This document shows, piece after piece, positions 1-32,000 of a stretch of DNA of 32,000 bases. The translations under genes and the position numbers were made by a program. Origin of the DNA: an uncultured bacterium. Lineage in GTDB: Bacteria; Auribacterota; Erginobacteria; Erginobacterales; CAZKCI01. The notes beneath the pieces were generated by a model that saw only the letters and a program-made list of their open reading frames with translations, made no database searches and was not told where the DNA came from. Each line of letters begins with the position of its first letter. Position 1 is the first letter of the stretch. The stretch is taken from assembly GCA_964551475.1 (NCBI GenBank), contig CAZKCI010000034.1:9326-41325 (forward strand), read 5' to 3'.

Positions 1-345
1 CGGCGCGGTCTGGATCGCCCGGAGCTCGAGGCCGCTCTCCTTGTGGAAGACGGCGAGAGCCTCCAGGTAGTCGCCCGGTTTTCCCCGGATCCCTCCCATC
101 CCCGCGGGGATACGGATCTCCACCGGGCCTTCGGGCTGGGTGATGATCAGACGGTCCGGTTGGACGCGGACGATCCGGGCGTCGATGTAGAAGGGGATCT
201 CCCGTCCGTCGCAGGCGTCGGGTTCGGCCAGGCACTGCCGGTAGTCGGGCCCCTCCGCTTCCCAGAGACGGACGGACCAGGAGAGTCCGATCACGGCGAG
301 AGCGATCAGTACGATCTTCAGGATGCGATGTCGGTCGGAAAACAC
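1..345 (-). CDS. hypothetical membrane-anchored protein, partial (3' end lies outside the window)
   Basis: Manual minus-strand translation from GTG at 345 stays open to position 1 (VFSDRHRILKIVLIALAVIGLSWSVRLWEAEGPDYRQCL...): one N-terminal hydrophobic helix, then a soluble part. The + ORF 43..372 is D/G/P-rich and looks like its antisense shadow. No family recognised and no clear SD. Confidence 0.4.
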   Translation of the reverse strand, partial: MFSDRHRILKIVLIALAVIGLSWSVRLWEAEGPDYRQCLAEPDACDGREIPFYIDARIVRVQPDRLIITQPEGPVEIRIPAGMGGIRGKPGDYLEALAVFHKESGLELRAIQTAP

Positions 346-390
346 GGAAAGGAGATTAGAGCACAAATCTGATTTTGACAAGAATTTTAC

Positions 391-429
391 CAAATAATGC
401 CGTCGACTGGAGGCCATCGGCATTATTTG
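391..429. promoter_or_regulatory. perfect 12-bp AT-rich inverted repeat CAAATAATGCCG-N15-CGGCATTATTTG; candidate operator in a divergent promoter region
   Basis: Arms read directly at 391..402 and 418..429. It lies between the minus-strand start at 345 and the HTH gene at 502, flanked by TTGACA hexamers at 375..380 and 433..438. Confidence 0.4.
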
Positions 430-432
430 CTA

Positions 433-462
433 TTGACAAACAAGGTCAATCGACGTTAAAGT
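433..462 (+). promoter_or_regulatory. candidate sigma70-type promoter for the HTH-KamA pair (TTGACA-N18-TAAAGT)
   Basis: TTGACA at 433..438 and TAAAGT at 457..462, about 40 nt upstream of the ATG at 502. Pattern match only. Confidence 0.3.
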
Positions 463-501
463 ACGCCAAGATACGTTCAACCGCTCTCCGGACGCAATTA
501 A

Positions 502-753
502 ATGGACCATCATTCTCCCGCACCGTCTCCCGGCAAGGATATCCTGACCGGTCCCGAGGTGGAGAGCCTCCTCCATGTCTCCCGCACCACTCTCTGGAAA
601 CTCAGGGAGAAAGATAAGCTTCCCTACACCAAGGTGGGGCGGAAATACCTCTATATCCGCGCGGAGGTGCTCGCCTGGCTCAAGGATCAAAGGGGAAGAG
701 GGTCGCAGCTGACCATCCCGCTGGAGTTTTCCATCGAAGGGGGGAAGAAATGA
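502..753 (+). CDS. excisionase/MerR-type helix-turn-helix DNA-binding protein (HTH_17-like), 83 aa
   Basis: ILTGPEVESLLHVSRTTLWKLREKDKLPYTKVGRKYLYIRAEVLAWL matches the AlpA/Xis-type HTH pattern (helix-turn-helix, then a basic wing, then L..WL). Its stop overlaps the next start (ATGA at 750..753). Confidence 0.8.
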   Translation: MDHHSPAPSPGKDILTGPEVESLLHVSRTTLWKLREKDKLPYTKVGRKYLYIRAEVLAWLKDQRGRGSQLTIPLEFSIEGGKK

Positions 754-1874
754 TCCGCCCCGCCCGGGAGAGGCGCGAGGCCGTCCCGCCCTGGCGCCGC
801 GATCTGGACGAGCGGATCACCGACCGCGAGGAATTGAACCGGCGCCTCCGCCTGTCTCCGGAGGAGTGGGACGGCGCCTCTCCGGACGATGAAACTCCCT
901 TCGCCGTCACCCGCCATCTCCTCTCCCTGATCGATCCCGCCGACCCCGCCTGTCCCATCCGCCGCCAGTTCGTCCCCTCCGCCCGGGAGAGGACCACCTT
1001 TCCCTGCGCCCTCCCCGCCTTCGGGGACGAGGAGAAGGGAAAGATATTCCCCTGGCTTTTCCACCGCTATCCGGGACGGGCGGTGCTCTTCGCGGGCCCG
1101 GACTGCGCCGCCTACTGCCGCTTCTGCGCCTGGCGGCGATGGGGCGAGAGCCGCGGAGGAGGGATCAAGGGGGCGCGTCTCCGCCTGAGCTTGGATTATC
1201 TCCGCCGCCATTCCGAGATCACCGAGGTGATCCTTTCCGGGGGCGATCCCTTCCTCCTGGGCGACGAAGAACTCGGGGCTATGCTCTCCGCCCTGCGCTC
1301 GCTTCCCCGGATCGCGGTGATCCGGGCGGAGACGCGGATCCCGACCGTTCTCCCCCGGCGCGCGACGCCCGCCCTGGCCGCTCTCCTGCGCCGCCAGCAG
1401 CCGCTCTGGGTCGTCGTCCACGTCAATCACCCCCGGGAGGTCGGCGAGGACTTCGCCGCCGCCTGCGCTCTGCTCGCCGACGCGGGCGTTCCGCTCGCCG
1501 CCCAGACGGTCCTTCTGAAAGGCGTCAACGACGATCCCCAAGTCCTGAAAACCCTCTTCGACCGCCTGCTCGCCCTGAGGCTTCGCCCCTATGTTCTCTT
1601 TCACTGCCGCCCCGCGCCCGGTCTCAACCACTTCCAGACCACCATCCAGGCGGGGCTGAAGATCATGGAGTCCCTCCGCCGGCAGTCCTCCGGGCTCTCC
1701 GTGCCCGCCTACGTCGTCGACGCTCCGGGCGGCGGGGGCAAGATCCCGCTCGGCCCCAACTACATCCTCAACCTCGACCGGGCCAAGGTCCTGGTTCGCA
1801 CCCCCCACAACTCGCTCTACGAGCTCCCCCAGCCCCTGAGCGACTGGGACGCCCCCTCGCCGATCGCCACCTGA
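750..1874 (+). CDS. KamA-family radical SAM protein (lysine 2,3-aminomutase / EpmB-like), 374 aa
   Basis: CAAYCRFC (CxxxCxxC cluster), SGGDPFLL, VVVHVNHPREV and QTVLLKGVNDD are the signature blocks of the KamA family, as is the N-terminal W...I......L...P.AVT.H...LI.....CPIRRQF.P pattern. Confidence 0.9.
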   Translation: MIRPARERREAVPPWRRDLDERITDREELNRRLRLSPEEWDGASPDDETPFAVTRHLLSLIDPADPACPIRRQFVPSARERTTFPCALPAFGDEEKGKIFPWLFHRYPGRAVLFAGPDCAAYCRFCAWRRWGESRGGGIKGARLRLSLDYLRRHSEITEVILSGGDPFLLGDEELGAMLSALRSLPRIAVIRAETRIPTVLPRRATPALAALLRRQQPLWVVVHVNHPREVGEDFAAACALLADAGVPLAAQTVLLKGVNDDPQVLKTLFDRLLALRLRPYVLFHCRPAPGLNHFQTTIQAGLKIMESLRRQSSGLSVPAYVVDAPGGGGKIPLGPNYILNLDRAKVLVRTPHNSLYELPQPLSDWDAPSPIAT

Positions 1875-1920
1875 TCCTGGTCGGCCGGGAGACGGACGCC
1901 TCCCGGCCGACCAGGATCAG
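1871..1920 (+). terminator. perfect 20-bp stem / 10-nt loop hairpin overlapping the KamA stop codon
   Basis: CTGATCCTGGTCGGCCGGGA (1871..1890) and TCCCGGCCGACCAGGATCAG (1901..1920) are exact reverse complements. There is no U-tract after it, so terminator function is inferred from position. Confidence 0.6.
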
Positions 1921-1934
1921 AATAGCCCGACAGC

Positions 1935-3122
1935 ATGCGGATACTCTTTCTCACCTCCGATATTCCCTATCGCTCCATCCGGCACGGCGGCGGTGAGCTC
2001 AACTTCAACACCCTTCGCCAGCTCGCCCGCTCCCACGAGATCCATGTCCTCGCTTTTGTCCGCCCGGAGGAGGAGCGCTTTCTCGACGAGCTCCGGGATG
2101 TTTGCCGGGAGGTCCGCGCCGTGCCCGCCTGGCGGGGGACGCTGAGCCGTCTGCGCCGCCTGCCCCTTCTCCTCCGCCATCCCTACCCCGTGGTCGCCAC
2201 CGACTCGCTCCGGATGCGGCGGGAGCTTCGGAAACTCATCTCCGGCCAGCGTTTCGATCTCGTCCAGATCGACCATTTCCACATGGGTCAGTATCTCGCC
2301 GGCCTGCCCGCATCTCCCCCGCGCGCGCTTCTTTTCGAGGACATACCCAGCTCCATTCTCCGCCAGAGTGTCCGCATCGTCGGGGGGATTAAGAAGGGGC
2401 TGCTCCAGCGGGAATGGAACCTGAGCCGATACTGGGAGAAGAGATACGCCGCCGCCGCCGGCAACGTCTTTGTGCTTTCGCGCAAGGATCAGCGGGTGGT
2501 AGAATCCTGGGACGTGGGGGCGAGATGTTTCGTCCTCCCGCCGCTCTTCGGGGAAAGGTTTTTCGACGTCCCCCGGGGCGAGACGGAGGCGGGCAATGTC
2601 CTGTTCGTGGGAGCGATGCACCGCCCGGTGAACATCGACGCCGCCCTGCTTCTCCAGGAGTCGATCATGCCCCGGGTGAGACGGGAATGCCCGTCCGCGC
2701 GCGCCACGGTGGTCGGGCACCGTCCGCCCGAGCGCCTGCGCGCCGCCGCCGGACCGCAGTTCATCGTCACCGGGGGCGTGGAAAGCGTCGAGCCGTTTTT
2801 GGCCCGGGCCGCGGTCTTCGCGGCCCCCCTCCGGGTGGTCGGAGGGGTGATCGTGAAGATCCTGCAGGCGATGGCGGCGGGGAAGCCCGTGGTGACGAGC
2901 CGCCTGGCCAACGCCGGGATCGGCGCGGAAGAGGAGAAGGAGATTCTGGTCGCCGACCGTCCGGAGGAATTCGCCGGAAAGGTGATCGGACTCCTCCAGA
3001 ATCCCGATCGGGCGGCGGCGGTCGGCGCGGCGGGACGGCGCTTTGTTCGGGAGCGTTATGACCCCGAACGGGCGCGGCAACGAATCGACGAGATCTACGC
3101 GGCGGCGGCAGGCCAGCGATGA
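1935..3122 (+). CDS. GT-B fold glycosyltransferase, family 4 / group 1
   Basis: MRILFLTSDIPY... N-terminus and the C-terminal group-1 block (AAVFAAPLRVVGGVIVKILQAMAAGKPVVTS...EEEKEILVAD...RFVRERYD). Its stop overlaps the next start (ATGA at 3119). Confidence 0.9.
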   Translation: MRILFLTSDIPYRSIRHGGGELNFNTLRQLARSHEIHVLAFVRPEEERFLDELRDVCREVRAVPAWRGTLSRLRRLPLLLRHPYPVVATDSLRMRRELRKLISGQRFDLVQIDHFHMGQYLAGLPASPPRALLFEDIPSSILRQSVRIVGGIKKGLLQREWNLSRYWEKRYAAAAGNVFVLSRKDQRVVESWDVGARCFVLPPLFGERFFDVPRGETEAGNVLFVGAMHRPVNIDAALLLQESIMPRVRRECPSARATVVGHRPPERLRAAAGPQFIVTGGVESVEPFLARAAVFAAPLRVVGGVIVKILQAMAAGKPVVTSRLANAGIGAEEEKEILVADRPEEFAGKVIGLLQNPDRAAAVGAAGRRFVRERYDPERARQRIDEIYAAAAGQR

Positions 3123-3871
3123 AGAGCGCGGTTTCCCGAGCGGACAAAACGCTGATTCTCATTCCGGTCTTCAACGAATCCCGCTCTCTGGCGGGGCTGA
3201 TCGGCGCCATCCGCTCGCTCCATCCCGGCCTGGACGTGGTGGTGGTGGACGACGGCTCCCGCGACGGCTCCGCCGGGATTGCCCGGGCCCTCGGCTGTCT
3301 CGTTTTCTCCCATGCCTTCAATTTAGGCGACGGCGCCGCCCGCCAGACCGGTTTTCTCTATGCCCTTCGGGAAGGCTATGACTACGTCATTCATATCGAC
3401 GGCGACGGCCAGCACTCTCCCGCCGAGATCCAGCTCCTGCTCGACGAGCTCAGGAAGGGCGAGGCGGACATGGTGGTGGGGTCGCGCTTCCTCGGCTCCT
3501 GCACCTACCGCCTGTCCGCGCCGAAGCGGATCGGGATGAAGATCTTCAGCCTGATCTGTTCGGCGGTGATCCGCCAGAGGATCACCGACCCCACCTCGGG
3601 TTTCCGGGGGATGAACCGCCGGGCCCTCACCGTCTTCACCGACGGCTATTATCCCCAGCACTTTCCCGACGCCGACGTGATCATCTCCTCCCATTTCCAG
3701 GGGATCAGAATCCGGGAGATCCCGGTGACCATGTCCGCCTCGCAGTCCCGCGGCCTCCATCGGGGGATGACCATCCTCTACTACATCTACAAGATGCTTC
3801 TCTCCAGTCTTGTCTGCAGCCTGCGCCTGCGCTACCCCGCCGCCGAGGACGCGACCGACCGTGCCCTTTAA
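3119..3871 (+). CDS. GT2 glycosyltransferase resembling polyprenol-phosphate hexose synthases (DPM1/GtrB/Ppm1 type)
   Basis: LILIPVFNES...DVVVVDDGSRDGS...YVIHIDGDGQH...VVGSRF...DPTSGFR is the soluble GT-A catalytic-core pattern of this subgroup. It is immediately followed by a DUF2304-like gene, a pairing I recognise as conserved. Confidence 0.88.
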   Translation: MKSAVSRADKTLILIPVFNESRSLAGLIGAIRSLHPGLDVVVVDDGSRDGSAGIARALGCLVFSHAFNLGDGAARQTGFLYALREGYDYVIHIDGDGQHSPAEIQLLLDELRKGEADMVVGSRFLGSCTYRLSAPKRIGMKIFSLICSAVIRQRITDPTSGFRGMNRRALTVFTDGYYPQHFPDADVIISSHFQGIRIREIPVTMSASQSRGLHRGMTILYYIYKMLLSSLVCSLRLRYPAAEDATDRAL

Positions 3872-4190
3872 ACAGAAACTCATCGCCGTCCTGATGGCCA
3901 TCGGCCTCCTCCTCTTCATCATCGAGGTGGTCCGCCGCCGCAAGCTCCGCGAGGAATACGCCTGGCTCTGGATCCTGGTCGGCGTGAGCGTCCTGCTCCT
4001 CTCCCTCTGGGAGAGCCTGCTCAATTCCCTGACCCGCTTCATGGGGATCCAGCTTCCCGCCAACACCGTCTTCTACTTCGGCTTGATGTTCATGATCTTC
4101 ATCAACCTCCACTTCTCGGTCAAGATCTCGCTCCTGACCAACCAGGTCAAGCGCCTGACCCAGGAGCTTGCGTTGGCCAAGAAGAAATGA
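3861..4190 (+). CDS. small 3-TM membrane protein, DUF2304-like
   Basis: LIAVLMAIGLLLFIIEVVRRRKLREEYAWLWILVGVSVLLLSLW...NTVFYFGLMFMIFINLHFSVKISLL..RLTQELA: three hydrophobic helices with the RRR.LRE.YA.LW motif and a C-terminal amphipathic helix. The frame is open from 3810. GTG 3861 (11-nt overlap with the GT2) or ATG 3894 are the plausible starts. Confidence 0.75.
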   Translation: MPFKQKLIAVLMAIGLLLFIIEVVRRRKLREEYAWLWILVGVSVLLLSLWESLLNSLTRFMGIQLPANTVFYFGLMFMIFINLHFSVKISLLTNQVKRLTQELALAKKK

Positions 4191-4195
4191 CACGA

Positions 4196-4309
4196 AGATG
4201 GGCTAGGGCTAGGTTATTGGTCTGGTGTGTGGGCAAAGACAGTGGTGCGGCCGGCCGTCACCACAGACCTGACCCTTGCCCAAACCATTGACCTAACCCT
4301 TGTCCAGTT
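4196..4309. repeat. intergenic palindromic element A (~114 bp, symmetric about GGCCGGCC at 4249..4256)
   Basis: Outer arms 4196..4220 and 4285..4309 pair at 18 Watson-Crick + 3 G:T of 25 positions. Core is GTGGTGC-GGCCGGCC-G(T)CACCAC. The G/T-rich left arm and C/A-rich right arm are homologous to element B (15/18 and 18/21 identities in the blocks compared). Confidence 0.6.
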
Positions 4310-5312
4310 GTCTATCGTGGTTCAGACCGCATTCATCGTCCCCCATTGGAACAACTATCCGCTCCTCTCCCGCTGTCTCGTGGCCGTCTGCGCGCAAACC
4401 GAGAAGGATTTTTCCGTCCTGGTCGTGGACAACGGATCGACTGACGGCTCCCCCCTCCTGGTCGCCCGCGATTTCCCTTCCGTTCGGCTGATCCGCCTCA
4501 AGGAAAACCTCGGCTTCGCCGCCGCCGTCAACCGGGGGATCGCGGCCTCCCGGTCGGAGTATCTCGCTTTCGTCAACAACGACGTCCGCCTCGCGCCGGA
4601 CTGGCTGGAGAAGATGCTGGGGGGGATCAGAAGCGATCTCTCTCTCGGCGCCGTCGCCGGAAAACTCCTGTTCGATTCAGCCCCCCCCGACCGGATCGCC
4701 TCCGCCGGGAGCATCATCCTGAAAAGCGGTTTCGGACGCGATCGGGGATGCGGGGAGGAGGACCGGGGTCAGTTCGACCGGCGGGAGGAGATCTTCTGGG
4801 CGAGCGGGGGGGCCTGCCTCATCCCCCGGCGCCTTTTTGCCGACATCGGCCTCTGGGACGAGACCTTCTTCGCCTACTTCGAGGACATCGATCTCGGCCT
4901 GCGCGCCCGCCTGCGCGGATACCGCTGCCTCTATCTCCCGGCCGCGGTCGGCCGTCACGTGGGGGGGGCGACCGGCGACGGCGTCCCCCGCCTGGGCGCG
5001 GCACTGCGCTTCCGCAACGCCTTCATGGTCGCGCTCAAGAATTTCCCCGGGCCGGTTCTCCGCCGCCACCTGGTCTATGTGCTTTTCTCCCACCTGCGCG
5101 CTCTCGTCTACCTCGCGGCGAAGGGCTATGGGCGCGAGGCCTGGCGGGGCGAGATCTATCTGGCGCGGAATCTGAGGCGGATCATGGCCGAACGGCGGAG
5201 GATACAGAAGGCGCGGACGGTCCCGGTCTCGGCGATCGCGGGGATCCTGAGCTCCGAGGACTTCTCGGCCGCGGCCCTGCGCGGCTGGTTCTCCGGCCTG
5301 GCCCGGAAATGA
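4308..5312 (+). CDS. GT2 family glycosyltransferase (rhamnosyltransferase-like)
   Basis: AFIVPHWNNYPLLSRCL...FSVLVVDNGSTDGS...ENLGFAAAVNRGI...LAFVNNDV...FAYFEDIDLGLRARLRGY is the classic GT2 layout. The frame is open from GTG 4227, but that stretch is the palindromic element. TTG 4308 or GTG 4317 are more likely starts, and the start remains uncertain. Confidence 0.85.
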   Translation: MSIVVQTAFIVPHWNNYPLLSRCLVAVCAQTEKDFSVLVVDNGSTDGSPLLVARDFPSVRLIRLKENLGFAAAVNRGIAASRSEYLAFVNNDVRLAPDWLEKMLGGIRSDLSLGAVAGKLLFDSAPPDRIASAGSIILKSGFGRDRGCGEEDRGQFDRREEIFWASGGACLIPRRLFADIGLWDETFFAYFEDIDLGLRARLRGYRCLYLPAAVGRHVGGATGDGVPRLGAALRFRNAFMVALKNFPGPVLRRHLVYVLFSHLRALVYLAAKGYGREAWRGEIYLARNLRRIMAERRRIQKARTVPVSAIAGILSSEDFSAAALRGWFSGLARK

Positions 5313-5327
5313 TTTGAACCACGATTG

Positions 5328-5377
5328 CGCGAATTCAAGTAGCCGGGCTCAATTCGCGTAATTCGCGGAATTCGTAG
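5328..5377. repeat. AATTCGCG repeat cluster: three tandem 9-bp units plus one inverted copy
   Basis: CGCGAATT at 5328..5335. AATTCGCGT / AATTCGCGG / AATTCGTAG in tandem at 5351..5377. Located in an unusually AT-rich spacer between two GT2 genes and followed by CCCGATCGGG+T6 at 5400..5416. Confidence 0.5.
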
Positions 5378-5435
5378 TTGAATGTTTTTAGCCGCGATGC
5401 CCGATCGGGTTTTTTGGTAGTATCCATTCTTCGCC

Positions 5436-6338
5436 ATGAAAACGTCGATCTTTGTCGTCATCCTCTCCTGGAACGGGCGCTCTGACAGCCTCTCCTGCCT
5501 CGCCTCCCTGGCGAAGGTTTCCTCCCCGCCCTTCCGGATCATCCTGGTCGACAACGGCTCCTCCGACGGGACGGCCGCGGCGGTTCGGGAAAAATATCCC
5601 GCGGTGGAGGTGATCGCCACCGGGGAGAACCTCGGTTTCCCCGGCGGCAACAACGTGGGGATCCGGCGGGCGCTCGCAGGCCGGGCGGACTATATCTGCC
5701 TCCTCAACAACGACACCGAGGTCGACCCCGCTTTCCTGGGGGAATTCCTGGCCGCCGCGAACCGCTTTCCGCACGGCGGGATCTTCGGCGCCCGTGTCTG
5801 TTATCTGGAGCGGCCGAAGATCGTCTGGAGCCAGGGGATCGCGGTCAACCGCCTCACCGGCCGCGTCCTCACCCGGCATTTCAATGCCCCGGAGGATGCC
5901 GTCCCGGCCGAGACGACGGAGGCGCGGGCGGTCAGCGCCGCCTGCATGTTCGTCCGGCGCGAGGTTTTCGAGAAGGCCGGCCTGATGGACGAGCGCTACT
6001 TCCTCTGCTACGAGGACGTCGATCTCTGCCTGCGCGCCGCCGCCGCCGGCTTCACGATCCATGCCGTTCCCGCCGCCCGGGTTCGGCACCGGGTGAGCGC
6101 TTCGATGGGAGGGGAGGGTTCGGCGACGATCATCTACTACTCCACCCGCAACCAGCTTCTCCTGGCCCGGGAGCGCCTCCCCCTGCCGCTGCCCCTGCGC
6201 GCGCCGCGGAGTCTTCTGATCGCCCTCTACAATCTCCTCTTCGCGTTGGTCACCACGCGCACGCCGGCCCGTCTCGGATTGCCCACCTGGTGGCGGGGCG
6301 TGCGGAATTATCTGTCGGGGCGTTTCGGCCGGAGGTAG
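5436..6338 (+). CDS. GT2 family glycosyltransferase
   Basis: SIFVVILSWNGRSDSLSCL...RIILVDNGSSDGT...ENLGFPGGNNVGI...ICLLNNDTEV...LCYEDVDLCLRAAAAGF. Confidence 0.9.
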   Translation: MKTSIFVVILSWNGRSDSLSCLASLAKVSSPPFRIILVDNGSSDGTAAAVREKYPAVEVIATGENLGFPGGNNVGIRRALAGRADYICLLNNDTEVDPAFLGEFLAAANRFPHGGIFGARVCYLERPKIVWSQGIAVNRLTGRVLTRHFNAPEDAVPAETTEARAVSAACMFVRREVFEKAGLMDERYFLCYEDVDLCLRAAAAGFTIHAVPAARVRHRVSASMGGEGSATIIYYSTRNQLLLARERLPLPLPLRAPRSLLIALYNLLFALVTTRTPARLGLPTWWRGVRNYLSGRFGRR

Positions 6339-6408
6339 GGGGAGGGTTTCCTTCCCCGGGCTTCATTCTTCGCGCCGATTGTGCTATTTTCCCCCCATGG
6401 AGGTGGCT

Positions 6409-8061
6409 ATGAAACGTCTTCCGCTCGTCCTGCTCTTGGCCTTGGTCGGCTACTCGCTCCCTTTCTTCCTGAGCGATGAACTGATCTCACCCGACGACGC
6501 GGTCTTCGCGGTCTTCTCCGGCAATCTGGCCCGGACCGGCAGCCTCGCCTATCGGTCGGAGGGAGATGCGGTCTTCGGGATCCCGGGGTTTGTCCCCCGC
6601 TATTTCGTTTACAGCAGGAACCCGGATCGTCCCGCGGACACCTTCCCGCGCAAGTTTCCCGGCTTCATTTTTCTCTGGGGCGGCCTCCGGGCCTTCTCGC
6701 CCTGGCTGGTCGCCCGCCTGATCAACCCCTTGCTGGCGGTGATCGCGCTTCTCCTCCTCTTCGCGATCGGCCGCGTGGCCTTCCCCGGAGGGAAGGAGGC
6801 GCTCTGGGGGACGATCATCCTCGCCGTCAATCCCCTCTTCATCCACCGCGCCTACATGTATAACGCCACCCTCGGCAACCTCGTCTTCTTCCTGGCCTCC
6901 CTCCTTTTTCTCCTGCTCGCCCTGCGCCGAAGGTGTCTCTGGGCCTACCTGCTCTTCGGCGTTTCCGCCGGCGCTTTTCTCTGGTTCCGTCCGACTAACC
7001 CGGTCTATCTCGCCGCCTTCGCCTGCCTTGCCTTTTTTGAGCGGGACAAGATCAGGGGCCGCGCCCTTCTTCTCGCCCTCCTCGCCATCGTCGTCTTCGC
7101 GCTGGGGATACTGCTCTACAACAAGATCTGCTTCGGGAGCTATCTTTCGTTCAGCTACACCGTGACTGCGGTGTCGCCGGAGAAGGTGATGGGCGTGAAA
7201 CCGCCCCTCTCGATCGCCCAGATTGCCGACTATCTCCGCTTCCACCCTTCGATCTGGTTGCTGCACCTGAAGAACGCCCCCGTCTCCCTCTTCATCGCCT
7301 TTCCCCTCCTGCCGCTTGCCGTCCTGGGTTTCTTCCTCTTCCCCGCCGGAGAAGGGGGCAAGGGGTTTCGGAACTTCTATCTTTGCCAGATCCTGATCTC
7401 CATCGCCTTTTTCGCCAACTTCGGGACTTTCGGTTACGAAAAGGGCGAGTTCACGCTCCACTCCTCCTTCCTCCGCTATCTGACGCCGACGGTCGCCCTG
7501 CTTTCCCTCTTCGCCGCCCGGGCCCTCTCCCGGATCTCCTGGCCCTCCGTCCGTCCGCTCCGTGTCGCCTGCCTGTTCAGCCTCCTCATCGCCTTTCTCG
7601 CTCCCTCCGGCCAGATCGAGACGGTCCTCCAGTCTTCCTACTACCGCGCCTGCCGCGATTTTCTGCTCCGGGAAGTGCCGGCGGACTCCGTTCTCTTCTC
7701 CCACTACTGGGACAAGACGGTCTTCCCCGAACGGATGATTCACACCGGCGGATCGCATTTTCCCGGAGAGTCGTTCGAGGTCCCCCTCCGCCGCGTTCTG
7801 GAGAAGGGGAAGGCGGTCTTTACCACCTCCCATTTCAACGACGAGAAGATTCTCGCTTTTCTCCAGGAGAACTACTCCTGCCGGGAGGTCCGGGGGCCGA
7901 CGGAGATGACGCCCCTGGTCAAAATCGCCACCAGTTTCATGCCCCGGGAGATCTATCCGCTCATTCTCTACCGGGTGACCGGTCCGCTGCCGGTCGCGGA
8001 GACCGAAACCGCTCTTCCCTCCGAGGCCCCTCCGGCGTCGGTGTTGGAGGAAGACGAATAA
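6409..8061 (+). CDS. polytopic GT-C fold membrane glycosyltransferase (ArnT/PMT-like, GT39/83-type), no TPR
   Basis: Roughly 12 hydrophobic helices, a first-loop acidic motif (LISPDDAVFA), then a ~130-aa soluble C-terminal domain. ATG 6409 is preceded by GGAGGTG at 5-nt spacing; the ORF is open from 6379. Family call is from topology and motif only. Confidence 0.7.
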   Translation: MKRLPLVLLLALVGYSLPFFLSDELISPDDAVFAVFSGNLARTGSLAYRSEGDAVFGIPGFVPRYFVYSRNPDRPADTFPRKFPGFIFLWGGLRAFSPWLVARLINPLLAVIALLLLFAIGRVAFPGGKEALWGTIILAVNPLFIHRAYMYNATLGNLVFFLASLLFLLLALRRRCLWAYLLFGVSAGAFLWFRPTNPVYLAAFACLAFFERDKIRGRALLLALLAIVVFALGILLYNKICFGSYLSFSYTVTAVSPEKVMGVKPPLSIAQIADYLRFHPSIWLLHLKNAPVSLFIAFPLLPLAVLGFFLFPAGEGGKGFRNFYLCQILISIAFFANFGTFGYEKGEFTLHSSFLRYLTPTVALLSLFAARALSRISWPSVRPLRVACLFSLLIAFLAPSGQIETVLQSSYYRACRDFLLREVPADSVLFSHYWDKTVFPERMIHTGGSHFPGESFEVPLRRVLEKGKAVFTTSHFNDEKILAFLQENYSCREVRGPTEMTPLVKIATSFMPREIYPLILYRVTGPLPVAETETALPSEAPPASVLEEDE

Positions 8062-8064
8062 AGG

Positions 8065-8189
8065 GTAGATGGGTCAGGGTTAGGAAGTGGGACTGGTAAA
8101 TGGGAGAGGGTTGGGTGGCGGCTGGCCGGCCAGGCCAAACCATTAACCTTACCCATCGACCGAACCCACTTCTTAACCCCAACCCATCA
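8065..8189. repeat. intergenic palindromic element B (~125 bp, symmetric about CTGGCCGGCCAG at 8122..8133)
   Basis: Outer arms 8067..8097 and 8159..8189 pair at 24 Watson-Crick + 2 G:T of 31. The left arm holds two tandem ~20-bp units (GTAGATGGGTCAGGGTTAGG at 8065..8084 and GTAAATGGGAGAGGGTTGGG at 8096..8115, 16/20 identical), mirrored in the right arm. Confidence 0.65.
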
Positions 8190-8211
8190 ACTGGTTTCAA
8201 GGGTCACTGGC

Positions 8212-9288
8212 TTGAAACTGCTCTATATCACACGGAAATTTCCTCCTTCGATCGGGGGCATGCAGAGGTTCAACGGCAAGCTCGCCGCCCACCTCCGCTC
8301 CTCGGGGGAGTTTCGCCTGATCTCCTGGGGACACTCCCAGACCCTTCTCCCGTTCTTCCTCCTTTTTGCTCTCCTCCAGGCCGTCGCCCTGCGCCTGGCC
8401 GGGAAAGTCGACCGGGTCTATCTCGCCGACGGCCTGATGTCGCCCCTGGGGGTTTTCTTCAAGAAGGTTCTCGGCCTCAAGGTCGCCGTCGCCATCCACG
8501 GGCGGGATATCGCCTTCGCCTTCCCCGGCTATCTGACCGTCGTCCCCTGGGCGCTGAGGCGCCTGGACCGCGTGATCTGCGTCTCCTCCCAGCTTAAAGA
8601 GGAGTGCCGACGCTTCGGGGTCCCGGAGAGGATCATCACCTCCATCCCGAACGGCGTAGACGTGGAGGATTTTGCCTGGAGGGAGAAGGCGACGCCGCGG
8701 GAGTTTCTGGGCTGGAAGGAGGACGGCCGGACGGTCCTGATCACGGTGGGCCGCCTGGTGACCAAAAAGGGGGTGGACCGCTTCATCCGGGACATCCTCC
8801 CCGGCGTGGTCGCCGTCGCTCCGCGCGTCCTCTATGTGGTCGTGGGCGGCGGCCCGCTTCTCCGGGAAATCGAAAAGCTGACGGCGGAGAAGGGGCTATC
8901 CGGCCATGTCCTTCTTGCCGGCGACGTCCCCATGGCCGACCCGCGCCTGCGGGCCTTTTACCGCGCCGCCGATATATTCGTCATGCCCAATGTTCTGATC
9001 CCGGGGGATATCGAGGGGTTTGGGATCGTGGCCCTGGAGGGGGGTGCGGCTGGATTGCCGGTGGTCGCCTCCCGCCTGCAGGGGATCCAAGAAGCGATCG
9101 TCGACGGGAAAAACGGGATTCTCATTCCTTGGAGCGACGCCGGGGCGTTCACGCAGACCCTTCTCGGCCTGATCGAAAACCCCGGGGAGAGGAAGAAGCT
9201 GGGGGAATCGGCCCGCCGCTTTGTCGAGGAGAACTATTCCTGGCGGTCGATCGCCCGTCGCTACTGGCAGGAGTTCAGTTCGCTGTAG
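8212..9288 (+). CDS. GT-B fold glycosyltransferase, family 4 / group 1
   Basis: (TTG start) KLLYITRKFPPSIGGMQRF... N-terminus and C-terminal ADIFVMPNVLIPGDIEGFGIVALEGGAAGLPVVASRLQGIQEAIVDGKNGILIP (E-x7-E type group-1 block). Confidence 0.9.
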   Translation: MKLLYITRKFPPSIGGMQRFNGKLAAHLRSSGEFRLISWGHSQTLLPFFLLFALLQAVALRLAGKVDRVYLADGLMSPLGVFFKKVLGLKVAVAIHGRDIAFAFPGYLTVVPWALRRLDRVICVSSQLKEECRRFGVPERIITSIPNGVDVEDFAWREKATPREFLGWKEDGRTVLITVGRLVTKKGVDRFIRDILPGVVAVAPRVLYVVVGGGPLLREIEKLTAEKGLSGHVLLAGDVPMADPRLRAFYRAADIFVMPNVLIPGDIEGFGIVALEGGAAGLPVVASRLQGIQEAIVDGKNGILIPWSDAGAFTQTLLGLIENPGERKKLGESARRFVEENYSWRSIARRYWQEFSSL

Positions 9289-9293
9289 CGAAA

Positions 9294-9345
9294 GGACGCT
9301 ATGGACGTGATGGACGATATGGACTCAATGGACGGTATGGACCAA
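9294..9345 (+). repeat. six GGAC cores at an exact 9-bp period (five full ATGGAC units)
   Basis: GGA at 9294, 9303, 9312, 9321, 9330 and 9339. ATGGAC at 9301, 9310, 9319, 9328 and 9337. Read in frame from 9301 it spells MDVMDDMDSMDGMDQ-stop (9301..9348), preceded by AAAGGA. Confidence 0.7.
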
Positions 9346-9392
9346 TAAACCGAGCTCAAAAGCCTGGCATCTTCGTCGGGCCTTTTTGCTAT

Positions 9393-9436
9393 CCTCCATC
9401 CCCTATCCTCCATCCTCCACCCCCTACCCTCCATCC
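9393..9436. repeat. three CCTCCATCC units (9393, 9407, 9428), partly complementary to the ATGGAC array
   Basis: Read directly. The last unit abuts the stop codon (9438..9440) of the 1347-aa gene. On the minus (sense) strand it reads as a G-rich tail, GGGGATGGAGGGTAGGGGGTGGAGGATGGAGG. Confidence 0.6.
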
Positions 9437-9437
9437 C

Positions 9438-12400
9438 CTATCTCGTCACCGGGATATCCCCCGCCGTCCCGAAGTAGGCCCGTGTGATCGCGAGGGCTCC
9501 CCACATCCCGGTCGCGGACCGGAAAATCCCCGGATCGTCGGTCCCGTTCCCGTCGTAATCGGCCGGGACGAGGTCGTCCCCGTTCGCCCCGAAGTAATAG
9601 CGGGTCAAGCCGGCCACCCCCCACATCCCCTGGCCGGGGCGGAAGATGGCGGCGCGGTCGCGGCCCTCTCCGGCGTAGTCGGCCGGGAGGGGCACGTCGG
9701 TGGAGACGCCGAAGTAGATCCGCGCTCCGCTTCGCGACGCCCACAGCCCCGGCCGGGGACGGTAGATCGCGGCCTCGTCCGTCCCGTCGCCGTCGTAGTC
9801 GGCCGGGACCGCCTGGTCGTCGGAGGATCCGAAATAGATCCGGCTGAGTTCGCGGACCGACCAGAGTCCGGCCGAAGGACGGAAGCCGGCGATATCGCAG
9901 AGGCCGTCGCCGTCGTAGTCGGCCGGGACCGGGAGGTCGAGTGAATTGCCGAAGTAGATCCGGGTGGAGTTCCGGATCGACCAGAGGCCGGCCGAAGGGC
10001 GGAAGACCGCCAGGTCCGCCGTCCCGTCGCCGTCGTAGTCCCCGGGGGCGGGCTGGTCGAGCGATCCGCCGAGATAAGCCCGGGTGAGGTCGCGGACCGA
10101 CCAGAGTCCGGAGGCGGAGCGGAAAACGGCCAGGTCCGCCGTCCCGTCGCCATTGTAGTCGCCGCTCTGCAGGATCCGCCGGGACGAGGCGGCGAAGCCG
10201 ATCTCCAGGGTGTAGTCGCTGACCGCGCCTTCGAAGCCGTCCACCACCAGGTAGTAGGTTCCGCCGACCGCGGCATATTCGATCTCCTCCTGGTAGCCGA
10301 GAGTGCTTCGGTCAACGCAGTCGTTGCGGTCCGGGCCGTCGCAGAGGAAGAGGTCGAGGTCGCCGGAGTAGGCGGTGAGCGAAGCCGTGATCGTTCCCGC
10401 TCCGGCCGCGAAAGCGTAGACCACGTCCGGTCCCGACTCCAGGTTGTAGGGGTAACAGCCGTACTGTCGGTAGTGGTCGAAGAAATCGGCGGTATCCGCG
10501 TCGGTCTGGAATCCGGCGGAGACGGAGAGAGGCCAGAGGAAGGTGTCTCCGGCCCGGGGGAGGGGCGAGGGAGACGGAGAGGGCGAGCGTCCCGGCGTGG
10601 GCGTGGGGGGCGTGGGCGAGGCGGTCCGCGTCGGTGACGCGGTCGGCGCCGGGGAGGCGGTGGGAGAGGGGCTGGGGGAAGGTATCGGCGTCGGCGACGG
10701 GCTCGCCGTCGGCGTGGGCGTGATCAAACGGGGGCTGGGCGTGGGGGAGGGGTCGAGGATGCCCCAGACCTCGACGTCGTCGAGGTTCCAGCCGCTGTAG
10801 CGGCGGATGTTGTCGGTGCGCCCCATCCCCCAGCGGAGGCGCAGGGCGCCCGCCCGGTCGGCGATCGCGGAGAGGTTATAGGAGAGTTCCGTCCAGGCGG
10901 CGTCGAGGACGGCCTCCCCCGGCCCGGCCGGGTTGGCCCAGACCGTCGTCCAGTTGGTCCCGTCGCTCGAGGCCTGCACCGAGGCGTGGTCGTTGGCCGC
11001 CTGCTCCACGTTCAGCCAGCGCCGGAAGCGGAGATAGGTTCCCACCGCGCGGGAAAGGTCGAGGGGGGAGGTGGTCAGATAGTAGGTTTCCGGCAGGTTG
11101 TTGGGGTAGTTGCCGGAGAGGTTGTAGCCGTAGACGTTGTCCCCGGTGTAGCCCGAGGCGGGGTCCGGGTTGCCGTAGGAATCGCCGCAGCCCTCGATCG
11201 GCGTCGGCGCCGGGCAACCCCCCTGCCCGAGCGGCTCCCCGAAAGCCCAGTCCGATTCGGTCGCCCAGCCCGGGTCGGTTTCCAAGTCGAAGGCGTAGAC
11301 TGCCTCCGGCCATTTGGCCGTCGGAGAGGGGGTGGGGGAGGGGGGGACGGTCGGAGAGGGTGTGGGCGTGAAGGTAAGGGTCGGGCTCGGGGAGGGCGTC
11401 GGCGTGGGCGGCGTGGGCGTGGTCGAGGGGCTGGGCGTGGGGGAGGGGGTCTCGATCGCGAAGGGGAGGTTGGCGGAAAACTCGGAGGTGGACCCCAGGG
11501 CGGTGGCCGAGTCGGCGGTGAGCCAGTCGCCGAGTGTCAGGCCGGCGAGTGTCTCGATCGACCAGGCCGGCTGATCGTCGGCCGGGAACGAGACCAGGAA
11601 ATAGAGCCCTTCCCCGGGTCCGGCGCCGTCGGTGTCGGCCGTGAAGAGTTCGACGGAGGAGCCCGGGCTTTTGGACCCCGTGACGCGGGCGGAGGTGTCG
11701 GAGAGCCAGGTGACCGCGGCGATCAGGGGCGCCGCCGCGCCCTCGTTGGCGCCGTTCCGGAGAGCGATCCCCAGCCCCCCGTTCTCGCGGAACGAGTTCT
11801 TCGTGACGAGGTTGTAGTAGGTCTCCGCCCCGTCGACGAGGCATCCGTCGCCGTTCCCGCTCTGGCCGTTGAAGGCGATCAGGTTGGAGGAGAAACTGTT
11901 GCCGGCCCCGCCCGCCGCCACCGCCGCGCCGCCGGAGAGGTTGCCGAGGCGGATCGTCCCTCCCGGATCGGTCCCGATCGCGTTCCCCGCGATCTCGTTG
12001 CCGCGGGCGGCTGTCCCCTCGATCCTGATCCCCGCCCCGGCGTTCCCCCCGATCACGTTCAGGTAGTAGGAGTCGGGGCCGCCGACCACGTTGGACTCCG
12101 CCGCCCAGCCCGCCCCCTCCGCGCCCTCCAGGAGCACCCCGTGGAGGGAGTTCCCGATCGCGTGGGCGGCGCCGCCGTCCGTCCCGATGAAATTGCCCTC
12201 GATCAGGTTGGCCGCCCCCCGGGTGATCCGGATCCCGCAGCCCTGGTTCCCGGAGATCACGTTCCCCTCGCCGGGACCGCTCCCGCCGATCCGGTTCTCC
12301 CGCGCGCCGGCCTCGATCAGGATCCCGCCGTCGGACTCGGCGGAGGTCCCATTCCCGAGCGGGGAAGATCCGTCGGCGGCGAGACCGATGACGGAGAAAC

Positions 12401-13481
12401 GGACGAGGTTCTCGCGGGAGAGGTTGAGCGCGTCGTCGGTCTGAGTGATCCGGACGCCCCAGGAGGAGTTCCCGCTGATCAGGTTGGCGGTGTCGGAGGA
12501 GTTTCCCGCCGCCACGCCGGCGCTGTCGGAGATCAGGACCCCCCACTGGTTGGGGATGGCGGCCTGGCCGGTCGCGTCCGTCCCGATGTTATTGCCCAGG
12601 ACCAGGTTGGATCCGGCGGTGCAGTCGGAGAACTCCACGCCGGCCCCCGAGGAATGGCCGGAGATCAGGTTGCCCAGCCCCCCCGCTCTCGATCCGCCGA
12701 TCTCGTTGTCTTCGGTGGCGCGGAGATAGACGCCCCCCAGCGTGTTGGGGCGGGCGGCGTCACCGGCGGGGGTCACGCCGATGTAGTTGTTCCGGAGCGC
12801 GGCCTGGAAAGCCCCGCCCAGGCCGGGGTTGATGGAGATCCCGTAGCCGGAGTTGGCGGAGACACAGTTGCGGTTTGCCCCCGCCCCCCCGATCAGGTCG
12901 CCGAAACCCCCCTCGTCGCGGATCCCGTCCCCCCCGTTTCCGGCCGCGGTCCCGTCGGCCCTAACGCCGACGAAGTTCGCCTGGACCACGGTGGAGGACC
13001 CGCTCACGATCAGGATCCCGTGGCTCAGATTGGAGATGATCTCGTTGGGGGCGTCGGCGGCGCCGATGGTCGCGTTCAGGCCGTCCACCTCGATCCCGTA
13101 CTGGCCGTTGCGGATGCTGAGCCCCTGGATCGAGCAGCCGTCGGCCGCGATCTGGAAGACGGTCTGGCCGGACCCATCGATGATGATGTCCCCCGTCCCC
13201 TGGCCCTGTCCGGCCCCGTCGATCTGGAGGTTGTTGGATTCCAGGCGAAGGGTCCCCTGGCCGGCGCTCAGCGTGATGACGGTGGGGGAACCGGGAGGGA
13301 ACTCGGTCTGGGAGAAGAAGATGGGTCCCGGATCGTACTCGATCCCATAGCGGAGCTCGCCCGCGGTCAGCGTTTCGCTGTCGAAGGAGGAGGTGACGAG
13401 GTAGTCGGCTCCGGCTCCCCGGAGCGGGGTGAAGAAGAGCAGGAAAAGGGGGAGGATTCCGAGTTGGCGTCCTGTCCGCAT
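9438..13481 (-). CDS. very large secreted multidomain protein: signal peptide, parallel beta-helix repeats, PT-linker, MAM/LamG-like jelly-roll, PT-linker, PPC-like domain, six FG-GAP/VCBS-like repeats
   Basis: - Start: [25 protein letters not shown] signal peptide at ATG 13481. The TTG at 13514 overlaps a predicted -10 box.
- Beta-helix: repeated N[FY]IG[TV]d..G......N...G[VI] turns.
- Linkers: two (T/S)P-rich linkers.
- Jelly-roll: WAFGEP...[12 protein letters not shown]...LTSPLDLS...[10 protein letters not shown]...DGTNWTTVW...[11 protein letters not shown].
- PPC-like: DLDLFLC...[10 protein letters not shown]...YTLEI.
- C-terminus: six 40-aa DYDGDG repeats. Confidence 0.9.
9441..10163 (-). 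repeat. six tandem 120-bp coding repeats (40-aa FG-GAP/VCBS-like unit), ending in ...GDIPVTR-stop
   Basis: Units start GDYNGDG, GDYDGDG, ADYDGDG, ADYDGDG, ADYAGEG and ADYDGNG. Identical 27-mers at 9784..9810 and 9904..9930, and identical 22-mers at 9850..9871 and 10090..10111. Confidence 0.9.
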
Positions 13482-13512
13482 GAGCCGAGCTTCCGTCGGA
13501 AGGTCTACCAGC

Positions 13513-13541
13513 AATATAGCGGAAAGGACGAGGACTGTCCA
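13513..13541 (-). promoter_or_regulatory. candidate sigma70-type promoter TGGACA-N17-TATATT for the 1347-aa gene
   Basis: The minus strand reads TGGACAGTCCTCGTCCTTTCCGCTATATT, with the -10 ending about 32 nt upstream of ATG 13481. Confidence 0.45.
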
Positions 13542-13681
13542 GACGGCTTCAGCCGGAGGATGTCGGTTGTCGCGCCGGGCCTCCCCCGTCCGGCCGTTGT
13601 CGGCCAGTTCTCCGCCTCCGCCCTGCGGGCTGCGGCGGACAAGTACGGGCCGGCGTAGCTGGGCCCGTCACGCAGTTGTAG

Positions 13682-13700
13682 GCCGGTTCTGTGAACCGGC
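13682..13700 (-). terminator. 8-bp GC-rich hairpin (GCCGGTTC-TGT-GAACCGGC) downstream of the 13745..15391 gene
   Basis: Read directly. No U-tract, so the role is inferred from position, 45 nt after the stop. Confidence 0.35.
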
Positions 13701-13744
13701 GGCCGGGCCGTTACGAACGTGCAAGAGGACGAGTGTTTTATGCT

Positions 13745-15391
13745 TTATCTCGTCGCCGGCAAATCTCCGGTCGACCCCAGGTAGATCCTGGTGACATCGC
13801 GGACGGACCAGAGGCCGGCGGCGGCGCGGAAGACGGCGATATCGGATTGTCCCGTCCCCCGTAGATCAGCCGGGACCGCCCGGTCCGCCGACTGACCGAA
13901 GAAGACCCGGGTGAAATTGAGGACGGACCACATTCCGTTCGATGCCCGGAAGATGGCTGGTTCGGCGCCCCCGCCGCCGTCGTAGTCGGCCGGGACGACC
14001 TGGTCCCCCGCGCCGCCGAAATAGGCCCGGCTGAAGTCGCGAGCCGACCAGAGTCCCGAGGACGGGCGGAAGACGGCGATGTCTTCAGTGCCGTCGCCGC
14101 TGAAGTCGGCGGGGACGGGGATGTCGCTCGATCCGCCGAAGTAAACCCGGGTGAGGTCCCGGGCCGACCACATGCCGGAAGAGGGTCGGAAGATCGCCGG
14201 ACGGACCCCGCTCCCGGAGTAGTCCCCGGGGACGGAGAAGTCGCCGGTGGAGCCGAGGTAGATCCGGCTCAGGTTCCGGACCGACCACATCCCCCCGACC
14301 GCGCGGAAGATCGTGATGTCGGTCGTCCCGTCGCCGTTGAAGTCGGCGCAGGCGGGGACGTCGGCGGAAGCGCCGAAGTAGACGCGGGTGACGTTCCGGA
14401 TCGACCAGAGCGTGGCGGACGGGCGGAAGACGGAGATGTCGTCCGTTCCGTCGCCGTCATAGTCGCCCGAATCGATGACGAAATAGAAGGGCGTGGCGAC
14501 AGGCGCGGGCGTGGGCGGGACCGGTGTGGGTGTCGGCGTCGGCGGAGTCGAAGTCGTACAGGGGCAACTCGGCGTGGGCGTCGGCGTCAGGGGTGTCGGC
14601 GATTGAGTACAGAGGCACTCTGGGGTGGGCGTCGGGGACGGGGCGGGAGTCGGCGTCAGGGGGGTCGATGTGGGGAGAGGCGTGGTCAGTACGTAGAGCT
14701 CGAAGGCCATGTCCATCGAGTTGGGCGAGAGGCGGTGACCTTGGGGCCAGGTCATCTCGGCCCAAAAAGCCTCCCCGCACATCTCGGAGATGACGGCGTC
14801 GTCATTCCAGTGGAATTCCGAGTTTTTCCAGCCCCAGGGGTTGATCGGAGGGAGCGGTGCAGTGTACATGGCCGCGATGTTGATGAAATAGTAGTAGCCC
14901 TCGACCTGGGGCAGTGGCGTGATGAGATCGCACTCGAAATAGTATTCGTGCTCGTAGTGGCCGGGGTTGTTCCAGACCGTGTGCGAGCACCAGTAGCCCC
15001 AACCGTAATCGACGATCTGCTGATCAACCATGAGCTGATCCGGCATGCTGTAGGCGCCTTCGGGATGGGTGTAGCTATGCCAGCTGATGCCGAATGCAGG
15101 GGGGAGGTTTTCGGGGAGCGGCGGGGCGATGGGGATCGGCACCGTGTCCTGGAAGCCCGGGAAGGATCCCCACCAGCGGAGGTGGGCGATCGGCCGCGGG
15201 TCGTTGCAGACAAAATCATCCGCAACGGTGAAGCAGACCGGTGGCGCGGTATTCAGGTTCCAGTAGGAGAGGACGTCGAAGCCGTCGATACAGTTGGGCG
15301 GCTGCTCCCACTTGAGGCTGTATTGAGCGTTCGCCGAAAAGGCGATGAGGATGCCGACACAGACCGCTGACGCGATGGTCCAGGCTCTCAT
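13745..15391 (-). CDS. secreted protein: Trp-rich N-terminal domain, Cys-containing PT-linker, six FG-GAP/VCBS-like repeats
   Basis: ATG 15391 is preceded by AAGGAGG at 7 nt. MRAWTIASAVCVGILIAFSANA signal peptide. KWEQPP...ADDFVC...HLRWWGS...WGWKNS domain (a signature I recall from unannotated secreted proteins; function unknown). TPLTPTPAPSPTPTPECLCTQSPTP...PSCPCTTSTPPTPTP linker. Six 39-41-aa repeats ending GDLPATR-stop. Confidence 0.9.
   Translation of the reverse strand: MRAWTIASAVCVGILIAFSANAQYSLKWEQPPNCIDGFDVLSYWNLNTAPPVCFTVADDFVCNDPRPIAHLRWWGSFPGFQDTVPIPIAPPLPENLPPAFGISWHSYTHPEGAYSMPDQLMVDQQIVDYGWGYWCSHTVWNNPGHYEHEYYFECDLITPLPQVEGYYYFINIAAMYTAPLPPINPWGWKNSEFHWNDDAVISEMCGEAFWAEMTWPQGHRLSPNSMDMAFELYVLTTPLPTSTPLTPTPAPSPTPTPECLCTQSPTPLTPTPTPSCPCTTSTPPTPTPTPVPPTPAPVATPFYFVIDSGDYDGDGTDDISVFRPSATLWSIRNVTRVYFGASADVPACADFNGDGTTDITIFRAVGGMWSVRNLSRIYLGSTGDFSVPGDYSGSGVRPAIFRPSSGMWSARDLTRVYFGGSSDIPVPADFSGDGTEDIAVFRPSSGLWSARDFSRAYFGGAGDQVVPADYDGGGGAEPAIFRASNGMWSVLNFTRVFFGQSADRAVPADLRGTGQSDIAVFRAAAGLWSVRDVTRIYLGSTGDLPATR
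13748..14467 (-). repeat. six tandem ~120-bp coding repeats (FG-GAP/VCBS-like)
   Basis: Units start GDYDGDG, ADFNGDG, GDYSGSG, ADFSGDG, ADYDGGG and ADLRGTG. Confidence 0.9.
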
Positions 15392-15435
15392 GACAGGCCT
15401 CCTTGGGTTGTCGAGCGACAAACTCTCGCTATTCA

Positions 15436-15465
15436 AATCTAATCACGCCAGCGGAAAGATGTCAA
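15436..15465 (-). promoter_or_regulatory. candidate sigma70-type promoter TTGACA-N18-TAGATT for 13745..15391
   Basis: The minus strand reads TTGACATCTTTCCGCTGGCGTGATTAGATT, about 45 nt upstream of ATG 15391. Confidence 0.4.
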
Positions 15466-15500
15466 GAGATAAATGGGAATTGCTGATTGCCGATCACTGA

Positions 15501-17492
15501 TCACTGATCACTGGTCTGCTTCCGGCTTACCCCTGTTTTCTCCAGTCGTTCCAGCGTCCGAGCGAGGTTGTGTTGCGCCTCGGGAAAATCGGGGCGGATC
15601 CGGAGAGCCTCGCGGAACTCCTCGCCGGCCTCGGCGAATTTTCCCTGACGGGAGAGTGTGACGCCGAGGTTGGCATGCGCCTCCGCGTAGGCGGGACGGA
15701 TCTCGATCGCCCGCCGGTAGCGCGCGGCCGCCTCTTCGAAGCGCCCCAGGCTGTCGAGGTCGATGCCCGCGTTGTAGTGCGCCTCGGCGTAGAGGGGGCG
15801 GAGACGGATCGCCTCGTCGTACTCCCGGATCGCCTGTTCGAGAAGTCCCATGCGGGAGAGGGCGATCCCCCGGTTGTTGTGCGCCTCGGGGTAGGCGGGC
15901 TGGAGGCGGATCGCCCGATCGAGATGGGGCGCCGCCTCCGCCGTCCGGCCCCGGTATATCAGCGCCTCGGCGAGGTTGTTGTGCGCCTCCCCGGAGGCGG
16001 GGTCGATCCGGATCGCCTCCTCGTATTCCCGGATCGCCTCGTCGGTTCGCCCCCCTTCGAAGAGCAGAACGCCGAGCGTATTGCGGGCGGGGGCGTAGGC
16101 GGGGTCGACCGCGATCGCCTTCCGGAGGAGCGGTTCCGCTTCCTCGGCGCGCCCCGTGCGCAGAAGGGCGTGGCCGAGGTTGGCGAGCAGGCGGGGGTCG
16201 TCGGGGCGCGTCCGCAGCGCCGTCTCGAGCTCGGCGATCGCCTCCGCGGTTTTCCCTTCGGCGAAAAGGTCGTTGGCGAGGTTGTTCCGGGCCAGCCAGC
16301 AGGCTCCGTTCTTCTCGATCACGTCCCGGAAGAGCGTCTGGGAGTCGCGGTATTTCCCCGTCTGGAGCGTGGTGAGGAGGAAGAGGACGGAGAGGACGGC
16401 CGCCCCCGCCGCCCTGGCCACGCGCGGAGGCAACGCCCCGGCCAGAGAGGCGGCGGCCGCGATGGGGACGGCGGCCGCGAGATAGGCGTAATGGTCGGCG
16501 ACAAAGGAGTAGATCTGGGCGTAGAAACTGATGAAGCCGAGAGCGGGGGCGAGCAGGACGGCGTAGAGGGCGGCGGCGGCGAAGGCCCCCCGGCCCTTCC
16601 GCCGCCGGTTCCAGAAGGCAATGAGGATGATCGCGGCCAGGAGCGGGTAGAGCCAGACGACCGCATCCCCGGCGGAGATCTCCCAGCGGGGATAGACGAA
16701 GGAGAGACGGACGGGGAAGACAATTTTGGCGAGATAGAACCAGAGGGCCCTTCCCGCGACGAGGATCCGCTCGGGCCAGGCGAGAGACCACGGTTCGCCC
16801 CGCGTCCCGACATGAGCGACCTCGAGCCTCCAGGTGTACGCCCCGGCCAGGAGCGAGAGGAGGAGGAAGGGCGCGGTCTCCCCCAGCATCCGGCGGCTGA
16901 TCTTCTCCCCCCTCCACCAGCGCAGGGTGAGGAGGGCGAGGGGGAAGGTGGCGACGAAGGTTTTGGCGGTGAGAGCGAGAAAGTAGAGCGCGAGAGAGGC
17001 CGCGTAACGGGAGGCGCGCCTTTGCTCTTCCCAGCGCAGGAAGGCGAGGAGGGAGGAGAGGAGGAAGAAGGCGCTGAGGACGTTCTTCGCCTCGGTCACC
17101 CAGGCGACCGACTCGACGTTGATCGGGTGGAGGCCGAAGGCCGCAGCCGCCGCCCAGGCGCCGCGCAGTTTCAGGCGGCGGAGGATGAGCCAGAGGAGAA
17201 CGGCGTCGGCTCCGTGGAGGAGGACGTTGGCCAGATGGTAGCCGAAGGGGTGGAACCCCCAGAGGCGGGCCTCCAGCCAGAAGAAGGTGTAGGTGAGGGG
17301 ATAGTTCTGTCCGAGCGATTCATCGGTGTGCCAGACCCGGAGGATGGACCTCTCGCCCCGGACATGGGGGTTCGCCCAGACCCAGGCGTCGTCATCCCAG
17401 ACGAAGCCCGCCCGGAAGACCGGCAGGTAGGCGGCCAGTATGATGAGGCAGAGACCTCCCGCGCCGATCAGATTCCGCCCCCGCGCCGTCAT
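15501..17492 (-). CDS. GT-C membrane glycosyltransferase fused to C-terminal TPR repeats (TMTC/DUF1736-like protein O-mannosyltransferase family)
   Basis: The N-terminal polytopic half carries GFVWDDD in loop 1 and HPINVESVAWV, the two motifs I associate with TMTC-type enzymes. The C-terminal half has about 7-8 TPR units (A..N.G.AL......A...Y..AI...P). Confidence 0.85.
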   Translation of the reverse strand: MTARGRNLIGAGGLCLIILAAYLPVFRAGFVWDDDAWVWANPHVRGERSILRVWHTDESLGQNYPLTYTFFWLEARLWGFHPFGYHLANVLLHGADAVLLWLILRRLKLRGAWAAAAAFGLHPINVESVAWVTEAKNVLSAFFLLSSLLAFLRWEEQRRASRYAASLALYFLALTAKTFVATFPLALLTLRWWRGEKISRRMLGETAPFLLLSLLAGAYTWRLEVAHVGTRGEPWSLAWPERILVAGRALWFYLAKIVFPVRLSFVYPRWEISAGDAVVWLYPLLAAIILIAFWNRRRKGRGAFAAAALYAVLLAPALGFISFYAQIYSFVADHYAYLAAAVPIAAAASLAGALPPRVARAAGAAVLSVLFLLTTLQTGKYRDSQTLFRDVIEKNGACWLARNNLANDLFAEGKTAEAIAELETALRTRPDDPRLLANLGHALLRTGRAEEAEPLLRKAIAVDPAYAPARNTLGVLLFEGGRTDEAIREYEEAIRIDPASGEAHNNLAEALIYRGRTAEAAPHLDRAIRLQPAYPEAHNNRGIALSRMGLLEQAIREYDEAIRLRPLYAEAHYNAGIDLDSLGRFEEAAARYRRAIEIRPAYAEAHANLGVTLSRQGKFAEAGEEFREALRIRPDFPEAQHNLARTLERLEKTGVSRKQTSDQ

Positions 17493-17594
17493 GGACGCAG
17501 TTTAGCAAGCCTTCGCTTCGACGACAACAAGCGGAACCCTCGCGGCCTGGCCAACCATTTCAACAGACGAGCCAAGCCATCCCGCGCTTTGTAG

Positions 17595-17615
17595 GGGCGA
17601 ACCTTGTGTTCGCCC
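17595..17615 (-). terminator. 8-bp hairpin GGGCGAAC-CTTGT-GTTCGCCC downstream of the hybrid kinase gene
   Basis: Read directly, about 40 nt after the stop at 17652. No U-tract. Confidence 0.35.
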
Positions 17616-17651
17616 TCATCGAGCCGGCCGCAGCCGACTATTCACCATTCT

Positions 17652-20150
17652 CTATTCTTTCAGATCCAGCATCGACCGGACCTGGATGGCCAGCTCCTTC
17701 AGGGAAAACGGCTTCTGGATGAAATGGGTCCCCTCGTCCAGGACGCCCCGAGGGGCGATGAAGTTGGCCGTGTAACCGGACATGTAGAGGCATTTCATGC
17801 CCGGCCGCGTCAGGAGGATCCGCTCCGCCAGCTCCCGGCCGTTCAGGTCGGGCATCACCACGTCGGTCATCAGCAGGTGGATCTCGCCGTCGTGCTCGCC
17901 CGCCAGGCGGATGGCCTCGTGCGGGGAGGCCGCGGTCAGCACGGCGTAGTTCAGCTTGTCCAGGATGGTTCGGGCGAGCTTCCGGATGGAGGGCTCGTCC
18001 TCCACCAGGAGTATCGTCTCCCCGCGTCCGCGGGGGACCTCCCCCTTGATCTTTACCCTTTCCGGCTCCGCGGGGCCGGTGTAGCGGGGCAGGTAGATCT
18101 TGAAGGTGGTGCCCTGCGCCGGCTCGCTGTAGACGTGGAGGAAACCGTGGTTCTGCTTGACGATGCCGAAGACCGTGGCCAGTCCCAGTCCGGTTCCCTT
18201 GCCCACCCCCTTGGTGGTGAAAAAGGGCTCGAAGATCTTCTCCTGCGTCGTCCGGTCCATGCCGCAGCCGTTGTCGTTCACGGCCAGGAGGACGTACTCC
18301 CCGGGCGCGAAATCGCCGTGATCGGCGCAGTAGTCCTGGTCGAAGGTGACGTTGCCGGTCTCGATGACGATCCGCCCGACGTCCTTGATGGCGTCCCGGG
18401 CGTTGACGCAGAGATTGGCCAGGATCTGATCGATCTGGACGGGATCGATCCGGACCGACCACGGGTTGTTGGCGGGCCGCCAGGAGAGATCGATGTTCTC
18501 CCCGATCAGCCGCCGGATAATCTTCAGCATTCCTTCCACGACGTCGTTCAGGTCCAGAATCCGGGGGGCGATGGTCTCCTTGCGGGCGAAGGCGAGGAGC
18601 TGGCGGGTGATGCCCGCGCTTCTCTTGGCCGCGTTATAGATCTCCCGGAGGTCGCCCTGCAGGGGGTCGTTCTCCTCGACCTTTCCCAGGGCCAGCTCCG
18701 TGTAGCCGAGTATGGCGGAGAGCATGTTGTTGAAATCGTGGGCTACCCCTCCCGCCAGGCTCCCCACCAACTCCATCTTCTGGGCCAGGATCAGCTGAGC
18801 CTGGAGCGTCTGCTTCTCCGCGGCCGCGCGCTTCGAGGCGGTGATGTCCATGATGTTGCCGGTCACCCGCACCGCTTTCCCTTTATCCATCACCGGGCGG
18901 CCGGTGGAGCGCACCCAGATATGCTCTCCGTTCGCGCGGACCATCTCCAGCTCCAGGTCGTAGGGTTCGCCTTGTTCTATGGCCCGCAGGAAAGCCTTTT
19001 CGATGACGGGGGCCGAGCCGGGCGCGTAGAAGCCGGGGTCGCGGCTCAGACGGTCGGGATCCTGATCGCGGCCGACGCCGTAGATCCGGTACACCTCGTC
19101 GGTCCAGATGATCCGTCGGGTGGAGGCGTCGTATTCCCAGCCCCCCAGGCCGGCCACGGCCTGGGTTTCCGCGAGGAGGCGGTGGGTCCGGCTCAAGTCC
19201 GCGTTGGCCTCGCTCAGCTCGCGCGTGCGGGTGGCCACCTGGCGCCGCAGGAGGAAGGTGAAGAGGCCGATCACCGCCAAAAGCCCCGTGATGATCGCCA
19301 GGACCGTCTTGATATAGGGCGGGATGATCGCCCGCGGCTCGATGTCCATCCAGCGCCGGAGCGACCGGTAGTAGGCCGAGCCGGGGTTGTTCTTCATCGA
19401 CACGATGTGGCGGTCGATGGTCTCGACCAATTCCGGGTCGATCCCCTGGCGGAAGGCGAAGAAGAGGTTCTCCGGGCGGAAGATGACGTGCGACGGCTCG
19501 AGGTCGGCGTCCCGATCCGGCGAGAAGGTGAAGAAGCGGGTGGCCACCATGACCGCGGCCGCCCCGGACTTCACCGCCCGGACGCCGGCCGGATAGTCGG
19601 GATAGGTGAGGAGTGTGAAATCGACATCGAAGGTGGGCCGGATCTCCTCGCGCAGGTATTTCTCCTGGACCGACCCCTCCAGGACGGCGATGGTTTTTCC
19701 GTTCAGGTCGCGGATCGAGCCGATCTTGTGCGCGCTGGTGGAGTAGACGTCGAGCCAGGATTCCAGCACGAAATTGCGGTTGAAGACGAAGCGCTGTTCC
19801 CGCTCCCGCGAGAAGGAGACGTCCACCATGAGGTCGATCTCGCCGTCGGCCAGGCGGCCCAGGTTCTCCGACCAGGTCCCGTAGACATACTCGATGGTCC
19901 AGTTCTCCCTCCGCGCGATGTCTTCCAGGATGTCGACGAAGATTCCCTGCGGCACGCCCTTGCCGTTGACAAAGACCTTGGGCTGGTTCTGGTAGATGCC
20001 GGTCTGGAGCGTCAGGGCCCGGGCGGGAGCGGGAGAGAGGAGGATCGCCGCGGCGAAAAGCAGGGCGCCGAGGAAGAAAAATCCCGGCCGGATATCTCTA
20101 TCCGGGCCGGGAGGGTCGAAACCAGATCCGCTATCCCCGTGTTGTCTCAT
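17652..20150 (-). CDS. hybrid sensor histidine kinase: periplasmic SBP(type 3)-like domain, TM, PAS, HisKA, HATPase_c, receiver
   Basis: N-terminal solute-binding-like region (IYQNQPKVFVNGKG...DLMVDVSFSREREQ...IAVLEGS). PAS-like WEYD...IIWTDEVYRIYG. H-box LAGGVAHDFNNML. N/G boxes NLCVNARDA and GKGTGLGLATV. Receiver ILLVEDEPSIR...LLMTDVVMPDLNG. Confidence 0.92.
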   Translation of the reverse strand: MRQHGDSGSGFDPPGPDRDIRPGFFFLGALLFAAAILLSPAPARALTLQTGIYQNQPKVFVNGKGVPQGIFVDILEDIARRENWTIEYVYGTWSENLGRLADGEIDLMVDVSFSREREQRFVFNRNFVLESWLDVYSTSAHKIGSIRDLNGKTIAVLEGSVQEKYLREEIRPTFDVDFTLLTYPDYPAGVRAVKSGAAAVMVATRFFTFSPDRDADLEPSHVIFRPENLFFAFRQGIDPELVETIDRHIVSMKNNPGSAYYRSLRRWMDIEPRAIIPPYIKTVLAIITGLLAVIGLFTFLLRRQVATRTRELSEANADLSRTHRLLAETQAVAGLGGWEYDASTRRIIWTDEVYRIYGVGRDQDPDRLSRDPGFYAPGSAPVIEKAFLRAIEQGEPYDLELEMVRANGEHIWVRSTGRPVMDKGKAVRVTGNIMDITASKRAAAEKQTLQAQLILAQKMELVGSLAGGVAHDFNNMLSAILGYTELALGKVEENDPLQGDLREIYNAAKRSAGITRQLLAFARKETIAPRILDLNDVVEGMLKIIRRLIGENIDLSWRPANNPWSVRIDPVQIDQILANLCVNARDAIKDVGRIVIETGNVTFDQDYCADHGDFAPGEYVLLAVNDNGCGMDRTTQEKIFEPFFTTKGVGKGTGLGLATVFGIVKQNHGFLHVYSEPAQGTTFKIYLPRYTGPAEPERVKIKGEVPRGRGETILLVEDEPSIRKLARTILDKLNYAVLTAASPHEAIRLAGEHDGEIHLLMTDVVMPDLNGRELAERILLTRPGMKCLYMSGYTANFIAPRGVLDEGTHFIQKPFSLKELAIQVRSMLDLKE

Positions 20151-20191
20151 GCTGACTTCCGCCGGGATCGCATTGACCTACACCACATGAA

Positions 20192-20220
20192 ATTATCCGC
20201 CCTCCGCCGGGGTCCGTCAA
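20192..20220 (-). promoter_or_regulatory. candidate sigma70-type promoter TTGACG-N17-GATAAT for the hybrid kinase
   Basis: The minus strand reads TTGACGGACCCCGGCGGAGGGCGGATAAT, about 40 nt upstream of ATG 20150. Confidence 0.4.
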
Positions 20221-20358
20221 GGTGAATATCGCGGCCGGGGTAATGCTTGACGGGATCGCTGAACGCGAGGATGCTTTGTCCTGTCAGGTCAAACGAATCC
20301 GGCTGCCGAGGAGCGCCATGACCATGTCTCGCATCTCCGCCGCGCGCTGGTTCGACTG

Positions 20359-20410
20359 AGGGACGGTGGCAACTTGTCAATTTGCAAGTTGACAAGTTGC
20401 CACCGTCCCT
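20359..20410 (-). terminator. perfect 22-bp-arm palindrome (8-nt centre), 11 nt after the stop of 20422..21672
   Basis: AGGGACGGTGGCAACTTGTCAA (20359..20380) and TTGACAAGTTGCCACCGTCCCT (20389..20410) are exact reverse complements. It shares its outer 10 bp and the flanking GGTCCC with the palindrome at 23985..24035. Confidence 0.6.
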
Positions 20411-20421
20411 GGTCCCCTTGC

Positions 20422-21672
20422 CTATTTAACCCCGACCGAGACGTCGATCAGTCCGAAAGTCCCCGCGAAATCCTCCCGCGCCTTGCCGATCACGGAGGCG
20501 GCCTCGGCGAAGGACTGCGGCTCGCCCTTCATCGCCACACCCGGCACGGAGCTGGGGACGATGAGGTCCCCGCTCGCGATCGCGCCGCCCTCTCCGTTCA
20601 CCTTGACCTTGACGTTCCCCAGGTAGGCCACGGGGACCAGCGGGAAGTCGGACATCTTCTTCCCCTCGTCCGCGATGGCCTTCTTCAGCTCGGAGGGGAT
20701 GGAGATGAACCCCTCCGGCGGACAGATAACGCCGACGACAGCCCGGTCGAAGGCGCCCCGGCTCTTGACCGCCTTTTTGTTGATCGCGCAGACGATATCC
20801 CCGATCTCGTATGATCCCTTGTCCTGTCCCTCGGGGACGAAGTGCATGGAGATATAGGGGGAGAAGGTATTCCAGGCATACCGGGCCAGACCGGCGCCGC
20901 CGTCGGTGAATTCGAACTGCAGGAGCCCGTCACCGTCATAGAACGCCGCGATGCAGTAGTTTCCGGCCCCCCGGTCCCCGTCCCCCTTGACGTAAAGGCC
21001 CGGCTGGCTGGTGTCGCCGTTGATGTGCAGGCTGGCCAGGGGGTTCTCCGTGCCGATGCCGAAATCACCCGAGCGTGTGAATGTGAACCGCTTCTCGTTG
21101 CTGGTTTCGTCCTTGATGTAGAGCTCGTTGTTGTTGCCATGATAGTAGAGACTCATCGCGATCGCGTTGCTCTCGTAGAAGTCGATGGCGCTGCTCGAGT
21201 TGGCGCCGGACCCGTGGAGGGCGAGGATGGCGGTGGAGTCGGCGGGGTCGTTGCTGTCGAAGATATCCAGCTCGGAGACGGGCGAGGCGGTCCCGATGCC
21301 GACGTAGCCGGTGCCGTTATAGCGAAGGCCGCCGGTGGTCAGGGCCCAGTGGCTCACGCCTCCCCCGATCACCGCGTCGTCGCCGGTGGATCCGAACCAA
21401 ACCCGGGTGACGTTCCGAACCGTCCACATGCTCTCCGACGGGCGATAGACGGCGGCGTCGCTCCTGCCGTCACCGTTGTAGTCGTCGCAGAGGACCTGGT
21501 CGGCGGAGTTCCCGAAGTAAAAGTTGGTCACCCCGTAGGCCACCCACTTGCACTGGGAGCGGCGGAAGATCGTCGGCTCCCCCCGCCCGTCGCCGTTGAA
21601 GTCCGACGCCGGCGCGGAAAAGGCCCCGCCCCACCCCAGTGCTAACACGATTGCCGCTGCGATCATCCTCAT
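20422..21672 (-). CDS. secreted protein with two N-terminal FG-GAP/VCBS-like repeats and an uncharacterised C-terminal region
   Basis: AAGGAGGTG lies 5 nt before ATG 21672. MRMIAAAIVLALGWGGAFSAP signal peptide. SDFNGDGRGEPTIFRR... and DDYNGDGRSDAAVYRPSESMWTVRNVTRVWFG repeats. Then G(Y/F)(V/G)GIGT..P...L.I motifs (twice) and a C-terminal GDLIVPSSVPGVAMK-containing domain. No family assigned. Confidence 0.85.
   Translation of the reverse strand: MRMIAAAIVLALGWGGAFSAPASDFNGDGRGEPTIFRRSQCKWVAYGVTNFYFGNSADQVLCDDYNGDGRSDAAVYRPSESMWTVRNVTRVWFGSTGDDAVIGGGVSHWALTTGGLRYNGTGYVGIGTASPVSELDIFDSNDPADSTAILALHGSGANSSSAIDFYESNAIAMSLYYHGNNNELYIKDETSNEKRFTFTRSGDFGIGTENPLASLHINGDTSQPGLYVKGDGDRGAGNYCIAAFYDGDGLLQFEFTDGGAGLARYAWNTFSPYISMHFVPEGQDKGSYEIGDIVCAINKKAVKSRGAFDRAVVGVICPPEGFISIPSELKKAIADEGKKMSDFPLVPVAYLGNVKVKVNGEGGAIASGDLIVPSSVPGVAMKGEPQSFAEAASVIGKAREDFAGTFGLIDVSVGVK
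21361..21609 (-). repeat. two coding copies of the 40-aa repeat, here at the N-terminus
   Basis: Residues ~22-104 of the 20422..21672 product. Confidence 0.8.
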
Positions 21673-21796
21673 GCCGCACCTCCTTTTTCAAGACATCGAT
21701 TTATAGGCCCGATCTCCGTCTCAAGCCGGACCAGAGCGATCGAGCGCGACGGGCTTGGCCGTCGGCCGCTGTCCTCTACCCGCTTTCCTCCATCCT

Positions 21797-23497
21797 CTAT
21801 CTCGTCACCGGCGCGTCCCCCGTCGCCCCGAAATACACCCGGGTGAGATCCCTCACCGACCACATCCCCGCCGTGTCGCGGAAGACCCCCGCCTCATCGA
21901 CTCCATCCCCGTCATAGTCGGCCGGGAGAGCCCGGTCGCCGGTGCTCCCCAGATAGACCCGCGTCACGTTCCGGATGGACCACATACCGGTCGAGGGACG
22001 GAAGATTCCGGCCTCCCATCTCCCCGCGCCGGTGTAGTCCCCGGGGACGAGATCGTCGGTCGACGAGCCGAAATAGAACCTCGTCAGGTTCCGCACCGAC
22101 CACATCCCCGAAGATCCCCGGAAGATGGCGATGTCCCTGGCGGAGTCCGCGTCGTAGTAGCCGGGGATCACGGTATCGCCCGTGGAACCGAGGTAGATCC
22201 TGGTCAGATCCCGGATCGACCAGAGGCCGGAGGACTCGCGGAATATCCCCGCCTCGGCGACGCCGTCGCCGTTGTAGTCGCCCGTTGCCGGCTGATCGTT
22301 GGCGGCGCCGAGATAGAAGCGGGTGAGGCCCCGCACCGACCACATGCCGCTGGTCCCCCGGAAGACGGCGATGTCCGTCGTCCCGTCGCCGTCGTAGTCA
22401 GCCGGGACCAGGGAGTCGGTCGAGTTCCCGAAATAGGCGCGGGTGAGGTCCCGCACCGACCACATCCCCGTGCTCCCCCGGAAGACGGCGATGTCGCTCG
22501 TCCCGTCGCCGTCGTAGTCGTGGATCCAGGAGCGGGAACCGGAGGAGAGTTCTCCCCGGAAGATGTTTCCTCCTCCATCGCCGGCCCAGATCCCGCCGGG
22601 GCAGAGGCCGAGAGAGTCGATCCTGCTGCCGGAGAGATCGCCCGCGAGTGCCCAGTCCGAACCGTTGAAATAATAAACATAGCCGTAGTCGCCCCCGGCC
22701 CAGATGCTCTGGGCGTCTCTATCCGCGATCGAGAACATGTCCACCGGGTCCCCGTGGACGGAGACAAGCTGTGTGAACACGGACCACTCGCTCCCGTCAT
22801 AGTGGAGGATGTAGCCCTTGTCCCCCACCGCCCAGACATCGGTCTGGCTGACCGCGCAGATGTCCCGCAGGTTCGTTCCCATACCCCAGTCGACCTCGTA
22901 TTGGAGCGACCAGGAGCTGCCGTCGAAGAAGAGTATCTGCTCCGGGCCGGCGTAGGGTCCCCCCACGGCCCAGATGTGGCTGTTGTCCGTCCCGTCTATC
23001 CCTTGCCACAGATAGGTCGGATTGGTGACAAAAGTCCAGTCGGCTCCTCCGTCCAGGGAGCGGTAGATGTTGGCTCCGACCGCCCAGACATTATTCGAGT
23101 CGGCGGCGAAAACATCGTTGAGCCAGGTGGCGTATAAGATCGTGGTCTGGACAATCCAGGACGAACCATTGAAATAATAGATCATCCCGGCGCTGGAGTT
23201 GTCTCCGACCGCCCAGACATGAGTGGCGTCGTAGGCCCTGATCCCGCGCAGCTCGCCGGTCTGGACGGCGTAGACAGCCGTCTCCAAAGCCCAGGAGGCG
23301 CCGTCATAGTGGAAGAGCCTGCCCTGCCCCGAAAGATTCCCCGCTATTCCCCAGACGTCGCCCGAGTCAAGCGCCGCCAGGCCGACCACCGAATACGCGC
23401 CCAGGTCGGTGGAAAGGCTCCACTCCTGGGCGGGCAGGCGGGGGACCCATTGACAGCAACTAAACAAGAACAACAGGACGGCGGCTAATCTTTTCAC
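21797..23497 (-). CDS. secreted protein: 7-blade [VI]WA[VG]G beta-propeller-like N-terminal half plus six FG-GAP/VCBS-like repeats
   Basis: GTG 23497 is preceded by GGGGAGG. MKRLAAVLLFLFSCCQWVPRLPA signal peptide. Seven units of ..VWAVG..G.I..YDGS.W. (DVWGIAG, HVWAVGD, NVWAVGA, HIWAVGG, DVWAVGD, SIWAGGD, GIWAGDG). Six 40-aa repeats ending GDAPVTR-stop. Confidence 0.9.
   Translation of the reverse strand: MKRLAAVLLFLFSCCQWVPRLPAQEWSLSTDLGAYSVVGLAALDSGDVWGIAGNLSGQGRLFHYDGASWALETAVYAVQTGELRGIRAYDATHVWAVGDNSSAGMIYYFNGSSWIVQTTILYATWLNDVFAADSNNVWAVGANIYRSLDGGADWTFVTNPTYLWQGIDGTDNSHIWAVGGPYAGPEQILFFDGSSWSLQYEVDWGMGTNLRDICAVSQTDVWAVGDKGYILHYDGSEWSVFTQLVSVHGDPVDMFSIADRDAQSIWAGGDYGYVYYFNGSDWALAGDLSGSRIDSLGLCPGGIWAGDGGGNIFRGELSSGSRSWIHDYDGDGTSDIAVFRGSTGMWSVRDLTRAYFGNSTDSLVPADYDGDGTTDIAVFRGTSGMWSVRGLTRFYLGAANDQPATGDYNGDGVAEAGIFRESSGLWSIRDLTRIYLGSTGDTVIPGYYDADSARDIAIFRGSSGMWSVRNLTRFYFGSSTDDLVPGDYTGAGRWEAGIFRPSTGMWSIRNVTRVYLGSTGDRALPADYDGDGVDEAGVFRDTAGMWSVRDLTRVYFGATGDAPVTR
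21800..22522 (-). repeat. six tandem 120-bp coding repeats (FG-GAP/VCBS-like)
   Basis: Units start HDYDGDG, ADYDGDG, GDYNGDG, GYYDADS, GDYTGAG and ADYDGDG. The 20-mer GTCCCGTCGCCGTCGTAGTC at 22380 and 22500 is identical to 9781 and 10021 in the 1347-aa gene. Confidence 0.9.
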
Positions 23498-23984
23498 ATC
23501 GGGTTCCTCCCCTTGGAGATGGTATCTCCCGGTTAGTCTGATCCCACAGCTCGCCTATGAGTAGTTCAGCTCCGACTCCCTCTGCCGGATCCGGGCCTCA
23601 AGCTTGTTCTGCCACTTCCGGTCTTCGGTGTTCGCTCTGGTTTTGTTCATCTCGTCGCCGGCTGTTTGGTTCGTTCTCTCCGTGACAGCTCTTTCTGATG
23701 CGGTTCTCCGAGTGATATTACAGGGTAGCAAGAACCGTTCCGGATCGGCGGGTAATTTGAAATCGAGACACAACCGCCTAGGGAGCAACGAGATAATGGA
23801 CCGACCGGGATTGGGGCGGACGCGAAAGAGGGGAGAAGACGATGCAGCAATGCAACGCTTTTTCGGACGGGCATCCGGAAAGGGTGTGGTCCGAAAAACG
23901 CTCCCTGGTATAACCCGTTCATCCGACAGGCCTTGCGTACCGGTCGGGTTATCTCCGCCCGCCGATCCGTCTATAGAAGGGAGG
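23498..23984 (-). other. ~490-bp ORF-poor, visibly less GC-rich, highly structured leader/spacer upstream of 21797..23497
   Basis: No convincing ORF on either strand. Nested inverted repeats: 23741..23752 / 23958..23969 (12 bp), 23801..23808 / 23940..23947 (8 bp), 23859..23868 / 23889..23898 (10 bp), 23910..23917 / 23945..23952 (8 bp). GGAGAT-N3-ATCTCC hairpin at 23515..23529, abutting the SD. Confidence 0.4.
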
Positions 23985-23998
23985 AGGGACGGTGTCAA
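23970..23998 (-). promoter_or_regulatory. candidate sigma70-type promoter TTGACA-N17-TATAGA embedded in the left arm of the palindrome
   Basis: The minus strand reads TTGACACCGTCCCTCCTCCCTTCTATAGA. It would give a ~465-nt leader for 21797..23497. Confidence 0.4.
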
Positions 23999-24035
23999 AT
24001 TGTTAAGTTCAACTTAACAATTTGACACCGTCCCT
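23985..24035 (-). terminator. perfect 25-bp-arm palindrome (1-nt centre) downstream of the stop of 24057..25319
   Basis: AGGGACGGTGTCAAATTGTTAAGTT (23985..24009), c, AACTTAACAATTTGACACCGTCCCT (24011..24035): exact reverse complements. Confidence 0.6.
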
Positions 24036-24058
24036 GGTCCCTACCGTCCCTGGTCCCT
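24027..24058. repeat. 16-bp direct repeat ACCGTCCCTGGTCCCT x2 between the palindrome and the stop codon
   Basis: 24027..24042 and 24043..24058. The 15-mer ACCGTCCCTGGTCCC also occurs at 20402..20416 next to the other palindrome. Confidence 0.7.
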
Positions 24059-25319
24059 AGAGATGTTTTCCGAAAAAGGCGATCATGGCATCCCAGGCTT
24101 TGATCAGGGCGAGGGAGCTGTTCTCGACCGCGGAGGAGGTGAAGATCAGGTTCCGGCAGATCTGGGCCGCGGGGAGATAGGGCAGTCCGACCAGGTGTCC
24201 CGCGCCTTCTTCTTTGATGTATTCGCAGGGATGACGCTGCCCGCTCTGTTGGAGACGGGACACGATCATGTCCGCGAAATCGGAGGCCGGCCAGACCTGG
24301 TCATCCGTTCCCGCGACCAGAAAGGACGGACCGTTGATGTTTTCTACACGGATGGTTGCCTCGCCTCCGCCGCCGGCAGACCGGAGGCCTCGTTCATAGC
24401 TTTCACGGAAGGCGACAGTCTTCCCCCGGAAGAGCTGGAACATGGTCGTCACGGGGACTTTCATCCGCAGGAAGGGTATGGGTTTTCCCCCCTGAGTCCA
24501 GGAGCTGCTGGGACGGCGGAAGTTTAAGCCCTGCCAGACGTACGAGCTGCCGGAGACGGCCGCCACCGCCTTGATCCGCGGATAGAGGGAACCGAGCAGG
24601 AGGGCCAGTTCGCCTCCCTTCGAGAACCCATAGACGGCGAGGCGGTTGCAATCCACGCCAGGGTGTTTCTTCAGCCAGACGATCCCCCTCTCCAGGAACT
24701 CCAACGGGATCTCCTGCAGTTCCTTGGGCAGCGATCCGGCGTTGAAATAGGCCAGGGCAAAGGCCGCGTAACCGCGGGCCGCGAGGAGGGCGGCGCGCGG
24801 TTCGCTGAAACCGCCGCCCGAACCGCTCAGGCAGATGACGGCGGGGTGCGGTCCTTTTCCGGTCGGCAGGAAGAGGACGCCGGTCACGCCGTCGCGGTCG
24901 ATCGGCTCGCGGACCAACGCGCTTTCCGGCGGGCAGAAGATCCGCCGGATGGTTGCCCGGGACAGTGTCTCCCCGTCGGCTTCGACGGAAACTTCCACCT
25001 CGAGTGGCGCCACCGTGCTTTTCTCGAAGAGGGGGACGGGTTGGGCCTGATCTCCGTCCGGCCGCATCGACCAGAGGAGCGCTGACGGGTCGGGGACGGC
25101 GAATGTCCCCGCGGAGGGCGCCTGTTTAGAAACATCGATCGAACCCGAGCTGTCGCTGAGGAAGGTTCCCCAGGAGACCCAGTCGACGCCCGCTTCGTCC
25201 CGCGTCCGCGCCCGCAGCGTGATTTTACGAGACGGCGTCAGCCCGCGCACCGTCACGGCCGTCAAGGGTCGATCCGCCAGGGAATCCATCGGCCGGATAG
25301 CTATAGACGTCGTATTCAA
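24057..25319 (-). CDS. BAAT / acyl-CoA thioester hydrolase family alpha/beta hydrolase
   Basis: Collinear with the mammalian ACOT/BAAT layout as I recall it: N-terminal beta-sandwich (VTVRGLTPSRKITLRARTRDE...LLWSM), then GVLFLPTGKGPHPAVICLSGSGGG...ALLAARGYAAFALAYFN...LEFLERGIVWLKKHP...GFSKGGELAL (nucleophile elbow), GTDDQVW and GAGH. GGGAGG lies 8 nt before TTG 25319. No signal peptide. Confidence 0.9.
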   Translation of the reverse strand: MNTTSIAIRPMDSLADRPLTAVTVRGLTPSRKITLRARTRDEAGVDWVSWGTFLSDSSGSIDVSKQAPSAGTFAVPDPSALLWSMRPDGDQAQPVPLFEKSTVAPLEVEVSVEADGETLSRATIRRIFCPPESALVREPIDRDGVTGVLFLPTGKGPHPAVICLSGSGGGFSEPRAALLAARGYAAFALAYFNAGSLPKELQEIPLEFLERGIVWLKKHPGVDCNRLAVYGFSKGGELALLLGSLYPRIKAVAAVSGSSYVWQGLNFRRPSSSWTQGGKPIPFLRMKVPVTTMFQLFRGKTVAFRESYERGLRSAGGGGEATIRVENINGPSFLVAGTDDQVWPASDFADMIVSRLQQSGQRHPCEYIKEEGAGHLVGLPYLPAAQICRNLIFTSSAVENSSLALIKAWDAMIAFFGKHL

Positions 25320-25351
25320 TTCCAGGCCTCCCTTCGAGTTGCCAATAGAAG

Positions 25352-27757
25352 CTATTTCGTTCGCCCGGACAGGCGCTCGAGCGCGGAGCGGGCCGCCGGG
25401 AAGTCCGGATTGAGCGAGAGGGCCGTCTCCAGATGCCGACGGGCTTCGCCGCTGCGTCCCTGCTCAATCAACAGGAGGGCGAGGCCGTAGTGGGCGCGCG
25501 CGGAGCGGGGATCGATCTCGATCGCCTTCTCATAGCGGACGCGCGCACCCTCCGTGTCCCCCGCGAGGCTTAGGGTCGCGCCCAGGTTGAGATGGGCTTC
25601 GGCGTAGGCCGGGTCGATCTGGAGCGCCTGCTCATAGTGGCCGATCGCGCCGTTCCAGTCGCCTTTCCGGGCCAGGAGGTTGGCGAGATTGTTGTGCGCG
25701 TCGGCCAGGAGCGGGTTGATCGTGAGCGCCCGCTCGAACTCCTTCGCCGCCTCCTCGTTCCGTCCCAGGGCGGCCAGGGCATTGCCAAGGTTGTTGCGGG
25801 CGTAGGCGGAGCCGGGATGAAGTCGGATCGCCTCCCGATATTCGTCGATCGCCTCCCCGTAGGCGCCCTTTCCCCCCAGGGCGAGGCCGAGGTTGTAGTG
25901 GGCCTCGTCGGAGCCGGGCTTGATCGCGGCCACCCGGCGGTAATCGGCGATCGCCTCCTCGCCGCGCCCCAGGCGCTCCAGCGCGCTGGCGCGGTTGTTG
26001 TAGGCTTGGACGCATTCCGGGTTGATCGCGAGGGCCCGCGCGAAGAGTTTCATCGCCTCGTCGGTCTTCCCGATCTGGAACCAGGCGATGCCCAGATTGC
26101 TTAAGATCTCGGCCTTGCCCGGCTCCAGGCGGAGCGCCTCCTCGTACTCCCGGATGGCATCGGTATAGCGTCCCAAGGAAACATAGAGCGCCCCGAGGTT
26201 GTTATGGGACTGGAAATCCTCCGGGTCTTCGCCCAGGGCGGCCCGATATTCCTGGATCGCCTCCTCGGTCTTCCCTTCATTCGCCAGGGCGAGGGCGAGG
26301 TCGTAGTGCCACTTGGAGGCCGAGGCCCGGTAGCCGGTGGGATCCCGACTGCAGAGGAAGAAAAGAGCGAGCCCGGCGGCGGCCCAGCCCAGCGCTCGCA
26401 CCCAGCGGCGGTCGCGGGCAAGCCCGCTGACCCGGCAGATCCCGAGCGCGGAGAAGAGGAGAATCCCCGGGATGGCCGGGACGCGGTAGCGGGCCGCGGC
26501 GACGAAGGGAAGCATCGAGAGGAAATAAAGGCCGACAAAGGCGAGGACCAGGATTCCGAGGCTTCGCGTCTCCGCCCCCCCTGATTCTCGGCGGCGTCCG
26601 TCAAGGATGAAGAACGCCGCCCCGAGCAGGGCGAGGGCCAAGACGGCGGGGAAGTTGAGGGGGATGGAGCGGAGGACGGGAGAGCTCAGGCGCACGAAAT
26701 CCAGCTCCTTGATGTTGGCCACCTCCCGCGGCCCCCAGAAAAGGACGGCTTTCTTCGCGGTCAATCTCAGGAAATCGAGCGGGCGGTCCCGGATGAAGTG
26801 GACGGCCTCCCGGCCGTAGAGGGACGAGGCTTGCGCCCAGCCCACCGTCCCCGCCGGGAGACCCAGACCCCCCTCCAGGGACCTGACCGCCCGGGGGTAG
26901 TCGAAGGGGGAACCGAAGATGCCGTGGTAGGGGAGGTTGTGATTGGTCCCGTCCGCGAGCGGGTTGTTCCCGACCGCGAGGCTCATGCCCGCATTGGCGG
27001 CGATCGGGACGAACTCGCCGCCGACCAGGTAGTTCCGGACGGCGGCGGGGAACACCGCCAGCGCCGTCCCGAGGAGGAAGCCCGCCAGACCGAGACGGCG
27101 GCGGGCCGAATGGTCCCGTTCTGGCGCGGGGACGGAGGACCGCCCGAGCCAGGCGGCCGCGACGGGCCAGAAGAGGAGGACGTTGGGGCGGAAAAGGGCG
27201 GCGACGCCGAGCGCGAGCCCCGCGGCGAACCCCCGTTTCAGGCCTGGTTCTTCACGGCCGCGGGCGATCAGCCAGAGGAGGAGCAGGGAGAGGAAGGCCT
27301 CGAGCGAGGTCCCGAGCAGCTCCCCTTCGTAGTAGATGAAGATCCAGTAAAGCGCCATCAGCCCGGCATACACCAATCCCACCGCCGCGCCGAACGGGCG
27401 GCGCGCGAAAAGATAGGCGAGGAGCGCCGCCAGGAGCCCCGCCGCCATCTGCAGGAGGCGGGGGGCATACTGCCCCCGGCCGAAGAGGCGGTAGACGAGA
27501 GCGAGCCAGTAGGCGTAGCCGGGAGGGCGGAAGAACGGGCGGCGGCGAATCTGGGGGTCCGTTTCGTCCTCCGGGACGCGCCAGTCTCCCGTGGCGATCC
27601 CGTTTGCCCAGTAGTCGTGGTAGGAGGCGTCGACGGTGGGATGGGAGAACTCGGGATGGGAGGCGATCTCGACGAGGTAGAGCGCGCGCATAAGCGCGCC
27701 GGCGAGCAGGACGACGGCGAGGGCGAGATGCGCTCGAGTCTTAATGCTCCGGCTCAT
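25352..27757 (-). CDS. GT-C membrane glycosyltransferase (ArnT/PMT-like) fused to ~9-10 C-terminal TPR repeats
   Basis: The real start is ATG 27757 (MSRSIKTRAHLALAVVLLAGAL...). The 349 codons upstream in the 1150-aa ORF are Arg/Gly/Pro junk overlapping the lipoprotein gene in another frame. Polytopic N-terminal half with VDASYHDYWA loop motif. The C-terminal half is TPR units of the AHNNLG.AL type. Confidence 0.85.
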   Translation of the reverse strand: MSRSIKTRAHLALAVVLLAGALMRALYLVEIASHPEFSHPTVDASYHDYWANGIATGDWRVPEDETDPQIRRRPFFRPPGYAYWLALVYRLFGRGQYAPRLLQMAAGLLAALLAYLFARRPFGAAVGLVYAGLMALYWIFIYYEGELLGTSLEAFLSLLLLWLIARGREEPGLKRGFAAGLALGVAALFRPNVLLFWPVAAAWLGRSSVPAPERDHSARRRLGLAGFLLGTALAVFPAAVRNYLVGGEFVPIAANAGMSLAVGNNPLADGTNHNLPYHGIFGSPFDYPRAVRSLEGGLGLPAGTVGWAQASSLYGREAVHFIRDRPLDFLRLTAKKAVLFWGPREVANIKELDFVRLSSPVLRSIPLNFPAVLALALLGAAFFILDGRRRESGGAETRSLGILVLAFVGLYFLSMLPFVAAARYRVPAIPGILLFSALGICRVSGLARDRRWVRALGWAAAGLALFFLCSRDPTGYRASASKWHYDLALALANEGKTEEAIQEYRAALGEDPEDFQSHNNLGALYVSLGRYTDAIREYEEALRLEPGKAEILSNLGIAWFQIGKTDEAMKLFARALAINPECVQAYNNRASALERLGRGEEAIADYRRVAAIKPGSDEAHYNLGLALGGKGAYGEAIDEYREAIRLHPGSAYARNNLGNALAALGRNEEAAKEFERALTINPLLADAHNNLANLLARKGDWNGAIGHYEQALQIDPAYAEAHLNLGATLSLAGDTEGARVRYEKAIEIDPRSARAHYGLALLLIEQGRSGEARRHLETALSLNPDFPAARSALERLSGRTK

Positions 27758-27855
27758 GACGAATGGTCTCCCCGCGGCGCGGGGGCAGCGAAGAAGAATC
27801 CGAGGGAAGGATTGTATCAGGAAACGAAACGGGGGGCGCCAGGGGAAAACGGGGA

Positions 27856-28878
27856 TCAGGGCGCGGCCACCGCGATTTTTCCGCCGGCGACATTCCGCAT
27901 GGCCCCGTCGGCCCTCAGGGCGACCGAGAAATTCCGGCCCTGGCGCTCGACGATCACGCCGTCGATCGGCTCGTCCTCCTCGAGGATCTTGACCTCCATC
28001 CCTTCCGCCAGCGACCGGACGCGGAACTTCTCCCGCTCCAGGTCCTCCTCGGGGAATTCCGGATTGAAGTAGCGGACGGTGAAGACCCTCGCGTAAGCTC
28101 GGACGACGGTGGCGGGATGCCAGTAGCCGTCGTCGGCCTTGAAGACCAGGATTTCGGTCCCTGTCTCCAGGTTCCAGTCTTCCGGGCCGAGGACCTCGGG
28201 TTCCGGAGTGGGCAGGGGACCGGTCTCCGCGGGCGCCTCCGGCGCGGGATCGAGGTTGCTCTCCGGTGTCGGCATCGCCTCCGGGTCCAGGGTCGCGGCG
28301 GACTCGCTCTCCGGCGTGGGCGCGACGGAGACCGCCACGAACTCCTCGAACGCGCTCGGCGGCGGGGGAGTGGCACGGCGGGGCGGGACGGCTTTGGCTG
28401 GGAGCAGTCCGCCGGCGCCGGCTGGCGTTGGCCCCGGTCCGGGCGTCTCCCCTCCCGGCCGGGCCTTTCCCGTCCCCGTAGGCGGGGCGATGGTGAAGAT
28501 CAGCGTCGACAATTCCTTGTCGTTGCGGAGCAGGAGAACCAGGTAGGATCCGGGCGGCAGCTCTTCGGTGTGGAGATCGCAAGCGACGAACGGCGCCGGC
28601 GTCTCGGGCTTTTCGACGATGAGCGACATCAGCTCCCAGTTCCCCTGCTCGTCCCGGAAGGAAAGCTGGAAGCCGATCTGGTCTACGGTGGGCTCCTTCG
28701 GCCGGTAGACCGCCCGCGCCGCCTGCCCGGCGGGGAGGGTGGCCCCGAGTCGCTTCCCGGCGCCGTCGGCCAGGAAAAATTCCCAGACGTCCGGCTTCCG
28801 GCAACCCCCGGCGAAAAGAAAAAGGGAGAGCAGCGCCAGGACCGGCGCTGCTCTCCCTTTGGCTGCTCTATCAGACAA
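27856..28878 (-). CDS. putative lipoprotein with Pro-rich linker and C-terminal SH3/Tudor-like region
   Basis: The TTG start is preceded by GGAGGG, which sits right after the PLD stop. ALLSLFLFAGGC fits the lipobox pattern. It has a P/T/E-rich linker. The C-terminus ILVFKADDGYWHPATVVRAYARVFTVRYFN resembles Tudor/agenet-like barrels; that fold call is inference only. Confidence 0.75.
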   Translation of the reverse strand: MSDRAAKGRAAPVLALLSLFLFAGGCRKPDVWEFFLADGAGKRLGATLPAGQAARAVYRPKEPTVDQIGFQLSFRDEQGNWELMSLIVEKPETPAPFVACDLHTEELPPGSYLVLLLRNDKELSTLIFTIAPPTGTGKARPGGETPGPGPTPAGAGGLLPAKAVPPRRATPPPPSAFEEFVAVSVAPTPESESAATLDPEAMPTPESNLDPAPEAPAETGPLPTPEPEVLGPEDWNLETGTEILVFKADDGYWHPATVVRAYARVFTVRYFNPEFPEEDLEREKFRVRSLAEGMEVKILEEDEPIDGVIVERQGRNFSVALRADGAMRNVAGGKIAVAAP

Positions 28879-28892
28879 TGACGCCCTCCGCC

Positions 28893-29903
28893 TCAGTACG
28901 TGGACTTGTAGGTGTACACGTAGATGGCGTTGGTCTTGTAGGAGCTGGTGACGGTGGAGTTGAGGATGGTCACGCAGTTCTCATCGTTGTCGTCGTCGGC
29001 GGACGCGGTCCAGTTGAAGGAGCCGGTGATCGTGCGCGGGGAGGACGTGGTCCCGCCGTCGATGGCCATGTACTTGTCGTGGAGAAGGCCCGCGTAGGCG
29101 TCCTTACGGACCGCGCAGCCCGCGCTCTTCATTGTGGTGTAGGTGCTTCCCGCCTGCCAGCTGTCGAAGGCCCCCTGGACCGTGACCCCGGCGTTTTTGC
29201 GGGCGATCAGCGCGTCCTGGATGGACGTGTCGGTGAAGGTGAAAATGTCGAAGTAGATGGAGGTGTTGGCGCTGGCGATGTGGGAATTGACGGCGGTGCG
29301 GACAGCGGCCTTGGGCGAGAAGTAGACGTAAACGGTCGACCCGTCAACCGTGGTGGAGCCGGAGTAGTCGACCTTGCTGGCGCCGAACGTCCCCGCGTAC
29401 ATCTGGAGAAACTCATTCTTGTACATGGTGGCGAGCGTGGCGGAGCCGCTGAAGATGATGATGTTGTTCTTGTCCGCCGTGGTCTGGTCGGTGCTGAAAT
29501 TGTAGGATCCGGTCACCACCTTGGTCCCGTCCGCAACGATGAACTTGTTGTGCATCAGGGCGGAGCGGTTGTCTTCGACGACCGGGATGCCGGCGGCAAC
29601 GAGGGAATCGTAGGAGGCCTGGTAGCCGGCTTTCCAGCGGTAGTCGGTCTCGGTCACGACCCGGACATCCACCCCTCTTCCCTTGGCGGAGATCAGGGCG
29701 TTGACGATCGAGGGCTGGTTCAAAGCATAGATGGCGACGTAGCAATAGCTCGTGGCCGCACTGATGACCGCAACGACCCTGGTGTCGATGGAGTTGGAGG
29801 TCGGGGGGGTGTTGAAATACACGGACATCGTCGCCTGGGAATCGGGGGCGAAAACTGCCATCAGGGAAATCGCTACCAGAACCGCCGTCAGCTTCACTCT
29901 CAT
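28893..29903 (-). CDS. secreted PLD-superfamily protein with two HKD motifs (tandem Nuc-like)
   Basis: MRVKLTAVLVAISLMAVFAPDSQA signal peptide. HKD1 is LMHNKFIVADGTKVVTGSYNFS. HKD2 is LLHDKYMAIDG...ITGSFNWTASADDDNDEN. GGAGGG lies 7 nt before ATG 29903. Visibly lower GC than its neighbours. Confidence 0.9.
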   Translation of the reverse strand: MRVKLTAVLVAISLMAVFAPDSQATMSVYFNTPPTSNSIDTRVVAVISAATSYCYVAIYALNQPSIVNALISAKGRGVDVRVVTETDYRWKAGYQASYDSLVAAGIPVVEDNRSALMHNKFIVADGTKVVTGSYNFSTDQTTADKNNIIIFSGSATLATMYKNEFLQMYAGTFGASKVDYSGSTTVDGSTVYVYFSPKAAVRTAVNSHIASANTSIYFDIFTFTDTSIQDALIARKNAGVTVQGAFDSWQAGSTYTTMKSAGCAVRKDAYAGLLHDKYMAIDGGTTSSPRTITGSFNWTASADDDNDENCVTILNSTVTSSYKTNAIYVYTYKSTY

Positions 29904-29969
29904 AACCGCCCTCCCTCGGGTTGGGATCTATTATTGGCTCTGGGACGCTGCGAACATCTTATGTAAGAA

Positions 29970-29984
29970 GCAATTGCCGTGCCA
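29970..29984 (-). promoter_or_regulatory. sigma54 (RpoN) promoter TGGCAC-GGCAA-TTGC
   Basis: The minus strand reads TGGCACGGCAATTGCTT: an exact match to both the -24 (GG) and -12 (GC) elements at canonical spacing. It lies ~65 nt upstream of the PLD start and immediately downstream of a sigma54-dependent activator gene. Confidence 0.7.
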
Positions 29985-30009
29985 ACACCGCATTAGGGAT
30001 GAAATAATA

Positions 30010-30047
30010 TACAACATATTGTACAGCAACATGATATGATATTGTTG
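30010..30047. promoter_or_regulatory. AT-rich inverted-repeat sites, candidate activator (UAS) or bending-protein sites
   Basis: TACAA-CATA-TTGTA (30010..30023) and CAACA-N11-TGTTG (30027..30047), 30-75 bp upstream of the sigma54 -24 box in the most AT-rich stretch of the window. Function inferred. Confidence 0.3.
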
Positions 30048-30111
30048 GTATTGGCCTGATCGCGAGTAAAAAGGCATTATGGCCCTATCGACTGAAAAGC
30101 TGCGGGAAATA

Positions 30112-30128
30112 AGGGCCAAAATGGCCCT
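30112..30128 (-). terminator. 7-bp hairpin AGGGCCA-AAA-TGGCCCT overlapping the regulator stop codon
   Basis: Read directly. On the minus strand it is followed by TATTT. ATGGCCCTAT also recurs at 30079..30088. Confidence 0.35.
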
Positions 30129-31509
30129 ATTTATGGTCCTCGGAAGGGGAAAGTTCTCGGGGGGAGATGCGGTAGTAAGCAAGCTTCCGCTTCAATGAAC
30201 GGTGAGGGCAGGAGAGTTCGCGGGCGGCCTTGGCGACATTTCCTCGCGTCCGGCGGAGGGCTTCCTCGATCAGGCATTTCTCGAAGACGCTGACCTTGTC
30301 TTTCAGCGCATCTCCGCCGCCGGGACAGAGGCCGTTCGGCTTGGCCGTGCCGCGCACGGCCTCCGTCAGATTGTCGCGGGAGAGGATGCCGTTCTTGAGG
30401 CCGGCGGAGGCCGCCTTGAGGACATTCTCCAGCTCGCGGACGTTCCCGGGCCAGTCGTGGCCGAGGAGGCAGTTCATGGCCTCCGGCGCCACCGGAATGC
30501 CGGTCCCGTCCGGGCGGCGCAGGAAATGATCGATCAGGAGGGGGATATCCTCCTTCCTCTCCCGGAGCGGCGCCACCCGCAGGGAGAGGACCTGGAGCCG
30601 GTAGTAGAGATCCTTGCGGAACTTCCCCGATTTCACGGCCTCTCCCAGATCCTCGTTGGTGGCGGCGATGACGCGGATGTCCGCCCGGACCGGCCGGTCG
30701 CCTCCCAGGGGGTCGAACTGCTTCTCCTCCAGCGCTTGCAGGAGCTTGGACTGGGCGGCCAGGCTCAAGGTCGCCACCTCGTCCAGGAAGAGCGTGCCGC
30801 CGTGGGCGGAAAGGATCTTGCCCTTTCTCTCCTGGAAGGCCCCGGTGAAGGCGCCCTTCTGATGGCCGAAGAGCTCGCTCTCCAGCAGTGTCTCGGGCAG
30901 GGCGCCGCAGTTGACCACGACAAAAGGGCCTTTCGCCCGTCCGCTCCCCTGGTGGATGGCCCGGGCGATCACGGATTTCCCGGTCCCGGTCTCGCCCGCG
31001 ATCGTGGCGCTGAGCTCGCTTCCGGCGGCCTTCTCGATGAACTCGTAGACCGCCCGCATGGCCGGGCTTCTTCCCACCAATCCCGGATAGGGGGAATGGG
31101 CTTTGAGCTCCCGGCGCAGCGACTTTACCTCGCTGACCAGCGCGCGGTGCCGGGCGACCTTCTCCAGGATGGCGAGGAGTTCCTCCCCGTTCACGGGCTT
31201 GGACAGGTAATCGAAGGCCCCTTTCCTCATCGCGTCCACCGCGTCCTTGATCGTCCCGAAAGCGGTCATGAGCAGGAGGGTCAGGTCCGGAAACTTCTCC
31301 CGCACCGCTTCCATCAGCTCGTGGCCGTTCATCTCCGGCATCCTGACGTCGGTGATGAGGACCTGGAACTCCGCGGTCTCCAGTATCTTCAGCGCCCGGG
31401 AGGGCCGGTCCGCGGTCTTCACCTCGTAGCCGGACATCTCGAGAAAGGCGCTCAGACTTTTGAGGAGGTTCGCCTCGTCATCCACCAGCAGAATCTTGAG
31501 TTTTCTCAT
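30127..31509 (-). CDS. sigma54-dependent response regulator (NtrC/AtoC family): receiver + AAA+ + Fis-type HTH
   Basis: KILLVDDE...VLITDVRMPEMNG receiver. Walker A GETGTGKS. GAFTGA sigma54-contact loop. FLDEV Walker B. R-finger region YRLQV. C-terminal NVAKAARELSCPHRSLKRKL HTH. Confidence 0.93.
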   Translation of the reverse strand: MRKLKILLVDDEANLLKSLSAFLEMSGYEVKTADRPSRALKILETAEFQVLITDVRMPEMNGHELMEAVREKFPDLTLLLMTAFGTIKDAVDAMRKGAFDYLSKPVNGEELLAILEKVARHRALVSEVKSLRRELKAHSPYPGLVGRSPAMRAVYEFIEKAAGSELSATIAGETGTGKSVIARAIHQGSGRAKGPFVVVNCGALPETLLESELFGHQKGAFTGAFQERKGKILSAHGGTLFLDEVATLSLAAQSKLLQALEEKQFDPLGGDRPVRADIRVIAATNEDLGEAVKSGKFRKDLYYRLQVLSLRVAPLRERKEDIPLLIDHFLRRPDGTGIPVAPEAMNCLLGHDWPGNVRELENVLKAASAGLKNGILSRDNLTEAVRGTAKPNGLCPGGGDALKDKVSVFEKCLIEEALRRTRGNVAKAARELSCPHRSLKRKLAYYRISPRELSPSEDHK

Positions 31510-31510
31510 C

Positions 31511-32000
31511 TCAGCCCTTCCCGGGGAGTTCGATGGTGAATTTCGCGCCCTTCCCGGGTTCGCTCTGCACGGAGATGGATCCGTGGTGGGTCTCGACGGC
31601 GCGGTGGACCTGGGAGAGTCCGATGCCGGACCCGTCGCTCTTGGTGGTAAAGAATATATCGAAGATGTTTTTCTGGATGGCCGGGTCGATCCCGCAGCCG
31701 TTATCCTCGAACTCGAGGATGATCCGCTCCCCTTTCCGGGAGGTGGTCACCTGGATGCGTCCTCCCGGCTTCACCGCATCGAGGGAGTTGCGGAAAAGGT
31801 TGAGGACGGCATGGTGAAACTCGTCCCGGTCGAGGTCAAGCGCGGGGAGGTCCGCCGCCAGCGAACAGGAGAGTCGGACTTTTCTCTGCAGCAGTTCAGC
31901 CAGGAGGCTTTTGCTGACACCCGCGATGACGGCGTTGAGATCGGACTTTTCCAGATGGCTGGCAACGGGCCGGCCGAAGGTGATGAGACGATCCACCAGG
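31511..32000 (-). CDS. sensor histidine kinase, C-terminal HATPase_c part (5' end outside the window)
   Basis: NLFRNSLDAV (N box), EDNGCGI (G1) and GSGIGLSQV (G2). Its stop is 1 nt from the regulator start, so the two form one operon. Confidence 0.85.
   Translation of the reverse strand, partial: LVDRLITFGRPVASHLEKSDLNAVIAGVSKSLLAELLQRKVRLSCSLAADLPALDLDRDEFHHAVLNLFRNSLDAVKPGGRIQVTTSRKGERIILEFEDNGCGIDPAIQKNIFDIFFTTKSDGSGIGLSQVHRAVETHHGSISVQSEPGKGAKFTIELPGKG

Follow-up and report, generated by a model that had tools for sequence, protein, structure and literature searches.

Sigma-54 promoters of the glnAp2 type, which include E. coli glnAp2 itself and the promoters of the DctD, AtoC and ZraR systems, carry two upstream NtrC sites; those of E. 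coli glnAp2 lie near -140 and -108. Intra-operon partial terminators and translation-sensitive attenuators place a GC-rich stem and a U-tract between cistrons, which leaves the upstream gene expressed in excess. Actinobacterial PMT-type enzymes are known to glycosylate linkers rich in Pro, Thr and Ser. The PVC superphylum offers one sigma-54 regulon for comparison, that of CtcB/CtcC in Chlamydia trachomatis. Among its direct targets are CT084, a PLD gene, as well as genes for membrane proteins and for lipoproteins or other exported products (PMC7482065).

We analyzed a stretch of 32,000 nucleotides, referred to as the window, from an uncultured sediment bacterium. Like glnAp2-type systems, the locus combines a -24/-12 element with a two-component activator of the NtrC family that has a GAFTGA motif and a Fis-type HTH, and its pair of dyad-type sites lies over 100 bp upstream, on one helical face at a spacing of 42 bp. 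The AT-rich spacer could bend, and the genome contains one HU/IHF-family gene. The locus differs from glnAp2-type systems in the sequence of the sites, in its sensor, a soluble GAF kinase, and in its target, a gene for a secreted PLD-family enzyme instead of one for nitrogen or carboxylate metabolism. The regulator also differs: its NCBIfam matches, which are AtoC/NtrC-like, fall under every equivalog cut-off. Among the targets of the Chlamydia regulon, CT084 likewise carries the PLD family name (PMC7482065).

Overview of the locus

We propose that a sigma-54 switch at this locus is dedicated to a secreted PLD-family enzyme and its partner lipoprotein, and we regard the whole mechanism, as outlined here, as reasonably probable. 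An intracellular signal would be sensed by the soluble GAF-domain kinase, leading to phosphorylation of the adjacent NtrC-type regulator. The regulator would bind two conserved sites centred at about -162 and -120 and activate sigma-54 RNA polymerase at the -24/-12 element, with transcription predicted to start near 29958. The first and main product would be a secreted two-HKD enzyme of the Nuc type, presumably acting as a nuclease rather than a lipase. A hairpin and U-tract 32 nt past the PLD stop codon would probably end or attenuate most transcripts, and read-through, perhaps aided by ribosomes translating across the stem, would give the partner lipoprotein. In this genome, read-through may also yield the GT-C/TPR glycosyltransferase and the BAAT hydrolase.

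Features of the locus, with coordinates in the window.
Feature	Coordinates	Strand	Basis
Histidine kinase gene, 3' part	31511..32000	minus	Pfam matches; full gene extends to window-equivalent 32866
NtrC-type response regulator / sigma-54 activator, 460 aa	30127..31509	minus	Pfam, NCBIfam, motifs
Candidate activator site 1, dyad GGGCCA-N3-TGGCCC	30113..30127	minus	conserved island in alignment A1
Candidate activator site 2, GGGCCA-NAA-TGCC	30071..30085	minus	conserved island in alignment A1
Sigma-54 -24/-12 element TGGCACGGCAATTGC	29970..29984	minus	exact consensus, kept in relatives
Secreted single-chain PLD-family protein, two HKD motifs, 336 aa	28893..29903	minus	Pfam PLDc_2 x2
Terminator-like element	28811..28860	minus	18-bp stem + T-run TTTTTCTTTT
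Lipoprotein, 340 aa, TTG start	27856..28878	minus	GC3, model, fold matches
GT-C (PMT_2) membrane glycosyltransferase with C-terminal TPR, 801 aa	25352..27757	minus	Pfam
BAAT / acyl-CoA thioesterase-type hydrolase	24057..25319	minus	Pfam
Perfect palindrome, 25-bp arms	23985..24035	.	after BAAT stop

The PLD-family protein and its partner lipoprotein

The PLD-family protein has HKD motifs in common with Nuc (pKM101/Salmonella, PDB 1byr), Helicobacter NucT, Zucchini/MitoPLD and PLD3/PLD4. The Zucchini entry is deposited as "mitochondrial cardiolipin hydrolase". A signal peptide is present, as on Nuc and NucT, and the minimal Nuc-type fold is predicted to form a single-chain pseudo-dimer of two fused domains, as in PLD3/PLD4, rather than a homodimer. 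By sequence its relatives are NucT and Nuc, placing it among Nuc/NucT/Zucchini-like proteins, though every NucT model scored it far under the equivalog cut-off (57.6 bits vs 297). The structural model (pLDDT 94.9) best matched the folds of the PLD3 and PLD4 5' exonucleases, with TM scores of 0.70-0.75 at 16% identity or less. Given this likeness to Nuc, NucT and PLD3, the protein is most likely a nuclease, either extracellular or periplasmic.

The same protein could instead remodel the envelope as a phospholipase or a lipid transferase, a role that has been proposed for PLD genes in the sigma-54 regulon of Chlamydia, in which CT084 is accompanied by membrane proteins (PMC7482065). Its fold is common to true phospholipases and vaccinia F13 and also matches PLD1, PLD2 and the bacterial phospholipase D 7e0m, and source annotations label its relatives "cardiolipin synthase-like". 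We consider a lipid substrate possible but unlikely, because the closest relatives of known function (Nuc, NucT and Zucchini) are nucleases, the top fold matches are to PLD3/PLD4 exonucleases with bound single-stranded DNA, and relatives carry fused ComEA-type HhH or lamin-tail domains of the sort typical for extracellular proteins that handle DNA.

The putative nuclease is encoded next to the lipoprotein gene wherever either is found: within the order, both occur in the same seven of 14 genomes, side by side each time. The lipoprotein has a signal peptide with a lipobox Cys, a beta-sandwich (31-131), a Pro/Thr-rich linker and a tandem Tudor region (236-338), and is thus modelled as a fusion of beta-sandwich and tandem Tudor domains. 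Searches of Pfam, NCBIfam and the PDB returned no sequence match, and the family has only 17 representatives among 1.84 billion. The GC3 of 0.84 identifies the lipoprotein frame as the coding frame; an overlapping ORF of 1150 aa was rejected as a gene over this stretch and represents a shadow frame.

A conserved hairpin after the PLD gene

Downstream of the PLD gene, a perfectly paired stem of 18 bp closes a 4-nt loop (28860..28821) and is followed by TTTTTCTTTT. The hairpin (-38.6 kcal/mol, z -4.5) begins 32 nt past the PLD stop codon and falls within codons 7-23 of the lipoprotein's signal peptide; the start codon, a weak TTG or GTG, lies 21 nt before it in every genome. A hairpin is found in all seven genomes that carry the PLD-lipoprotein pair, with compensatory changes (G-C to A-U and C-G to G-C), and genome G002 has another stem, of 22 bp, in this position. 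A T-run follows the stem in six of the seven. Judged by these features, the element probably terminates or attenuates transcription after PLD. The initial annotation had named termination right after the PLD gene as an outcome that would refute its proposal, and this may be partly true, because a conserved terminator-like hairpin lies there.

As in known intra-operon attenuators, the hairpin sits between two cistrons, in a position that lets ribosomes affect its folding. Unlike them, it has no evident leader peptide or ligand-sensing domain, and it lies wholly within the n- and h-regions of a signal peptide; the sequence would therefore be dual-coding. This location also raises the alternative that the hairpin acts on translation or stability or as a processing site, for example by slowing ribosomes on the signal peptide or by protecting the 3' end of PLD mRNA after processing. 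The stem is inside the translated region of a real ORF and near a weak start in every genome, and ribosomes would open it. Moreover, the 14-nt gap between the genes is too short to hold a lipoprotein promoter, so some RNA must traverse the hairpin. A non-terminator role nevertheless appears unlikely to us, since the T-run conserved in six of seven genomes is needed by terminators alone, and since such elements overwhelmingly follow stop codons in this genome: of its 236 stem-plus-T-run elements, 116 are found in the 120 nt that follow a stop codon and just about 14 inside same-strand ORFs.

The kinase-regulator pair and candidate activator sites

The complete kinase gene (contig C34, 40836..42191) encodes a 451-aa protein with the Pfam domain order GAF-HisKA-HATPase. 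No membrane segment was seen in its translation, and the kinase is predicted to be soluble. Orthologues in G001, G005, G006 and G008 are 67-75% identical, and the copy in G013 is fragmented and about 40-45% identical. The regulator ATG lies 1 nt from the kinase stop codon. Pfam and motif searches bore out the earlier identification of a sigma-54 activator beside a kinase gene: the regulator has a receiver domain, a Sigma54_activat (AAA+) domain with Walker A (GETGTGKS) at residue 172 and GAFTGA at residue 219, and a Fis-type HTH. Its orthologues are 75-80% identical.

Conserved islands in alignment A1, which covers six genomes, are limited to the two candidate sites, the -24/-12 element and the ribosome-binding site together with its ATG. 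Relative to the predicted transcription start, the centre of site 1 falls between -162 and -164 and that of site 2 between -119 and -122 across the six genomes. The sites are 42-44 bp apart, and the spacing between them and the -24 element varies by no more than 2 bp. The palindrome of site 2 is only half formed, with a perfect left half-site and a weak right half. Enhancer-like sites had been placed at short repeats at 30010..30047; those repeats are not conserved in relatives, and sites 1 and 2 are the likely enhancer by sequence conservation. Two other exact dyads occur in the genome, both inside coding sequence and without a nearby sigma-54 site, and the regulator therefore looks dedicated to the PLD promoter, whereas the Chlamydia CtcB/CtcC regulon is global and developmental (PMC7482065).

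We also asked whether the dyads might not be activator sites at all, site 1 being only the intrinsic terminator of the kinase-regulator operon and the promoter responding to a different activator or to sites elsewhere. Site 1 begins on the final base of the regulator TAG stop codon and can fold into a 6-bp hairpin, T-rich sequence follows it in most genomes, and a terminator scan flags it, on the plus strand; it could thus double as a terminator of that operon. The genome also encodes five other full activators. Several observations make it quite improbable that the dyads are no activator sites. G005 carries the kinase-regulator pair (76% identity) and the PLD promoter on different contigs, and the gene upstream of the promoter is divergent, yet both sites are retained there; the dyad after the regulator stop codon is broken in that genome. 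The same half-site recurs in site 2 at the spacing given above, the left half-sites co-vary in G001 (GCGCCA and CCGCCA), and the spacing to the -24 element is constant. Finally, a stem of 6 bp is weak by the standard of this genome's terminators.

Extent of the transcription unit

The order kinase-regulator-promoter-PLD-lipoprotein is kept in G001, G006, G008 and G013. G002 has the PLD-lipoprotein pair without a sigma-54 site or an adjacent regulator, so sigma-54 control does not appear to be intrinsic to the pair. On comparative grounds, the core unit comprises the kinase, regulator, promoter, PLD and lipoprotein, and the four-gene sigma-54 operon originally described is only partly real: the PLD-lipoprotein core is conserved and GT-C is retained in four of six genomes, but BAAT is unlinked elsewhere.

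Only G001, G005 and G013 have a GT-C/TPR orthologue directly behind the lipoprotein gene, which with this genome gives four of the six that carry the promoter; it is missing from the locus in G006 and G008. The protein has the PMT_2 membrane domain followed by TPR that is seen in GT-C O-mannosyltransferases of the PMT and TMTC types, and the Pro/Thr/Ser-rich linker of the neighbouring lipoprotein is, by analogy, the kind that PMT enzymes could glycosylate. The likeness is limited by the multi-copy nature of this GT-C family, which has at least eight paralogues in this genome. Neither a terminator nor a conserved promoter was found in the 98-nt gap between the lipoprotein and GT-C genes, and GT-C/TPR may be reached by read-through. 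BAAT orthologues are 64-67% identical in G001 and G006 and 40% identical in G013, and in these genomes they are found on separate contigs or at a distance of about 190 kb. BAAT is thus just a neighbour in this genome, outside the conserved unit. The palindrome beyond it, for which an Rfam search gave only spurious hairpin-type matches, is likely the end of whatever transcript gets there.

These findings leave little room for a single obligatory sigma-54 transcript of all four genes with products acting in one pathway, which we regard as very doubtful. The genes do share a strand and are separated by short gaps (14, 98 and 32 nt), with no canonical terminator in the last two and a strong palindrome 3' of BAAT, and GT-C is syntenic in most genomes with the sigma-54 cassette. 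Metatranscriptome contigs from a relative (~95% identical) map to PLD, to GT-C and to the lipoprotein/GT-C junction (27770..27941), spanning the lipoprotein stop codon into the gap; no contig covered 29842..30095 in the same run. This RNA evidence, which also counts weakly for the proposed switch, comes from a relative, has low depth and may include DNA. Against an obligatory transcript stand the unlinked BAAT orthologues, the absence of this multi-copy GT-C from two loci, and the strong conserved terminator-like hairpin 3' of PLD.

The sigma-54 promoter

Upstream of the PLD gene, TGGCACGGCAATTGC also matches the extended consensus YTGGCACGR-N3-TTGCW. Its start is 142 nt past the regulator stop codon (30127) and its end is 66 nt from the PLD ATG (29903), close to the approximately 140 and 65 nt first estimated. 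The element is conserved in G001, G006, G008 and G013 and reads TGGCGTGGAAATTGC in G005; it is thus kept in five relatives of the same order despite diverged flanking DNA, with leader lengths of 32 to 56 nt across the six promoter-bearing genomes. A scan for rpoN and further sites, as had been suggested, found a complete rpoN with AID, CBD and DBD domains and ten exact sites, compared with two for the reversed control. All ten are intergenic and oriented toward a downstream ORF. Taken together, the sequence evidence indicates a genuine sigma-54 promoter between the NtrC-type two-component pair and the PLD gene.

A single exact site per window is not significant alone, as 61 of 100 shuffles of the 32 kb yield a match at one mismatch or fewer and chance predicts one such match per window, and a 9/12 sigma-70-like match (TTGGCA-18-TAAGAT) overlaps the element; but a chance match or a sigma-70 promoter is scarcely credible, given that five relatives keep the -24/-12 element but not the -10-like hexamer, that the genome has rpoN and an activator gene adjoins the site, and that exact sites are in excess across the genome and without exception intergenic.

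Every sequence statement of the initial annotation that we checked was correct, including the consensus site, the gene coordinates and gaps, and the palindrome. Its remark that the operon type was not recognised was overstated: five of the six full activator genes in the genome have a sigma-54 site just 3' on the same strand, and the design is the usual local-activator arrangement, a known kind of regulation. The spacer is, as first described, the most AT-rich stretch of the window (GC 0.375 at 29961..30080).

A well-supported sigma-54 promoter precedes the PLD gene

The initial annotation placed a consensus sigma-54 promoter about 65 nt upstream of the PLD gene and about 140 bp downstream of the regulator gene, in what it took to be the most AT-rich spacer of the window. 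These proposals were all borne out. The -24/-12 element matches the TGGCAC-N5-TTGC consensus at 15/15 positions, its GG and GC doublets lie exactly one helical turn apart, and the extended consensus YTGGCACGR-N3-TTGCW is satisfied at every specified position, including the flanking Y and W. The PLD ATG follows the end of the element by 66 nt, the regulator stop codon lies 142 nt before its start, and the GC content of the spacer (0.375) is the window minimum.

A lone sigma-54 match per 32 kb is without significance by itself. The genome (G000; 3.44 Mb, 63% GC, 144 contigs) contains 10 exact TGGCAC-N5-TTGC sites, whereas the reversed control gives 2. Each of the 10 lies in an intergenic region and faces an ORF located 9-107 nt downstream, although the distance at the C52 site becomes 161 nt with an SD-preceded start. 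The further sites for which the initial annotation suggested a scan are thus present, as is rpoN, on which it had made its proposal depend: contig C118 carries a complete 475-aa ORF with AID, CBD and DBD domains. Of the six full sigma-54 activators in the genome, five have an exact same-strand site behind them, at a distance of ~400 bp or less in four cases and ~1.6 kb on contig C1, and therefore the local-activator design is the rule in this organism. We conclude that the PLD promoter is a real, well-supported sigma-54 unit.

Coordinates of the features discussed in the text (window positions unless a contig or locus is named).
Feature	Coordinates	Strand	Description
Regulator gene	30127..31509	minus	
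Site 1	30127..30113	minus	dyad GGGCCA-N3-TGGCCC; first base is the last base of the regulator stop codon
Site 2	30085..30071	minus	GGGCCA-NAA-TGCC; conserved island in alignment A1
-24/-12 element	29984..29970	minus	reads TGGCACGGCAATTGC
Leader region with CCAACCC motif	29904..29930		columns 290-312 of alignment A1
PLD gene	28893..29903	minus	
Terminator-like element	28860..28811	minus	18-bp perfect stem, 4-nt loop, TTTTTCTTTT tail
Lipoprotein gene	27856..28878	minus	
Lipoprotein locus, L015	2671..3716		
Lipoprotein locus, L017	7662..9154		
Lipoprotein locus, L018 (G013)	10776..11933		
Palindrome	23985..24035		perfect, 25-bp arms, past the BAAT gene
Sites behind four other activator genes	C1:30874, C29:13819, C98:1883, C134:22023	same as activator	exact sigma-54 sites in G000
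Targets of other exact sites	C1; C29:4396; C52; C112		prepilin-like gene; DnaK-like gene; glutamate-synthase-like gene; truncated PspF-like activator
GT-C/TPR paralogues	C74, C137 (two copies), C28, C88, C43, C46, C73		contigs of G000
Propeller-gene repeat	L022 3704..3823 and 4184..4303		end of contig C34, outside the window

Two upstream sites with fixed geometry form a candidate enhancer

The gene adjacent to the promoter encodes a sigma-54 activator, as had been claimed. Its product contains receiver, Sigma54_activat AAA+, AAA lid and Fis-type HTH domains, with a Walker A motif (GETGTGKS) and a GAFTGA loop at residue 219. The regulator ATG lies 1 nt past the end of the kinase gene, and the kinase is a soluble GAF-HisKA-HATPase protein.

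We aligned the six promoter regions that bear a sigma-54 site (alignment A1) and found four conserved islands amid scrambled DNA: site 1, site 2, the -24/-12 element, and the ribosome-binding site with the ATG. The short inverted repeats at 30010..30047, originally proposed as enhancer-like sites, are not conserved in this alignment and were ruled out in favor of sites 1 and 2; inspection of the repeats by eye also revealed no good match to the IHF consensus. In the six genomes, the centers of site 1 (-162 to -164) and site 2 (-119 to -122), counted from the predicted start, are spaced 42-44 bp apart (~4 helical turns). This geometry is conserved, whereas the leader varies between 32 and 56 nt. 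Both sites thus fall 80-200 bp upstream in fixed phase, as expected of dyad-type upstream activator sites. The two sites at the PLD promoter match the design of the classical NtrC-type promoter glnAp2, where both sites lie more than 100 bp upstream.

Site 1 overlaps the regulator stop codon and could be taken for part of a terminator of that gene. Two relatives argue for a link to the PLD promoter. G001 has the same kind of left-half-site change in both sites. In G005, the kinase-regulator pair (76% identity) is on a different contig, followed by an ArsR-type gene, and a divergent gene lies upstream of PLD; both sites remain at the PLD promoter, and the dyad behind the relocated regulator gene is broken. 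Together, these changes associate sites 1 and 2 with the PLD promoter and not with regulator-gene termination; their retention in G005 also lends indirect support to the two sites as a candidate enhancer that the regulator would bind. The other exact GGGCCA-N3-TGGCCC dyads in the genome (C3 and C69) are chance matches that sit inside genes and lack a sigma-54 site; the regulator therefore seems dedicated to the PLD promoter.

In most of the six genomes, a CCAACCC motif is conserved just 5' of the ribosome-binding site GGAGGGCGG, which exceeds what a ribosome-binding site alone would need.

The conserved unit comprises the PLD and lipoprotein genes

The order comprises 14 genomes, seven of which carry a PLD orthologue (47-84% identity). 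The lipoprotein is found in the same 7/14 genomes and adjoins PLD in every one. Gene order is kinase-regulator-PLD-lipoprotein in G001, G006, G008 and G013. Five relatives keep the -24/-12 element between -61 and -82 relative to the ATG, amid diverged DNA, with G005 carrying a degenerate TGGCGT form. G002 has PLD and a short lipoprotein, and neither a regulator nor a sigma-54 site was found beside this pair. The G002 pair keeps a hairpin, and a sigma-70-like match (TTGACA-N17-TATTTA) occurs ~235 nt upstream (L019 ~9700..9740), which suggests that another promoter type may drive the same pair in this lineage. More distant PLD orthologues (~50% identity, on two contigs) do not extend the cassette, as they are solitary and lack the regulator, lipoprotein and sigma-54 site.

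Linkage is looser further downstream. The GT-C/TPR protein combines a PMT_2 membrane domain (PF13231, 47.4 bits against a cut-off of 26.1) with many TPR families. G001, G005 and G013 have its orthologue 3' of the lipoprotein gene, and G006 and G008 lack it at this position. At least eight paralogues of this family occur in G000 (31-56% identity over the membrane domain), and the relatives have similar numbers. The lipoprotein/GT-C gaps of G000 and G001 are unrelated, arguing against a conserved internal promoter. The BAAT protein has N-terminal Bile_Hydr_Trans (85.4 bits) and C-terminal BAAT_C (102 bits) domains, and orthologues occur in G001, G006 and G013. The initial annotation gave correct gene coordinates and gaps, and read all four downstream genes as one unusual, signal-controlled sigma-54 operon. 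The sigma-54 unit that is supported consists of PLD and lipoprotein, with or without GT-C. The four-gene operon is not supported, because BAAT is never linked to the cassette and GT-C is linked in 3/6 relatives; the "unusual operon" is largely a chance of gene neighborhood. Ahead of the palindrome past BAAT lies a tandem duplication of GGGACCAGGGACGGT (window 23985..24058), and an Rfam scan of 23400..30300 returned spurious miRNA-hairpin matches at the palindrome only.

PLD is probably a secreted nuclease and the lipoprotein gene is a fusion

PLD carries a Sec signal peptide, and both of its HKD motifs, of the HxK(x)4D...GSxN type, are complete. The catalytic residues H118, K120, D125, H275, K277 and D282 show no variation across 41 sequences. 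Its nearest relatives by sequence are the Nuc endonuclease (1byr), Helicobacter NucT and Zucchini. PLD is related to NucT, yet is not NucT: its best score against the NucT equivalog models (NCBIfam NF010490-NF010493) is 57.6 bits, compared to a cut-off of 297. The structure model is confident (pLDDT 94.9) and most closely resembles the single-chain PLD3/PLD4 5' exonucleases (TM 0.70-0.75). Elsewhere, proteins of this family carry fused ComEA-type helix-hairpin-helix or lamin-tail domains. Judged by these relatives and fusions, PLD is probably a secreted nuclease, and its most likely role is the regulated breakdown of extracellular nucleic acid in sediment. PLD may alternatively act on a lipid substrate.

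The lipoprotein signal peptide ends in LFLFAGG-C, and this lipobox Cys is kept in G001, G002, G005, G006 and G013; none is evident in G008. The sequence has no match in Pfam, NCBIfam or PDB, and the family has only 17 representatives among 1.84 billion. In the model, a beta-sandwich (residues 31-131) and a tandem Tudor domain (236-338), the latter resembling those of 53BP1 and Agenet, are predicted with confidence and joined by a disordered Pro/Thr-rich linker. A single fused gene is present in the window and in G006, and the halves are in different frames in G001. In G005, G008 and G013 the halves are two genes, the first for a small beta-sandwich lipoprotein and the second for a secreted tandem-Tudor protein that carries a signal peptide of its own, and G002 has the first half alone. 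The gene in the window is thus a fusion. We infer that the lipoprotein is a surface partner of PLD. The first 349 codons of a 1150-aa ORF (25352..28804) were not accepted as genic, because over this stretch the ORF is a shadow frame with a GC3 of 0.52 versus 0.84 in the lipoprotein frame.

In the long-contig assembly of G013 (L018, C19:365000-384000), PLD, regulator and kinase are each split over two frames. The lipoprotein signal-peptide region at the hairpin also appears in another frame, with conserved nucleotides. These frameshifts are likely assembly indel errors, and therefore frame-based arguments from G013 are unsafe.

A terminator-like hairpin lies within the lipoprotein signal-peptide codons

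The hairpin begins 32 nt past the PLD stop codon, within codons 7-23 of the lipoprotein signal peptide. Its fold (-38.6 kcal/mol, z -4.5) has the features of an intrinsic terminator: a GC-rich stem-loop and a U-tract, past a stop codon. A hairpin is found at the same place in 7/7 genomes, with a T-run behind it in six. Two stem pairs show compensatory double changes, C-G to G-C in G001 and G-C to A-U in G013, within a small sample of seven related genomes. G002 has an unrelated 22-bp stem at this position. Among 236 stem-plus-T-run elements in G000, 116 lie within 120 nt past a same-strand stop codon and ~14 are inside same-strand ORFs, indicating that such elements act as terminators in this genome and that an intragenic one is exceptional.

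Unusual conservation of the signal peptide may reflect the constraint imposed by the stem. The lipoprotein gene starts with TTG or GTG, 14 nt past the PLD stop codon, in every genome, and its expression therefore needs read-through. The hairpin may reasonably be viewed as a ribosome-sensitive attenuator, and a terminator inside signal-peptide codons would be a neat case of dual coding. We consider unlikely a broader scheme in which the attenuator is gated by translation, with timely ribosome initiation at the weak TTG/GTG start melting the stem, allowing RNA polymerase to continue and setting the ratio of secreted nuclease to surface partner. In the same scheme, the tandem Tudor domain would let the lipoprotein tether the nuclease to extracellular DNA or load it there, and the adjacent GT-C/TPR protein would glycosylate the Pro/Thr-rich linker.

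Model for control of the PLD-lipoprotein unit

We propose that the kinase senses an intracellular ligand, and that the phosphorylated regulator would bind sites 1 and 2 to activate sigma-54 polymerase at the -24/-12 element. PLD would be made upon activation. The hairpin would cap the RNA that reaches the lipoprotein gene and also, in this genome, GT-C/TPR and BAAT, with the palindrome ending the gene string. The sigma-54 regulon of C. trachomatis also contains a PLD gene, CT084, together with exported proteins (PMC7482065).

This regulatory design is textbook and does not overturn current understanding; what the analysis adds of most use is the putative dual-coded terminator, together with the fixed geometry of the candidate enhancer. 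The analysis provides a cleanly footprinted set of sigma-54 promoter, enhancer and activator, with a predicted GGGCCA-N3-TGGCCC operator, in an uncultured sediment lineage without known regulation. A secreted Nuc-type PLD, probably an extracellular DNase, and a lineage-restricted lipoprotein would be under signal-dependent, all-or-none control, which bears on the possible use of extracellular DNA by sediment bacteria.

Metatranscriptome contigs from a relative and a repeat at the contig end

No RNA runs with the window's own DNA were found. One sediment metatranscriptome yielded short contigs (depth 3-10, with DNA carry-over possible) from a ~95% identical relative, which align to PLD (29117..29638), the lipoprotein stop and following gap (27770..27941) and GT-C (27267..27409). 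None covers 29842..30095 in this low-depth data set, which is too sparse to map a start or 3' end. The contigs are compatible with a start downstream of the promoter and some read-through.

Upstream of the kinase gene, a gene for an FG-GAP/VCBS-type propeller contains a ~119-nt stretch that recurs essentially identically ~480 nt away. This repeat probably accounts for the assembly break at the contig end.
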